Below, one piece after another: positions 1 to 64,000 of a stretch of DNA of 64,000 nt. Positions within the stretch are counted from its first letter, which is position 1. The number at the start of each line of letters is the position of its first letter. The translations under genes and the position numbers were made by a program. Origin of the DNA: Eubacteriales bacterium (lineage in GTDB: Bacteria > Bacillota > Clostridia > Oscillospirales > CAG-272); assembly GCA_045645405.1 (NCBI GenBank), contig JAZRIQ010000004.1, positions 5,817-69,816 of the forward strand. The letters are read 5' to 3'. A model generated the notes under the pieces. It was not told the origin of the DNA and ran no database searches. It saw nothing but the letters and a program-made list of their open reading frames with translations.

Positions 1-1053
1 TAAAACGGAAGCGATTTTATCCGCTTCATATATGCAAGCTTCTCCGCAGGAATTGTATGTGTACAACTTGTCCTCATATAGGTAAACCGCTAAACCGTCT
101 TGACAAACGTTAGCTTCGATGCTAACCTGTTCTGTCATAACGCATTCGGGTGCTTTTGCGTCGGTATCTGCGCATTTCTCGTCACAAATGGAATCAAGAC
201 CGAATTTTTTTATGAGGGAGTTAAATTCCAACTTCAAAAAAAGAGAACGAAGCTTTGAAACGTCGGCACCGCTGTATTTGTATTCTTCAATATTGTTGGA
301 GATAGGCGCATTACAAACAATAGTAGCCAAAAACTTAGAGGTAAAAGCCATTTCTTGGCCGTTTTGCAGCTTTGTTTTTATACCTGCAGAAAGAGAAGAA
401 CTTTCGTAGCTTTCATAAAGCTTTTCAAGAGAGCCAAACTCTGAAATAAGCTTAAACGCACCCTTTTCACCAATACCAGCAACTCCGGGAATATTGTCAG
501 AGCTATCGCCCATTATTGCCTTAACGTCTATATATTGCGTTGGCGTCACACCGAAATCGGCAATGAATTTTTCTTCGTTATAAATAACGTCTTCTTTTGT
601 CTTTGTAAGAATTACAGAGGTGCTGTTATTTATCAACTGCAAGGAATCTCTGTCTCCTGTCAAAATGTAAGAGTGAACGTCGTTTTTATGCTCGAATCTT
701 GATGCAGTACCGATAAGGTCATCAGCCTCATAGCCCTCAAGCTCCATCATTTTTAAGCCTAAAAGTGAAAGACATTCCTTAGCATAAGGCAGTTGTATAG
801 CCAGCTCCTCAGGCATACCCTTTCTGTTAGCCTTATAAAAATCGCAAGCATTATGTCTGAAGGTTTTAGCCTTCAAATCCCACGCAACCATAACGTAGTC
901 CGGTTTTATAGCATCCAAATGCTTTTTAATCATATTCAGCATAGTGTATATAGCATTGGTTGGAATACCCTCTTTTGTAGTAAGAGGACGCAAATTACCG
1001 TAAAAGGCTCTGTTTAGTATGCTATTTCCGTCAACAATTAAAAAGTTTTTCAT
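1..1053 (-). CDS. polA: DNA polymerase I, N-terminal 5'-3' exonuclease part (partial; continues past the left edge)
   Basis: Absent from the ORF track because it has no stop inside the window. Reverse translation from the ATG at 1053 reads MKNFLIVDGNSILNRAFYG...TGDRDSLQL...DNIPGVAGIGEKGAFKL, typical of the Pol I FEN-like domain. Confidence 0.9.
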   Translation of the reverse strand, partial: MKNFLIVDGNSILNRAFYGNLRPLTTKEGIPTNAIYTMLNMIKKHLDAIKPDYVMVAWDLKAKTFRHNACDFYKANRKGMPEELAIQLPYAKECLSLLGLKMMELEGYEADDLIGTASRFEHKNDVHSYILTGDRDSLQLINNSTSVILTKTKEDVIYNEEKFIADFGVTPTQYIDVKAIMGDSSDNIPGVAGIGEKGAFKLISEFGSLEKLYESYESSSLSAGIKTKLQNGQEMAFTSKFLATIVCNAPISNNIEEYKYSGADVSKLRSLFLKLEFNSLIKKFGLDSICDEKCADTDAKAPECVMTEQVSIEANVCQDGLAVYLYEDKLYTYNSCGEACIYEADKIASVL

Positions 1054-1316
1054 TATCTATCCTCGTTTTGCTCATTCAAAGCAAGCTCAATTCCTTGTGC
1101 AAGTTGGTCAGCGCAGGACGTACCTCTGCCACGGCAATCATTTCCCCTTAAAATTTCAATTACCTTGGTGGCATCCATTCCTTCAACTAACTTGCAAATA
1201 GCCTTTAAATTTCCGTCACATCCGCCTGTAAATGAAACGTTTGATAATTTCCCGTTTTCCAAGTCAAATTTTATCGCAATAGAGCAAACTCTCTTTGGTT
1301 TAAAGGTATATGTCAT
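1053..1316 (-). CDS. TSCPD-domain small protein (TIGR03905-like, 4-Cys)
   Basis: Track ORF 1053..1379. The internal Met at 1316 gives MTYTFKPKRVCS..FTGGCDGNLKAI..CRGRGTSCADQL. Its TAA stop shares one base with the polA ATG (TAATG). Confidence 0.7.
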   Translation of the reverse strand: MTYTFKPKRVCSIAIKFDLENGKLSNVSFTGGCDGNLKAICKLVEGMDATKVIEILRGNDCRGRGTSCADQLAQGIELALNEQNEDR

Positions 1317-1418
1317 AAAAAACCCCCATAAATTAAAAAAAGTGTAGAAATAAAATAAAAAGTATGATAAAATACACATTGTAACTTTATTTTAACAAAA
1401 AGCGGAGAAAATATCAAT

Positions 1419-2159
1419 ATGAGAATGAGAAAAAAATCACACGGAAACGAAAGAAGAGAGCTATTATCCAATTTAACTGTAAATTCAACGGAAGGCTTCG
1501 TTGAAAATGCAGAACAAATATTTGGAAATAAAAATCCGTTAAGAATTGAGATAGGCTGCGGTAAAGGCGATTTTATAAGAGGTAAATCCGTTCAAGAGCC
1601 GGGATATAATTATCTTGCAATAGAAAAAATTGATGACGTTTGTGTTTTAGCAGTTGAAAATTACGCTCGCTCCAGAGGACTTGGAGAACTTGCTAAAAAT
1701 GGAGGTTGGGAAAGACCTGACGGTGAAATATATCCACTTGGCTCCGAGCCTATTGAATTTACAAAAGAAGAAATGGGAAACGTGCGTTTTATAGCAGGAG
1801 ATGCTAAATTTCTCTTGACTAATTTTCCCGATAATTCCGTAGATGCTATTTACGTTAACTTCTGCGACCCTTGGAGTAAAAAAGGACATACAAAGCGCCG
1901 CCTTACTTATATCGAATTTTTAAAGATGTATTCAAGAATTTTAGTACCAAACGGCACCTTTAATTTTAAAACAGACAATAGACCTCTATTTGACTTCTCA
2001 TTAGAAGAGGTCGAAAAGTCTCCATTCAATCTCGAGTACCATACTTTTGATTTACACAATTCCGAAATGGACGCAACAAATATTCGTACCGAATATGAGC
2101 GTAACTTCAGCGCAAAAGGCTTTAGTATCAATATGCTTGTTGCTAAAAACAATAAATAG
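1419..2159 (+). CDS. trmB: tRNA (guanine46-N7)-methyltransferase
   Basis: MRMRKK N-terminus, EIGCGKGDF SAM motif, NFCDPWSKKGHTKRRL and FKTDN motifs. GGAG lies 11 nt upstream of the ATG. Confidence 0.9.
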   Translation: MRMRKKSHGNERRELLSNLTVNSTEGFVENAEQIFGNKNPLRIEIGCGKGDFIRGKSVQEPGYNYLAIEKIDDVCVLAVENYARSRGLGELAKNGGWERPDGEIYPLGSEPIEFTKEEMGNVRFIAGDAKFLLTNFPDNSVDAIYVNFCDPWSKKGHTKRRLTYIEFLKMYSRILVPNGTFNFKTDNRPLFDFSLEEVEKSPFNLEYHTFDLHNSEMDATNIRTEYERNFSAKGFSINMLVAKNNK

Positions 2160-2163
2160 TGAC

Positions 2164-2421
2164 ATGGATTACAAACAATTATTTATAACCATAGGGATTA
2201 TTGTTGTAGTTACCGCTTTATATTTTGTGTTTAGAAAATTTATTTCATGGGCAATAGACGATGATGTAAAGTATCACAAAAAGCAAGGACATTTAGGACC
2301 TACAAAAGAACGCACTAAAAATCGTAAACAATTAGCAACCGATAAACTAACGGGTGGATACGCAGTAGTTATCTTTGTTTTAGTATTGTATATCATCAAA
2401 TTGATTATTGATGCAAAATAA
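2164..2421 (+). CDS. Small hypothetical membrane protein (two predicted TM segments)
   Basis: The ATG at 2164 within track ORF 2047..2421 gives MDYKQLFITIGIIVVVTALYF... A terminator follows. Confidence 0.45.
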   Translation: MDYKQLFITIGIIVVVTALYFVFRKFISWAIDDDVKYHKKQGHLGPTKERTKNRKQLATDKLTGGYAVVIFVLVLYIIKLIIDAK

Positions 2422-2431
2422 TAAATTTATG

Positions 2432-2460
2432 GAGGCAAAATTATTGCCTCTTTTTTATTT
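2432..2460 (+). terminator. Rho-independent terminator
   Basis: GAGGCAA/TTGCCTC hairpin followed by TTTTTT. Confidence 0.6.
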
Positions 2461-2488
2461 GTTGCATAATATGTAGTTGAGGTGAAAT

Positions 2489-3169
2489 ATGAACATTACA
2501 ATTATATCAAATGATAAAAGATACGAATATCTAAATGAACAATTGAATGAATTAGAATATAACTCTAAATTAGCAAATATAAATGATACGATAGATACAG
2601 ACATGCTTATTTTATCGGTAAGAAAAGAGTATACCGATAACGAATATAACTCGCTTTTTGAAAGAAGTAAAATTAAAATAGTTTTATCGCCTAAGTATAT
2701 AGAAAATTCAATAGACTATACTGACAACGAAGATTTTCTTAAGAAAAATGCATACTTAACGGCAGAAGGAGCAATAGCTCTTTACTATAACGAGGTAAAA
2801 GAAACGTTACTTAACAAAAAAGTTCTTATTTTGGGCTACGGCAGAATAGGAAAATATTTATCTAAAATGTTGAAAGCATTAAATTGCAACGTGTCTGTAT
2901 TTGCAAGAAGAAAAGATGTGCAGAACGAAATAGTATTAGACGGATATAATTCGGCACAGTTAAAAAATGACAACTACGACGTTGTTTTCAATACAATTCC
3001 AACCGTAATTGTAAAAAATGAATTTAACGATTGTACATGTATTGAACTTGCAAACGGATTTTCAAACAAGGAAAACGTAATAAACGGAAATGGAATACCT
3101 GGAAAAATGTTTCCTAAAACAGCATCAAAAATAATTTTAGACGCAATATTACCATATTTATCAATTTGA
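2489..3169 (+). CDS. dpaA: Dipicolinate synthase subunit A
   Basis: Rossmann motif VLILGYGRIGKYL. Sits directly upstream of dpaB; the N-terminal layout is typical of SpoVFA-like proteins. Confidence 0.7.
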   Translation: MNITIISNDKRYEYLNEQLNELEYNSKLANINDTIDTDMLILSVRKEYTDNEYNSLFERSKIKIVLSPKYIENSIDYTDNEDFLKKNAYLTAEGAIALYYNEVKETLLNKKVLILGYGRIGKYLSKMLKALNCNVSVFARRKDVQNEIVLDGYNSAQLKNDNYDVVFNTIPTVIVKNEFNDCTCIELANGFSNKENVINGNGIPGKMFPKTASKIILDAILPYLSI

Positions 3170-3179
3170 GAGGGACAAT

Positions 3180-3740
3180 ATGATTGGTTATGCATTTTGC
3201 GGTTCTTTTTGTACTCACAAAAGAAGTGTTGAGGAATTAAAAAAACTAAAAAGCTTAGGCTACGATATATTACCTATAATGAGCGAGAATGTATATAACA
3301 CCGACACGCATTTCGGTAAATCACAGGACTTAATAAAAGAGGTTGAGAGTATAACGGAAAAGAAGGTTATACATTCAATAGTAGATGCCGAACCGTTAGG
3401 ACCTAAAATACATCTTGACGCATTAGTTGTAGCTCCGTGTACAGGTAATACTCTTGCGAAAATAGCAAGAGGAATAACGGATACCTCTGTAACAATGGCA
3501 ACAAAAGCGCATTTGCGCTCAGATAGACCGACAGTTATAGCATTATGCTCAAATGATGCACTATCTGCCAACCTTCAAAACATAAGTATTTTGCTTGAAA
3601 GAAAAAACGTATTTTTTGTACCAATGAAGCAGGATGACGTAAGCAAAAAACCGCATTCGTTAGTTTCAGAGTTTTCGCTATTGCACGAAACATTAAAAGG
3701 AGCATTAGTGTCAAAACAGGTAAGACCGCTTTTTATATAA
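3180..3740 (+). CDS. dpaB: Dipicolinate synthase subunit B (flavoprotein)
   Basis: MIGYAFCGSFCT N-terminus and VAPCTGNTLAKIA motif, typical of SpoVFB. Confidence 0.85.
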   Translation: MIGYAFCGSFCTHKRSVEELKKLKSLGYDILPIMSENVYNTDTHFGKSQDLIKEVESITEKKVIHSIVDAEPLGPKIHLDALVVAPCTGNTLAKIARGITDTSVTMATKAHLRSDRPTVIALCSNDALSANLQNISILLERKNVFFVPMKQDDVSKKPHSLVSEFSLLHETLKGALVSKQVRPLFI

Positions 3741-3744
3741 TTTT

Positions 3745-3770
3745 GGAGACAATACTGTCTCCTTTTTCTT
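3745..3770 (+). terminator. Rho-independent terminator
   Basis: GGAGACA/TGTCTCC hairpin followed by a T-run. Confidence 0.7.
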
Positions 3771-3840
3771 TATTCAGATTGACAACAAAGAATATTTATG
3801 CTAAAATTTTAAAAAAGTTAGTTATCGAGAGGAACTTGCT

Positions 3841-4923
3841 GTGGAAAATAAAGTAGTTAAGCTTGGAGTAGTAGGATTAAAAAGAGGAGCTTATGTTGCG
3901 TGGACGGTAATAGGAGACAAAAACGTTGTTATCCGTGCAGTCGCAGATAGCGACCCGGACACCCTAAAAGCATGCAAGGAAGATTACGAAAAAAACGGAG
4001 TGAAAGATTTTCTTTGCTTTGATAATATTGAAGATTTGTTAAAAAGCGACATAGACGCGGTATATATCGCTACCGATAAGCCTTTACATACAAAGCATAC
4101 TTTAATGGCGCTTGAAGCAGGAAAGCATGTTTTAAGTGAAATACCTTCAATTGAAACGTTGGAAGAGGCAAAAATTCTTCGCGATGCAGTTAAAGCTCAT
4201 CCGAATCTTAAATATATGGCAGGAGAAAACTGCTTCTATTGGGCATTTATAGAAGCGTGGAAGAAAATGTACGAGGAAGGTAAATTCGGCGAGATTCTAT
4301 ACGCTGAATCAGAATATCTTCATGCAACGCATCCTGATGAAATAAAACCGTATAAGCCCGAAAATCATTGGAGAAGATATAATCCTGCAATAACGTACTT
4401 AACTCACAATTTAGGGCCGCTTCTTTACATTATGAATGACCGTTGTGTAAGCGTTTCGTGTATGGTTCCGGACTCAGCAAAATACAACCCGTATAGTGAC
4501 GGGAATGAGAATGGGATAGCAATTTTTAAAACTGCAAAGGGTGCTGTAATCCGTATATTTATTGGTTTTGGTATGTATGTAGGATACGACCATAATTTTG
4601 CCATGTACGGAACAAAAGGCTCAATCCTTACCGATAAAACAAAGCCATTAGAAGAAGCAACGTCATTTGCAAAAATGTATGAAATTCCAAACACCTTTGA
4701 AAAATTCTTTGAAATACCGGTTAAACTTTCAAATACAGGCGATGTTTACGGCCACGGTGGTGTTGATGCAAAAATGATGCGTGAATTTATAAAGTGCATT
4801 ATTGATGATACTGAACCGCCAATTGACGTAGATATGGGCATAAGAATTTCACTTCCGGGAATAATTGCCGCTGAATCAGCCAAACGCGGTGGAGAGCTTC
4901 TTGAAATTCCCGAAATTAAATGA
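3841..4923 (+). CDS. Gfo/Idh/MocA family oxidoreductase
   Basis: GTG start. N-terminal Rossmann region KLGVVGLKRG and the EIP motif region HVLSEIP. Confidence 0.8.
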   Translation: MENKVVKLGVVGLKRGAYVAWTVIGDKNVVIRAVADSDPDTLKACKEDYEKNGVKDFLCFDNIEDLLKSDIDAVYIATDKPLHTKHTLMALEAGKHVLSEIPSIETLEEAKILRDAVKAHPNLKYMAGENCFYWAFIEAWKKMYEEGKFGEILYAESEYLHATHPDEIKPYKPENHWRRYNPAITYLTHNLGPLLYIMNDRCVSVSCMVPDSAKYNPYSDGNENGIAIFKTAKGAVIRIFIGFGMYVGYDHNFAMYGTKGSILTDKTKPLEEATSFAKMYEIPNTFEKFFEIPVKLSNTGDVYGHGGVDAKMMREFIKCIIDDTEPPIDVDMGIRISLPGIIAAESAKRGGELLEIPEIK

Positions 4924-4933
4924 AGGAGACAAA

Positions 4934-5980
4934 ATGAGAAAAATAATTGATAGCCATTTACATATATCAAGAACAGAAAACAAGGACTATATTGCATGCT
5001 TTGATAATTACATTGAAAGCTGCAATGTTGATGCGGTAAATATATGTTCAATTCCTTTTGGCCGTTCAAACGTGTGCAACAATATTATGCTTGGCTTTTA
5101 TAAGCTCGCAAGACCAAATACCTACGTTCATGCAGGCATTGAGCTTCTTGAAATTCCTATTGACAATATGCCATCCAATATGGACGCTTTAACTCAATAT
5201 AAAGAGCTTATGGAAATAGGATTTGATGGTATAAAAATGCTTGAAGGTAAGCCCACAGAGCATAAAAAAATCGGCAAAAATTTAAACCATAAAGAGCTTA
5301 ACAAAATGTATAAGCAAATGGAGAAAGACGGCACTCACGTAATAATGCACGTTAATGATCCTGACGAATTTTGGGACTTAAAAAGAGCGCCACAATGGGC
5401 AATTGATTGCGGTTGGACTTATACCGACGGTACATACACTTCTTATAAGGATGTAAGAGATCAGGCAATAAAAATTCTTGAGGACTATCCTGATATTTCT
5501 ATGACCTACGCCCATTTCTTTTTCTGTAGTAAAGAACCTGAAATTTTAGAAGATTTATTTAAGAAATATCCTAATTTCTGTGTTGACTTAACGCCTGGCG
5601 GAGAAATGTACGTAGAATTTGAGAAAAATTATGAATTTTATAAAGAATTTTTTAATAAGTATTCCGATAAACTTATTTTCGGTACAGACCGTAGCTTTAT
5701 TTGTGACCATAAGTATGCAGATTGGCAATTTAATCTCGTAACCAACTTTGTTGGCACAGACAAAACAACAGTTAGCTTTGATAATAAAGAATTAAAGGGA
5801 CTTGGTCTTTCGCAAGAAAAAGCAGACAACATTCTTTTTGGTAACTTTGAAAGAAGAGTAGGCTCCGCACCGAAAACAATTGATAAAGAAAAGTTTAAGG
5901 CTTACATTGAAAAATATTCCTTCGCTGTGAAAGACGAGGAAATGAAAAACATTAAACAGCTTATGGAAAAATATCTGTAA
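4934..5980 (+). CDS. Amidohydrolase-family (TIM-barrel metal hydrolase) protein
   Basis: The ATG at 4934 after AAGGAG gives MRKIIDSHLHI (HxH metal motif). The track ORF start at 4865 lies inside the upstream gene. Confidence 0.65.
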   Translation: MRKIIDSHLHISRTENKDYIACFDNYIESCNVDAVNICSIPFGRSNVCNNIMLGFYKLARPNTYVHAGIELLEIPIDNMPSNMDALTQYKELMEIGFDGIKMLEGKPTEHKKIGKNLNHKELNKMYKQMEKDGTHVIMHVNDPDEFWDLKRAPQWAIDCGWTYTDGTYTSYKDVRDQAIKILEDYPDISMTYAHFFFCSKEPEILEDLFKKYPNFCVDLTPGGEMYVEFEKNYEFYKEFFNKYSDKLIFGTDRSFICDHKYADWQFNLVTNFVGTDKTTVSFDNKELKGLGLSQEKADNILFGNFERRVGSAPKTIDKEKFKAYIEKYSFAVKDEEMKNIKQLMEKYL

Positions 5981-6004
5981 AAACTAAAAGATTAAAGAAA
6001 AGAT

Positions 6005-6050
6005 AACACCGACAGACTTTTGAAAATCTGTCGGTGTTATTGTTTGTTTT
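6005..6050 (+). terminator. Rho-independent terminator
   Basis: 12-bp stem AACACCGACAGA/TCTGTCGGTGTT followed by a T-rich tail. Confidence 0.75.
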
Positions 6051-6149
6051 CTGCGTATTAAATTCTTACTTTATGCTAACGAAAAGTTGAGAACGCCCGT
6101 TTTACAACGTATTTTATTACATTCTTATGAGAAGTTTTTATATATTAAA

Positions 6150-6608
6150 TTACACAAGGCCCTCGAAATTTTTTTGCCTTAAATATTCGTATACCGCAAT
6201 AGCGCATGAGTTCGATTGATTTAACGAGCGCAGCCCCTCCTTCATAGGAATGCGCAAGCATCTATCGGGGTATTTATCTAATAAATCTTCAGGCAATCCA
6301 CAGCTTTCACGTCCGAAAAACAAATAAACGTCATCGTTATATTTAATATCAGTGTATCTGTTTTTAGATTTTTTTGAGAATAAATAAAAATTACAATCGG
6401 GATTTTTCTCAAAAAACTCATCTAAATTCTCATAGTAAAAAATATCCAAATGGAACCAATAGTCCATTCCTGCGCGCTTTAGCTTTGCGTTATCGATAGT
6501 AAATCCGAATGGCTTAATCATATGTAGTCTTGCGCCACTTGAAGCACATGTGCGAGCAATATTTCCTGTATTTTGCGGAATTTCAGGCTCTAAAAGTACA
6601 ATATTCAA
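6150..6608 (-). CDS. trmL: tRNA (cytidine/uridine34-2'-O)-methyltransferase (SpoU/TrmL type)
   Basis: NIVLLEPEIPQNTGNIARTCA N-terminus. The likely start is the TTG at 6608, 9 nt after GAGGTG; the track start at 6620 overlaps the SD itself. Confidence 0.85.
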   Translation of the reverse strand: MNIVLLEPEIPQNTGNIARTCASSGARLHMIKPFGFTIDNAKLKRAGMDYWFHLDIFYYENLDEFFEKNPDCNFYLFSKKSKNRYTDIKYNDDVYLFFGRESCGLPEDLLDKYPDRCLRIPMKEGLRSLNQSNSCAIAVYEYLRQKNFEGLV

Positions 6609-6772
6609 CAAAAAAATCACCTCAAATCAATTATACAGTTAAAAAAACAAATGTCAATACCAAAAAAGTCTACAAAAATATAAAAGTTACAAAATAGTAT
6701 AGATTTTTTTTGTTTCTTATAGTATAATATATTTTGTATATCTATGAAAGGAAACCGAATTTGGTAATTTTT

Positions 6773-9526
6773 ATGGGACTTTTAACGAAAGTTTTTGGAA
6801 CGTACAGCGATAGACAAATTAAAAAAATTATTCCTATCGTTGATAAAATAGAAGCGTTAGAGGAAGATATCCTAAAGCTTTCCGACGCGGAAATGAAATT
6901 GAAAACCAAAGAATTTAAAAATCGACTTTCAAATGGTGAAACGCTTGATGATATTTTGCCCGAGGCGTATGCTTTAGTACGCGAAGCATCTAAAAGAGTT
7001 CTTGGGAAAAGACCGTTCAGAGTTCAGCTTATGTGCGGTATTCTTTTGCATCAAGGCAGAATAGCAGAAATGAAAACAGGTGAAGGTAAAACTCTTGTTG
7101 CTGTTTTGCCATCATATCTTAATGCATTGACAGGTAATGGCGTTCATGTAGTTACCGTTAACGATTATCTTGCTCGCTTAGGCTGTGAGGAAATGGGAAG
7201 AGTTCATGAATTTTTGGGCCTTACCACAGGACTTGTTATTCACGGACAGACAAGAGAGCAAAAGAAATACGCATATAATTGCGACATTACTTATGGAACA
7301 AATAATGAATTCGGATTTGACTACCTTCGTGACAATATGGTGACGTATAAGGATGATATGAGTCAAAGAGGTCACTCCTTTGCCATTGTTGACGAGGTTG
7401 ACTCAATTCTTATTGATGAAGCAAGAACTCCTCTTATAATCTCCGGTGCAGGTCAGAAATCAACTGATTTGTATGATAGAGCTGACGAGCTTGTTCGTAA
7501 ATTCCGAAAATTCATTATCAAAGAGCTTGATATGAAGGTTGAGCACGAGGATGTTGAAGAGGATTACATTATTGATGAAAAAGCGAAAACTGCTACACTT
7601 ACAAAGCACGGTATAGAAAAGGCAGAAAAGTTTTTCAATGTTGAAAACCTGGCTGATAATGAAAATAACGAGCTTTATCATCATATTCAACAGGCGTTAA
7701 AGGCTCACGGTATTATGCATAGGGATACTGACTATGTAATTAAGGATGGACAAGTAATAATTGTTGATACCTTTACAGGTCGTCTTATGCCGGGCAGAAG
7801 ATATTCTGACGGTCTACACCAGGCTATTGAAGCAAAAGAAAAGGTTAAGATTCAAAGAGAAAACAGAACTATTGCTACGATTACGTTTCAAAATTATTTC
7901 AGAATGTATAAGAAGCTGTCAGGTATGACAGGAACTGCACTATCTGAAGAAAATGAATTTAGAGAAATTTATGATTTAGACGTAGTAGTAGTGCCAACCA
8001 ATAAGCCTATGATAAGGGTTGACCACAACGATGTTGTTTATAAGAGCATAGTGGGCAAGGATAGAGCAATTATTGCTCAAATCAAAGAGTGTCACGCGAA
8101 GGGGCAGCCTGTTCTTGTAGGTACTGTTTCCATAGAAAAATCAGAAGCATTATCAAGAAAGCTAAAGGGAGCAGGAATACCTCATACCGTTCTTAACGCA
8201 AAATATCATGAAAGAGAAGCGGAAATCGTTGCACAGGCAGGTAAGCTTGGCGCGGTCACTATCTCAACCAATATGGCAGGACGCGGTACTGATATTATGC
8301 TTGGCGGTAACGCTGAATACCTTGCTAAAAGAAAAATGAGAGAAGACGGCTATGACGAAGAAACCGTTGCACTCGCAACGGGAAGCTCTCAATCGGTTTC
8401 TGAAGAAATATTTGAAGCAAGAAAGGTATTTTCTGATCTTTATAAGAAATTTAAAGTAGAAATAGAACCGGAAGCCGAGAAGGTAAGAGAAGCCGGAGGT
8501 CTGTTTATAATCGGTACGGAAAGACATGAAAGCCGCCGAATAGACAATCAGCTAAGAGGTCGTTCGGGCCGTCAGGGAGACCCGGGAGAATCACGCTTCT
8601 TTATTTCTCTTGAAGATGATCTTATGCGTCTTTTTGGAAGCGAAAGAATAATTGGTATAGTTTCACGTCTTGGTCTTGATGATGATACTCCGATAGATGC
8701 TAAAATTTTATCAGGGCAAATTGAAAATGCACAAAAGCGTTTAGAGGATAGAAACTTCCACCGTCGTAAAAACGTCCTTTCTTATGATGACGTAATGAAT
8801 CAGCAAAGGAATGTTATTTATTCTCAAAGAGCCGAGGTTTTAGATGGTGCTGATCTTCATAACAAAATCGAAAATATGATAAGAAATACCGTAACCGAGG
8901 CAGTTTCAACCCATTTATCGGGCGACAGAGAAGCGTGGGAGTTAAACGCTTTAAAATCTAAGTATATGGGACTGCTTTGTAATGAAAATGATTTCATTGA
9001 AGAAAATATTTCAAAGGATGAAATCCTTAATGTGTTGCTTGAAAGAGCAATGATTTTGTGGAAGAGCAAGGAAGAGCTATTCGGCATTGAAGGCGCAAGA
9101 GAGGTAGAAAGAATAATTCTTTTGCGTAATGTTGATGAAAAGTGGATGGATCACTTGGAGGCTATGGATGACCTTCGTGAAAGCATAGGACTTCAGGCTT
9201 ACGCTCAAAGAGATCCTCTTAACGAGTATAAGCTTGCAGGTGCGGATATTTTTGATGAAATGATTTTAAATATCAGAGACGATACGTCAAGAGGCATCTT
9301 AATGGCTGTGCCGAAAGCGCAACCGTTGAAGCGCGTTCAAATAGTAAAACCAACTGATGAAGGCTTTATGAACTTTGGAGAAAATCAACCAAAGAAGCAA
9401 TCACCTAATAAACCTGCTCCAATGAAAAACGAAAACAAGGTAGGACCAAATGAGCCCTGTCCGTGCGGTAGCGGTAAAAAGTATAAAAAATGTTGTGGCT
9501 CTCCACTTTTGAGAGGTCAACAGTAA
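6773..9526 (+). CDS. secA: Preprotein translocase ATPase SecA
   Basis: The Met at 6773 gives MGLLTKVFG. Contains MKTGEGKT Walker [19 protein letters not shown], and the C-terminal zinc motif [14 protein letters not shown]. Confidence 0.97.
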
Positions 9527-10155
9527 TGGGTTTTGGTATTTTATTCATTGGTTATTTCTTCACTTATGTCGGTGCAATAACTCCGTTTTCGGAATTCACT
9601 TATGTATTTGGTGCCGGAGTTATTATTTATTCCCTTAAAAATCTTATTTATGAGAATAAATTTTTTGGCACGGCTATGATTGCTTCAATTTTCTTGGAGG
9701 CTGTTAGCGTGGCTAAAATGATTTTGTCTGTATTCGGCTATATAAATACCGTTTCTTATACAGTAACTGAAAATATTCAGTCTTATTTAGCCTCAATTAC
9801 TGCCATTTTACTTGTAATAGCGATTTATTGTATTTCAAAGCAGGTAGGTTTATTTAAGGTACAGGCTAAATCAATTGTAGATTTAATTCTTTTTGGAATT
9901 TATATTTTTGGTGAAATAGTATGTAATGTTGTAAATAATGACTTTATTAAGCAAAGACTTTTAATTGTAAGCTTAATGGCATTTTATATCTGCACACTGT
10001 TTACACTTGTAATAATATTTAATTGCTATGTAAGAATTTGCTATGAGGGAGATGAAAATATGGATAGCGAACCCAATAACAAATTTCTTGCCTATCTTAA
10101 CAGAATATTAGATAAGGTTATGAGTAAAAACAATAAAACGGGTAAGAAAAAATGA
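9526..10155 (+). CDS. Hypothetical polytopic membrane protein
   Basis: The ATG shares a base with the secA TAA (TAATG). There are about 6 hydrophobic segments and a basic C-terminal tail. Confidence 0.6.
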   Translation: MGFGILFIGYFFTYVGAITPFSEFTYVFGAGVIIYSLKNLIYENKFFGTAMIASIFLEAVSVAKMILSVFGYINTVSYTVTENIQSYLASITAILLVIAIYCISKQVGLFKVQAKSIVDLILFGIYIFGEIVCNVVNNDFIKQRLLIVSLMAFYICTLFTLVIIFNCYVRICYEGDENMDSEPNNKFLAYLNRILDKVMSKNNKTGKKK

Positions 10156-11480
10156 AAAAATTTTATATAATTTTGGCAGTTATATTTCTTTTTAATCCTA
10201 TTATTTCGGTAATAGACGTTTTTCCTGATTTTATAGCTTATCTGCTGTTTTTAAAGTTCTTTCATTCGATGTCGTATACAAATGATAAGGCTGAGGATTT
10301 GTGTAAGAGCATTAAAACGCTTTTAATAATTACAGGAGCAAAAATTATTTCATTTTTGCTCTTACCAACCTTGTCAAATCTTGATCAAGCAATGTATCTT
10401 GTCTTTTCTTTTGTTTTTGCTATTTTAGAGTGCGTTTACGGTATTCCTTTGATTTTGAAGATGTTTGATATTTATTCGGATATTGCTATGTATGAGGAAA
10501 AAGCTAATTACGCAAACAACGCGAAAATAAAAAAGTTTTCAATAGGCACTTATGTTGCCAGACTTGTTCTTGCTATGTTGCCGGATTTTACTTTTCTTTC
10601 CATCAACAATGGGGTAGACACACCTACCGGTATGGACTTATCTCAGTTTAGACCTCTTTTGTTTACCTTATCAGCTATAATTTCGATGGTGTTGGGGACT
10701 ATCTGGCTCATTTTCGTTATCAGGTATATAAATCGTCTTTTAACAAAAAGCACCTTACTGCTTTTAAAAAAGGATTATGAAAATAAAGCCATTGGAAGAG
10801 AACAGTTGTTTTTGTCAAAAGACAGTATGTTCTATTTGGCTGTATTATGTTTTGCTTCTGCTTTGGTTGTTGATTTTAATTTGAATCTTATCAACGTGTT
10901 TATTGATAGCATTTTTTCCGTAACTATTTGTGTTATACTTGTTTTAATGTCTGTAAAGGATTACTACAAGGAAAAATTTATGCTTGTGATAATAAGTATT
11001 TTATCAACAATCCACCTAAGTGTAGATATAGTGCTTACCGTGACCGCCGCAAAATTTTTTGAAAAATATAATTTAGACAGTATTCACAGAGTTTCTTTGG
11101 CAGAGGATATTTATATCAAAATGTGTATTTTAGCAATAGTATCGTCTGCTTTGTTTGTAGTGATAGTTTTCTTTACGTGCTTTTCACTTTATGTTAATGC
11201 AAAAAATACGCTTATGCGCAGCTCTATGCTTTTTGTGGACGCAAGCAGAGAAGCGTTAAAAGAGGAATTTAATAATGATATGAAACGCAACTTGATTTAT
11301 GTGTCGTTATTTTCTGTAATTTCTGCTGTTGCGTATTGCTGTTATATTGCGTTTAGACACGTTTTGCCTGTAACTACACTGTTTAACTCAATAGCCGAAA
11401 TAGCATTTATGTTTGCTTTCATCAAGGCTATGCTATACTTATACGATAACGTATATAAGCGAATTTTTACACATGCATAA
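10152..11480 (+). CDS. Hypothetical polytopic membrane protein (442 aa)
   Basis: ATGA overlap with the upstream ORF. About 10 or more hydrophobic segments. A terminator follows. Confidence 0.6.
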   Translation: MKKFYIILAVIFLFNPIISVIDVFPDFIAYLLFLKFFHSMSYTNDKAEDLCKSIKTLLIITGAKIISFLLLPTLSNLDQAMYLVFSFVFAILECVYGIPLILKMFDIYSDIAMYEEKANYANNAKIKKFSIGTYVARLVLAMLPDFTFLSINNGVDTPTGMDLSQFRPLLFTLSAIISMVLGTIWLIFVIRYINRLLTKSTLLLLKKDYENKAIGREQLFLSKDSMFYLAVLCFASALVVDFNLNLINVFIDSIFSVTICVILVLMSVKDYYKEKFMLVIISILSTIHLSVDIVLTVTAAKFFEKYNLDSIHRVSLAEDIYIKMCILAIVSSALFVVIVFFTCFSLYVNAKNTLMRSSMLFVDASREALKEEFNNDMKRNLIYVSLFSVISAVAYCCYIAFRHVLPVTTLFNSIAEIAFMFAFIKAMLYLYDNVYKRIFTHA

Positions 11481-11482
11481 AA

Positions 11483-11508
11483 ATGCTCTCTTTTGAGAGC
11501 GTTTTTTG
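11483..11508 (+). terminator. Rho-independent terminator
   Basis: GCTCTC/GAGAGC hairpin followed by TTTTTT. Confidence 0.7.
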
Positions 11509-11582
11509 TAAAACACTTGACAAATATGTAATACTGTACTAAAATTGTATCGAATTTAAATTTAACTTAAATCGAGGGCAAA

Positions 11583-12950
11583 ATGGCTCAAAAAATAGAT
11601 ATAATCAACGGTGGAATTGTAAAGAAAATTATAGCTTTCACAATTCCCATAATGCTACAAGGCATTTTACAGAATCTTTATAATTCTGCTGATCTTGTAG
11701 TTGTCGGACAATTCGCAGGAGATAACGCTTTATCATCGGTTGGAGCTACTACTACTATATTCGGAGTTATGCTTTCCTTGTTTTTGGGAATAACAACGGG
11801 TGTTGACGTAATATCATCTCTTTATTATGGCAGAGGAAGCCATTCGGACGTAAAAAAATCTATTGATACAGCAGTGATTTTGGCACCTGTTTTAGGAATA
11901 GTTTGCGCAATAATCGGCTTTTCTGTTGCAAGACCTGTGTTAGTGCTTATGCATACTCCTGAAGCGGGAGGAGTTTTAGACGGAGCAACTCTGTATCTTA
12001 AAATTTTAATGATAGGCGTGCCTTTTACCATATTGTTTAATTTCTGTTCTGCTATTTTCAGAACCTCCGGAGAAACAAGAAAACCTTTTATCTATCTTAT
12101 GATTTCCGGTTTGGTAAATGTTTCATTAAATTTGATTTTTGTAGCAATATTCAATATGGGGGTTGCAGGAGTTGCTATTGCAACGGTTATATCCCAAGTT
12201 CTTTCATCTTTACTGATTTTAGCGAATCTTATAAAAAATAAAGGATTGTTTTCCTTTAGCTTCAGAAAAATTGATTTTTCATGGAAAATCTTTGGGAAAA
12301 TGGTTTTGATAGGCTTGCCCGCGGGCATTCAAAGCTGTGCATTTAACGTATCTAACGCATTTTTACAGTCTGGAGTAAATACCTTTGGTAACGATGCTAT
12401 TGCGGGGAGCACCGCTGTTTCTACAATAGAAAATTTACTTTGGGTAACGCTAAATTCTTTTGTAAACGCTGCTACCACGTTTGTTAGTCAAAACGTAGGA
12501 GCAGGAAAGCTCGACAGAGCAAAAAAATCATGTATTTATACAATAGTGATGACTGCTGGTATAGGAGTTGTAATTGGCATTAGTGCATATCTTTGTGGCG
12601 ATATGTTATTGAAAATATTTATTGACAATAACGATTTAGCAATACAATATGGCAAAGATAGATATTCAATTACGTTTCCGGTTTACTTTTTGGCAGGTGT
12701 AATGGGAGTTTTGCCGGGAGCAATCCGTGGTTTTGGCTCAAGCTTACCGCCATCAATTATAACCATTATCGGCGCTTGCGGAGTTAGAATACTATGGATA
12801 TATACAGTATTCAAAATGTATCCAAGCTTAACTACCTTGTACCTTGTTCATCCGATTACATGGATAATTACCATAACTGCCTTATCAATAAACTTGGTTC
12901 TTGCGTATAAGAAAACAAAAAAGAGAATACAAAACAAAAAACTCGCTTAG
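11583..12950 (+). CDS. MATE family efflux transporter
   Basis: 12-TM layout. The N-terminal region IPIMLQGILQNLYNSADLVVVGQF is typical of the MATE/NorM family. Confidence 0.9.
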   Translation: MAQKIDIINGGIVKKIIAFTIPIMLQGILQNLYNSADLVVVGQFAGDNALSSVGATTTIFGVMLSLFLGITTGVDVISSLYYGRGSHSDVKKSIDTAVILAPVLGIVCAIIGFSVARPVLVLMHTPEAGGVLDGATLYLKILMIGVPFTILFNFCSAIFRTSGETRKPFIYLMISGLVNVSLNLIFVAIFNMGVAGVAIATVISQVLSSLLILANLIKNKGLFSFSFRKIDFSWKIFGKMVLIGLPAGIQSCAFNVSNAFLQSGVNTFGNDAIAGSTAVSTIENLLWVTLNSFVNAATTFVSQNVGAGKLDRAKKSCIYTIVMTAGIGVVIGISAYLCGDMLLKIFIDNNDLAIQYGKDRYSITFPVYFLAGVMGVLPGAIRGFGSSLPPSIITIIGACGVRILWIYTVFKMYPSLTTLYLVHPITWIITITALSINLVLAYKKTKKRIQNKKLA

Positions 12951-12962
12951 GCGAGTTTTTGT
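12936..12962 (+). terminator. Rho-independent terminator overlapping the MATE stop codon
   Basis: AAAAACTCGC/GCGAGTTTTT hairpin with the TAG stop in the loop. Confidence 0.7.
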
Positions 12963-13027
12963 CATATAATTTTATTGCTGTGTTTTCTAAACTTGGTTTA
13001 ATTTTAAATTTCATAACGGTAAGATTA

Positions 13028-13066
13028 CTTTGAAAATAGAAAATCCATCCGAGGTGTTCGGATGGA
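13028..13066 (-). terminator. Rho-independent terminator of the tRNA gene
   Basis: TCCATCCGA/TCGGATGGA hairpin, followed on the minus strand by TTTTCTATTTT. Confidence 0.6.
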
Positions 13067-13073
13067 AATACTA

Positions 13074-13150
13074 TGGTGGACCAACAGGGACTCGAACCCC
13101 GGACCGACCGGTTATGAGCCGGTTGCTCTAACCAACTGAGCTATTGGTCC
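13074..13150 (-). tRNA. tRNA with CAU anticodon, elongator type (Met, or Ile2 if lysidine-modified); encoded CCA
   Basis: The reverse complement GGACCAATAGCTCAGTTGGTTAGAGCAACCGGCTCATAACCGGTCGGTCCGGGGTTCGAGTCCCTGTTGGTCCACCA folds as a cloverleaf. The anticodon loop is CTCATAA. It lacks the initiator features (1:72 mismatch, 3 GC pairs in the anticodon stem). Confidence 0.9.
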
Positions 13151-13172
13151 ATACTGATTTGCGTACTGTTGT

Positions 13173-13201
13173 ATTATACACATTTGCTTCCGTTTTGTCA
13201 A
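13173..13201 (-). promoter_or_regulatory. Consensus sigma-A promoter for the tRNA gene
   Basis: The minus strand reads TTGACA, a 17-nt spacer, then TATAAT with an upstream TG, about 20 nt ahead of the mature 5' end. Confidence 0.65.
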
Positions 13202-13313
13202 GATGTTTTTTGAAAATTTTCGAAAAAATTTTTTGACAAATACATGTATAAAAATTGACAAAAAATCTAATGTATGCTATCATATATTTAAATATTCAAA
13301 AGGAGCAGAAAAT

Positions 13314-15272
13314 ATGAATAAATTTTACATAGGCGCAGCTTACTATCCGGAGCTTTGGGACAAAAGCGAAATAGATAAAGATATCGAGCTAATGAAGGAA
13401 TACGGTATGAACTGTATGCGTATTGGCGAGTTTGCTTGGAGTAATATGGAAGCAAACGAGGGCGAATATACGTTTGATTTTTTGAAATATACAGTTGATA
13501 AGCTTTACGAAAACGGTATTTATTCAATAATGTGTACACCGTCCTGCACTCCGCCAAGATGGGTATTTGAAAAATATCCTGACGCTATGCGTGTGAAATC
13601 TAAAGATTATATTGAATATCAGGAAAAGGTACATGCAAGAGTGCATCCATGTAAATCTCATGAAGGAATGAGAGAATTAAATGTAAAAATTGCAAAGGAA
13701 ATGGCTAAGGTATTTGGAAACCATCCAGGTGTCATCGGTTGGCAAATTGATAACGAGGTTCATCCTTATGACCATGGCTGCTATTGTGAAAAATGCAAGA
13801 CCAATTTCAGAAAGCACTTAAACAAAAAATATAATGGCGATATAATTGCTTTAAACAAAGCGTGGGGAGCATATCGTTGGTCACTTGAATATAAAAGCTT
13901 TGACCAGATTGAACCACCGGTACTTTGGGCTTGGGAAAATCCAAGCTTGGTAGTTGAATGGGTGGAATTCAACGAGGAGCTAATTTGCTCTTACGTACAT
14001 GAGCAAGCAGAAGCTTTAAGAGAGTACACAAAAGCACCAATAGGCACGGACCTTATGATTGACAACTATTTAAGCTACAACAAAATGAACAAAAAGCTTG
14101 ATGTAGTTCAACATAATCATTATCACACTACCGACAATCTTTATCGTTCCTTATTTAATTACGACTTTTATCGTCCGTTAAAGGACAGACCGTTCTGGGT
14201 AACTGAAACGCTACTTGGTTGGAATGGCTCAACTTATGCTGCAAATGGCTATAGACCAAAAGAGTACAGCTACGTAAATTCACTTTTGTCAATTGCACAC
14301 GGCTCTGAAATGAATTTGTACTGGCTGTTCCGCGCACATCCAAACGGTCACGAATTAGGACACGGCGCCTTCTTAAATTCAAGCGGCAGACCTAATCCTG
14401 CTTCCCGTGGTGTTAAAATGTTAGCTGAAACCTTAACAAAAGCAGAGGACTTTTTAGTTAATTCCAAGCCGAAATCTAAAATTGCTATGACATATTCCTC
14501 AAATTCTATTAAAATTTTCTTCTGGGCACCTCTTGTTGAGGAAATGGAAAAAGACGTAAGAGCCAAATATATCGACCTGTGCCATAACTATTTCAGACAT
14601 TACAATATAGATGTCATTGAAACAGATAAGGATTTAAGTGAGTACGAGGTTATTGTTTCTCCGTTCCTTCCGAACGCCGCTCGTGATGGATTCGAAAAGA
14701 GAATAGTTGAATGGATAAATAACGGTGGTACTTGGATTGTAGGTCCTCATACCGATATAATGACAGAGTGTGCTTCGAAATATACGGATAAGCCATATTC
14801 ATTTATTGAAGATCTTAGCGGAGTTTACACTAAATATCAGTTACCAATTACCGATAAAAACATCAAGGTTAAATGGAATGATGGCGAAGAAATTCAATTT
14901 TCTCTTGGCACAGACGCTTATGAGATAGTTGACGCAGAAAGCCTCGCAACCTATGAAAGCGATGAACTTGAAAATCTTACAGCAATAGCAAAGCGTAAGG
15001 TAGGCAAGGGTCAAATTATTATTGTCGGCACAGCTATTGACCAAAAATCTATGCTTAAACTTGTTGACAGAAAGCCTATTTGTGAAGCCTCAAGTAATAT
15101 TGATTTAGTTGAAAGATTTGGTGCACAAAACGGTATTATCGCTACCGATATTGAAGGAAAAGAGGGTTATATTGTTCTTGAAAAAGAGTATTATGACATT
15201 CTTAATGAAAAAGTTGTATCGGGAAGAATAGATATTAAACCGTATGATGCTTTGATTTTAAAGGAAATATAA
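13314..15272 (+). CDS. GH42 beta-galactosidase
   Basis: The ATG at 13314 after AAGGAG gives MNKFYIGAAYYPELW. Also GWQIDNEV (acid/base region), the Cys cluster HGCYCEKC, and a trimerisation-domain-like middle part. Confidence 0.9.
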   Translation: MNKFYIGAAYYPELWDKSEIDKDIELMKEYGMNCMRIGEFAWSNMEANEGEYTFDFLKYTVDKLYENGIYSIMCTPSCTPPRWVFEKYPDAMRVKSKDYIEYQEKVHARVHPCKSHEGMRELNVKIAKEMAKVFGNHPGVIGWQIDNEVHPYDHGCYCEKCKTNFRKHLNKKYNGDIIALNKAWGAYRWSLEYKSFDQIEPPVLWAWENPSLVVEWVEFNEELICSYVHEQAEALREYTKAPIGTDLMIDNYLSYNKMNKKLDVVQHNHYHTTDNLYRSLFNYDFYRPLKDRPFWVTETLLGWNGSTYAANGYRPKEYSYVNSLLSIAHGSEMNLYWLFRAHPNGHELGHGAFLNSSGRPNPASRGVKMLAETLTKAEDFLVNSKPKSKIAMTYSSNSIKIFFWAPLVEEMEKDVRAKYIDLCHNYFRHYNIDVIETDKDLSEYEVIVSPFLPNAARDGFEKRIVEWINNGGTWIVGPHTDIMTECASKYTDKPYSFIEDLSGVYTKYQLPITDKNIKVKWNDGEEIQFSLGTDAYEIVDAESLATYESDELENLTAIAKRKVGKGQIIIVGTAIDQKSMLKLVDRKPICEASSNIDLVERFGAQNGIIATDIEGKEGYIVLEKEYYDILNEKVVSGRIDIKPYDALILKEI

Positions 15273-15273
15273 G

Positions 15274-15912
15274 ATGAATACTTGTTATATCGTTTGTGCA
15301 TTAGATTGCAAACTTGATTTTAAACCTGATGAAAACGACCTTGTAATTGGTGCGGATAGAGGATATTTGACACTTGCCAAAAATCGAATTGAACCAGATA
15401 TTGCTGTAGGTGATTTTGATTCTTATACCGGAAAAATACAATGCGAAAACATAATTAAATACCCCGTAAAAAAGGACTTTACCGATAGTTATTTGGCAAT
15501 AGAAAAAGCCATTTCAATGGGATATAAAAAAATCGTAGTGTACGGTGCAATCGGAGGTTTTCTCGACCATACTTTAGCGAATATTGCACTTCTTTCAGAA
15601 TACACAAAAAAAGGTTTTGAAATATCTTTTGTTGACGGTGATAATGTTGTTTTTGCTTTGTATAATGATAAAGTTACTTTTTCAAAAAAAGCAAGTGGAA
15701 GAATTTCTGTTTTTTCATATACGGACATATCTAATGGTGTTTGTGAAAAAGGTTTATTGTACGAGCTTGATAACGCAACCTTGCAAAATAATATACCTTT
15801 AGGTGTAAGCAATGAATTCATTGGAAAAAAATCTGTTATTTCAGTTAAAGACGGAATCTTGATAATTTATTCTTCAAAAGAAAATTACGAAAAGTACTTG
15901 ACAAGACAGTAA
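15274..15912 (+). CDS. thiN: Thiamine diphosphokinase
   Basis: VIGADRG and GDFDS motifs, and a C-terminal B1-binding-like domain. Starts 1 nt after the GH42 stop. Confidence 0.85.
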   Translation: MNTCYIVCALDCKLDFKPDENDLVIGADRGYLTLAKNRIEPDIAVGDFDSYTGKIQCENIIKYPVKKDFTDSYLAIEKAISMGYKKIVVYGAIGGFLDHTLANIALLSEYTKKGFEISFVDGDNVVFALYNDKVTFSKKASGRISVFSYTDISNGVCEKGLLYELDNATLQNNIPLGVSNEFIGKKSVISVKDGILIIYSSKENYEKYLTRQ

Positions 15913-15939
15913 TTTGGTGCTAATATATGTCCATACCAC

Positions 15940-16035
15940 ACAACTAAATATTCAGGGGTGCTGAAAGGCTGAGATGGAAATTTCCAAACCCTATAACCTG
16001 ATACGGATAATGCCGGCGTAGGAAGTTAATATTTT
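15940..16035 (+). promoter_or_regulatory. TPP (THI-box) riboswitch aptamer
   Basis: AGGGGTGC..CTGAGA..ACCC..ACCTGATACGGATAATGCCGGCGTAGGAA matches the conserved THI element core. Confidence 0.9.
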
Positions 16036-16070
16036 ATGTTAAATTTGAGCTAATCATATTTAAATACTTT

Positions 16071-16108
16071 TTACCACACGGATATTTTCTGTGTGGTAAA
16101 TTTTATTT
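16071..16108 (+). terminator. Riboswitch expression-platform terminator
   Basis: TTACCACACGGA/TCTGTGTGGTAA hairpin followed by TTTTATTT, immediately before the thiT RBS. Confidence 0.75.
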
Positions 16109-16120
16109 AAGGAGTTCAAA

Positions 16121-16738
16121 ATGAACAAAAATTCAACAAACACAAAAATTTTATGCGAATGTGCAATAATGCTTGCAATGTCAATAGCATTAAGCTTTTT
16201 CAAAATTACTCCGGGCACCTTTGGTGGCTCAATTACACCCGCTAGTATGCTTCCCGTACTATTTGTAGGATTACGACATGGTTCTAAATGGGGATTTGGT
16301 ACTGCGTTTGTATTTTCAATTTATCAATTATTAGACGGTTTAAGTTATTTTTCATATATTAACGGAATTGGACCATATTTAATTTGTTTGATATTTGACT
16401 TTGTTTTAGCTTTTACTGTTCTTGGAATTACATCATTTGCAAGACCTAAATTAGAAAATAGCGAGGAAGCAAAATACAATCTAAACAAGGATGAAAAGAG
16501 GTACAGTGTAACAAAAATTTTAATATTTATGGCGATAGCTATGGTACTAAGATTTTTATGCCATTTTGTTTCTGGAATTACAATTTGGAGAAGCTTTGAT
16601 GTTTATAACAATCCATGGATTTACTCTCTTGTTTATAATGTTGTTTATATGCTTCCCGAAATGCTTATTTGTTTAGGTGCAGCTGGCTTATTGTTTTCAA
16701 CCAAAAAATCAAGAGAATTTTTACTTTCAAATCAATAA
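16121..16738 (+). CDS. thiT: ECF-transporter thiamine S-component ThiT
   Basis: Six-TM small protein downstream of the TPP riboswitch. The CHFVSGITIW region resembles the ThiT signature. Confidence 0.8.
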   Translation: MNKNSTNTKILCECAIMLAMSIALSFFKITPGTFGGSITPASMLPVLFVGLRHGSKWGFGTAFVFSIYQLLDGLSYFSYINGIGPYLICLIFDFVLAFTVLGITSFARPKLENSEEAKYNLNKDEKRYSVTKILIFMAIAMVLRFLCHFVSGITIWRSFDVYNNPWIYSLVYNVVYMLPEMLICLGAAGLLFSTKKSREFLLSNQ

Positions 16739-16745
16739 TTATCCG

Positions 16746-16775
16746 CCGCACTTTGAAAGAAGTGCGGTATTTTTA
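16746..16775 (+). terminator. Rho-independent terminator
   Basis: CCGCACTT/AAGTGCGG hairpin followed by a T-run. Confidence 0.7.
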
Positions 16776-16832
16776 TTGACTTTGTTTCAAAAAAATAGTA
16801 AAATGTAGGTATAAAATATTTTGAGGTGAATT

Positions 16833-17573
16833 ATGGATATTATTGCAGAATACCGGTATGACGGAATGAAGCATATTGAATTTAAGTTTAAAAACAAAAC
16901 ATGCATTGCTTTAATGAATGAGGATGAAAGCAAAAGAAATGGTAAAACCGTTTTTAAAACTGAATATTTTGGTGCATTTCCCGATTTACAAAATGAAATG
17001 GTTAGAAGAGGCTACACTCTGATTTTTATTGAAAATCGCAACCGTTGGGGAACACCCGATCAGCTAGATGACCAATACGAATTTATTAAATATGCTTCAA
17101 AGGAATTTGGAATTTCAAGCAAGGTTATAACTATTGGAATGAGTTGCGGTGGAATGATGTCAATATATCTTGCCGCTAATCACCCTGAATGTATTGAGGC
17201 ATTGTATATTGACGCTCCCGTAATGAATTTTTTGTCGTGTCCTGCAAGATTTGGAAATGCGCCGGATGTACACGAAGGAATGTGGACGGAATTTGAAAAT
17301 GCGTGGAAAATGACAAAAAGTGAGCTTTTACTCTTTAGAAAACATCCCGTTGATAGAATTAACGATCTTGTTGAAAACAAAATCAAAATTTATATGGCAT
17401 ACGGAGATAGCGACAAAACTGTACCTTATAAAGAAAACGGTATAGCTCTTGAAAGAATATACAAAGAATCCGGACTTGAAAGTCTATTGTATATTGATAA
17501 AAAAATTGGTATTGACCACCATCCGCACGGTCCAACAAGTATAGATTTGGCAATAAAATTTCTTGAAAACTGA
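16833..17573 (+). CDS. Alpha/beta hydrolase family protein
   Basis: GMSCGG nucleophile elbow (GxSxG), later Asp and His regions (YGDSD, DHHPHG). Confidence 0.6.
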   Translation: MDIIAEYRYDGMKHIEFKFKNKTCIALMNEDESKRNGKTVFKTEYFGAFPDLQNEMVRRGYTLIFIENRNRWGTPDQLDDQYEFIKYASKEFGISSKVITIGMSCGGMMSIYLAANHPECIEALYIDAPVMNFLSCPARFGNAPDVHEGMWTEFENAWKMTKSELLLFRKHPVDRINDLVENKIKIYMAYGDSDKTVPYKENGIALERIYKESGLESLLYIDKKIGIDHHPHGPTSIDLAIKFLEN

Positions 17574-17679
17574 TATTTTTCTTAAATTGTGGCATTTAAT
17601 GCTAAATTATACTTGATTTTAGTAAACAACAATATTATAATATAACTGTACAATTTTACTTATAAAAGGGGAAACTAAA

Positions 17680-19476
17680 ATGGCAGAAAACAGACTTATC
17701 GGTGATTATCCAGTAATCGGCATCCGCCCTACAATTGACGGAAGACGTGGACCTTTAAAGGTTAGAGAATCACTTGAAGTACAAACAATGAATATGGCAA
17801 AGGCAGCGGCAAAGCTTTTTGAAGAAAACTTAAAGTATTCAAACGGTGAACCTGTAAAGGTTGTTATCGCCGATACTACAATCGGTAGAGTGGCAGAGGC
17901 CGCAGCTTGTGCATCTAAGTTTAAAAAAGAGGGCGTTGACATTACTCTTACAGTAACACCGTGCTGGTGCTACGGTTCTGAAACAATGGATATGGATCCA
18001 ATGACAATAAAGGGCGTATGGGGCTTTAACGGCACTGAAAGACCTGGTGCTGTATATCTTGCAGCAGTTCTTGCTTCCCATGCTCAAAAGGGACTTCCTG
18101 CATTTGGTATCTACGGTCACGACGTTCAAAATATGGACGAATCCGATAAGATTCCTGAAGACGTAGCTGAAAAGCTTCTTCGTTTTGGTCGTGCAGCAGT
18201 TGCAGCCGCTACAATGAGAGGTAAATCATATCTCCAAATCGGCTCTATCTGCATGGGTATTGGTGGTTCAATCATTGACTGCAATTTTATTGAAGAATAT
18301 CTCGGTATGAGAGTTGAGTCAGTTGATGAGGTAGAAATCATCAGAAGAATGACTGAGGGCATCTATGACAAGGAAGAGTTTGAAAAGGCTCTTGCTTGGA
18401 CAAAAGCAAATTGCATTGAAGGCTTTGACAAGAACCCTGAGGATATGCAAAGAACAAGAGAAGAAAAGGATGCTGACTGGGAATTTGTTGTTAAGATGAT
18501 GTGTATCATCAAAGACTTAATGAACGGTAACAAAAACTTACCTGAAGGCTGTGAAGAGGAAAGCGTTGGTCATAATGCTATTTGCGCAGGATTCCAAGGT
18601 CAAAGACAATGGACTGACTTCTATCCTAACTGTGACTTCCCTGAATCAATGCTCAATACTTCATTTGACTGGAATGGCGCAAGAGAGCCTTATATTTTAG
18701 CTACTGAAAATGACGTTTTAAACGGTTTGGGTATGCTATTTATGAAGTTGCTTACAAACAGACCTCAAATGTTTGCAGACGTAAGAACATATTGGAGTCC
18801 CGAAGCGGTTAAGAGAGCAACAGGTTATGATATTGAGGGCGTTGCAAAGGAAGCAGGTGGATTTATTCACCTTATCAACTCAGGTGCATGCTGTCTTGAT
18901 GCTAATGCTGAGGCTAAAGATGAAAACGGCAATGCAGTAATGAAGCCTTGGTATGAAATCACTAAAGAAGATCAAGACAATATTATGAAAAACACCACAT
19001 GGAATTACGCTGATCTTGGATATTTCCGTGGTGGCGGATATTCTTCAAGATTTGAGGCAAAAGCTCAAATGCCTGCAACAATGATTAGACTTAACCTTGT
19101 TAAGGGCTTAGGTCCTGTTCTTCAAATTGCAGAAGGATGGACAGTTGGACTTCCTGAAAATGTTTCTGATGCACTTTGGAAGAGAACTGACTATACATGG
19201 CCATGCACTTGGTTTGCACCAAGAGTAACGGGCGAAGGTGCATTTAAGACAGCTTATGACGTAATGAATAACTGGGGTGCTAACCACGGTGCCATAAGCT
19301 ACGGTCATATTGGTGCTGACCTTATCACACTTTGCTCAATTCTTAGAATTCCTGTATGTATGCATAATGTACCGGAGGATAAAATTTTCCGTCCTGCCGC
19401 TTGGAACGCATTTGGTATGGATAAGGAAGGGCAGGACTACCGTGCTTGTGCTACGTATGGTCCTATGTACAAATAA
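17680..19476 (+). CDS. fucI: L-fucose isomerase
   Basis: 598 aa. N-terminal region [33 protein letters not shown] is typical of FucI. Confidence 0.88.
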
Positions 19477-19516
19477 TAATTGTACCATTTAAAATATTTG
19501 TTTAGAGGTTAGAGAA

Positions 19517-20431
19517 ATGAAGAAAACATCATTAGTAATTATGGCTGCTGGTATTGGTTCACGTTTTGGTGGTGGAATTAAGCAGCTTGAGCCACTTGGA
19601 CCAAATGGCGAAGTAATTATGGAGTATTCCATTCATGACGCTTTAGAAGCAGGCTTTAACAAAGTAGTTTTTATTATCAGAAAAGAAATGGAAGATTACT
19701 TTAAAGAAGTTGTTGGAAATAAAATTTCAGATATATGCGAGGTTGCTTACGCATATCAAAACATTGAGGATTTGCCTGCAGGCTTTACAAATCCTCCCGA
19801 AAGAAAGAAGCCTTGGGGAACCGGTCAAGCAGTTCTTTCTTGCAAGGGAATTGTAAATGAGCCGTTTATGGTAATCAATGCTGATGACTACTATGGTAAA
19901 GAGGCGTTCAAGTCAATCCATGATTTTCTTGTTTCTGACAATGAGCCTATTAAGGAATACAATTTTGCAATGGCGGGATTTATACTTAAAAATACGTTAA
20001 GTGAAAATGGCGGCGTTACAAGAGGCGTATGCTCAGATAAAGATGGTTACTTAACAAATGTTGTTGAGACCGGAAACCTTGTAAAAACAGCAGCCGGAGC
20101 AGGAATTGCAAATGATGACGGCACGGTTACCGCTATTGATGAAAATGTTTACGTTTCAATGAATATGTGGGGTCTTACACCTGACTTTATTGATTTGCTT
20201 GAGGATGGCTTTATTAAGTTCCTTTCTGACCCAAATCTCAACGAATTAAAGGGAGAATATTTGTTACCCGGTGTTATCGGAGAGCTTGTAACAGGCGGAA
20301 AAGCTTCTGTTAAAATTCTTGAAACTAACGATAAATGGTTCGGCGTTACCTACGGTGAGGATAAATACGCTGTTAAGGAAGAATTTTTAAAGCTTCAAGC
20401 TAACGGAACATACCCTAAAACACTTTATTAA
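19517..20431 (+). CDS. Sugar-phosphate nucleotidyltransferase family protein (substrate unknown)
   Basis: N-terminal LVIMAAGIGSRFGGGIKQL signature of the NTP-transferase fold. Confidence 0.65.
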   Translation: MKKTSLVIMAAGIGSRFGGGIKQLEPLGPNGEVIMEYSIHDALEAGFNKVVFIIRKEMEDYFKEVVGNKISDICEVAYAYQNIEDLPAGFTNPPERKKPWGTGQAVLSCKGIVNEPFMVINADDYYGKEAFKSIHDFLVSDNEPIKEYNFAMAGFILKNTLSENGGVTRGVCSDKDGYLTNVVETGNLVKTAAGAGIANDDGTVTAIDENVYVSMNMWGLTPDFIDLLEDGFIKFLSDPNLNELKGEYLLPGVIGELVTGGKASVKILETNDKWFGVTYGEDKYAVKEEFLKLQANGTYPKTLY

Positions 20432-20436
20432 ATATA

Positions 20437-20470
20437 TCCCCTTCGCAAAACATTGCGAAGGGGATTTTTG
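20437..20470 (+). terminator. Rho-independent terminator
   Basis: 12-bp stem TCCCCTTCGCAA/TTGCGAAGGGGA followed by TTTTT. Confidence 0.8.
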
Positions 20471-20525
20471 TATATTTGCTCTTTATTCGGTTAATAATAG
20501 TAAAAAAAGAAAGAGGTGTTATACA

Positions 20526-20957
20526 ATGAACGAAGATACAATAAATTTGTTAAAAGAGTGTAATTCAGGTATTAAAATGGGTGTTGAATCAATAAATAAT
20601 GTAATCCCCTATGTTAAAAGTGAGGAGCTTAGAAGCATTTTAAACGCGTGTAAGGATAAGCATGCTGTTTTAGGCGATGAAACGCACAAGGCGTTAACAA
20701 ACGCTGATGAAAGCACTAAAAATGCCCATCCTGTTGCTCAAGTGATGTCTGATATGAAAATCAGAGCAACAGTAACATTGAAAAAATCAGATAATACAGT
20801 AGCTGACGTAATGACGGACGGTTGTAACATGGGAATTAAATCAATTTATAAATTTCTAAATCAATACTCAAAAGCAGATAATAACGCTAAATCAATAGCT
20901 AATAGACTTATTTCTGCAGAGCAAGAGCTAAGAACAGATTTGAGAAATTATCTATAA
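20526..20957 (+). CDS. Hypothetical all-helical protein (possibly DUF2383/four-helix-bundle-like)
   Basis: Good RBS (AGAGGTG). Helix-rich composition. The family call rests on weak recollection only. Confidence 0.45.
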   Translation: MNEDTINLLKECNSGIKMGVESINNVIPYVKSEELRSILNACKDKHAVLGDETHKALTNADESTKNAHPVAQVMSDMKIRATVTLKKSDNTVADVMTDGCNMGIKSIYKFLNQYSKADNNAKSIANRLISAEQELRTDLRNYL

Positions 20958-21089
20958 TACTACGAATGCGTGATATTATTTTATTATATCACGCATATTT
21001 TATTATATTTATTGAACAATATTTGTATATTTTTATTTGACAAAAGTAAAAATATAGTGTATAATGTAGAAAAAAACTAAGGAGAATAT

Positions 21090-22508
21090 ATGAAGAAAAT
21101 AGGCATACTCCTTTTGATGGCCATTATATTGCTTACTTTGCTTGTATCTTGTGGGAATAAAGGGGATAATTACAAGGATATTTATGATGAAAAAAAGGTA
21201 ACGGTAGTTTTTAATTCAAATGGCGGTGGTAGTGTGGAAAACGCTATTTTATCGGTTGGAAAAAGTTATGAATTGCCAACTCCTGCAAAAAAAGGATATA
21301 CGTTTGGCGGTTGGTATCACGGTGACAATTTGTTAAATGTTAAGGGAATGTGGACTATTGAAAACGACGTTGAATTAGTTGCTAAATGGACTGCTATAAG
21401 GTATACCATAAACTACATTTCGATAGGCGGATACAATACAAACCCGGATTCATATACAATAGAAGACGAAATTTCCTTCAAACCGTTAGTTTGGAGCGAT
21501 GATAGCAGTGAGGTTGAGTATAAATTTGAGGGTTGGTATAAGGATGCGGCATATAGCACTCCTTTTGACAAGATTGAGACAGGCACCACAGGAAACGTTG
21601 ATGTTTTTGCAAAGTGGACTGCAACAAAAGTTGAAGGAGAAAAGACCAGTACTGTAGTAATGTTTAATGCTGAAGGTTTTGATTGCGATAAGACCACTCA
21701 AACGATTACCGTTGGAGATAATTATTCGTTACCTATTCTCGAAATGGACGGTTATGTTTTTAAAGGATGGATGGCAAACGGTTCCATTATACAATCAAGT
21801 GGCGTTTGGACTGATAAAAGTCAAGAGTTGTTTTTAGAGCCAAGCTGGTTAAAGAAAATTTATTCTATTACCTATGATTTTAATTATGGAAGCAAAAATT
21901 ACGGTAATTATCCTGAACGCTATGACATAGATACAGATAAGCTTATAATTGGCATACCTCAAAGAAACGGATATAAGTTTATCGGTTGGCAGTTTAATGA
22001 TCAAATTGAATATTATTGGCGCATAGACGCAGGATCAGAGGGCGATTTAGAGCTTACTGCAGTGTGGTATAAGGCTGAGGTAGAGTACACGTTCCGAGAT
22101 GATTCCGGTGTGCAATATGTTTTAAAGGATGACAATACCTTAAGTGTTGTAGGATATGATGGAATAAATGGAAACGTAAAAATTCCCGAAACGTACAATG
22201 GTTATAAAGTTACTGAAATTGGTGAATATGCGTTCTGCGGATATGGTGAAAGCATAGTTTCAGACTCAATTGATATGTTTGTTCGTTGTGAAATACCAAA
22301 AACAGTAAAGAAAATATCGATAGGTGCATTTGCTGGCTGTTCTGATTTAAAGGTGCAGGTTACTAAACTTGACATTACTAATGACGATGCAGTTATAGAA
22401 TGGAAAAACAGTGTTGTTATAGAAACAAGAAATGATCACGTGTTAGATGTTATTTTAGGCAAACGACCGGCAATCGGTTGGGATAAATATTGGTTACCTA
22501 TTACATAA
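21090..22508 (+). CDS. Surface lipoprotein with four InlB B-repeat (Listeria-Bacteroides repeat) modules and a C-terminal BspA-type LRR segment
   Basis: Lipobox LLVSCGN. Repeated G(Y)xFxGW modules (KKGYTFGGWY, YKFEGWY, DGYVFKGWM, NGYKFIGWQ). C-terminal IPETYNGYKVTEIGEYAF. A TTGACA-17-TATAAT promoter lies upstream. Confidence 0.75.
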   Translation: MKKIGILLLMAIILLTLLVSCGNKGDNYKDIYDEKKVTVVFNSNGGGSVENAILSVGKSYELPTPAKKGYTFGGWYHGDNLLNVKGMWTIENDVELVAKWTAIRYTINYISIGGYNTNPDSYTIEDEISFKPLVWSDDSSEVEYKFEGWYKDAAYSTPFDKIETGTTGNVDVFAKWTATKVEGEKTSTVVMFNAEGFDCDKTTQTITVGDNYSLPILEMDGYVFKGWMANGSIIQSSGVWTDKSQELFLEPSWLKKIYSITYDFNYGSKNYGNYPERYDIDTDKLIIGIPQRNGYKFIGWQFNDQIEYYWRIDAGSEGDLELTAVWYKAEVEYTFRDDSGVQYVLKDDNTLSVVGYDGINGNVKIPETYNGYKVTEIGEYAFCGYGESIVSDSIDMFVRCEIPKTVKKISIGAFAGCSDLKVQVTKLDITNDDAVIEWKNSVVIETRNDHVLDVILGKRPAIGWDKYWLPIT

Positions 22509-22509
22509 A

Positions 22510-22548
22510 AAGAAGGCTTGACTTCATTTGAAGTCAAGCCTTGTATTT
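22510..22548. terminator. Bidirectional terminator between convergent genes
   Basis: 14-bp stem AAGGCTTGACTTCA/TGAAGTCAAGCCTT flanked by A- and T-runs. Confidence 0.75.
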
Positions 22549-24004
22549 ATTTATTTTTTTTAAAAATATTACTTCTAAATAAAATAATATTTAAAACAAT
22601 AAAGAAAGCAAAAACAAGAATAAACGCTAATACAGGGCTTTTGGGGGCAAAATTATCACCTGCTATAAACAAAAGTGGGAAACCGAAAATTATGGCAGGA
22701 AGATTTTGATACACCATGTTTTCAGCAGCCGGAGTTTGGAAATTACTATCTTGTTCTCTTAAAAGAATTAAGCCTGTACTTGCTGTTCCGGTAAGCATAC
22801 CGTACATCATTAAAAATTGCTCCTCAACATAGTCTGGGAATATTTTTTTACAAATTATTCTTAGATAGAAGTATGTGGTTACAGCGCCTAAAGTACCTAA
22901 TATAATGAATGACAACCAATATTGCTTAAGAGCTTCAAATTGGATAGAAGCAATACCTGATACTACCATTAAATCAAAGAAAAATCCTGCAACTCTTTTC
23001 ATAAGAAAGGAGTTTATGTACTGCCTATTCATGATTTTATATTTTCTTAAACGCTTAACTATATGGTTTACAAGAGCTGCAACTAAAACACCAATTAAAA
23101 AGTTAAAGCCATAGATAGTGGCTTTCATACCGGAAATTAAAGTGCCGAGTCCAAGCATAATTCCATAAGAAATTACGTATGTAAGTAAAACTATACCAAG
23201 CTGAATCGAGAGCTTATCAATGCTTCCTGTCATAGGTGATTCGCCCTTTTCTTGTACTTTGTCAAGAGTTAATTCTTCTTCATCAGCAATACCGCCGACA
23301 GCTTTTTTCTTACTCTTTCTATTTATTATATTTAAATGAATAACACCGCCAATGCTTGCGCTTAAAAAGCCAAGAGCCGCAATTGTAAGTCCAAAGCTGC
23401 TACCGTTACTAAATCCTACTGCTTCATACATTTTACCGTAATTCAAGGCTTGTCCGGTTCCTTGACCATAACCGAATGGAAGAATAAGACCTGCCGCTTT
23501 AAAGCCTTTAACTAAAACAGGGAATAGTATCGTAATAGCCAAACCGAGAGAACCTTGAAGAAGATATGTAGAAACGGTTGAAACTCCTGTATTAAATACC
23601 TCAACGCTTCTTTTTTTGGTGAGTTTTTCACCGTCAGGCTTAAATGCGGTGGCAATAAATCCAAGAGCTAAGGAATGATATGTAATAACTTCAAGAATGC
23701 TTAAACCGCCAATTCTGATTTTAGAACCATCGTCGGAGGTGGCGCTTCCGTATTCACCGAAAATTTCGAGGTTAAATATATTTTTCGGTAGTGTTTCTGA
23801 CAAATTTCCAACGTTTTCTACAATGAGTGTGTATGTTATGGATATTAACAGTAAGAGACCGCCTGCTAATACCGATGTAGGTACTAATGAATTTTTCAAA
23901 AAAGGAACTTTTCGCTTTATGATATTTGCTACCAATAATCCAACCATTAAAACCGAGAAAAGAAGCATAAAGCCCCATACACTAGATTCCCAAAAGTTTA
24001 TCAT
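22547..24004 (-). CDS. Sodium/glutamate symporter family (GltS/ESS-like) transporter
   Basis: Polytopic. Has a GltS-like N-terminus (KRKVPFLKNSLVPTSVLAGG) and the two reentrant-loop-like motifs GYGQGTGQA and GTASTG. Confidence 0.7.
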   Translation of the reverse strand: MINFWESSVWGFMLLFSVLMVGLLVANIIKRKVPFLKNSLVPTSVLAGGLLLLISITYTLIVENVGNLSETLPKNIFNLEIFGEYGSATSDDGSKIRIGGLSILEVITYHSLALGFIATAFKPDGEKLTKKRSVEVFNTGVSTVSTYLLQGSLGLAITILFPVLVKGFKAAGLILPFGYGQGTGQALNYGKMYEAVGFSNGSSFGLTIAALGFLSASIGGVIHLNIINRKSKKKAVGGIADEEELTLDKVQEKGESPMTGSIDKLSIQLGIVLLTYVISYGIMLGLGTLISGMKATIYGFNFLIGVLVAALVNHIVKRLRKYKIMNRQYINSFLMKRVAGFFFDLMVVSGIASIQFEALKQYWLSFIILGTLGAVTTYFYLRIICKKIFPDYVEEQFLMMYGMLTGTASTGLILLREQDSNFQTPAAENMVYQNLPAIIFGFPLLFIAGDNFAPKSPVLAFILVFAFFIVLNIILFRSNIFKKNK

Positions 24005-25202
24005 TTTCCGGTACTCCTTTCAAAACGTTAGTTGCGTGATAGTATATATTCATATACTTGAGTGCATTAAAATGTTTGTTTTTTGTTTTGATTTGATATA
24101 TTTCGCTGCCAAAGTAAATATTAAGCTTGTTTCTGCCAAGGACACTAACAGCTACTATTTTATCAAACGGTAAAGATATGCTGTAGTTGCTGTTAATAAT
24201 CGTATATCTGTCAAAATAAACAGAGAAGAAAACGTCTTTAGCAAGTTTAATCTTCTTCTTATACGGAATAACTTGATTAAAATTAGTGATATTATCGCTA
24301 TAAATCGGTGTTTCCGAATAAGGACTTAAATCGGTTTCTATAACAAACTTGCATTGTGCCTTGTACCATTCAGATATAAATCTATATGGAAAATCACAAT
24401 TCACTCCCACTAATTCCTTTGTAGCTAAATACTTTACTTGCTTGCCACATTTTTTACATTCTATAAGCTGACCTGAGCTTTCCCATTCTGAAAAACCGCA
24501 ATCGGGACAGAAATACATAGCTCTTTCAAGGTATTCGGCAGATTTTTTGTGAGCATAGCATTCATCAAGCTTGCATTCGTTGTGTTGAAGCTCTTTGCAT
24601 ATAAGCTCGTATAATTCGTCATTTGAAAGTAGCTTATATTCATCTGGCTCAATAACTCTTGAAACGTAGCAATCCATCTTTCCTTTGCGTATAACGTCGC
24701 TCCACCGCGGTTGAACACCGTAACCGCCATCGAGAGTGTATATAGCCACGGGAAGATTTAAAGCTTTAACAAACTGCGATATGGCAGGCTTTATATAGCC
24801 TGTTTCACCGCTAAACGTTCTGTTTCCTTCCGGAGCAACGGCTATGGTTCCACCTTCTTTAGCAACTCTTTTTGCATCAATAACTGCTTTTACATCAGTC
24901 ATAGATTTTTTTATCGGAATAGGAGCTACTAAGTATTTAATCAGCTTGGAGACAAAACCGTTTGAAAATAAATCTTCGCTGGCGATATAGTATATTGGAC
25001 CTTTAAACGCAAATCCAACAAAAAACTGATCAAACGCAGTCTGATGATTATAAAGTACAAGATAAGCACGCTTGTCTTGTTGTTTAAATTTATGAATTTT
25101 CATTCCGTATTTTAGCTTGGAATACCAATATAAGATAAAGCCTGCGGTGACTCTAACAACCTTGTGTCTAAATTTTAGCCATTTTTTCTTTCGATTTTTC
25201 AT
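23982..25202 (-). CDS. Lysophospholipid (PlsC-family) acyltransferase with zinc-ribbon-containing C-terminal extension
   Basis: NHQTAFD (HX4D) and PEGNRT motifs; CPDC..13 aa..CKKC in the middle; about 150 aa of uncharacterised C-terminus. Confidence 0.75.
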   Translation of the reverse strand: MKNRKKKWLKFRHKVVRVTAGFILYWYSKLKYGMKIHKFKQQDKRAYLVLYNHQTAFDQFFVGFAFKGPIYYIASEDLFSNGFVSKLIKYLVAPIPIKKSMTDVKAVIDAKRVAKEGGTIAVAPEGNRTFSGETGYIKPAISQFVKALNLPVAIYTLDGGYGVQPRWSDVIRKGKMDCYVSRVIEPDEYKLLSNDELYELICKELQHNECKLDECYAHKKSAEYLERAMYFCPDCGFSEWESSGQLIECKKCGKQVKYLATKELVGVNCDFPYRFISEWYKAQCKFVIETDLSPYSETPIYSDNITNFNQVIPYKKKIKLAKDVFFSVYFDRYTIINSNYSISLPFDKIVAVSVLGRNKLNIYFGSEIYQIKTKNKHFNALKYMNIYYHATNVLKGVPENDKLLGI

Positions 25203-25326
25203 ATATATTTCTCTTCAAAAGGATAATTATGATTTATAGAAAATAATCTACTAGCATATTATATCACAAAAAGAATTGTTTGTCAATTTTATATAAAAAT
25301 AATCTTTGTCTTAAATTTGACAGAGA

Positions 25327-26067
25327 TTATTGTTTATAAAACCTTAAAATTAAAGATATAGGTAAAAGTTTGGAGGCTAAATGTACCATTTTGATTGAAA
25401 ACGTTGGCGAATAAATTTTTTTTCTTTTCTTTGCTGCTTTTAATGAACCCAAAACTACTTTTTGTGGTGTAATTAAAAAATTTTTCTTATACTGTTTTAC
25501 GTTTTCTAAAGAAGAAAAGAAATTGGTATCCACAGGTCCGGGACACACAGCAGTAACGGAAATACCTGTTTTTTTCAACTCATATCCTGTCGCTCTTGAT
25601 AAGCTGATTACATACGCTTTTGTAGCTGCATAAACAGCAAAATACGGCTGAGGTGAAAATCCTGCACCGGAAGCTATGTTAATGATTTTTCCACCGCTTG
25701 AAATGTAGGGCAAAGAAATATTGTTTAAAATAGAAAGAGCTGTACAATTTAAAGAAACAGTTAATGAAATTTGTTCTGGTGTAATATTATCGAAACTGCC
25801 GTTATATCCAACTCCGGCAGAACAAATCAAATATTCAATAGACGGATTTTCTTTTTCAAATTCATTTTTAATTTGAATAAATGTTTCGTTGTTTGTTAGA
25901 TCAAGACACAATATTTTGACCTTTGTTTTTAAATCCTTTGAAATTTTTTCAAGCAGATTATAGCTTCTTGCTATGAGCCATATTTCATCTAAATTGTAAT
26001 TGTCAAGCGCCTTTGCAAATTCAAGCCCGATGCCTGAAGAAGCTCCGCTTATTACTGCAATTTTCAT
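25327..26067 (-). CDS. SDR family oxidoreductase
   Basis: The Met at 26067 gives MKIAVISGASSGIG (TGxxxGxG); YAATK catalytic motif. Confidence 0.85.
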   Translation of the reverse strand: MKIAVISGASSGIGLEFAKALDNYNLDEIWLIARSYNLLEKISKDLKTKVKILCLDLTNNETFIQIKNEFEKENPSIEYLICSAGVGYNGSFDNITPEQISLTVSLNCTALSILNNISLPYISSGGKIINIASGAGFSPQPYFAVYAATKAYVISLSRATGYELKKTGISVTAVCPGPVDTNFFSSLENVKQYKKNFLITPQKVVLGSLKAAKKRKKIYSPTFSIKMVHLASKLLPISLILRFYKQ

Positions 26068-26202
26068 ATATACCACCCTTTCAATGTTCTAAAACTATTT
26101 TAACATTATTTTCTTACACAGTCAAGCAAATTTTCCTTGAAAATGATTGTGTAATATGGTAAAATATAAAAAACGGAAATTATAGCAAGGAGGAGGATTA
26201 TA

Positions 26203-26772
26203 GTGGATACAAATTCGTATGATTTACTTATTGATGTAAAGCCGTATTTAGATTCGGATGAGGATGTTTTGTGGTGTGATAAGCCGACTAAAATATTGGT
26301 TTTTTCAACTGCAGATATTTTTACAACGATGTTTGGGTTTGTATGGCTATCATTTTCGATTTTTTGGACTGTCACTGCCTTTATGGCTACAAATGATGCT
26401 GATGATGCAGTGTTTTCGATTTTTCCTGTTTTTGGGTTGCCATTTGTGTTTATAGGCATGTACTTGTTATTTTTCAGATATGTAATTAGTGCGATACAGA
26501 GAAAACGTATGATTTACGCTATAACTAATAAAAGAGTTTTAATTGTTCACACAGGAAGAAAGCAGTATGTACAGGAATACAGATATACGGATATATCAAA
26601 CGTGCAAATGAAGTGCGATAATAATGATGTTGGCTCTATATTCTTTTTTTCGGGAGCTTTAAGATATAATCGCAACGGAAGCAGCTATGCCAGCACGTCC
26701 GGAGTTTTTGGAATTAAAAATACTAAAAAAGTTTATAAAATTTTATCACAATGTATGGAGAATAAAAAATGA
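26203..26772 (+). CDS. Membrane protein with bacterial PH-like (YdbS/DUF304-like) domain
   Basis: GTG start after AAGGAGGAGG. Hydrophobic N-terminal half (at least two TM-like segments), then the YAITNKRVLIV motif. ATGA overlap with the next gene. Confidence 0.55.
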   Translation: MDTNSYDLLIDVKPYLDSDEDVLWCDKPTKILVFSTADIFTTMFGFVWLSFSIFWTVTAFMATNDADDAVFSIFPVFGLPFVFIGMYLLFFRYVISAIQRKRMIYAITNKRVLIVHTGRKQYVQEYRYTDISNVQMKCDNNDVGSIFFFSGALRYNRNGSSYASTSGVFGIKNTKKVYKILSQCMENKK

Positions 26773-28691
26773 AATGCGTTCACTTAGACTTTCACACAAG
26801 CCCTGATATTGAAAATATCGGCGAATTATTCAACAAAGAGGAGTTTGCTAACACCTTGAAAGAAGCTCATGTTGACTTGATTACGGTTTTCGCAAAATGC
26901 CATCACGGATATTGCTATTATCCTACAAAAGTTGGTCAAATGCATCCCAAACTGAAGTTTAATCTTTTAAAGGAGCAAATTGAGGCGGCTCATTCGGTAG
27001 GAGTAAAGGCACCAATATATATCACAATGGGTTGGAGCAAAAAAGATGCTGATGAGCATCCCGAATGGCATCAAATTAACTATTGGACAAAAAAACCTCG
27101 TTGTTACGGGAATGAACATGATGTAGGACCTGACGATATGCTTTATAATTGTTCTTGGACAACGTTATGCCCAAACGGCAGCTATCTTGATTATCTTAAA
27201 GAAATAACTCACGAGGTTTGCCAACAGTTCGACGTATCTGACGGAGTATTTTATGATATTTGCTTTATTGATGATGCCTGCGTATGTGAGGAATGTAAAG
27301 CAGGTATGATAAAAATGGGCTTAAACCCGGATGTGTTTGAGGATGCTAGGAAATATTATAGAATTAAACATATCGAAATGATGCAAACTCTAACAGGTAT
27401 TGTTCAAAGCTATAAAAAGGATGCCCCTGTTTTTTATAACGGTGGAGCTGATATGAATAGACCTGAATATCATCCTTATCAGACGCACTATGAGCTTGAG
27501 GATTTGCCGACAGCATGGGGCGGATATGATTTAATGCCATTAAGAGCAAAATATTTTGAAAAATACGGCAAGCATTTTCTTGGAATGACAGGCAAATTCC
27601 ATCATTCATGGGGAGAATTTGGCGGATTTAAGAATAAGGACGCTCTTAAATACGAATGTGCTGATATGATTAGTATAGGAGCTTCAATGTCAGTTGGAGA
27701 CCACTTACATCCGCTTGGTAAAATTGACAAGAGTACGTATAATATAATTGGTCATGCCTTTGAATATGCTGATAAAATAGAGAAGTATTCTGAGAATACT
27801 AAAGCTTATTCGGATATTGCTATGTGGTCAAGTCATAATTCGGACGCCGATATGGGATGCTCAAAAATGCTTCAAATTATGCATCTTGAGTATGACGTTT
27901 TAGAAGCCGGTGATGATATATCTAAATACAGATGCATCGTTTTGCCTGATTGTGTTAAGCTTTCTGATAGTGACAAGATTAGAATAGTTGAGTTTACAGA
28001 AAACGGCGGAAAGTTAATAGTAAGTGGAAATAGCGTGTTTGATGAGCTTGGTATTACAAATCTTGGCTCGAACGGTTTTGATCTTGATTATATAGAATGT
28101 GTAATTGATGAAATTTGCACACCGTTTCTTTCATATTCAAACGCAAACAAGGTGGAATGTGACGGTGAAGTGCTTGCATACCTTCACGAGCCTTATTTTA
28201 ACCGTAGAGTTAATCATTTCTGCGGTCACGCAAATACTCCGTTTAAAATGGATAAAGCGCCGTATCCTGCGCTTGTTAAAAAGGAAAACGTATTGTATTT
28301 TGCACATCCGATTTTTACTGCATACAATAAATCAGGAAACTATATATTGCAAAAATATATAAAGAAGGGCTTTGACAATATTTACGATAAATCCTTGAAA
28401 ATCGAAGGTTTACCGTCTTGTGGCAGAGTAAGAATGAGAAAAAGTGAAAATGATAATTTTTATGCGCTACATTTACTCTATGCTCCTCCTGTTAATCGTG
28501 GTAACGTGTGCTTGCTTGAAGACTTCCCAAGAATCGACGGAATAAAGGTTACTTTTAAAGTTGATAAGGAAATAAAATCAATAGTTTCTCAACCTGACGG
28601 CGAGGTTTTAAATTTCACGCAAAACAAAAGTGAGGTAATGTTTACAGTTAACAATTTAAGTCTTCATAAACTTTTGGTGATAAAATATTAA
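26769..28691 (+). CDS. Putative glycoside hydrolase, GHL6/GH42-like with beta-galactosidase-trimerisation-like middle domain
   Basis: The N-terminus HLDFHTSP..VFAKCHHGYCYYPT resembles the GHL6 family, often annotated as alpha-amylase family protein. Assignment is from memory. Confidence 0.55.
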   Translation: MKCVHLDFHTSPDIENIGELFNKEEFANTLKEAHVDLITVFAKCHHGYCYYPTKVGQMHPKLKFNLLKEQIEAAHSVGVKAPIYITMGWSKKDADEHPEWHQINYWTKKPRCYGNEHDVGPDDMLYNCSWTTLCPNGSYLDYLKEITHEVCQQFDVSDGVFYDICFIDDACVCEECKAGMIKMGLNPDVFEDARKYYRIKHIEMMQTLTGIVQSYKKDAPVFYNGGADMNRPEYHPYQTHYELEDLPTAWGGYDLMPLRAKYFEKYGKHFLGMTGKFHHSWGEFGGFKNKDALKYECADMISIGASMSVGDHLHPLGKIDKSTYNIIGHAFEYADKIEKYSENTKAYSDIAMWSSHNSDADMGCSKMLQIMHLEYDVLEAGDDISKYRCIVLPDCVKLSDSDKIRIVEFTENGGKLIVSGNSVFDELGITNLGSNGFDLDYIECVIDEICTPFLSYSNANKVECDGEVLAYLHEPYFNRRVNHFCGHANTPFKMDKAPYPALVKKENVLYFAHPIFTAYNKSGNYILQKYIKKGFDNIYDKSLKIEGLPSCGRVRMRKSENDNFYALHLLYAPPVNRGNVCLLEDFPRIDGIKVTFKVDKEIKSIVSQPDGEVLNFTQNKSEVMFTVNNLSLHKLLVIKY

Positions 28692-28785
28692 ATATGAACA
28701 ATTGACGAATATTTTATTAAATAATTGACATTTTTTAAAAAATATGCTATTCTAAATATAACAAATCATAAAGGAGGAAAATATT

Positions 28786-29223
28786 ATGAAAAATACAGTT
28801 AGAATTCTCGCGTTAGCTTTAGTACTTGTTATGTCAATTACTTGTCTTGTTTCTTGTTCTACTTACGGTGGAATTAAGAAGGATTTTGAAAACGCAGGAT
28901 ATGTTCTTCAAAATGCAGACAATGAAAAATCAGGAGAGATTTCAACGGAAGATGGCGTAATTAAATATACTATACATACCTTTCAAAAGGAATCAAATGA
29001 TAACAGCGGATTAGGCGCTATTATTGGCGGTATAGGCTCAATGCTTTCGACGGCTGTTATATGGGAATTTGCTTCTGACAAGGATCTTGCTAAAGCAATG
29101 TCAGAGAATGCGGATATGAAGGAGGCTCTTACTAAGGCTCAGGAATCTGAGCTTGTTAACGGAAATTGCTTTCTTATGACAATCAATCCCGAAGCAGTTG
29201 AGATTTTTAATTCAAGCAAATAA
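28786..29223 (+). CDS. Hypothetical lipoprotein
   Basis: Signal peptide with lipobox LVSCS; strong RBS AAGGAGG. Confidence 0.6.
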   Translation: MKNTVRILALALVLVMSITCLVSCSTYGGIKKDFENAGYVLQNADNEKSGEISTEDGVIKYTIHTFQKESNDNSGLGAIIGGIGSMLSTAVIWEFASDKDLAKAMSENADMKEALTKAQESELVNGNCFLMTINPEAVEIFNSSK

Positions 29224-29232
29224 TTACTAAAA

Positions 29233-29266
29233 TAAAAATCGAGTGCATAGCACTCGATTTTATTTT
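29233..29266. terminator. Bidirectional terminator
   Basis: AAAATCGAGTGC/GCACTCGATTTT hairpin between convergent genes. Confidence 0.75.
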
Positions 29267-30033
29267 CTGTTATTTTTATACACTTCAAATGCAAGAATAG
29301 TAGAAGCCGAAGCAGCTGAAAGAGCAGCGTCAAAGTTTCTGCCGTAATCAATTTTAACTATTTGATCCGCTTTCTTTAAAACAGTTGAGGAAATACCTCT
29401 TTTTTCTCCGCCAACAATTAAAAGAATGGGTTTTTTTAAGTCAGCATCATATACGCTAATTGAATTTTTAATATCTGCGCAAACAATTTTATAGCCTAAT
29501 CCTTTAAATATGTCTATAAAATCATCATTTGCAATATAAACTCTCAATTTTTCACTTGCTCCTGCCGACGAGCGACAAACAACGCCAGCCGCAGAAAGCC
29601 AGTTCCTTTCGGAAAGAATTATACCGTCAGCTCCGGATGCGTATATAGAACGTAGAGCATATCCAAAATTATAAGGATCCTCGATACCTTCTATCATAAC
29701 GTAAAAGCCATTTTTTACTATTTTTTCGCAAGAAAGGCTTTCATAAGTTTTTTCTTTGCAAAAAGCTATTATTCCGCCATGAGATGTGCCTACGGCGTAG
29801 GTATCAATTATTTCCTTGTTTGAAATTTCAATTTCAAAATCAAATAGCTCTGCCATCTTTTTTAAGTATCCGATTTCCTTAGCTTTAGATATTAGACGCT
29901 CGCTATCAATTAAAATTTTTTCAATTTTACGCGCGTTAATTTTGTTTTCCTTAAGATTGTCTAAAACAGCACGGATAGAAGTCATTCCTTCAAAAACAGT
30001 AGAACTTTGAAATCTTGTCTCTTCTTTAATCAT
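29260..30033 (-). CDS. TrmH/SpoU-family RNA 2'-O-methyltransferase (RlmB-like)
   Basis: SpoU motifs IEDPYNFGYALRS, LLIVGGEKRGIS, LSAASASTILAFE. The start is either the ATG at 30033 or the TTG at 30042. Confidence 0.8.
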   Translation of the reverse strand: MIKEETRFQSSTVFEGMTSIRAVLDNLKENKINARKIEKILIDSERLISKAKEIGYLKKMAELFDFEIEISNKEIIDTYAVGTSHGGIIAFCKEKTYESLSCEKIVKNGFYVMIEGIEDPYNFGYALRSIYASGADGIILSERNWLSAAGVVCRSSAGASEKLRVYIANDDFIDIFKGLGYKIVCADIKNSISVYDADLKKPILLIVGGEKRGISSTVLKKADQIVKIDYGRNFDAALSAASASTILAFEVYKNNRK

Positions 30034-30370
30034 TGCTTTCAATTATTCCGTCATCTTCAAGCTCAAAAACAAGCTCGTTATCATCTTTTATTATCTCATT
30101 ATCTTCTACAATATTACTGTTTTTATTTGCAGTAGCAATAATGTCAATGTATTTATGCGATTTGAATTTTGAGTTAATTCTGTAAAGTGCAGATGTTGAA
30201 ATATATGCTCCTAAAAGAGTAGAAAAAGCACTTAAAAATGAAAATTGCTTTTTTCTGCCAAATGCAAAATAAATTGCCGCAAAGACAAGAGCAAAGACCT
30301 CACAAACCATCAATAACTCATATTTGAATTCTTTCAAAATAGTAACTAATTTCTTGAATCTTTCCTTCAT
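30026..30370 (-). CDS. Hypothetical small membrane protein with acidic C-terminal tail
   Basis: GAGGG RBS; two hydrophobic segments; overlaps the downstream methyltransferase start. Confidence 0.5.
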   Translation of the reverse strand: MKERFKKLVTILKEFKYELLMVCEVFALVFAAIYFAFGRKKQFSFLSAFSTLLGAYISTSALYRINSKFKSHKYIDIIATANKNSNIVEDNEIIKDDNELVFELEDDGIIESND

Positions 30371-30381
30371 ATACTAAACCC

Positions 30382-31491
30382 TCATTTGTTCGCATTTTGT
30401 TTTAAATATGCATTTATAAAGCCGTCAATGTCACCATCCATAACAGCTTGTATGTTACCATCCTCATAGCCTGTACGGGTGTCTTTTGCAAGAGTGTATG
30501 GCATAAATACGTAAGAACGAATTTGTGATCCCCATTCAATGTTGTTTTTATTTCCTTGAATGTCCTCAATTTTGTCAAGCTTTTCACGTTCTTTGATTTC
30601 CATAAGCTTGGATTTCAGCATTTTAAGTGCCGTTTCTTTGTTTTGAAGCTGGCTTCGTTCTGTTTGACAGCCAACTACAATACCTGTCGGTAAGTGAACG
30701 ATTCTTATAGCTGAATCAGTTTTGTTAACGTGCTGTCCGCCTGCACCGGAAGAACGATGAGCAGTTATTTCCAAATCCTCGTCACGAAGCTCAATGGAGT
30801 TATCATCATCAAATTCAGGCATTACTTCAACAGAAGCAAATGATGTATGACGGCGTCCGGATGCATCAAATGGAGATACTCTTACAAGTCGATGAACGCC
30901 ATTTTCGCTCTTTAAATATCCGTATGCGTTAATTCCTTCTATCAAAATGGTTGCGCTCTTTAAACCTGCTTCTTCGCCGTCAAGCCAATCAAGTAGCTTT
31001 ACGTTGTATCCGTGCTTTTCACCCCATCTTGTATAAAGTCGATAGAGCATAAGAGCCCAGTCCTGAGCTTCGGTGCCGCCTGCACCTGGATGGAACGAAA
31101 TAATAGCATTGTTTTTGTCATACTCACCTGAAAGAAGAACTTGTATTCTTTGTTTTTCTTCCTCGGCGATTATGGATTTTTGTTCGTCTAAAATTTCATC
31201 GGTTAAGCTTTCGTCGTTTTCCTCTATTGCCATTTCAGCCATTACAATTGCATCTTCAAGCCGGTTTGAAAGAGCTTCATATCCTTCAATCTTAGATTTC
31301 ATTTGCTTGATTTTTTGTAAGATTTTCGTTGAGTTTTCTTGATTAGACCAAAAATCCGGCTCGAAAGTAATTTTTTCCAATTCTTCAGCTTCAATTTTTA
31401 ATTCATTTATTCTTAATGCGTTACCAAGCTCTTTTATATTTTCTCTGAAATTTGTAAGCTCATATTTAGCATTTTCAAGCGCGATTATCAA
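30382..31491 (-). CDS. prfB: Peptide chain release factor 2, contiguous ORF with no programmed frameshift
   Basis: SPF tripeptide (RVSPFD), GGQ motif (SGAGGQHVNKTDSA). TTG start at 31491, 7 nt after GGAGGA. The track's N-terminal extension MFFYFF... lies upstream of the RBS. Confidence 0.93.
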   Translation of the reverse strand: MIIALENAKYELTNFRENIKELGNALRINELKIEAEELEKITFEPDFWSNQENSTKILQKIKQMKSKIEGYEALSNRLEDAIVMAEMAIEENDESLTDEILDEQKSIIAEEEKQRIQVLLSGEYDKNNAIISFHPGAGGTEAQDWALMLYRLYTRWGEKHGYNVKLLDWLDGEEAGLKSATILIEGINAYGYLKSENGVHRLVRVSPFDASGRRHTSFASVEVMPEFDDDNSIELRDEDLEITAHRSSGAGGQHVNKTDSAIRIVHLPTGIVVGCQTERSQLQNKETALKMLKSKLMEIKEREKLDKIEDIQGNKNNIEWGSQIRSYVFMPYTLAKDTRTGYEDGNIQAVMDGDIDGFINAYLKQNANK

Positions 31492-31649
31492 GTTTTTATC
31501 CTCCGTAAAAATATGTGCGTAATCTTTCCATAATAGTATATCATAAAAAAAGTAAAAAAACAAATATTTTTTGGCAAAATATGAAATATATTGATTTAGT
31601 TAGATAAATATGATAAAATATCTTTAAATATAATGAATCGGAGAATGAA

Positions 31650-31910
31650 ATGAGACTTGTTCTTGATAGAATAGAGAAAATTGAAAACGGTAAACGAGTA
31701 GCTGTTTTTGAATGCGAAAATACGATGCTGAGTATTTGTGAGGAGAATATGCCTCCAAAATTTATAGACGATTTAAAAAGCGGAATGATTTTAGAGTCCG
31801 AGGTTGAAAATAATACGTTAATTTCACCTGTTATTCTTTATGAGGAAACTGAAAATAAACAAAAAGAAATTAAAAAAAGATTAAATAATCTTTTCAACAG
31901 AAAGAAGTAA
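31650..31910 (+). CDS. DUF3006-like small protein
   Basis: MRLVLDRIEKIENGKRVAVFE N-terminus resembles DUF3006. Confidence 0.55.
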   Translation: MRLVLDRIEKIENGKRVAVFECENTMLSICEENMPPKFIDDLKSGMILESEVENNTLISPVILYEETENKQKEIKKRLNNLFNRKK

Positions 31911-31916
31911 TTAACG

Positions 31917-32324
31917 ATGAAGCGAAGAAATAGAAATATTAACGCCTTAAGCGTGACGATAATAGTATTAACAGTAGTTGCAATTATGTTAAGTGCATTT
32001 TATGTGATTTACAATTATTTTGACCTTTTTAACGGTGAAATATACCATACAGAGGAACATACCGTTGAATTTGTCATAAAAAATGATACGAATATTAACT
32101 TTGATACAGATAAAAGACTGTATTTTCACAGCTCAAGAGAAACGTTCGGTTACATAAAAAACGTTGTTTATAACGAAAATAACGAAATGATAGTTTCTGT
32201 TCAAGTTAATGGCTTTTTTAAGGATAACACTTTTTTCTTGAATGGAAAAGTGAAAATTGAACCTGGAAAAGAAATGATTATTATGAATAACCGAATTCCA
32301 ATTCAAATAATATCTGTCAATTGA
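31917..32324 (+). CDS. Hypothetical N-terminally anchored protein
   Basis: Basic N-terminus and a single TM, followed by a beta-rich domain. Confidence 0.5.
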   Translation: MKRRNRNINALSVTIIVLTVVAIMLSAFYVIYNYFDLFNGEIYHTEEHTVEFVIKNDTNINFDTDKRLYFHSSRETFGYIKNVVYNENNEMIVSVQVNGFFKDNTFFLNGKVKIEPGKEMIIMNNRIPIQIISVN

Positions 32325-32388
32325 CAAAAAATAGGCTGACATACTTTCGCTAATTATTAAAATTAGCTTTTGTGTCAGCCTATTTTTA
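32325..32388. terminator. Long bidirectional hairpin terminator
   Basis: AATAGGCTGACA ... TGTCAGCCTATT outer stem flanked by A/T runs, between convergent genes. Confidence 0.65.
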
Positions 32389-33099
32389 TTATAATTCTGC
32401 TTGATTAGTTAACTGTCTTGTACAGATAATGTCAAGATTTGCATTTCTTACTCTTATTTCGTCGATAAATTTCTTTTCGTCTTTAACGTCTTTAAGATGA
32501 ATATCGTATGTAAGCTGAAAAATTGTTCCTAAATTTTTCAGTTTAACTCTAACAAGAGTACAGCTTGTAGTGTATTTTTCAAATAAATCATCGAAAATAT
32601 CGGTATAATCAAGCTCTTCAGGAATAGATACTTTTAAGGATCTGCGTTTTGGACTTGATTCACCAAATTTCGTAATAGCGAAAATGATTAACATAGCCTC
32701 GATAATTACTATAAGGAAAACACCAATATAAATGTAACCTAAACCGGTTGTTAAGCCTGCTGCCATTGCCAAGAATATTTGAGAGATTTCTTTAGCAGAG
32801 CCTTGCGCTGAACGGAATCTTGTTAAAGCAAATACGCCGCCAACTGCAACGGCTGCACCAATGCTTCCGCTTACCAGCATAATGAGTACACAAACAATTG
32901 GTGGTAAGATTGCTATTGTAATTACAAGAGTTTTTGAAAACTGATTTTTAAACATATACGAAAAAGCAGCAATCAAGCCAAGTGCTATCGCAACGCCAAC
33001 GCAGGCGAAGAACATCCACGGCTTTATAGTCGTAACCCAATCTCCTGCAATAGGGTCAAAATCTTTAATGAAAATACTTTTTACTATCCAATCTAACAT
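32389..33099 (-). CDS. DUF4956-domain membrane protein
   Basis: Four to five TM segments plus a soluble C-terminal domain. Overlaps the upstream VTC-domain gene by 7 nt. Confidence 0.7.
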   Translation of the reverse strand: MLDWIVKSIFIKDFDPIAGDWVTTIKPWMFFACVGVAIALGLIAAFSYMFKNQFSKTLVITIAILPPIVCVLIMLVSGSIGAAVAVGGVFALTRFRSAQGSAKEISQIFLAMAAGLTTGLGYIYIGVFLIVIIEAMLIIFAITKFGESSPKRRSLKVSIPEELDYTDIFDDLFEKYTTSCTLVRVKLKNLGTIFQLTYDIHLKDVKDEKKFIDEIRVRNANLDIICTRQLTNQAEL

Positions 33100-33905
33100 T
33101 TTATTGCTCCTTCTGTTGAATAATCTTGTTTAATATTTGTTGTGTTATCAGCACTTAAGCTTTGTTGAAATATAAGTCTCGGATTTCCTGTTGAAATGAT
33201 GCTTGCTCCTGTTTTTTTAGCTAACATAGTTTTATATGCTGTTCCAACCTTGGAAAAGGACGTAGAATAAACCTTCAATTTTGATAATAATTGAACTAAC
33301 CAAAGAGGGGCCATTTTAGGAACCTTTATTTCCATAATAACGTAATCGTCAGGAAGCAACTGTTCACCGTATGAACCTAATCTTAAATCAAGATCATAAT
33401 CTCTCCAAGTGATATTTCTGTCAAAAGTAACTCTAATATCGCTCGTCTCTTTGTAAAAGAAAGCAGAGCGATCATAGGAAATATAAAATTGAGGACAAAT
33501 ACCTTTGTACAAATCAATGAAATAATTAATTTCCTTTGTTATTTGTGTCTCGTTTTCTATTTTAAAATTTCCTGCCACGTAATCAATAGCTTCCTTATAA
33601 GGCATATGTATACGTCTTTTATAAACGATTTTGTTGAATTTTCGTTTAACCTCAACAAAAGCCGTTGTGGAATCGTTAGGCACTCCGTATGTGCGAAGTC
33701 TTAACTTTTCTTTGAAAATGGGCTTATCAACGGAACGTCGAACAAGAATAAATTCAGGTGTGTCGTAATAAATGTTGCAAATCTTCGTCTCACCGTATTT
33801 ATCAGGCTCGAAATATTTATCGACTTCTTCCTTGATTATTAGGAATTGCTCTGGATTTAATAAAAACTTTTTTTCATATCTTTTAAAAGTTGCACCAAAA
33901 GCCAC
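33093..33905 (-). CDS. VTC-domain (polyphosphate-polymerase-like, triphosphate tunnel) protein
   Basis: GTG start after AGGGGGG. KRYEKKFLL, KEKLRLRTYG, FVEVKRK and IMEIKV strands are typical of a CYTH/VTC4-like tunnel. Confidence 0.75.
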   Translation of the reverse strand: MAFGATFKRYEKKFLLNPEQFLIIKEEVDKYFEPDKYGETKICNIYYDTPEFILVRRSVDKPIFKEKLRLRTYGVPNDSTTAFVEVKRKFNKIVYKRRIHMPYKEAIDYVAGNFKIENETQITKEINYFIDLYKGICPQFYISYDRSAFFYKETSDIRVTFDRNITWRDYDLDLRLGSYGEQLLPDDYVIMEIKVPKMAPLWLVQLLSKLKVYSTSFSKVGTAYKTMLAKKTGASIISTGNPRLIFQQSLSADNTTNIKQDYSTEGAIKC

Positions 33906-34036
33906 AGTAATCCCCCCTTTTTCACGATAGTATTATATTATCACAATTTGATAATTTTGTCAATGATATTATATAAATTATACATAAATTAAAAAAAAAT
34001 TTACGAAATACGATAATAATTCACAAATGAATAACT

Positions 34037-34062
34037 TTAAAAAGCTGGGAAACCCAGCTTTT
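34037..34062. terminator. Hairpin terminator for the small minus-strand ORF
   Basis: AGCTGGG/CCCAGCT stem with flanking A/T runs. Confidence 0.6.
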
Positions 34063-34238
34063 TACTTAAAATGCAGCATATTCGTTACGTTGTCAGTTAC
34101 AGTTTCTGTGGTGTTTCTTACCTTTTTGCTTGCTTTTTTATTATTCGCTACAATAACTGTTGCAGCTGCGCCTAACATGAGACCTACTGCCATTCCTTTA
34201 AGCATATTTCCGCTGGATTTTTTATCACGATTTCCCAT
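34062..34238 (-). CDS. YtxH-like small protein (58 aa), below the ORF-track size cutoff
   Basis: Reverse translation gives MGNRDKKSSGNMLKGMAVGLMLGAAATVIVANNKKASKKVRNTTETVTDNVTNMLHFK. GGAG lies 8 nt upstream and a terminator is immediately downstream. Confidence 0.55.
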   Translation of the reverse strand: MGNRDKKSSGNMLKGMAVGLMLGAAATVIVANNKKASKKVRNTTETVTDNVTNMLHFK

Positions 34239-34369
34239 AATTTACACTCCTTGTAATTTTTATTTTATTGTTTGCGAAAATTGTTTAAATAATACAACTT
34301 TTCAAAAAAATTTTTGGAGTAATTTTTCTAACTGTGTTAAAAATATAGTTGCAAAGGTAAGGTGAAAAT

Positions 34370-35146
34370 GTGAAAAAAATTTATTTGAGTGCTTTTTCAA
34401 TACTTTTAATTATAGTTTTTTCTATGAACGTCAATGCATCAATTATGTCATGGTACTGTAAACGAAACAATAGTCATTTACAACCTGAATTAGGATATGA
34501 TTTAAAAATTTGCGAAAACTATGACGTTTATTGGCGTGATAAGAACCATACGTCTATGAATGATGAAGATAAGGTAATATATTTAACTTTTGATGCAGGT
34601 TACGAAAACGGAAACGTAGAAAAAATCCTTAGCGTATTAAAAAGCGAAAATGTAAAGGCGGCGTTTTTTATTTTGGACAATATGATCAACAAAAATGAAG
34701 CGTTGGTAAAAAAGATGATTGATGATGGACATACTGTGGCCAATCATACCTTAAAGCATAAGGATATGAGCAAAATTACCAACATCGAGGATTTTGAAAA
34801 TGAGCTAACCTCATTGGAATGTCTATTTGAAAAAACTTATGGATTAAAAATGTCTAAGTATTATAGACCTCCGGAAGGAAAATTTTCTGAAAACAATCTT
34901 AAATGGGCACAGGATTTAGGATACAAAACGGTCATGTGGTCCTTCGCTTATGCAGATTGGGATAATTCAAACCAACCCACAAGAGAAAATGCTTTAAATA
35001 AAATTCTTAATAATATTCACAACGGTGAGGTAATGCTGCTTCATCCCACATCTTCTACAAATGCAGAAATTATGCAAGAACTTATTGTAAAGCTGAAAAA
35101 TCAAGGCTTTAGATTTGGTGATTTGGATGAACTTTGTGCATTTTAA
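34370..35146 (+). CDS. pdaA: Delta-lactam-biosynthetic de-N-acetylase-like polysaccharide deacetylase
   Basis: GTG start. YLTFDAGYENG, GHTVANHTLKH, YYRPPEGKFS and WSFAYADW motifs are typical of PdaA. Confidence 0.75.
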   Translation: MKKIYLSAFSILLIIVFSMNVNASIMSWYCKRNNSHLQPELGYDLKICENYDVYWRDKNHTSMNDEDKVIYLTFDAGYENGNVEKILSVLKSENVKAAFFILDNMINKNEALVKKMIDDGHTVANHTLKHKDMSKITNIEDFENELTSLECLFEKTYGLKMSKYYRPPEGKFSENNLKWAQDLGYKTVMWSFAYADWDNSNQPTRENALNKILNNIHNGEVMLLHPTSSTNAEIMQELIVKLKNQGFRFGDLDELCAF

Positions 35147-35813
35147 AATTACTTTTGTAACAGTTCTTTTAGCATTATGTGTTCTTTTAACTTCATTTGA
35201 CTATGAAAACAAGACAGTTTACAGTTCAAACGCAAAAAACAACAATAAAATTGCATTAACTTTTGATGATGGACCTCATCCCAAAATTACACCAAAAATT
35301 TTGGATGTTTTAGATGAATTTGGAATAAAAGCAACTTTTTTTGTAATAGGTGTTAATATCGATAATTATCCTGCACCGTTGATTAGAGCGGTAAAAGAAG
35401 GTCATGAAATCGGAAACCATACCAATTCACACAGCATATTAAAATCTATGAACAAGAGTTATATACGCGAGGAAATAGAGGCGTGTAAAGAAAAGGTTTA
35501 TGATTTAACAGGTTATAACGTTAATCTTATCAGACCGCCTTGCGGTATGTATGATGATAAAATGATAGACATAGCAAGGAGTAACGGAGATAAAATAATT
35601 CTTTGGAATATTGATACGAATGATTGGGCACATTTTTCAACTCAACGCATTGTTGAAACTGTAAAAAACAGCGTTAAAGGTGGAGATATAATTTTATTTC
35701 ATGATTATGTTTCCGGAGAAAATTATACTGTTGAAGCGTTAAAAATAATTATTCCCTTGTTAATGAAGGAAGGATATGAATTTGTAACTGTCAATCAACT
35801 TCTTTATAACTGA
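35127..35813 (+). CDS. Polysaccharide deacetylase (NodB-domain) family protein
   Basis: LTFDDGPHP, GHEIGNHTNSH and IRPPCG motifs. N-terminal TM anchor. Overlaps the pdaA 3' end by 20 nt. Confidence 0.8.
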   Translation: MNFVHFKITFVTVLLALCVLLTSFDYENKTVYSSNAKNNNKIALTFDDGPHPKITPKILDVLDEFGIKATFFVIGVNIDNYPAPLIRAVKEGHEIGNHTNSHSILKSMNKSYIREEIEACKEKVYDLTGYNVNLIRPPCGMYDDKMIDIARSNGDKIILWNIDTNDWAHFSTQRIVETVKNSVKGGDIILFHDYVSGENYTVEALKIIIPLLMKEGYEFVTVNQLLYN

Positions 35814-35853
35814 AAATCACACACTATCTAATCAGATAGTGTGTGATTTTTTG
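35814..35853. terminator. Bidirectional terminator
   Basis: 17-bp stem AAAATCACACACTATCT/AGATAGTGTGTGATTTT. Confidence 0.8.
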
Positions 35854-35867
35854 CTGTTCTAAGAAAT

Positions 35868-36902
35868 TTATGTTTCTTCGGTTTTAGCATCGGTGTAGTC
35901 TGTATCATCTGTGTTTTGATCGTAAGATATTTCATCATCTTCGTAATCAATTTTATAAATTATCCTATTACGGTCTTTTTCGTCAACCATATATTTCAAA
36001 ATAACAGGATAGGCAGCGTATACTCCTATAAAGTCGCATATTGCAACTGTTATAATAAACGGTAAAAGAGCGCCAACAGGCATAAAAATCAAGAAAATTC
36101 CGTAATTTATCAAAACAACGGCAATAATTCCTAAAAGAGAGAATACGTTGCGTTTTATACCTAAAATTACAAAAAATACTGAATTTTTGATTATTTGTTT
36201 AATCTTTATGTTAAATGTGAAAATCATTATATACGCATACGGTCTTATGAAAGAGTAAACTATGCACATCGCTAATGTAAAGAAAAACATCAAACTGTTC
36301 ATTCTGTTTAAGCCGTATCCGTTGGATAAATATGCAATGTTGTAAATAAATGTTGCAATAAATAAACCGTCAATAATTCCTAAAACAATGGCTTGCTTGA
36401 AATTCTTCTTAATTACATAAAAGAAATCGGAAAGAGGGAATACTGCTTCCCCACTCATAATATTTCGAAAGATATACGTTGTTCCAACCTTGGATAATCC
36501 CAAAGTAAACAAGATAAGTGCACCTAATATGAAAAAAACAATAGTAGCGGTATTTATTACCGTGGTTTCGGTGTGTATGCCAAATACACTCGCCAAAAGA
36601 GAAGAGTTTGTGCCGTTTTCAAATTTTGAAGCACCGTAAATGGCTCCCCATGAATGGTATAGTGGAGCGGAAGCGCGTTCACTAAGCATTCCTGAAAGTC
36701 CAATCAAAAAGAAAAATATTGGGAAATTACTAAAAACAAATAACAAGTTTGCGCTAAGAACTTTACCAAGCTTTTTCCAAAGTACTTTAAAAAAGTTTAC
36801 AAAATTAGGATTTTCAAGTACGTTAATATCTAATTTATCGTTATCTTTTCCTGCGCCCTTAAAATACCAATCAAAAAGATTGAATTTTTTCTTTTCGTTC
36901 AT
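35868..36902 (-). CDS. YesL/DUF624-like membrane protein with acidic C-terminal tail
   Basis: The N-terminus FNLFDWYFKG...FFKVLWKKLGKVLSANLLFV resembles DUF624; multiple TM segments. Confidence 0.55.
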   Translation of the reverse strand: MNEKKKFNLFDWYFKGAGKDNDKLDINVLENPNFVNFFKVLWKKLGKVLSANLLFVFSNFPIFFFLIGLSGMLSERASAPLYHSWGAIYGASKFENGTNSSLLASVFGIHTETTVINTATIVFFILGALILFTLGLSKVGTTYIFRNIMSGEAVFPLSDFFYVIKKNFKQAIVLGIIDGLFIATFIYNIAYLSNGYGLNRMNSLMFFFTLAMCIVYSFIRPYAYIMIFTFNIKIKQIIKNSVFFVILGIKRNVFSLLGIIAVVLINYGIFLIFMPVGALLPFIITVAICDFIGVYAAYPVILKYMVDEKDRNRIIYKIDYEDDEISYDQNTDDTDYTDAKTEET

Positions 36903-36914
36903 TACGTATCACCT

Positions 36915-37718
36915 TTAGTTTAATTTTGATAATTCTTCAGCTCTGTCTTTGCAGGCTTTCATAGCTTTGTATATTGTTTCGCAAAAATTATTTTCGTCAA
37001 ATGAATTAAGTGCCTTTTCAGTTGTTCCGTTTGGCGAAGTCACCATTTTTATAAGCTCTTCAATATCCTTTTCACTTTCTAAAATCATATTTGCAGACCC
37101 TATTAAGGTGTTGCAAAACATTTTTACGGAGTCATCATTGTTAAATCCAAGCTTTTTAGATGCATCAACAGCGGCTTTGACAAACAAATAAACGTAAGCA
37201 GGGGCACTACCTGTTAAGGCGGTTACGTTATCTATGTCCGTTTCTTCAACAGCTACTGCAAAACCAGAGGAAGAGAAGAAATTTTTCACAATATTGAATT
37301 CTTCTGTGCTTAATAATTCATTTTTACAAATTCCGGTGGTACCTTGACCGATCAGTAGAGGTGTGTTGGGCATTGCTCTTGCAATCTTAACCTTGCCAAG
37401 AGTTTTTTCAATCGATGCTATAGTGATTCCCGCACAAATTGAAATGAAAACTTTATTTTCTAAATTACCGCAAGATTTAATTTCCTCTAAAACGTCTTTT
37501 ATATTTTGCGGTTTAACAGATAAAAACACATAATTTGATAAATCTACAGCATTCGAAAGAGATGATGCCTTTACGCACTTTTTATCAAATTTTTCGTACT
37601 GAATTTCATTTTTGTCAAAAAGAATTATATCATCAGCAGTGGCAAAGCCGGAGGATAATATACCGCCTGCAATAGCTGATGCCATATTACCTGCACCAAG
37701 AAAACTAATTTTTTTCAT
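36915..37718 (-). CDS. proC: Pyrroline-5-carboxylate reductase
   Basis: The Met at 37718 after AAGGAG gives MKKISFLGAGNMASAI; C-terminal SPNGTTEKAL motif. Confidence 0.9.
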   Translation of the reverse strand: MKKISFLGAGNMASAIAGGILSSGFATADDIILFDKNEIQYEKFDKKCVKASSLSNAVDLSNYVFLSVKPQNIKDVLEEIKSCGNLENKVFISICAGITIASIEKTLGKVKIARAMPNTPLLIGQGTTGICKNELLSTEEFNIVKNFFSSSGFAVAVEETDIDNVTALTGSAPAYVYLFVKAAVDASKKLGFNNDDSVKMFCNTLIGSANMILESEKDIEELIKMVTSPNGTTEKALNSFDENNFCETIYKAMKACKDRAEELSKLN

Positions 37719-37803
37719 AGTAAATCTCCTTAATTGTTTAATGTATTGTAGCATAAAAAATAGATTATATCAATAGTTTCAAAAACAAATTTATCAAATA
37801 TTG

Positions 37804-37832
37804 TTGACTATTTCGAGAAAATATTTTATAAT
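37804..37832 (+). promoter_or_regulatory. Sigma-A-type promoter
   Basis: TTGACT, 17-nt spacer, TATAAT, about 40 nt upstream of the GNAT gene start. Confidence 0.5.
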
Positions 37833-37871
37833 CACAGTATGATATATAAGCGCAAAGCTGTGGAGAATACA

Positions 37872-38456
37872 ATGAAATTCAACTTTATTTCAAGTCTTTT
37901 TGCAAATATGCCCAGATTGGAATCGGAAAGATTGTTTTTTAGATCAATTAAGCGTTCTGATTTAAACGATATATATGAATATTCGTCTAATCCAAGCACG
38001 TCACAGTATTTGTTGTGGCGTCCGCACGCCGATGTTGATGAAACAAAAGAATTTATCAATATAGTTCTTTCAAAATATAAATCCGGTGATTATAACGACT
38101 GGGCAATTGTCTATAAGGAAACGGGAAAAATGATAGGAACCTGTGGCTTTACAAAAATAGACGAGGAAAATAGAGTTGCTGAAATCGGATATGTTTTGAA
38201 CCCACGTTATTGGGGAAGAGGTATTGCAACTGAAGCAGTAAAAAAAGTTTTAGAATTTGCTTTTGATGTTATGAATTTTAATAGGGTTGAGGCAAAATTT
38301 ATGTTTGGAAATGATGCCAGTCTTAAGGTTATGAAAAAGGTTGGTATGACTTTTGAAGGATATCAACGTGAGGCGATATTTAATAAGGGACAGTATAGAA
38401 CGATAGGAATTGCTTCCATCTTAAGAAGAGAATATAAATTTAATAATCAAATTTAA
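37872..38456 (+). CDS. GNAT family N-acetyltransferase (RimJ/RimL-like)
   Basis: The ATG at 37872 after GGAG. LFFRSI..DYNDWAIV..IGY.L.PRYWGRGIATEA motifs. Confidence 0.85.
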   Translation: MKFNFISSLFANMPRLESERLFFRSIKRSDLNDIYEYSSNPSTSQYLLWRPHADVDETKEFINIVLSKYKSGDYNDWAIVYKETGKMIGTCGFTKIDEENRVAEIGYVLNPRYWGRGIATEAVKKVLEFAFDVMNFNRVEAKFMFGNDASLKVMKKVGMTFEGYQREAIFNKGQYRTIGIASILRREYKFNNQI

Positions 38457-38483
38457 AATTCGAGCTTGCTCGAATTTTTTGAT
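38457..38483 (+). terminator. Rho-independent terminator
   Basis: AAAATTCGAGC/GCTCGAATTTT hairpin followed by a T-run. Confidence 0.75.
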
Positions 38484-38625
38484 TTTAAATAAAGTATTGT
38501 CAGTTTCAACAGATGTTTGCAACAAAAATTTGAATTTTGTATGCTATTGACTATTGAAATTACAGAAAATTAAGTTTATAATATATTATGAATTAGAAGT
38601 TTTGAACGGTGGTGATGTTTTTGTA

Positions 38626-39642
38626 ATGAAGAATGCTGACAACAATATCGCTGCCTTTTATTTTCACCGTGGAATAAATCATTTTTCTTATGATTATTTT
38701 GGTTGCCAAGAAAAAAATGTGGATGCCGGTTATGAGTATGTGTTTAGAGTATGGGCGCCGAGAGCAGATTCTGTTATGCTGGTATCTGATTTTACATCTT
38801 GGGACATCGGTAATAAAATGTCAAAAATATCGGATAACGGTATTTGGGAAATTAAGCTTTTTTCTAAAATTAGACTTACAAATAAGTATTACAAGTTTAA
38901 AATTTGGAATAGTGGAAAATATTATTATAAGGCGGATCCCTATGCATTTCAGTCCCAATATAGCGGAGAATGTGCATCTATTATTTCGGACAATTCTATT
39001 TTTCAATGGAAAGATGAAAATTGGTTAAATTATAGAAAAAAACAAATTTCACTCTCAATAAATTCTGATGAAAATGTTCAAAATTGTTCTCATAATATAT
39101 GTAAGCTTGATTTGTCGTTTTTGATAAACGGTCAAGTAGAAGAAAAAATAGATGAAATTTTTTCAAATTTAAAGAAAATGGGATTTACTCATATTGAGTT
39201 TTCACCTTTTGCCAAGCAAATTTCTGACGGTCTTGAGTATAATTCTTTTGGCTTTTTTTCCACGGGTCCGCAGTTTGAAACACCTCATAAACTTAAACTT
39301 TTCATTAACAAAGCACATAGGTGTGGCATAGGCGTGATTTTAAAATGGCTGTCCTATTTAATTAGCGATGAAAAGCACGGACTTTATGAATTTGACGGAA
39401 TGCCTCTTTATGATAAAAGCTATGCAAATGGGAATTCAAAAGGTTTTAATTTGGAAAAGGAAGAAGTTCAATCTTTTTTGATTTCAAATGCTATGTTTTG
39501 GTTAAGAAAATATCATATAGACGGCTTAAGGATTGACTGTTTAATCGGGGATGATTTTACAGCTTCGTTTTTAAGAAAACTTAAAGCTTCCATATTAAGT
39601 GAATACCCCGATGAGATTCTTATTTTTGATGACATGAATTGA
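38626..39642 (+). pseudogene. glgB: Truncated, catalytically degenerate 1,4-alpha-glucan branching enzyme remnant (N-terminal CBM48-like domain plus part of the GH13 barrel)
   Basis: 338 codons, against roughly 630-750 for GlgB. Clear GlgB similarity (VWAPRADSV, DNGIWE, KADPYAF, GFTHIE, GLYEFDGMPLY, FLISNAMFWLRKYHIDGLRID). Region I reads ILKWLSYL and the ORF ends at LIFDDMN, where IAE(D/E)ST is expected. Confidence 0.7.
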
Positions 39643-39780
39643 TTTAATATGACAGATATTTATGTCTGCTTGATTAAAATGAACATATAAACTGAAAAGT
39701 CATATAAATTTAAATAATATTCAACACTGAATTTAAGTTTTTTAATTTGGTGAATTGAAAAGTAAGGAGAGTATAAGGCT

Positions 39781-40995
39781 ATGTACAAGAAGAAAGATTG
39801 CGTTGCAATGTTGCTTGCAGGAGGTCAAGGAAGCAGATTATATGCGTTAACCGAAAAAACCGCAAAGCCTGCCGTTACCTTTGGAGGAAAATACAAAATC
39901 ATTGATTTTCCTATGTCAAACTGTATCAATTCGGGAATTTATACAGTAGGTGTTTTAACTCAATATCAACCGCTTGTTTTGAACGAATATATTGGAAATG
40001 GTCAGCCGTGGGATCTTGATAGAATGAACGGAGGAGTTATGGTTCTTCCGCCTTATCAAGGAAAAAATGGTGCGGATTGGTACAAGGGTACTGCAAACGC
40101 TATATATCAAAATTTGAATTTTATTAAAAGATATGACCCCGATTACGTTTTAATTTTATCCGGAGACCATATTTATAAGATGGATTATAACGCTATGCTG
40201 GAGGCTCACAAGGCAACAGGTGCAGATTGTACCATAGCTGTTTTGGAGGTTCCGATTTCCGAGGCTAGCCGTTTCGGTATTATGGTAACCGATGAAACCG
40301 GCAAAATTACTGAATTTCAAGAAAAACCAAAAAATCCTACAAGCACAAAGGCTTCTATGGGAATTTATATTTTTGGTCGTAAGGTGCTGGAAAAGTATTT
40401 GATTGATGATGAAAATACTCCGGGTTCAAGCAACGACTTTGGTAAAAATATTATTCCAAATATGCTTGGTGACGGAATGAAGCTGTTTGCCTATCCTTTT
40501 GAGGGCTATTGGAAGGATGTAGGAACGATAGATAGCTTATGGGAAGCAAATATGGATTTGCTCGGAGATAATCCCGAGTTTAATATTCACGACAAAAAAT
40601 GGAGAATTTTTTCTCGTAACTATGCAGAACCGCCACATTTTATCGGTGATACAGCTAATGTTACCAATTCTATAATCACTGAGGGATGCGATATTGAGGG
40701 AACAGTTGAAAATTGCGTTTTATCAAACGGTGTTATAATCGAAAAAGGCGCAACGGTTAAAGATTCAATAATTATGAGTGGAACTGTTGTAAAATCAGGA
40801 GCAACGGTTAACTATTCTATAGTTGACAGCAACAGCGTCATAGATGAAAATGCAGTTGTTGGAGAGCCTAAAAATATTGCAAACGGTATAGCGGTAATCG
40901 GAAGTGAATTGATTGTAGAAAAAGGTGTGAAAATCCCATCGGGAGCGATGATAAACAATGATTCTTATGACGGTGTAACCGTTATAACAGAGTAA
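39781..40995 (+). CDS. glgC: Glucose-1-phosphate adenylyltransferase
   Basis: [25 protein letters not shown], and the left-handed beta-helix C-terminus. Confidence 0.95.
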
Positions 40996-41009
40996 GGAGG
41001 TATGAATAT

Positions 41010-42143
41010 ATGTCAACAGCTGGAATAATTTTTTCAAATATTCACGATAATAATATACCGGAGCTTACTCGCAACAGAACTATGGCGTCTGTTCCGTTTG
41101 GTTGCAGATATCGTCTTATAGATTTTGCGCTTTCTAATATGGTAAACTCCAATATTAACAACATAAGTGTAATCACTCACTATAATTATCAATCTCTTAT
41201 GGACCATCTTGGCTCCGGTAAGGATTGGGATTTAGCGAGAAGAGCAGGAGGCATTAAGATTTTACCTCCGTTCATCACAGCTTACGCCAACCATGAAAAT
41301 TCCTTGTATGAAACCAGACTTGAAGCATTAAAGAGCGTTAATCACTCCATTAGCAAAATTTCGGATGATTACGTTGTTTTGTCGGACTGTGACGTTATAT
41401 GTAATATCGACCTTAATGATATGATAAAAAATCATATTGAGAATGATGCCGATATTACGATTGCTGTTAAAAAGGTTAAATTAACGAAGGAACAGGCAAA
41501 ATCAAACGTACTTTTTGATTCCGATGAAAATGGAAGAATATTTGACGTTCAAGCTTATCCTACCAACTTCGCAGGTGAGGCAGATATAAACCTTAATATC
41601 ATGGTTATGAGCAGACACTATCTACAGGAGATTGTTCTTGATGCTATTGCTCACAATTATACAAGCCTTACTAAAGATGTTATGCTTAAAAATGTAAATC
41701 GCAAGAATTACAGAACGTATAGATATGACGGTTATTTTGCTTGTATCACCTCTTCAGAGGATTACTACAAGTCCAATATGGAGCTTATAAACGATAAAAC
41801 CGTAAGACAACAGTTATTTAGTGTTAAAAACAGACCGATTTATACTAAAGTAAGAAACTCTGCGCCTACGTACTACAGCCCTGACGCAAAAATTAAAAAT
41901 TCTTTGATTGCAGACGGATGTGAAATTTACGGAGAGGTAGAAAACTCTATTATTTTCAGAGGAACAAAAATCGGTAAAGGAACAGTTGTTAAAAACTGTA
42001 TCTTATTCCAAGATACTTTTACAGGTGAAAACGTTAAGTTGAATTGCGTGATTTCAGATAAAAATGTTGTAATAAGAGATAATAAAAATCTTTCCGGTGA
42101 TGAATCTCTTCCATTCTATCTTGCCAAAGGCAAAATGATTTAA
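41010..42143 (+). CDS. glgD: Glucose-1-phosphate adenylyltransferase regulatory subunit
   Basis: GlgC paralogue lacking the GGxGxR loop (IIFSNIHDNNIPELT..ASVPFGCRYRLIDF). In the canonical position after glgC. Confidence 0.9.
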   Translation: MSTAGIIFSNIHDNNIPELTRNRTMASVPFGCRYRLIDFALSNMVNSNINNISVITHYNYQSLMDHLGSGKDWDLARRAGGIKILPPFITAYANHENSLYETRLEALKSVNHSISKISDDYVVLSDCDVICNIDLNDMIKNHIENDADITIAVKKVKLTKEQAKSNVLFDSDENGRIFDVQAYPTNFAGEADINLNIMVMSRHYLQEIVLDAIAHNYTSLTKDVMLKNVNRKNYRTYRYDGYFACITSSEDYYKSNMELINDKTVRQQLFSVKNRPIYTKVRNSAPTYYSPDAKIKNSLIADGCEIYGEVENSIIFRGTKIGKGTVVKNCILFQDTFTGENVKLNCVISDKNVVIRDNKNLSGDESLPFYLAKGKMI

Positions 42144-42159
42144 TTGTAAGGAGAATAAA

Positions 42160-43590
42160 ATGAAAGTATTATTTGTAGGCGCTGAAGCAGTTCCTTTTAT
42201 TTCTACCGGCGGGCTTGGTGACGTTTTAGGCTCATTGCCTCAAGCTCTTGCAAAAAACAAAAATATGGATGTTCGCGTTGTTTTACCTTTGTATAAGAAA
42301 TTAAAGGAAAATTTCGCCGATCAGCTTCAGTACGTTGATAAAACAACCGTGGCGTTATCTTGGAGAAAACAATATTGCGGCATTTTTAAAATTGAATGGG
42401 GTGGGGTAACCTACTATTTCATAGATAACGAATACTATTTTTACAGAGATTCCGTGTATGGCGATTTTGACGATGCAGAAAGATTTGCATTTTTCGGAAA
42501 AGCAGTTCTTGATATTATGCCGATTATTGATTTCTATCCAGATATTATGCATACAAACGATTGGCAAAGCGCTATGTCAGTAATCTATTTAAAAAGAAAG
42601 TATTGTTTGCAGCCTTACTACCGTGATATTAAAACGATTTATACAATTCACAACATAGACTACCAAGGTATCTATTCAATGGCTATTTTAGGGGATGTAT
42701 TCGGCTTGGATTCTTTTGGAGATAGAGAAACTGTTGAGTATAACGGTTGCATCAATCTTACAAAGGGAGCAATAGTATGTACCGATAAAATTTCTACCGT
42801 AAGTCAGAGATATGCAGATGAAATTAAAACGGAGTTTTATTCAAGCGGTTTGCATTATGTATTAAATCTTTACTCGAATAAGCTTACAGGTATAGTAAAC
42901 GGAATAGATACAAATTATTATAATCCTCAAAATGATAATGTAATTATAAAAAATTACACATCAAAGAATTTAAACGGCAAGGCTGAATGTAAAAAATCAT
43001 TACAGGAAATGTGTGGATTTGAACAAAATCCCAATATTCCGATAATATCAATGATTTCACGTCTTGCATCGCACAAGGGATTTGATTTGGTTAAATTTAT
43101 TTTACCTGAAATGCTTGAAATGAACGTACAGTTTGTTCTTTTGGGAACGGGTGAATACGAGCTTGAGGAATATTTTAAAAATATTCAGGATAAATATCCC
43201 AATAAGGTAAAGGCTTTTCTTGAATTTAATAAGGATTTATCAAAGAAAATATATGCCGGCTCGGATATATTTTTAATGCCATCAAAGAGCGAGCCTTGCG
43301 GTCTTGCACAAATGATTTGCTCTGCGTACGGTACCGTTCCTGTGGTTAGAGAAACCGGTGGATTATACGATACTATCAAGCCATATAATAAATTCACAGG
43401 CGAAGGAAACGGATTTACTTTTGCTAATTACAATGCACACGAGATGAAAGATGCTATTGCAAGAGCGGTTGAATTGTTTAGGGACAAAGAAAAATGGGTA
43501 ACTCTTTGTACAAAAGCTATGGAAACTGACTTTTCTTGGGACGCATCTGCGGAAAAATATATTCAGCTTTATAACGAGTTAGCTAACTGA
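42160..43590 (+). CDS. glgA: Glycogen synthase (ADP-glucose type)
   Basis: MKVLFVGAEAVPFISTGGLGDV (KTGGL-type motif); C-terminal SEPCGLAQM. Confidence 0.95.
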   Translation: MKVLFVGAEAVPFISTGGLGDVLGSLPQALAKNKNMDVRVVLPLYKKLKENFADQLQYVDKTTVALSWRKQYCGIFKIEWGGVTYYFIDNEYYFYRDSVYGDFDDAERFAFFGKAVLDIMPIIDFYPDIMHTNDWQSAMSVIYLKRKYCLQPYYRDIKTIYTIHNIDYQGIYSMAILGDVFGLDSFGDRETVEYNGCINLTKGAIVCTDKISTVSQRYADEIKTEFYSSGLHYVLNLYSNKLTGIVNGIDTNYYNPQNDNVIIKNYTSKNLNGKAECKKSLQEMCGFEQNPNIPIISMISRLASHKGFDLVKFILPEMLEMNVQFVLLGTGEYELEEYFKNIQDKYPNKVKAFLEFNKDLSKKIYAGSDIFLMPSKSEPCGLAQMICSAYGTVPVVRETGGLYDTIKPYNKFTGEGNGFTFANYNAHEMKDAIARAVELFRDKEKWVTLCTKAMETDFSWDASAEKYIQLYNELAN

Positions 43591-43702
43591 TATTTAATAA
43601 GGATAACTGTCCTGCAGCTTGTGGGACAGCTTGTCTAATTTTATAGGAAAAACAGGCAACGTGCTATTTTAGTAAAATTGCACGAGAAGGAGAAAACGGT
43701 TA

Positions 43703-46126
43703 ATGAATGAAAAAATTACAAAAGAAACAATAAAAGAAATACTTGAAATTAAGCTTTCGAGATATTTTGGAGTGAATCCGGAGGATGCCAACAAAGAGCA
43801 GATATATAAAGCAACTATTTTGACAATAAAAGATATGCTCACACAAAAAAGGTCTTTATTTAGACATAAAGTGAAGAAAGCACAAGCTAAAAAAATCTAT
43901 TATCTTTGTATGGAATTTTTAATAGGTCGTTCTCTTAAAAATAATCTTCGAAATTTAGACATAGCAGATGAATATTCAAGTGTTCTTAGGGATCTCGGAT
44001 ACGATATAAACGAGATTTATGAAATGGAGCCGGACCCGGGTCTTGGAAACGGCGGTCTCGGTCGTTTAGCAGCTTGCTTTATGGATTCATTAACTTCTCT
44101 AAATTATCCCGGTGACGGTTTTTCGATTTTATACGAATATGGCTTATTTAAGCAGAGAATAATTGACGGAAATCAAGTAGAGCTACCTGATACGTGGCTT
44201 CCCGGAGGGGAATCGTGGCTTGTTCCGAGAACAGATAAGAAGTTTATGGTGCGCTTTGGCGGACAGATTAAGGAAGAATGGCAAAATGACCGTTTGACTA
44301 TCAAATATGAAAACTACGACGAGGTTGAGGCAGTTCCGTATGATATGATGATTTCTGGTGCTGATACCGCTGTTAACAGACTTCGCCTATGGAAGGCTCA
44401 TGACGTAACTAATTTCAATATGAGTCTCTTTTCACAAGGACAGTACGTAAAGGCTATTCAACAGACAACGAATGCAGAGGTTATTTCAAAGGTGCTTTAT
44501 CCATCTGATGAGCATACCGAAGGAAAACTGCTTCGTTTAAGTCAACAGTATTTCTTGGTATCCGCTTCATTACAAAGCATAATAAGCGATCATATAGGCG
44601 CTTATGGTACGCTTTCTAATTTTGCAGACAAGGTTGCTATTCATATAAATGATACTCACCCTGCACTTTGTGTTCCCGAGCTTATGAGAATATTTATGGA
44701 TATTTATAATTACAATTGGGATGATGCTTGGGAAGTAGTAAGAAAGGTAGTTTCATATACTAACCATACGGTTATGCCTGAAGCGCTTGAATGCTGGAAT
44801 GAGGATTTATTTAGCTTCAAGCTACCTAGAATACATTCGATAGTTAAAGAGATTAACAGAAGACTCTGTGAAAATCTTTGGAAAGCTAATCCGGGCGATT
44901 GGGATAGAATATCCAAAATGTCAATTATTGCTTATTCACAGGTAAGAATGGCAAATCTTAGCGTTGTAGCATCGCATACCGTTAACGGTGTTTCAAAGCT
45001 GCATTCCGATATATTGAAAAAGACTGTTTTTCATGATTTTTATAAAGAAAATCCGGGAAAATTTACTAATGTAACAAACGGAATTGCTCACAGAAGATGG
45101 CTTTGCTACTCAAATCCTGAGCTTTCTGCGCTCATAAAAGAGTGCATAGGCGACGGATTTGTGAAAAATCCTCAAGAGCTTGAAAATCTATTAAAATTTG
45201 CTGACGATAAAACGGTTTACAAACGTCTTGCTGAAATAAAGGAGCAGAATAAGCTGAAGCTATCTAAACACGTATTCAATAAAACAGGTATTTGCCTTGA
45301 TACATCATCAGTATTTGACGTTCAAGTGAAGAGAATGCATGAATACAAAAGACAGCTTTTGAATGCTCTCAAGATAATTGCATATTACGTAGAGCTTGAA
45401 GAACATCCACAAAGAGAAGTAACAAAGAAAACCTTTATTTTTGGCGGCAAAGCAGCTCCCGGCTATTATATGGCAAAGGATATTATTAAGTTGATTTGGA
45501 ACTTAAGCGAGGATATAAGAAAGAATACTAAGGTTAATGATAAGCTTTCCGTTGTATACCTTGAGGACTATAACGTCAGCACAGCAGAGCTGCTTATGCC
45601 CGCTTCCGATATTAGCGAACAAATTTCTCTTGCCGGTAAAGAAGCGAGCGGAACAGGTTGTATGAAATTTATGATGAACGGAGCATTAACTATCGGCACC
45701 CTTGATGGCGCGAACGTTGAAATGAGAGATGCTGTTGGAGATGAGAATATTTATATTTTCGGTCTTACAGCAAAAGAGGTAGACGAGCTTTGGGAAAAAG
45801 GATATCGTTCAATTGATTTCTATAACAACAGTGTACGCATAAGAAAAGCAATAGACCGACTAAATAAAGGTTTTAACGGCGTACCGTTTGCTAATATAGC
45901 TAATTATTTAATCGGTGGATACGGAGTTGTTTCAGATCCATATATGTGCCTCGCCGATTTTGATTCTTACTATATTAGATCAGAGGAAATATTCAAGGCA
46001 TATAACAATAAAGAACAGTGGGGAAAGATGTCACTTGTTAATATCGCTAAATCCGGATTTTTTGCAGCTGATAGAAGTGTAAAGGAATATGCAGACAATA
46101 TTTGGCATTTAACAAGTGTTAAATAA
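43703..46126 (+). CDS. glgP: Glycogen/maltodextrin phosphorylase
   Basis: YLCMEFLIGR, GLGNGGLGRLAAC, and the PLP-site region EASGTGCMKFMMNGA. Confidence 0.95.
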   Translation: MNEKITKETIKEILEIKLSRYFGVNPEDANKEQIYKATILTIKDMLTQKRSLFRHKVKKAQAKKIYYLCMEFLIGRSLKNNLRNLDIADEYSSVLRDLGYDINEIYEMEPDPGLGNGGLGRLAACFMDSLTSLNYPGDGFSILYEYGLFKQRIIDGNQVELPDTWLPGGESWLVPRTDKKFMVRFGGQIKEEWQNDRLTIKYENYDEVEAVPYDMMISGADTAVNRLRLWKAHDVTNFNMSLFSQGQYVKAIQQTTNAEVISKVLYPSDEHTEGKLLRLSQQYFLVSASLQSIISDHIGAYGTLSNFADKVAIHINDTHPALCVPELMRIFMDIYNYNWDDAWEVVRKVVSYTNHTVMPEALECWNEDLFSFKLPRIHSIVKEINRRLCENLWKANPGDWDRISKMSIIAYSQVRMANLSVVASHTVNGVSKLHSDILKKTVFHDFYKENPGKFTNVTNGIAHRRWLCYSNPELSALIKECIGDGFVKNPQELENLLKFADDKTVYKRLAEIKEQNKLKLSKHVFNKTGICLDTSSVFDVQVKRMHEYKRQLLNALKIIAYYVELEEHPQREVTKKTFIFGGKAAPGYYMAKDIIKLIWNLSEDIRKNTKVNDKLSVVYLEDYNVSTAELLMPASDISEQISLAGKEASGTGCMKFMMNGALTIGTLDGANVEMRDAVGDENIYIFGLTAKEVDELWEKGYRSIDFYNNSVRIRKAIDRLNKGFNGVPFANIANYLIGGYGVVSDPYMCLADFDSYYIRSEEIFKAYNNKEQWGKMSLVNIAKSGFFAADRSVKEYADNIWHLTSVK

Positions 46127-46134
46127 TTTAACCA

Positions 46135-48027
46135 ATGAGATTTTACGAAAGAAAGTATGTAGAAAAAAATGACGTTTCTTCTTTAGGTGCTTTTTTGATT
46201 AAAACAACTGTTAAATTTAAGCTTTATATTCCAAGAGGATGCGGCGCTACTTCGGTACGCCTGCATCTTTTTGGCGAGGGCATAGAGAATAGGTCGTACA
46301 GGGTGTATGAATTTGACTGGGAAACTTTAAACGGAAAATATGACGTTTATAGCCGTGAAATGATTATGACCGAAATCGGTGTAGGACTTTATTACTATAA
46401 ATACGAAATAAAATCCGACAAGGTAAGGTTTTTTGGGGCTGGAGACAAAGGCACAGAGCTTAAGGAGATAAAAGAAGGTATAAATGATGGTTTAATACAG
46501 CTTTTGGTTCATTTGGATGCGGAAAATAAGCCTGAATGGATAAAAGGCGGCATTATGTATCATATATTCGTTGACAGGTTTAAAAAGAGCGGAAAATGTA
46601 CGCCTAAAGAGTCTGCTGTCATGAATAACGATTGGTATAATGGAATACCTCAATATCCGGATACACCTGGTGGATATGTGGAAAACAATATGTTTTTTGG
46701 TGGTGATTTATACGGAATTATCGAAAAGCTTGATTATATTCAAAGCTTGGGAGTAAATTGCCTGTATTTAAGTCCTATATTTGAAGCATATTCCAACCAT
46801 AAATATGATACGGCAGATTATATGTCCGTTGATTCAATGTTCGGTTCTGAAGAAGCTTTTAAGGAGCTTTTAAGCGAGATCAAAAAAAGAAATATGCACG
46901 TAATTTTGGACGGTGTATTTAATCATACGGGCTCGGACAGCATATATTTTAACAAAAACGGCACGTACAATTCCGTAGGTGCATATCAATCTAAAGACTC
47001 GCCGTATTATGAATGGTATAATTTTGAAGATTTCCCAAACAAGTATGAATGTTGGTGGGGTGTAAAAATTTTACCAAGGGTAAATAGCGAGAATGAAAGC
47101 TATCGCAATTTTATTTTAGGCGATGGCGGTGTGATTGAAAAATGGATGAATATGGGCATCGATGGATTTCGTTTGGATGTTGCGGATGAATTAAGCGATG
47201 AATTTTTGCGAAATTTAAACAAAAAATTAAAAGAAATAAACCCACAAGGCATAATATACGGTGAAGTGTGGGAAGATGCTTCCAATAAAATTGCTTATGG
47301 AAAAAGAAAAAGATATTTCCTAGGGAATGAGCTTGATTCCGTGATGAACTATCCATTTAGAGATGCGGTAATTGAATATATAAAGTACGGCAATTCTGAA
47401 TTGTTTGCTCAAACCTGCAGAACGCTTACTTCACATTATCCGAAAGCAAATGCGGATGTTTTAATGAATATTTTGGGGACTCATGATACGGAAAGAATTT
47501 TAACAGTATTAGGTGGCGAAAACGGAGACGATTATACTAACAAAGAGCTTTCTTCTAAGGTTATGTCGGAGACAGAAAGGAAAAGAGCGATAAATATGCT
47601 CAAATTAGCTTATACAATATTAGCTACCGTTCCTGGCATTCCTTGTATTTATTATGGTGATGAAGCAGGTATGGAAGGTTATCGTGACCCCTTTAACAGA
47701 CGACCTTTTCCTTGGGGAAAAGAAGATAACGAGCTACTCGAGCATTATAGAAAAATAGGCAAAATCAGGACAAATGAAAAGCTTTATAATGACGGATATT
47801 TTGATTTGATCGAATGTACGTCTGAGTTACTTGCGTTTTCAAGATATAATGAAAATGAATTTGTTTTGACAGTAGTTAATAGAAGCAATAGGGAATTTTG
47901 TATAAAATCAAATGTAGCACTTAACGATATAGAAACATGTGAATCTGTAAATTCAGTTTTACCAAATAGCTCAATTATCCTAAAATGCAACTCGAACTAC
48001 AATGATTTATCCATAGAATTTGTATAA
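46135..48027 (+). CDS. GH13 alpha-glycosidase (neopullulanase/cyclomaltodextrinase-like)
   Basis: All four GH13 regions are present: VILDGVFNHTG, GFRLDVADEL, YGEVWED, LGTHDTERI. Confidence 0.85.
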   Translation: MRFYERKYVEKNDVSSLGAFLIKTTVKFKLYIPRGCGATSVRLHLFGEGIENRSYRVYEFDWETLNGKYDVYSREMIMTEIGVGLYYYKYEIKSDKVRFFGAGDKGTELKEIKEGINDGLIQLLVHLDAENKPEWIKGGIMYHIFVDRFKKSGKCTPKESAVMNNDWYNGIPQYPDTPGGYVENNMFFGGDLYGIIEKLDYIQSLGVNCLYLSPIFEAYSNHKYDTADYMSVDSMFGSEEAFKELLSEIKKRNMHVILDGVFNHTGSDSIYFNKNGTYNSVGAYQSKDSPYYEWYNFEDFPNKYECWWGVKILPRVNSENESYRNFILGDGGVIEKWMNMGIDGFRLDVADELSDEFLRNLNKKLKEINPQGIIYGEVWEDASNKIAYGKRKRYFLGNELDSVMNYPFRDAVIEYIKYGNSELFAQTCRTLTSHYPKANADVLMNILGTHDTERILTVLGGENGDDYTNKELSSKVMSETERKRAINMLKLAYTILATVPGIPCIYYGDEAGMEGYRDPFNRRPFPWGKEDNELLEHYRKIGKIRTNEKLYNDGYFDLIECTSELLAFSRYNENEFVLTVVNRSNREFCIKSNVALNDIETCESVNSVLPNSSIILKCNSNYNDLSIEFV

Positions 48028-48030
48028 TTT

Positions 48031-48064
48031 AATCCTACGAGCTTAAGAGCTTGTAGGATTTTAT
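48031..48064 (+). terminator. Terminator of the glycogen cluster
   Basis: AATCCTAC..GTAGGATT hairpin followed by TTTA-rich sequence. Confidence 0.6.
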
Positions 48065-48065
48065 A

Positions 48066-51000
48066 TTTATACAGCCTCGTTGTACGTGCTGCTATTGAGG
48101 ACTATGCGGAGCAGACAAAGGGAATGAGCAAGGCACAAGCAAGATACACCGTTGACACAGAGGTAACAGCTGACCTTGCAGGCGACCTTATGGCAGACGA
48201 TTACTTTGTAAATAAGCTTGCTGAGAGGGATGCACCGCTTGTTAAGAAGCTTGTAAATAGCTTTAAAAATACAATAAAAAAATCCGCTACCGTTGATAGC
48301 GAATCGGTTAAGTATTTGAAAAAGCTTGTTAATAGGTTTGAAAAGGCCCTCGATAACGCAAACGGTGGAGTTAAAATTTCTCAAATCGGTAATGCAGACG
48401 ATGAGAGGGAAGAAAAAGCCGATAGCAGCCAGCAGATAGCGGATAGCAAGGTGGATGATGAGAGACAAAGCATAATTAAAAAGGCACAAAAGAACTATTC
48501 TAATGCAGAGGTGAATAATGATGTCATTGCGTTGATAACTAAAATAAATGAGGGCGATTTTAAGCAAAACGATAGAGTATATTTGGGTATTGTATCTGAT
48601 GCTATTGCAGACAAAATAGAAGAAGAGGTAGGTTTTTCTGTTCAAGGATTTAAAATGGTCATTGAGGCACGACAGATTGAGCACATCATTAAAGACCATG
48701 GAGAAAATGGAAAAACCGACCAATCAATGAAAAATCCAAATGATATTGGAAAAATGGAATATGTTCTCGATAATGCGGAAAGTGTAAAAAAGGCAGGTAA
48801 AACACAAGCATATACATATATGAAATATGGTTGGAACAGAACGGCTGATACGGTGTTATACGAAAAAATAATAGGTGATGAGTCGTATTATATTGTGCAA
48901 GCCGTTCCTGATACTAAAGCAAAAACACTGTATGTTGTTTCAGCTTTCATAGGAAAAAGTGGATATAAAAAAGAAGCCTCGCAGCTCATCAATGCCAAAG
49001 GCCCTGATGCAACGGCTAAAACCGGTTCTGCAAGTGCTTCTACTGATATTATATCCGAAAAATCTCAAAAAGACAATACTTTTGATGAAAATAATTCAAA
49101 AAATATTTCTGATGAGCGAAAATCGGTTAAGCGCTCCTATGAGCCAACAGAAGATATTCAAATCACTTTGCAGGATGTGCAAACGCTTCGCAGTATAACG
49201 CAGGACGGAAAAAGAAAAAGCATAAATGATTTTTCAAGCGCAGAAATTCAAAAAGCAGAAAAATGGGCGCGAAAATTCTACAAAGAATTAGGCGTAAAAT
49301 CTCCATTCTTTAGGGCTTGGTATGGCGATTGGAGAGTTGAGGATAAAACACCTAAAAATGGTCTTACAATATTACCTATAAATGCAGCAACACAAAAGGA
49401 TGCAGTAGATTATGTTAAATCCAAAGTAAAGGATAGAACATTTTTTAGAGGTAATATTAAAAATGATGATACAGGCTTTGATGTAAATGTGGGTTCTCAA
49501 ATTTATGATGACACACTTACATATGCAAATAGAGCATTGTCAAGAGATAAAGATTTTAGCAATTATATTAAAAGAGTATCAATTTTACAAAAGGTTAGCG
49601 ATATAGTAAAAGAGTCAGTTCTGTTTAATACATCAGTGATTGAAAGTAAAGACAAGAATGATAATCCAAATCGTACATTTATGCACAATTTTTACAATTT
49701 AATGCGTATGGATGGAACGGATTATTTAATTGTACTATCAGTAGATGAAATTGAATCAAATGCTGGTGCAATTAGGAGAGCGTATAATGTTAACAAAATA
49801 GAAATATCGCCCGTTGCGGTAACTCAGGTTTACAAGCCTGCCGGCACAACGAGCGATAGTGAAGGAAATTATTCCTTCACTTATATTATATCCGATTTAT
49901 TCAAAATTGTCAAGCAATATGATAAAGATTTTAAACCAAAATCTGTAAATCCTTTACTTTTGGATGAAAACGGTATGCCAAAGACACTATATCATCAAAC
50001 GGATGCGGACTTTAATGCTTTTGATACCTCTATCGAGGGAGCAGGAGCAAGAGATAACGAAATGCCAAACGGTATATTCCTAAAATCTACGCCGCTTGAT
50101 ATAGGACTTAAGGGCAAAAAGCAAATGAAGGTCTATGCGAACATAAGAAATCCGCTTGTTTTTGCTGACAGAGGCGAAGCAAGCAGATATTGGAAGCGCA
50201 GCATTGACGGTTACAAGGCTATTATTGATGAAATTGATAGCAATAACGTTAAGTATCAAAAGGAATTTGATGAAGCGTACGTATCGGATGATGAAGCAAG
50301 AGAGGATGCTGTTCTTGATGAATGGGAAAATGCAAATACCGATTTAGATAAGAAAGCAAAAAAACTTATTAACGAATACCTCAAGAACAACAAATACGAC
50401 GGAATTATTCTTGAAAAGGATGAGGGAAGCTTCGGCAGAAAAGTGCAGACATATATCGCACTTGAATCTACGCAAATAAAATCTGCAACGGATAATATCG
50501 GCACATTTGATTCAAGTAATCCCGACATCCGTTATTCCAAGCAGCGCTCATACAATCCTATGGACGACGTTGACGATGAAGGCAACAAATGGGTTGAAGG
50601 CGAGGATGGTGGCACAAGAATACTATTTTCAATGCCTGATTTTGACAATCCTGCTTATGAGTACGGCCATATTCCTGATGAGGAGCCTGAGGTTATTGAG
50701 ACATACCGTGCAGTTGCTTCGTCAAGTGCGGAATCCGATATAAGAAAGCGACTTGCTGACTTGACAAAGGCGAAGGTATATGCAAGAAATGAGGCAAAGG
50801 CAGCGTTTGGAGAGATAATTGAGGAATATTTTGAGGGCCTTAACGTTAAGTTCAAGGGCAAAGCCAGGGCGGAGATTGAGAGGATGCTTTGGAATGCTTT
50901 TAACTCAGCTGATGAGGGCGCAAGAATGAGTCCTGCGCTTGATATTGCAGATGCTATTATTACAAATGCAGTTGTTACAGAAAATTACGAAATTACTCCC

Positions 51001-51201
51001 GAATTGGAATACGCTTATGCAGTAACCGGGTATCTTAAGACACACTTACATAATATCAATTTGGACCATATTAAGGGTGAAATTAAGGCGAAGTACGATA
51101 AGGACACCTCTGTATATGCTATGTGGGCCCGAAAAGAGGGAGAGCGTGGTGTTACCGCCGACCAAATAAAGGACGAGCTTGAGGAAGTGTGTGGACAATA
51201 A
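48066..51201 (+). mobile_element. Probable remnant of a phage/conjugative-element cargo gene (no mobility genes retained)
   Basis: There is an abrupt rise in G+C immediately after the glg terminator. The single ORF resembles an internal part of a polyvalent protein. No integrase or flanking repeats were detected. Confidence 0.45.
48124..51201 (+). CDS. Polyvalent-protein-like multi-domain fragment (two PBECR-like nuclease-fold modules and an ART-PolyVal-like module), probably 5'-truncated
   Basis: The frame is open from 48028, through the terminator. Protein-like sequence (VVRAAIEDYAEQTKG) precedes the first ATG, which has no proper RBS. Motifs: IEARQIEHIIKDHGENG..TLYVVSAFIG; SPFFRAWYGDW; LYHQTDADFNAFD..YDGIILEKD..QIKSATDNIGTFDSSNPDIRYS. 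Confidence 0.6.
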   Translation: MSKAQARYTVDTEVTADLAGDLMADDYFVNKLAERDAPLVKKLVNSFKNTIKKSATVDSESVKYLKKLVNRFEKALDNANGGVKISQIGNADDEREEKADSSQQIADSKVDDERQSIIKKAQKNYSNAEVNNDVIALITKINEGDFKQNDRVYLGIVSDAIADKIEEEVGFSVQGFKMVIEARQIEHIIKDHGENGKTDQSMKNPNDIGKMEYVLDNAESVKKAGKTQAYTYMKYGWNRTADTVLYEKIIGDESYYIVQAVPDTKAKTLYVVSAFIGKSGYKKEASQLINAKGPDATAKTGSASASTDIISEKSQKDNTFDENNSKNISDERKSVKRSYEPTEDIQITLQDVQTLRSITQDGKRKSINDFSSAEIQKAEKWARKFYKELGVKSPFFRAWYGDWRVEDKTPKNGLTILPINAATQKDAVDYVKSKVKDRTFFRGNIKNDDTGFDVNVGSQIYDDTLTYANRALSRDKDFSNYIKRVSILQKVSDIVKESVLFNTSVIESKDKNDNPNRTFMHNFYNLMRMDGTDYLIVLSVDEIESNAGAIRRAYNVNKIEISPVAVTQVYKPAGTTSDSEGNYSFTYIISDLFKIVKQYDKDFKPKSVNPLLLDENGMPKTLYHQTDADFNAFDTSIEGAGARDNEMPNGIFLKSTPLDIGLKGKKQMKVYANIRNPLVFADRGEASRYWKRSIDGYKAIIDEIDSNNVKYQKEFDEAYVSDDEAREDAVLDEWENANTDLDKKAKKLINEYLKNNKYDGIILEKDEGSFGRKVQTYIALESTQIKSATDNIGTFDSSNPDIRYSKQRSYNPMDDVDDEGNKWVEGEDGGTRILFSMPDFDNPAYEYGHIPDEEPEVIETYRAVASSSAESDIRKRLADLTKAKVYARNEAKAAFGEIIEEYFEGLNVKFKGKARAEIERMLWNAFNSADEGARMSPALDIADAIITNAVVTENYEITPELEYAYAVTGYLKTHLHNINLDHIKGEIKAKYDKDTSVYAMWARKEGERGVTADQIKDELEEVCGQ

Positions 51202-51269
51202 ATCATTGACAAAAAATATTTTTTGTAGTAAAATTTCAGTAGAGTAAGTAAATAAATCGGGAGGATAAA

Positions 51270-51545
51270 ATGAAAAAGATTTTTTTAGCATTTACTATTT
51301 TTGTTGTATTTTTATGCTCCTGTTATAATGGTTATGATATACACGTTTATGATACGTCTGGAGAGTTTCCCTATATCGAAGATACATCCGGTACAGCTTA
51401 TGTGGCAAGTGTCAATGGGAAAACGTATCATTTGAGAGATTGTTATATTGTTGACAATATGAATGAGGAGAATGTGAGAGTTTTTTACGATAAAGACTTC
51501 TTTGTCAAAAGAGGAATGTCGCCCTGTAAAAAATGTAAGCCTTAA
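51270..51545 (+). CDS. Small lipoprotein with C-terminal HxxxC...CxxC motif
   Basis: Lipobox FLCSC. GGGAGG RBS. A TTGACA-17-TAAAAT promoter lies upstream. C-terminus YHLRDC...SPCKKCKP. Confidence 0.6.
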   Translation: MKKIFLAFTIFVVFLCSCYNGYDIHVYDTSGEFPYIEDTSGTAYVASVNGKTYHLRDCYIVDNMNEENVRVFYDKDFFVKRGMSPCKKCKP

Positions 51546-51627
51546 TTTCCTAAAATTATGCAAAAGATATAGACATTTTTATTTTTGCGTGTTATAATTA
51601 CTTAATAACATTTTTACGAGGTAAAAT

Positions 51628-53274
51628 ATGAATTGCAATTATATCGCAGATTTACTTTTTCCGAACGTTACTTTAACTGAATCGGAATTGGAAGAAAAAT
51701 ATCCTGTAAGAAATCTTCCGGAAGGAGCAATAGTTTCAAGAATGGCTCCAAGTCCTACCGGTTTTGTCCATCTTGGAAATTTAGTGCAAGGAATTACGTC
51801 CGAGCGTTTGACACACCAGTCAAACGGTTGTTTGTTTTTAAGAGTTGAGGATACAGACCAAAAAAGAGAGGTTGCTGGCGCTGTTGAAATTCTCATTGAT
51901 ACTTTGAAATATTATAATATAAGTTTTGATGAAGGCGCAACGTTCGATGGTGATAACGGTATATACGGACCGTACCGTCAAAGACAAAGAAAAGATATTT
52001 ATCACGTGTATGCAAAACGTCTGGTTCAACAAGGAATGGCATATCCTTGCTTTTGTACAGAGGACGAGCTTGCAAAAATGCACGAGGAACAAGAAAAATT
52101 GAAGGATAATTTTGGATATTACGGAAAATATGCTGTGTGGCGCGACAAAACGGACGAAGAGATTGAAGAACAGCTGAAATTAGGCAAACCCTGGGTGTTA
52201 CGTTTCCGTTCTAACGGTTCGATAGAAAATAAGATTAAGTTTACTGATTATATCAAGGGTAATCTTGAACTTACAGAAAATGATATTGACCACGTGTTAT
52301 TAAAATCCGACGGTATTCCAACGTATCATTTTGCTCATGCAGTTGATGATCATTTGATGCGTACAACGCACGTCGTAAGAGGCGATGAGTGGCTTTCAAC
52401 ATTACCTTTCCATATTCAATTGTTTGGAGCTTTGGGATTTAAGCTTCCTAAATATTTGCACATTGGTCCACTTATGAAAATGGATGGAGACTCAAAGAGA
52501 AAGCTTTCAAAGAGAAAGGACCCGGAGCTTGCATTAACCTATTACAAGCAAGAGGGATATCCGGCTCAATCGCTGTATGAATATATCCTCACAATTCTCA
52601 ATTCAAACTATGAGGATTGGAGAAGAGCAAACCCTTATGCTTCAACAGAAGAATTTAAATTCTCATATAAGAAAATGAATCCTGCTGGCTCACTTTTTGA
52701 TGGAGCTAAGTTATTAGATGTTTCGAAAAATGTGATTTCAAGAATGAGTGCAGAGGATGTTTATCTGGGCGCTACAGAGTGGGCTAAAGAGTTTGACAAA
52801 GAGCTGTATGATGAAATGACTGCTGATTCTGAATATACCAAATCAATCTTTGCTATTGGTCGTGGCGGTAAAAATCCAAGAAAAGATATAGCTGTATGGA
52901 CTGACGTTAAGGGTTATATTGACTTCTTCTATGATAAATTCTTTAAAATCGCAGAAGAATATCCTGAAAAGTTTTCAAAGCACGATATCAAGTTAACACT
53001 TGAGGAATTTGTTAAAACCTTTGATATTAACGATGATTCAGGCGTTTGGTTTGAAAAAATTAAAGATATTGCAGATATGCTTGGTTTTGCTTCGGATATG
53101 AAGGCGTATAAACAGAATCCTGATGCTTATAAAGGAAATGTTTCCGATATTAGTATGTTTGTAAGAATTGCAATATCCGGTAAAATGAATGCGCCGGATA
53201 TGTATAGCTCAATGCAAATTTTAGGCTATGACAAGGTAGTAGAGCGCATCAATAATATGATTTATAGTCTTTAA
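51628..53274 (+). CDS. gltX: Glutamate--tRNA ligase
   Basis: APSPTGFVHLGN (HIGH region) and KLSKRK (KMSKS region). Confidence 0.92.
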   Translation: MNCNYIADLLFPNVTLTESELEEKYPVRNLPEGAIVSRMAPSPTGFVHLGNLVQGITSERLTHQSNGCLFLRVEDTDQKREVAGAVEILIDTLKYYNISFDEGATFDGDNGIYGPYRQRQRKDIYHVYAKRLVQQGMAYPCFCTEDELAKMHEEQEKLKDNFGYYGKYAVWRDKTDEEIEEQLKLGKPWVLRFRSNGSIENKIKFTDYIKGNLELTENDIDHVLLKSDGIPTYHFAHAVDDHLMRTTHVVRGDEWLSTLPFHIQLFGALGFKLPKYLHIGPLMKMDGDSKRKLSKRKDPELALTYYKQEGYPAQSLYEYILTILNSNYEDWRRANPYASTEEFKFSYKKMNPAGSLFDGAKLLDVSKNVISRMSAEDVYLGATEWAKEFDKELYDEMTADSEYTKSIFAIGRGGKNPRKDIAVWTDVKGYIDFFYDKFFKIAEEYPEKFSKHDIKLTLEEFVKTFDINDDSGVWFEKIKDIADMLGFASDMKAYKQNPDAYKGNVSDISMFVRIAISGKMNAPDMYSSMQILGYDKVVERINNMIYSL

Positions 53275-53284
53275 GAGGTAACAA

Positions 53285-54937
53285 ATGGAAGAAATTAGTT
53301 CAAATTTTATACACGATATCATTGACGAAGATATCGCAAATGGTTTTTCAGAAAGAATTCATACACGTTTTCCCCCAGAGCCAAACGGATATCTTCATAT
53401 CGGTAGTGCAAAAGCTATTTGGATAAACGTTCAAACCGCAAAAAAATATGGCGGACTTTTTAATCTTCGTTATGATGATACAAACCCGTCAAAGGAAGAT
53501 ACGGAATACGTAGATAGCATATACGAGGATTTAAAATGGTTGGGAGCCGAGCCAACAGGGGGCGTTTTTTACGGTTCTGATTATTTTGAAAAATGTTATG
53601 AGCTTGCAATTAAGCTTATTAAGGATGGAAAGGCATACGTTTGTGATCTTTCCGCCGATGAAATGAAGGAGTATAGAGGAACTCTTACCGAACCCGGCAA
53701 AAATAGTCCGTACAGAAACAGAACTGTTGAGGAAAATCTCGATTTGTTTGAAAAAATGAAAAACGGAGAGTTTCCGGACGGTTCTAAAACGTTAAGAGCA
53801 AAAATTGATATGGCATCTCCAAATATCAATATGAGAGACCCTGCAATTTACAGAATTTTAAGAGCTCATCATCATCGCCAAGGCGATAAGTGGTGCATTT
53901 ATCCGCTTTATGACTATGCACATCCAATTCAAGATGCTATTGAAGGTATCACTCACTCTCTTTGTTCACTTGAGTTCGAAAATCATCGTCCTCTCTACGA
54001 ATGGGTAGTAAACAACGTTGGCTTTGACAAAAAACCGAAGCAAAGAGAGTTTGCAAGACTAAACGTTACTTATACGGTAATGAGTAAGAGATACTTAAGA
54101 TATCTTGTTGAAAATAACCTTGTTGACGGTTGGGACGATCCAAGAATGCCAACTCTTTGCGGTCTTAGAAGAAGAGGATATACCCCTGCATCAATTATTG
54201 ATTTTGTTTCAAGAGCAGGCGTTGCAAAAGCATACAGTATTGTTGATATTGAGCTTTTAGAGCATTGTATAAGAGAAGAACTTAATATGACTGCTCAAAG
54301 AAGAATTTGTGTTGCTGATCCGATAAAGCTTGTTATTACCAACTATGATGAAGGTAAGGTGGAATATTTCCCGGTATCTAACAACCCAAATGACGAAAAT
54401 GCAGGAACAAGAATGCTTGCCTTTACAAGAGAAGTATATATTGATAGGAGCGATTTTGAGGAAGTTCCTCCTCCAAAGTTCTTTAGATTAAAGCCTGATG
54501 GTGAAGTTCGCTTAATGGGAGCTTACATTGTTAAGTGTAATGAGATTGTAAAGGATGAAAATGGTAAAATCATCGAAATTAGATGTACCGCTGACCTGGA
54601 GTCAAAGAACGGAAATCCTGTGGATGGAAGAAAAATCAAAGGTACAATTCATTGGTTAAGCCGTGAAAATTCAGAAAAAGCAACCCTCATGCTTTATGAT
54701 AAGCTATTTACGCTTGAAAATCTTGCAGATATGCCTGAAGGTAAGACTTACAACGATTATCTTAATCCTAATTCATTACAAAAGGTTGAATGCGCTCTCG
54801 TTGAAAAATGTTTAAATGATGCCGATTCTGGTGAAAAGTTCCAATTTGTAAGAAACGGCTATTATTGCAAAGATACTAAATATGCAAATACTTACAACAG
54901 AATAGTAGGCTTAAAGGATAGCTTTCCTAAAAAATAG
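53285..54937 (+). CDS. glnS: Glutamine--tRNA ligase
   Basis: RFPPEPNGYLHIGSAKA and VMSKR motifs; the C-terminal beta-barrel anticodon domain has the expected length. Confidence 0.95.
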   Translation: MEEISSNFIHDIIDEDIANGFSERIHTRFPPEPNGYLHIGSAKAIWINVQTAKKYGGLFNLRYDDTNPSKEDTEYVDSIYEDLKWLGAEPTGGVFYGSDYFEKCYELAIKLIKDGKAYVCDLSADEMKEYRGTLTEPGKNSPYRNRTVEENLDLFEKMKNGEFPDGSKTLRAKIDMASPNINMRDPAIYRILRAHHHRQGDKWCIYPLYDYAHPIQDAIEGITHSLCSLEFENHRPLYEWVVNNVGFDKKPKQREFARLNVTYTVMSKRYLRYLVENNLVDGWDDPRMPTLCGLRRRGYTPASIIDFVSRAGVAKAYSIVDIELLEHCIREELNMTAQRRICVADPIKLVITNYDEGKVEYFPVSNNPNDENAGTRMLAFTREVYIDRSDFEEVPPPKFFRLKPDGEVRLMGAYIVKCNEIVKDENGKIIEIRCTADLESKNGNPVDGRKIKGTIHWLSRENSEKATLMLYDKLFTLENLADMPEGKTYNDYLNPNSLQKVECALVEKCLNDADSGEKFQFVRNGYYCKDTKYANTYNRIVGLKDSFPKK

Positions 54938-54943
54938 TGTTTA

Positions 54944-54972
54944 AAGAAGCAGAGAATTCTGCTTCTTTTTAC
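54944..54972 (+). terminator. Rho-independent terminator
   Basis: AAGAAGCAGA/TCTGCTTCTT hairpin followed by TTT. Confidence 0.7.
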
Positions 54973-55050
54973 GTTTTGTCTAAAAAGAATTGACTATCAA
55001 ATAAAAGTATGATAAAATAAACAAAAAACTATCAAAGGTAAGGGATAATT

Positions 55051-57420
55051 ATGACAAGACAAGAAAAGCTCCAATTTGCTCGTCAAGCAGCTGCTGACGG
55101 AATGGTATTGCTTAAAAATGATAACAACGTGCTTCCTATTTCGACTGATAAAGAAATAGCGTTATTCGGTATAGCTTCTTATAAGTGCTTTCGCTTAGGC
55201 TGGGGCTCAGGCGATATGATGGCGCAAGAAATCTCTCAAATTGTAAGTGCGCTTGAAGAAGCAGGATATAAACTTAATGCTGACGTTAAAAATGCCTGCG
55301 AAGCTTGGATTGAGCAACAAGACGTTGATTATTTCACTCTTAACAGAAATTGGGATGAATGGTCCTTTAGAATGAAGGAAATTGATCTTGATGAATCCGT
55401 GATAGCAGCGTCTTCGAAAAATTCTGATATTGCTGTTATAACCATAGGTAGATGTAGTGGCGAGGCGGCTGATTTAAAGGACGAAGAGGGCTTCTTTAAA
55501 TTACATAAAGAGGAAAATGATCTTGTAAAATCTGTTTGTAAATATTTTAGTAAGGTTGTACTTTTGTTAAACACCTGCGGACCTCTTAACTTGAAATCAA
55601 TTGATGATTGCAAGATAGATGCTATTGTTGACGTTTCACTTGGCGGTGAACAGTTCGGTTATGCAGTAGCGGATATTGTAAGCGGCAAAGTAACACCTAG
55701 CGGAAAGCTTACAACAACCTGGGCGTATGAATATGGTGATTATCCTACAAAAGAAGGAATCACTACTATGGAGGTACCTTACAACGAAGGTATATATGTT
55801 GGTTACCGTTATTTTGATACTTTTAACGTAACACCGAGATATCCTTTTGGTTACGGACTTTCTTATACCGATTTTTCTTATGAGGTTAAAGACGTAAGAG
55901 TTGATCAACAAATTATAGACATTGTTGTTGATGTTAAAAATATCGGAAAATTCAGCGGTAGAGAGATTATCCAATGCTATTTATCATCACCGGAAAAGAA
56001 GCTTGAAAAAGCGTATCAAGAGCTTTGTGCTTATGCAAAAACTGATATAATCGCACCGAATGAAAGTTGTGAAATTGTATTGTCCTTTGATATTACTGAT
56101 ATGGCGTGCTATGATGAGGAAAAAGCAAGCTTTATTCTTGAAGAAGGCAAATACTATGTAAGAGTAGGTAATTGCTCAAGAAAAACTCATATAGCGTTTG
56201 CAATTAACGTTTCAAAAGATGTTGTTTGTTCTGTTGTTAAAAATAGACTTTCTTTGAAGAAAGAGCTACAGTTATTAACCAACAAAAACGCAAAACCATT
56301 CACATACGATGGGGAAGAACAAGAAAAAGCTAATGCTAAGGTATATGAGTTACAATGCGATTCTATTGAAACCTTAGTTTGCTCTGTAATTGAAGAAAAC
56401 AAACCAAAAGAATTAAAGGTTAAGGATAGTAATGTTCTTTATACTCTTGAGGATGTAGCAAATGGCAACGCAACTGTAGAGGATGTTGTTGCGCAGTTTA
56501 CAAATGAAGAGCTTGGATTTGTTTTAAACGGAGTAATCTACGAGGGAGCCAACGCAAGCGCGAATGTTGGAAGCATGGCAATTAAGGTTCGTGGAGCTGC
56601 CGGTGAAATGTGGAGTAGTGAAAAGTATAAGATTCCTGTTAATGCATGTGCAGACGGTCCTGCAGGCGTTAGACTTGCCATATTTGGAACTCCTGTTGAA
56701 ACTGACACAGAGGTTGCAAAAAATGTTGTTGCATTTCCATCAGGCACGTGCTTTGCCAATACTTGGGATTTAGCTTCAGCTCATAAGTATGGAGAATGTA
56801 TTGCGTCTGATCTTGCATATTCTAATATTGAAGGCTGGCTTGCACCGGGTATCAACATACACAGAAATCCATTGAACGGAAGAAATTTCGAATATTTTTC
56901 TGAAGATCCGTTAATTGCCGGTAAAATGGGTGCATATATAGCAATCGGTGTTCAATACGATGATAATGCCGAGTTGACGGGAAGATATGCTACTATTAAG
57001 CATTTTGCTTGCAATAATATTGAATATGAGCGCGGTGTATCTGATAGCCAGGCAACAGAAAGAGCTTTAAGAGAAATTTATCTTAAGGCATTTAAGATTG
57101 CAGTAGAAGAGGGAAGTCCGCATGCTATTATGACTGCTTACAATAAAATCAACGGAGAGTTTGCTTCCACAAGCTATGACTTACTAATGGGTATATTAAG
57201 AGGCGAATGGGAGTATGACGGTATTGTTATGACTGACTGGAATACGTGTGCTGATGCTACTCAACACACTCATGCAGGAAATGATTTAATCATGCCGGGT
57301 AGATTTGCAAAGAAAATTGCTGACGCGCTTGATGATGGGGAAATTTCACGTGCTGATGCTCAGTTATGCGCAACAAGAATCTTGAAAACTATAATGAAAA
57401 CAAACTTTAAGACAAAATAA
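55051..57420 (+). CDS. GH3 beta-glucosidase with permuted domain order
   Basis: The GMVLLKNDNNVLPI motif (normally in the GH3 C-terminal domain) is at the N-terminus. The catalytic barrel motifs (HRNPLNGRNFEYFSEDP, KHFACNN, GIVMTDW) are at the C-terminus. Confidence 0.88.
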   Translation: MTRQEKLQFARQAAADGMVLLKNDNNVLPISTDKEIALFGIASYKCFRLGWGSGDMMAQEISQIVSALEEAGYKLNADVKNACEAWIEQQDVDYFTLNRNWDEWSFRMKEIDLDESVIAASSKNSDIAVITIGRCSGEAADLKDEEGFFKLHKEENDLVKSVCKYFSKVVLLLNTCGPLNLKSIDDCKIDAIVDVSLGGEQFGYAVADIVSGKVTPSGKLTTTWAYEYGDYPTKEGITTMEVPYNEGIYVGYRYFDTFNVTPRYPFGYGLSYTDFSYEVKDVRVDQQIIDIVVDVKNIGKFSGREIIQCYLSSPEKKLEKAYQELCAYAKTDIIAPNESCEIVLSFDITDMACYDEEKASFILEEGKYYVRVGNCSRKTHIAFAINVSKDVVCSVVKNRLSLKKELQLLTNKNAKPFTYDGEEQEKANAKVYELQCDSIETLVCSVIEENKPKELKVKDSNVLYTLEDVANGNATVEDVVAQFTNEELGFVLNGVIYEGANASANVGSMAIKVRGAAGEMWSSEKYKIPVNACADGPAGVRLAIFGTPVETDTEVAKNVVAFPSGTCFANTWDLASAHKYGECIASDLAYSNIEGWLAPGINIHRNPLNGRNFEYFSEDPLIAGKMGAYIAIGVQYDDNAELTGRYATIKHFACNNIEYERGVSDSQATERALREIYLKAFKIAVEEGSPHAIMTAYNKINGEFASTSYDLLMGILRGEWEYDGIVMTDWNTCADATQHTHAGNDLIMPGRFAKKIADALDDGEISRADAQLCATRILKTIMKTNFKTK

Positions 57421-57504
57421 TCTGATAAATTACTACCTTTTTATGTTTCTCTGGCATAAAAAGGTGGTAATTACTTAAAATTTGAAATTATTTTTCAAAA
57501 GGTA

Positions 57505-57533
57505 TTGACAAACCGACTTCAATGTGATACAAT
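57505..57533 (+). promoter_or_regulatory. Sigma-A promoter of the infC-rpmI-rplT operon
   Basis: TTGACA, 17-nt spacer, TACAAT. Confidence 0.65.
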
Positions 57534-57539
57534 TGTAAA

Positions 57540-57672
57540 GCAAAAAGAAGTAGAACTCTCCGTTCTCACCTAATTACATGGGTATTTTGGGTTAATAATT
57601 TATCACAATAAGTGAAATTATTTGGTGCGGAGAAATTATATTTCTTACGCACATTTTTTATTTTTAGGTATA
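57540..57672 (+). promoter_or_regulatory. L20-leader-type 5' UTR with intrinsic terminator (attenuator)
   Basis: About 160-nt leader before infC. GTGCGGAGAAA..TTTCTTACGCAC hairpin (57625-57652) followed by TTTTTTATTTTT, matching the Firmicute L20 autoregulatory arrangement. Confidence 0.65.
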
Positions 57673-57702
57673 AGCTTGGACTTAAAATGGAGGTGCTTAA
57701 CT

Positions 57703-58221
57703 ATTAGCAACGCAAAAGAATTGTCTATTAACGAAGAAATCAAGGTGAAAGAGGTAAGAGTTGTAGCCGATAACGGAGAACAGCTTGGAGTAATGTCTAC
57801 CAACATAGCATTGGATAGAGCTTACTCGGATGGACTTGATCTTGTACTTATCGCTCCCGGAGCAACACCACCAGTGTGCCGTATTATGGATTACGGTAAG
57901 TATCGTTATGAGCGTGATAAACGCGAGAAGGAAGCAAAAAAGAAACAACAAACCGTTGAGGTTAAAGAGGTACAGCTTTCCTGCAGAATAGACACACATG
58001 ACTTTCAGACAAAAGCCAACAATGCAATTCGCTTTTTGAAGGGCGGAGATAAAGTAAGAGTGGTTCTATCATTCAAAGGACGAGAAATGGCACATACCGA
58101 GGTCGGTATTGAGATTATTGGAAAATTTCTTGATCTCTGTGCAGAGTATGGCAGCACCGATAAAGCACCTTCTCTTGAAGGAAGAAGAATGTCCGTAATT
58201 ATTTCGCCTATAAAGAAATAA
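57703..58221 (+). CDS. infC: Translation initiation factor IF-3 (ATT start codon)
   Basis: GGAGGTG lies 7 nt before the ATT at 57703. The product (M)SNAKELSINEEIKVKEVRVV... has the canonical IF-3 N-terminus. The track's longer ORF runs through the attenuator. Confidence 0.92.
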   Translation: MSNAKELSINEEIKVKEVRVVADNGEQLGVMSTNIALDRAYSDGLDLVLIAPGATPPVCRIMDYGKYRYERDKREKEAKKKQQTVEVKEVQLSCRIDTHDFQTKANNAIRFLKGGDKVRVVLSFKGREMAHTEVGIEIIGKFLDLCAEYGSTDKAPSLEGRRMSVIISPIKK

Positions 58222-58257
58222 AAGAAAGTAAATAAATCCAGAAAGGAATTAAATATC

Positions 58258-58452
58258 ATGGGAAAAATCAAAACACATAAGGCTTCAGCAAAAAGATTTA
58301 CTTTAACCGGTACAGGTAAGGTAAAGATGTTCCACGCACAACACCGCCACAACCTCGGTCTCAAGACAGCAAAGCGCAAGAGAAATCTTCGTTCAGTTTC
58401 TTACCTTAGCGAGAGCATGGCTCCAAACATCAAGAAGCTTATCAACAAATAA
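58258..58452 (+). CDS. rpmI: 50S ribosomal protein L35
   Basis: MGKIKTHKASAKRF; 64 aa. Confidence 0.95.
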   Translation: MGKIKTHKASAKRFTLTGTGKVKMFHAQHRHNLGLKTAKRKRNLRSVSYLSESMAPNIKKLINK

Positions 58453-58488
58453 TTAGACCAAAAGACTTAAGTAGGAGGATTTTTTAAA

Positions 58489-58842
58489 ATGGCAAGAGTT
58501 AAAGGTGCTATGATGGCACGTAAAAGAAGAAATAAAGTTTTAAAGATGGCCAAAGGATACTGGGGAGCAAAGAGCAAGCACTTTAAGATGGCTAAACAGG
58601 CTGTATTAAAGAGCGGAAACTATGCATTTGCCGGCCGTAAGATGAAGAAGAGAGATTTCCGTTCTCTTTGGATTACAAGAATTTCTGCACAAGCTAAGGT
58701 TTGCGGTATGAATTATTCTACACTTATGCACGGCTTAAAGCTTGCAGGTATCGATCTTAACAGAAAGATGCTCGCTGAGCTTGCAGTATCAGATAAAGAG
58801 GCATTTGCAGTAATTGCTGAAAAAGCTAAGGCGGCTCTTTAA
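58489..58842 (+). CDS. rplT: 50S ribosomal protein L20
   Basis: [26 protein letters not shown]. Confidence 0.95.
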
Positions 58843-58851
58843 TTTAACAGG

Positions 58852-58878
58852 AAAACTCGGCGAATGCCGAGTTTTTTA
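58852..58878 (+). terminator. Rho-independent terminator after rplT
   Basis: AAAACTCGGC/GCCGAGTTTT hairpin followed by TT. Confidence 0.8.
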
Positions 58879-58908
58879 AACTTTATAGCAAAAGAGGATA
58901 GTAAAGCT

Positions 58909-59733
58909 ATGAATAGCAGTATTTTTAATGTTAATGAGATTACAAGTAAAACAAATTCGACAATTGTAAAAATTGGAAAACTCAGCAACAGAAAGAACCG
59001 ATATGAAGAAAAACTGTTTTTATGTCACGGAATTAAGCTCTTTTTGGAAGCGGTAAAATTTGGAGCTGTTTTTAAGTTTGTTATTTTAAAAAATGATGCT
59101 ATGTTTGACGACGAAATAATAAAAAATATAAAAGAATTGCAACTAAAAGGAGTAAATGTTTTATGTGTTTCAAGTCAAGTTTTTGAAAAACTCACAGACG
59201 AATTATCTCCTCAAGGAATTATATCCGTATGTGCTTTTTTTGATGAAAAGCATTCGTTTTCAAATACAGTAAATGATAGTGTTTCAAATGAAAAGATAAT
59301 GATATTTGAATCAATTCGAGATCCTGGAAATGTTGGAACAATTATAAGAAACGCTGCGGCATTTGGAATAGACCGCTTAATTTTTTCATCTGATTGTGCA
59401 GACATTTACTCTCCTAAAGTAATTAGAGCTACAATGGGAGCGTTGTTTAAGGTAAAAATTGACGTTGTAGAAAATTTAAAAAACACAGTTTTGCACTTGA
59501 AGAAAAATGAAATAAACATTTTAGGTGCAGCGTTAAAAGCTCAATCTTTAGTTCTCGGAAAGTACAAATTATCTACACAGGATGCGGTAATAATCGGAAA
59601 TGAGGGTCATGGAATATCTGACGAAATACTGGAATTGTGTGATAATACGTTATTTATTCCAATGTCTGAAAATACTGAATCACTTAATGCAGCTATTGCT
59701 ACTGCAATTATTATGTGGGAAATCTCTAAATAA
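58909..59733 (+). CDS. TrmH/SpoU-family RNA methyltransferase (YsgA-like position after rplT)
   Basis: The Met at 58909 is downstream of the rplT terminator. SpoU motifs IRDPGNVGTIIRNAAAFG, VIIGNEGHGIS, LNAAIATAIIMWE. Confidence 0.8.
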   Translation: MNSSIFNVNEITSKTNSTIVKIGKLSNRKNRYEEKLFLCHGIKLFLEAVKFGAVFKFVILKNDAMFDDEIIKNIKELQLKGVNVLCVSSQVFEKLTDELSPQGIISVCAFFDEKHSFSNTVNDSVSNEKIMIFESIRDPGNVGTIIRNAAAFGIDRLIFSSDCADIYSPKVIRATMGALFKVKIDVVENLKNTVLHLKKNEINILGAALKAQSLVLGKYKLSTQDAVIIGNEGHGISDEILELCDNTLFIPMSENTESLNAAIATAIIMWEISK

Positions 59734-59816
59734 TTAAATATTTTATACTATAGCATTGACAAGAAAACTCTTTAATGGTATTATATTATAGGAGTATTTT
59801 GAAAGGAGTTATGGTT

Positions 59817-61079
59817 ATGGATAAAACGTTGCTTTGGGTGTGGCTTGCTTTGCATTTAAAGCCGGGAACTCATGTTTATCAGTATTTGCTTGAAGAATTT
59901 GAAAATGTTGAAAATATATATGAATGTGTTGATTCCGATGTGAATAATTTACCATGGCTATATGATAATCAAAAGAAAAAGATTCTTGACAAAAATCTTG
60001 ACAGAGCAAAAGAAGTTATTAGGTGGTGTGAGAAATCCGGTGTCAAGATTTTAACTTTAGATGACGAAGAATATCCTGAAAATTTAAAAACCATAAAAGA
60101 TAAGCCCGGAGTGTTGTATTACATTGGTACATTGCCGGATTTTAAAAAAGAACTATGCATAGGAGTTGTTGGAACAAGAGAAATGACTGTGTATGGAGAG
60201 GAAAGCGCATTTGAGATAGGATACGGTTTAACCAAAGGAGGTGCTACCGTTATAAGCGGCGGTGCTAACGGAATTGATTCTACTGCGCAAAAGGGTGCAA
60301 TTACAGCTGGAGGAAAAACGGTTTCCATTCTTGGTTCGGGTATAGATGTGCTGTATCCGTATGAAAATAAAGAGTTTTTTCTTAAAGTAGCTGAAAATGG
60401 AGCTGTTATTACCGAGTATCCACCCCACACTCCACCTAATAGATACAATTTTCCTGTTAGAAACAGATTGATTAGTGGTATGTCAAACGGTCTTGTAGTT
60501 GTTGAGGCAGATAGAAATAGCGGAGCAATTATAACTGCAGATAAGGCTAAATCACAAGGGCGGCCTGTTTTTAGTGTTCCCGGACCTATAAGAAGCTTTC
60601 AATCTACGGGTACAAACATGTTAATTCGTAATGGCGCAAAATCAGTTACATCTGCTTTGGATATTTTGGAAGAATATTTAGATGAGTATGCAGATAAAAT
60701 ACAAATTACTCCATCTAAAGAGAAACCCGATTTGGTGCTTCTACATAGCTTTTCTAACCATGATGAAGGTGGGACTTTAAGAAACTATCTTGAAGCGATT
60801 GGATACAAAATTAAATTAAAGCTTAAAAAGACTAAAAAAACTGGCAAAAAAGCAGAAACCAATAGTGATTTGCAGGATAATACTGTAAATTTGGATAAGT
60901 TGAACCTGGACAACAATACTAAAAGTATATACGACTTTATGGAAAATGATAAGAGATACAATATTGATAGCTTCGATGAGCTGGGTTTATCTGTGTCCGT
61001 TATTGTGACGTCACTATCTTTACTGGAAATGAATAAAGTTGTAAAAAGCCTACCAGGCGGTTTCTATGAGAAAAATTAA
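59817..61079 (+). CDS. dprA: DNA-processing protein DprA (Smf)
   Basis: The ATG is 8 nt after AAAGGAG and downstream of a TTGACA-17-TATTAT promoter. Motifs GVVGTREMTVYG, ISGGANGIDS, NRLISGMS. Confidence 0.9.
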   Translation: MDKTLLWVWLALHLKPGTHVYQYLLEEFENVENIYECVDSDVNNLPWLYDNQKKKILDKNLDRAKEVIRWCEKSGVKILTLDDEEYPENLKTIKDKPGVLYYIGTLPDFKKELCIGVVGTREMTVYGEESAFEIGYGLTKGGATVISGGANGIDSTAQKGAITAGGKTVSILGSGIDVLYPYENKEFFLKVAENGAVITEYPPHTPPNRYNFPVRNRLISGMSNGLVVVEADRNSGAIITADKAKSQGRPVFSVPGPIRSFQSTGTNMLIRNGAKSVTSALDILEEYLDEYADKIQITPSKEKPDLVLLHSFSNHDEGGTLRNYLEAIGYKIKLKLKKTKKTGKKAETNSDLQDNTVNLDKLNLDNNTKSIYDFMENDKRYNIDSFDELGLSVSVIVTSLSLLEMNKVVKSLPGGFYEKN

Positions 61080-61097
61080 TGGCGAAAGGAAATAATT

Positions 61098-63365
61098 ATG
61101 TCAAATAACCTTGTAATACTTGAGTCACCCGGTAAAATAGGTGCAGTAAAAAGCTATCTTGGCTCAAAGTATAAAGTTATAGCATCGGTTGGACATGTAA
61201 GAGATCTACCAAAATCAACACTTGGTATTGATATAGATAACGGCTTTGCTCCTCATTACATCAACATAAGGGGAAAAGGAGATGTAATTAAAGAATTACG
61301 AAAGGAAGCGAAGAATGCAGATAAAATATTTTTTGCAACTGACCCTGACCGTGAGGGAGAAGCAATTTCTTGGCATTTAGCAACAATTTTAGGCGAAGAT
61401 GCAAAAAAAGCAAAAAGAGTAACGTTTAATGAAATAACTAAAAATACTGTTAAGGAAGCTATAAAACATCCGAGAGACATTGACATGGATTTGGTCAATT
61501 CTCAACAAGCCAGAAGAATACTTGACAGAATAGTTGGTTATCAAATAAGTCCATTTTTATGGAAAACCGTAAAAAGCGGATTGTCCGCAGGACGTGTTCA
61601 ATCCGTAGCTACAAAAATTATCGTTGAAAGAGAAGAGGAAATCTCTAAATTTATTTCTGAAGAGTATTGGACAATTGATGCGAATCTTTCGACTGATAAA
61701 AACAAAAGCATTGTAGCAAGATTTTACGGCGATAAGAGCAAAAAGATAAAGATTTTAAGCAAAGAACAAGCGGATAAAATTTTATCAGAGGTTGAAGATG
61801 GACAATTTTCTGTTGATTCTGTAAAAAAAGGCAAGAAACAACGCTCACCCGCACCGCCTTTTATTACATCTACTTTGCAACAGGAAGCATCAAGAAAATT
61901 TAATTTTCAATCACAAAAAACGATGAAGCTTGCTCAAGAATTGTACGAAGGAATAAATATTGGTGCAGAAAACGGCGGGGTACAAGGTCTTATAACCTAT
62001 ATGCGTACTGACTCGCTTAGAATTTCGGAAGAAGCACAGAAATTAACAAGAGAATATATTCTTAATAAATTTGGTGAACAATATTGTCCCGAGAAGATAA
62101 GAATATATAAATCAAAAACAAACGCTCAAGATGCTCACGAAGCAATTAGACCATCCAAGGTTAAGATTGAACCTGCACAGATTAAAAAATTTCTCACAAA
62201 CGATCAGTTTAAGCTTTATAAATTGATTTGGGAGCGATTTGTTGCAAGCCAAATGTCAAACGCTGAGATAAATACAGTCGTTGTTGACATTGAAAACAAC
62301 GGATATATTTTCCGTACAAGCGGGTATAATGTAAAATTCCCCGGTTATATGGCGATTTATCAAGAAACCGTTGAAGAAACTCAAACAAATATGGATGATG
62401 CCTTTAACCCGGAGAAAAATTCTAAATTGCCGGAAATTTCTGCAAAAGAAATTTTAATTAAAGACGAAATTTGTTCTCAACAGCATTTTACCGAACCGCC
62501 TCTTAGATACGATGAGGCAAGCTTGATAAAATTCTTGGAGGAAAAAGGAATAGGTCGTCCAAGTACGTACACACCGATTATTACTGTTATCATTTCACGT
62601 GGATACGTAGCACGCGAAGGACGCTATTTAAAGCCAACACCACTTGGTGAAATTACAACAAGAATAATGAATGAACATTTTCCTGATATTGTTAACTATA
62701 AGTTCACGGCTTATATGGAGAATAATTTGGATACAATTGAAAGCGGCAGCGTTTCAATGGAAAAGGTTCTTGGTGATTTTTATGTAGGTTTCAAAAAAGA
62801 ATTAGTTAAAGCAGAGAATGCTTTAGACAAAGGCGACGTTGAAATACCTGTTGAAGAAACTGATATTATATGTGAACTTTGCGGAAGCAAAATGGTTGTC
62901 AAGGACGGAAAGTTTGGAAAGTTTGTAGCATGTCCGAACTATCCTAAGTGTAAAAATACAAAACCGTTAAATAATGAAAACAAGGACGTAGAGAATAATA
63001 AACCAAAAATTGCAGATTTCAAATGTGAGATTTGCGGTGCTGACATGTTTTTAAGACAAGGAAAATTTGGTGATTTCTATGCTTGCTCGAATTATCCTAA
63101 GTGTAAAAATACAAAAACAAAAAGCGGTATTACCGGAATTAAATGTCCTGATTGTGGTGCGGATGTTATTTCTAAATTTACAAAAAGCAATAAACAGTTT
63201 TATAGTTGTCAGAAATATCCAAACTGTAAATTTTCAACTTGGGATATACCAACAGATAAAAAATGTCCTTTGTGTTCAGATATGCTTTTAACGAAAAAAA
63301 ATAAAAAATACGCGTATTGTAGAAACAGTAATTGCGGCTACAATACAGAGGATAACAATGAGTGA
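61098..63365 (+). CDS. topA: DNA topoisomerase I (type IA) with four C-terminal zinc ribbons
   Basis: LVILESPGK Toprim start, TDPDREGE, active-site region [10 protein letters not shown], and four CxxC..CxxC modules. Confidence 0.97.
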
Positions 63366-64000
63366 AAAATATAACTGTATAAACGTTATTGGCGCCGGAC
63401 TTGCAGGCTGTGAGGCGGCGTATCAAATAGCGCAGCGTGGAGTAAAGGTGAAATTATTTGAAATGAAGCCGGTTAAGTTTACTCCGGCTCATCATAGTCA
63501 AAATTTTGCTGAACTTGTCTGTTCAAATTCATTGAGATCAGATGAATTGTCTAACGCAATAGGTGTTTTGAAAGCCGAATTAAGAGCGATGGGCTCTCTT
63601 ATAATGGAGGCAGCTGATTTTTCAAAGGTACCCGCAGGCTCGGCTTTGGCTGTTGACAGAGAAAAATTTTCTTCGTATATAACCGAGAAAATAAAAAATC
63701 ATTCTAATATTCAGATTTGTAATGAAGAAGTATCGTCCATTAAATCTGATGAAATAACAATTATAGCGACAGGACCTCTAACCTCAGATTCTTTGGCGGA
63801 TTTTATTAGAGATAATTTGAAGATAGACGGTTTACACTTTTTTGATGCCGCTGCTCCAATTGTTGAATTTGACTCAATTGATATGGAAAAAGCGTTTTTC
63901 GCTTCTCGATACAATAAAGGTGATGCTGATTATATCAATTGTCCAATGAATGAGGAAGAATATAAATCTTTTTACAATGAGCTTATAAACGCTAAAGAAG
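63358..64000 (+). CDS. trmFO: Methylenetetrahydrofolate--tRNA-(uracil54-C5)-methyltransferase (partial; continues past the right edge)
   Basis: Not in the track because it has no stop inside the window. The ATG at 63358 gives [38 protein letters not shown]. Overlaps the topA end by 8 nt. The dprA-topA-trmFO order matches Bacillus. Confidence 0.92.

Follow-up and report, generated by a model that had tools for sequence, protein, structure and literature searches.

A module-swapping remnant of a phage polyvalent effector gene behind the glycogen operon of uncultured gut Clostridia

We analysed a 64,000-nt stretch of contig JAZRIQ010000004.1 (assembly GCA_045645405.1) of a Eubacteriales bacterium, referred to below as the window. 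The last gene of its glycogen (glg) operon encodes a GH13 alpha-amylase family protein (46135..48027, + strand; Pfam Alpha-amylase, 5e-59) and ends with a TAA codon at 48025-48027; the order glgB-C-D-A-P-amylase is preserved in all related loci. Frame arithmetic shows that a further open frame of 1057 codons (48028-51201) follows directly and in the same frame, beginning at the base next to the amylase TAA. Counted from its first ATG, it is an ORF of 1025 aa plus a stop codon (48124..51201, + strand). When the region was shuffled 500 times, the mean length of the longest open stretch was 77 codons and the maximum 185, versus 1057 in the real sequence. A first-pass annotation had described an uninterrupted 3.1-kb ORF whose frame is already open across the glg terminator hairpin, and both statements proved correct. 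The terminator scan placed this native intrinsic terminator, which forms the left boundary of the insert, at 48031..48070 (+ strand), with a hairpin of 13-bp stem (48031-48060) followed by a T-tract; the empty site L009 and all alleles that join the amylase gene directly have an equivalent hairpin at this position. As the annotation had also stated, there is no good + strand promoter upstream and no usable ribosome-binding site, only AAGGGA adjoining the ATG. An antisense ORF (48067-48723, 218 aa) was treated as spurious because it is open in the window allele only.

On the right, the ORF stops five bases before the -35 box of the promoter of the next gene (51206..51234, + strand; TTGACA-17-TAAAAT, 11/12 in the promoter scan), which a 3'-junction alignment shows to be conserved in occupied and empty sites and which bounds the insert on this side. 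Outside the insert lies a native 91-aa ORF with a strong Shine-Dalgarno (SD) sequence (51270..51545, + strand) and no significant family match; since the empty site L009 has a homologue of it, this ORF is not an imported immunity gene. The flanks of the window copy consist of the glg genes, gltX and glnS. Because these are core genes syntenic with those of empty-site genomes, no mobile-element or immunity gene is found nearby, in agreement with the earlier observation that capsid, conjugation, integrase and immunity genes are missing. Direct or inverted repeats (att sites, target duplications) were sought around the insert and none were found; there is no second copy of the gene within the 64-kb window and no immunity-like gene adjacent to it.

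The encoded protein (P0001) is a singleton cluster in a collection of 5.8 billion proteins, and searches of PHROGs, PADLOC, NCBIfam and PDB sequences gave no match to it; the locus lies outside any defence island, among housekeeping genes, and PADLOC found no known anti-phage defence system. Pfam profiles, in contrast, recognised three modules, all above their gathering cut-offs. The protein begins with a conserved N-terminal linker (48098..48465, + strand), which is 83-88% identical in nucleotides to same-site alleles of other species (blastn among inserts), with dN/dS of 0.09-0.19 at dS of 0.53-0.89. The first module is PBECR3 (PF18812; 48589..48963, + strand; aa 188-312, 5.8e-14, 52.4 bits versus a cut-off of 30), predicted to be a metal-independent RNase with the Barnase/EndoU/ColicinE5-D/RelE fold. 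Of 40 columns that are at least 85% conserved in 82 homologues, 38 are kept in the window protein, including H219, H224 and K280, and the nearest copies, among them prophage protein P0033, are 63-65% identical. PBECR3 is an inserted module relative to the backbone represented by P0003 and L101, the latter being an allele without it. A short linker follows (49032..49145, + strand), with 86-93% nucleotide identity to other alleles (blastn among inserts) even though the modules on either side differ between alleles; it is likely a crossover site for module exchange. The next module is LPD3, the large polyvalent-protein-associated domain 3 (PF18798; 49390..49752, + strand; aa 455-575, 2.2e-7, 31.5 bits versus a cut-off of 27), in which D481, H553, Y556 and E574 are conserved. 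The annotation had taken this region for a second PBECR domain, an assignment that Pfam replaces; its other two module calls, one PBECR-like and one ART-PolyVal-like, agree with the profile matches. The latter is an ART-PolyVal module (PF18760, Tox-ART-HYD2-like; 49963..50508, + strand; aa 646-827, 2.5e-16, 61.1 bits versus a cut-off of 31.2), predicted to be an ADP-ribosyltransferase. The active-site triad of this family consists of H in strand 1, Y in strand 2 and D in strand 5 (Iyer et al. 2017, PMC5512222); it is intact in the window protein as H656, Y703 and D791 (numbering of the 1057-codon frame), and these residues are conserved at 98-100% in 43 homologues. The C-terminal tail (50518..51198, + strand; aa ~831-1057) is predicted to be mostly helical and matches no family, as first noted; its part at 50518-51082 has 79-90% nucleotide identity to other alleles. 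AlphaFold2, run on the tail with a nine-row alignment, gave an unusable model (pLDDT 38).

Both ends of the gene are missing. BLASTP and MAFFT alignments place the 5' breakpoint, i.e., the passage from non-homologous sequence to polyvalent-gene homology (..AIEDYAEQTKGM..), in a zone at 48061..48091 (+ strand), compatible with the loss of a 5' part proposed earlier at about 48066, since the break falls between 48061 and ~48090. The same sequence is internal (residue ~359) in P0021, P0027, P0029, P0063 and P0067, in which an HExxH motif (HEMTHSAEG) is found ~50 aa before it. Thus, the zincin-like metallopeptidase hub domain, which in longer alleles has its HExxH motif ~50 aa ahead of the breakpoint, is gone from the window, and the N-terminal linker is probably the helical region that came after the lost motif. 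In P0003 and P0072, the corresponding HExxH region has sub-threshold matches to DUF6782 metallopeptidase, at positions that agree with the alignment. Homology to longer proteins starts at codons 19-22 of the open frame (nt ~48082-48091), and the Met is codon 33; because homology begins ~11-14 codons before this Met, the gene is 5'-truncated. In L103, homology upstream of the Met runs ~50 codons further. In tblastn, the alignments of P0003 and P0072 run on into the 3' end of the amylase gene, which the shared reading frame makes possible; this extension is weak and was judged spurious. The 3' end is truncated as well: the protein ends ELEE|VCGQ*, with the break after ..DELEE, and L106, P0003, P0012 and P0072 continue beyond it.

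Full-length relatives are found in phage virion modules, and the ORF itself comes from the interior of a phage gene for a polyvalent, injected effector. P0033 stands at the edge of a prophage, as the final gene behind a P22-type portal and a series of virion-type genes. On viral contig L051, an ORF of 1946 aa or more that includes PBECR3 lies next to genes for an 'internal virion protein' and an endolysin. MuF_C (PF18819) is carried by several homologues; MuF polymorphic toxins have an N-terminal MuF (SPP1 gp7) head domain and a gene adjoining that of the portal, but the window protein itself gave no MuF match, and no portal gene is nearby. A viral scan with the whole window protein found nothing, and an exact 35-nt linker pattern, invariant among seven aligned loci, had 0 matches in IMG/VR. 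Of the ten proteins with a high-identity N-terminal linker, the nine whose contigs were looked up, all but P0029, map to the same chromosomal site. A protein search with this linker alone returned no match, not even the window's own protein, for which a word-index limit is the likely cause. The core of the first reading, a 5'-truncated polyvalent multi-effector gene that adjoins the glg terminator and has no mobile-element context, is therefore upheld.

The gene is not an orphan, as had been supposed, but one of at least 11 alleles of a hypervariable locus found at the same site in several species. The arrangement of amylase gene, variable insert, ~90-aa ORF and gltX holds at least 10 other sequence-distinct alleles in related uncultured Clostridia (L001, L002-4, L005-7, L008, L040, L041, L042, L101/102, L103 and L106); identical alleles were recovered from 3-4 independent samples. 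Occupied and empty sites both occur among relatives, the empty ones being the close relative L009 and the more distant L010, L012 and L015. A metagenome scan with the amylase found distant loci only. The 5' and 3' breakpoints differ from allele to allele, and blastn among inserts reveals a mosaic in which conserved linkers alternate with non-homologous modules; the trimming and module composition of the window allele are seen in no other. ART-PolyVal was counted in 8/11 alleles (window, L001, L002, L005, L040, L101 and L106, with L008 not assessable), mostly with PBECR3 and/or LPD3 alongside. In four alleles (L040, L041, L042 and L106) the ORF is split by a frame change. The direct-junction alleles show no promoter, no conserved start codon and no SD, and the terminator stands upstream of them. 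The amylase reading frame is nevertheless shared by 6/7 of them (P = 0.007, or 0.018 with L002 and L005 taken as one), a post hoc statistic, and in five of these six the frame is open from the amylase TAA. Start codons are not common to relatives: only L001 (P0005) begins at the window's Met, which is internal in P0021, P0027, P0029, P0063 and P0067 and absent from L002, L005, L101 and L106. The relatives thus share neither a start nor a promoter, both of which would be expected of a complete native gene.

We compared substitution rates in the insert to those of its surroundings. Between the window and distant species, the flanks are 60-77% identical in nucleotides, with dS from 1.3 to >3, versus 79-93% and dS of 0.33-0.9 (1.16 in one tail comparison) for the conserved polyvalent segments. 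Within one species, polyvalent coding DNA is 81-94% identical, compared to 95.5-100% for the adjacent non-coding DNA, and modules are swapped between strains. Judging from these sequence comparisons, the history of the alleles is decoupled from that of their hosts. L040 and L042 have in common an 800-nt segment that is 99.4% identical, next to regions of ~90%. The dN/dS of conserved parts is ~0.1-0.2 (0.09-0.19); the pair of window 1019-1118 and L002 was left out because it is mis-framed, and divergence values for the L015 amylase are unreliable owing to a frameshift. In the close strains L002 and L005, the dS of the polyvalent gene is 0.08-0.13 and matches that of the left flank, with dN/dS of 0.08-0.18; the 24.8 synonymous versus 14.2 non-synonymous differences depart from neutrality (P = 3e-9). 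An intact 1025-codon ORF would have P = 6e-4 after 5% neutral divergence and is compatible with less than ~1%. The first-pass annotation had offered recent acquisition or selection; a simple recent neutral insertion is largely refuted by the low dN/dS and the conserved frame, and selection has to be considered together with the frequent recombination with a common pool of alleles that the data also show. On sequence grounds, the polyvalent locus still evolves as a protein, and host-level selection on it is likely. It should be noted that much of the low dN/dS could be a legacy of the donors, since imports by recombination are demonstrably frequent.

Several known systems resemble the locus in part. 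Orphan toxin cassettes of Rhs/CdiA systems are 5'-truncated and promoter-less, have segments in common with full-length genes, with which they can recombine; they lie downstream of an expressed main gene and come with immunity genes. The window copy is likewise 5'-truncated and promoter-less and shares conserved segments with full-length genes; unlike these cassettes, it has neither an expressed main gene upstream nor immunity genes within the 64-kb window. The cassette comparison was drawn for some polyvalent loci in the description of polyvalent proteins of phages and conjugative elements (Iyer, Burroughs, Anand, de Souza & Aravind 2017, J Bacteriol, PMC5512222). Like those proteins, the window protein combines PBECR3, LPD3 and ART-PolyVal in one polypeptide and has relatives in virion modules; unlike them, it is an internal fragment without a metallopeptidase or virion-targeting part, at one core-genome site across species and without expression signals of its own. 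The zincin-like metallopeptidase hub for self-processing is common but not obligatory in polyvalent proteins (Iyer et al. 2017). The same authors defined a 'third context', copies without mobile neighbours, which they explain as remnants that the host has taken over and may use in defence. The window copy fits this context iii of a host-held remnant, not contexts i or ii, in which the gene lies among phage packaging/virion genes or conjugation genes, and P0033 and L051 are in the phage-gene context. We conclude that it is a host-retained relic of a phage effector with a putative host role, a category recognised in that work. Orthologues of jhp1044 in Helicobacter (pro)phages (PMC5512222) also combine an orthologous position with many domain combinations, which arise by duplication, rearrangement and exchange of PBECR/LPD3-type modules; they lie inside (pro)phages, whereas the window locus is flanked by housekeeping operons and has no phage genes around it. 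Temperate phages also encode MuF polymorphic toxins (Jamet et al. 2017, BMC Biol, PMC5576092), which are virion-associated with variable toxin/effector modules as well, but their variable part is strictly C-terminal, whereas here it is internal and neither a MuF domain nor an adjacent immunity gene is found. T4 Alt, an ADP-ribosyltransferase packaged in the phage head and injected, offers a functional model for the parental phage protein on cell entry; it is a single-domain effector of the R-S-E clade (PMC5512222), unlike the H-Y-D-type window ART, which is part of a chromosomal fragment without a delivery route.

The reading that we favour, with moderate confidence, is that a trimmed phage multi-effector fragment is kept as the window's allele of a long-lived hypervariable locus, under selection and with exchange of alleles. 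The insert would derive from inside a phage polyvalent gene, of the kind whose multi-effector product travels in the virion and is injected along with the DNA, and would retain, in order, the post-metallopeptidase helical region, the PBECR3 RNase, LPD3, the H-Y-D ADP-ribosyltransferase and a partial helical tail. Deletions from both sides would have shortened it until it reached exactly from the glg terminator to the next gene's promoter. Alleles of the same site would swap modules by homologous recombination at conserved linkers, drawing on a cross-species pool, and purifying selection would hold the coding sequence in frame with the upstream amylase gene. Weak expression might come from transcripts that run through the glg terminator, combined with translational coupling or with rare read-through of the stop codon. 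The host may thereby keep a cytoplasmic conflict effector that cleaves RNA and ADP-ribosylates its targets, most plausibly against phages or other mobile elements.

Several observations speak against this reading. Direct-junction alleles have a terminator but no promoter, SD or conserved start; four alleles are split, both ends are eroded and L009 is without an insert. Two predicted toxic enzymes would be encoded without an accompanying immunity or regulatory gene. Finally, there is no PADLOC, NCBIfam or PHROG match, and the frame statistic is post hoc.

A tentative alternative, which we regard as less probable but serious, is that the insert is a non-functional relic, its open frame and low dN/dS being kept by repeated overwriting from phage copies or copies of other strains. 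Homologous recombination at conserved linkers would refresh the interior while deletions nibble at the ends; in a variant, the locus is a silent module reservoir for phages, like the orphan cassettes of Rhs/CdiA toxins. The excess divergence of coding over adjacent non-coding DNA within one species means that imports are real, and the replacement of modules between same-species strains, the 99.4% identical L040/L042 segment beside ~90% regions, the missing promoter and SD, the four split ORFs, the nested erosion at both ends and the cassette-like recombination mentioned by Iyer et al. 2017 (PMC5512222) agree with it. Against overwriting, no phage donor was found (0 IMG/VR matches for the 35-nt linker pattern), and this chromosomal site is the source of all nine looked-up proteins with a high-identity N-terminal linker. 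Overwriting cannot reach the extreme 5' end of an allele, which has no upstream homology, yet this end is as conserved as the rest. The relic model leaves the conservation of the amylase frame unexplained, and in L002/L005 the polyvalent dS equals that of the flank at dN/dS of 0.08-0.18.

It is unlikely, in our estimate, that the locus goes further and is a domesticated, diversifying multi-effector gene of the host, with amylase-dependent trace expression and trans-species polymorphism driven by arms-race selection. Trace expression would here arise by read-through of the amylase TAA and the terminator or by obligatory coupling; if it does depend on the amylase, this would explain why 6/7 alleles preserve the amylase frame. 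New RNase and ART modules would be captured from invading phages by recombination at conserved linkers, turning a phage weapon into a host 'module-capture' locus for immunity or counter-attack.

A recent neutral leftover of a single insertion, too young for a disabling mutation, would agree with the singleton status of the window protein and with an intact ORF at less than ~1% neutral divergence, and is very improbable: the same site is occupied in at least 6 other lineages with flanks saturated at synonymous sites, the nearest alleles differ by dS of 0.3-0.9 with dN/dS of ~0.1, and the window allele has its own trimming at both ends and a module composition seen in no other allele. That a complete native gene starts at the ATG at 48124, with coincidental upstream similarity, is hardly credible: L001 (P0005), which begins at the same Met, speaks for it, but this Met is internal in five longer proteins and missing in four alleles, homology extends 11-14 codons before it (~50 more in L103), and there is no promoter or SD.

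Here, a member of the context-iii remnants occupies one core-genome site, swapping modules, in many related gut Clostridia. Polyvalent proteins are widespread and scarcely characterised by experiment, and the idea that hosts retain their remnants for use of their own has only context behind it. With at least 11 sequence-distinct alleles and an empty counterpart at a single fixed core-genome position, the locus offers a natural series for this question. It shows that the metallopeptidase, the extreme N terminus and the tail end are dispensable, that ART-PolyVal is among the parts kept and that exchange takes place at short conserved linkers. If no protein is made, the locus would be a dead gene kept looking alive by recombination, a caveat for function calls based on dN/dS. 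If it is made, a phage-injected effector would clearly have become a host gene, and the conserved frame relation to the amylase might point to an unusual mode of expression.

It is firmly supported that the polyvalent ORF (window 48124..51201, plus strand; 1025 aa) derives from a phage gene for a polyvalent effector, of which a chromosomal fragment lacking both ends remains. Equally firm is that the ORF is one allele at a locus that is hypervariable, recombines and predates any single strain, and that it is neither a recent neutral leftover nor a complete native gene. The frame is open from 48028, the base directly 3' of the TAA of the upstream gene (GH13 alpha-amylase family, the last gene of the glgB-C-D-A-P operon), and it passes through a hairpin and T-tract (48031-48060) that form a good intrinsic terminator. 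A promoter scan found no credible plus-strand promoter upstream of the ORF; thus, the first-pass annotation was right to describe a promoterless frame, open through the glg terminator. The sole SD-like sequence is AAGGGA, adjoining the ATG. Shuffling the region 500 times gave longest open stretches of 77 codons on average (maximum 185), versus 1057 observed. A stop would arise from about 4.8% of the point substitutions possible in the ORF, and the probability of an intact frame is 0.05 at 2% neutral divergence and 6e-4 at 5%.

Inside the ORF, the minus strand carries a perfect 12/12 sigma-70 consensus (TTGACA-17-TATAAT; 49885-49913), in an AT-rich stretch between the LPD3 and ART modules, with a 10-bp hairpin adjoining (49858-49881, plus strand). 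By a rough estimate, such a match arises in the region by chance with a probability of ~1%; the module that holds it is without close nucleotide relatives. This predicted promoter could yield an antisense RNA across the 5' half of the gene. An antisense ORF over the N-linker (48067-48723, minus strand; 218 aa) is almost certainly spurious, because the same region is open for only 68-89 codons in five other alleles.

Contig look-up of the best homologues led to one shared chromosomal site, with the gene order amylase, polyvalent gene, 90-aa ORF, gltX-like, glnS, GH3 and infC-rpmI-rplT, in uncultured, largely ruminant-gut Clostridia/Eubacteriales. The alleles, given as protein cluster and locus, are P0005 in L001 (954 aa), P0004 in L002-4 (964 aa), P0007 in L005-7 (888 aa), P0067 in L040 (1834 + 199 aa), P0027 in L041 (1030 + 97 aa), P0063 in L042 (742 + 436 aa), P0002 in L101/102 (738 aa), P0021 in L103 (664 aa), P0017 in L106 (658 + 235 aa), and an unnamed partial protein in L008, where the contig ends. 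The comparison of sister loci also revealed empty sites: in L009 the terminator is followed by the promoter within ~100 nt, with the 90-aa ORF present, and the more distant relatives L010, L012 and L015 are empty too. The gene had been called an orphan, which holds for the missing mobile-element context but not for a lone copy, given the same-site alleles in relatives. Judged by amylase dN, the outgroup is the window genome (0.115-0.138); values are 0.05-0.085 within the cluster of other occupied lineages and the empty L009, the occupied lineages compared being those with full-length amylase (L002/L005, L008/L041/L042, L101 and L103).

The 90-aa ORF was considered as an immunity gene for the insert and rejected as native, because it is present at the empty site L009. 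In the window it has 91 aa (51270-51545), a hydrophobic N terminus, a strong SD and its own promoter; it is kept beside the site in occupied genomes and L009, was not detected in more distant relatives, and a family search gave only insignificant Ada-Zn and HNH-like matches. The adjacent gltX-like (51628-53274) and glnS (53285-54937) genes differ greatly in how they evolve: across these species, the gltX-like protein shares only 55-65% identity and scores just above the TIGR00464 cut-off (295.9 vs 289.95), whereas the neighbouring GlnRS is ~93% identical.

Each direct-junction allele, in which the polyvalent frame abuts the native glg terminator, has its own 5' breakpoint just 3' of that terminator. 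These breakpoints form a nested series spanning ~110 codons: (HE)MTHSAEG in L103, AIEDYA in the window, AEQTKGM in L001, IDTEV in L002, TADL in L005, DDYFVNKL in L106 and PLLKKL in L101. The 3' breakpoints are nested as well, in each case running up to the next gene's -35 region; the furthest-extending allele is L106, followed by ELEEIIPGK-stop in L101, ELEEVCGQ-stop in the window, DHIKGE in L001, KTH in L002 and L103, and ADEGA in L005. Alleles of the L040 type (one species) carry an IS3-like remnant and a further ~360 codons at the N-terminal end. Short ORF fragments separate the amylase from the longer polyvalent alleles (L008 8017-8192, minus strand; the same region in L040, L041 and L042); by eye, they resemble an IS3-family transposase core (..DKPLEKLAIDVTEFKV..). 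This likeness suggests that an IS took part in an early truncation. Between the ends the gene is a mosaic: by blastn, window 48098-48465 (N-linker), 49032-49145 (inter-module linker) and 50518-51082 (tail) are conserved, and alternate with modules without nucleotide similarity between alleles. For example, the window, L002 and L005 have PBECR3 and L101 lacks it; LPD23 occurs in L001 and L040.

Between the window and other species, the flanks have 60-77% nucleotide identity and a saturated dS (1.3 to >3), whereas the conserved polyvalent segments have 79-93% identity and dS of 0.33-0.9 (1.16 in one tail comparison). Within one species (L008, L040, L041 and L042; amylase dS 0.003), identity is 95.5-100% over the non-coding left part of the insert but only 81-94% over the polyvalent coding sequence (dS 0.34-0.45). 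Allele history is decoupled from host history in both directions, because between species the gene is closer than its flanks, and within a species the coding sequence is more diverged. The pattern indicates a cross-species allele pool with frequent recombinational import. For the close strains L002 and L005, polyvalent dS (0.08-0.13) matches the left flank (glgP 0.05, amylase 0.18). To the left the genes are nearly identical; immediately to the right they are highly diverged (orf90 saturated, gltX-like 1.39, glnS 0.87), with closeness regained at GH3 (0.29). The end of a large recombination tract probably lies at or close to the polyvalent locus.

In every N-linker and tail comparison, including L002 vs L005, dN/dS is 0.09-0.19; for this pair, 24.8 synonymous versus 14.2 non-synonymous differences depart from neutrality (P = 3e-9). 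The ratio is higher (0.38-1.5) for the short linker between modules and for two internal segments exchanged recently, each with very few differences. Counter-signals are the erosion at both ends, one empty lineage, and ORFs split by a frame change in four alleles (L040, L041, L042 and L106). The annotation had posed recent acquisition or selection: a recent neutral leftover is firmly rejected, and for maintenance and function at the host level we see even chances. In the main rival, the host gains nothing, and functional copies repeatedly overwrite the fragment, so that its intact look persists. Recombination at the locus is demonstrably frequent, which speaks for this rival; however, no phage donor was found (a 35-nt invariant linker pattern had 0 matches in IMG/VR), and nine of ten high-identity N-linker proteins were looked up (P0029 left out), all from this same site. 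The 5' edges, which cannot be refreshed, show the same degree of conservation as other parts of the gene, and the bias in frame described below is left unexplained. We regard such overwriting, or a cassette-like variant of it, as possible but less likely than maintenance by the host.

The polyvalent frame equals the amylase frame in six of the seven direct-junction alleles (window 48025-48124; L002 9575-9640; L005 9980-10040; L101 2611-2670; L103 9968-10010; L106 5959-6030), and is open from the amylase TAA onward in five of these six. This post hoc observation has P = 0.007 for independent junctions, or 0.018 if L002 and L005 are counted once. Under neutrality a frame would not be kept, whether the junctions arose independently or by deletions trimming the insert step by step. 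No start codon is conserved among the direct-junction alleles, and no SD motif was seen before the first start codon in their junction sequences. The shared frame could reflect stop-codon read-through, coupling, or in-frame trimming under selection; amylase-dependent expression of a diversifying host effector has a minority chance. Other explanations together have little probability, and a complete native gene is rejected, since homology to longer proteins begins at codon 19-22 of the open frame, upstream of the Met (codon 33).

The same homology bears out the 5' truncation proposed earlier. The window junction reads ..AIEDYAEQTKGMSKAQARYTVDTEV..; its counterpart in P0027, P0029, P0063 and P0067 is ..AIQDYAEQTKGMSKAQARYT(V/F)DTEV.. 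(residue ~359), with an HExxH motif (HEMTHSAEG) ~50 residues upstream, so the 5' cut removed a zincin-like peptidase motif and everything N-terminal to it. In P0003 and P0072, the matching HExxH region has sub-threshold hits to DUF6782 ("putative metallopeptidase"). Truncation also affects the 3' end, where the window protein departs from the family after ..DELEE with VCGQ and a stop, 5 bases short of the next gene's -35 box; L106, P0003, P0012 and P0072 run on with ..GIRIDAINEADIF.., the long proteins for hundreds more residues. Overall, residues ~274-1064 of P0003 (1702 aa) are collinear with the window allele, which has a PBECR3 module inserted in addition.

A profile search placed three domains of the polyvalent set above Pfam gathering cut-offs (residue numbers follow the 1057-codon open frame): PBECR3 (aa 188-312, E 5.8e-14), LPD3 (aa 455-575, E 2.2e-7) and ART-PolyVal (aa 646-827, E 2.5e-16). 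The ART module and the first of two PBECR-like modules had been recognized by eye; the supposed second PBECR is LPD3, because Pfam places that domain there. The C-terminal tail (~831-1057) matched no Pfam family, and its AlphaFold2 model is unusable (pLDDT 38); PHROGs, PADLOC, NCBIfam and PDB sequences gave no match to the protein. Strongly conserved columns (vs 42-82 homologues) are essentially all kept, including H219, H224 and K280 in PBECR3, and H656, Y703 and D791 in ART, the positions of the H-Y-D triad, by which this clade of ARTs is defined (Iyer et al. 2017, PMC5512222). By predicted domain content, the protein is a member of the polyvalent class.

Among longer relatives, P0033 (1387 aa; PBECR3 63% identical to that of the window) is encoded at a prophage edge adjoining host genes, as the last in a series made up of a P22-type portal gene and then twelve others; one of these twelve matches a PHROG "virion structural protein". 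In viral contig L051, an ORF of at least 1946 aa with PBECR3 sits two genes downstream of an "internal virion protein" gene (phrog_511), with an endolysin nearby. Both contexts agree with the published picture of such proteins as cargo that is packaged and injected (PMC5512222). Stand-alone copies between housekeeping genes also occur in other related gut Clostridia: P0008 (L104 10001-12592) between ylxM-ffh-rpsP and spoIIID, and P0003 (L045 5608-10716; L044 919-6027) between glycoside hydrolase genes and a SASP gene, adjoining TIR and helicase defence-type genes in L044. Solo chromosomal copies may be common in this group.

The window copy fits the third context of the class, host-held remnants, which is already described, and Helicobacter jhp1044 orthologues are a precedent for module mosaicism (PMC5512222); we found no literature on domesticated polyvalent proteins beyond Iyer et al. 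New here are the fixed core-genome site common to several species, an insert trimmed back as far as the terminator and promoter of its neighbours, allele and host histories that are decoupled in both directions, and the frame relation to the upstream gene. Expression would come solely from glg-operon read-through with coupling or read-through of the amylase stop, at low levels, because the gene is without signals of its own. The product, if made, would be a 116-kDa cytoplasmic protein with a predicted RNase-type module and an NAD+-dependent ART module, without self-processing peptidase or delivery domain. Its use to the host would most plausibly be as an effector in conflicts with phages or mobile elements that enter the cell, in line with the defensive use of context-less polyvalent copies proposed by Iyer et al. 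(PMC5512222).
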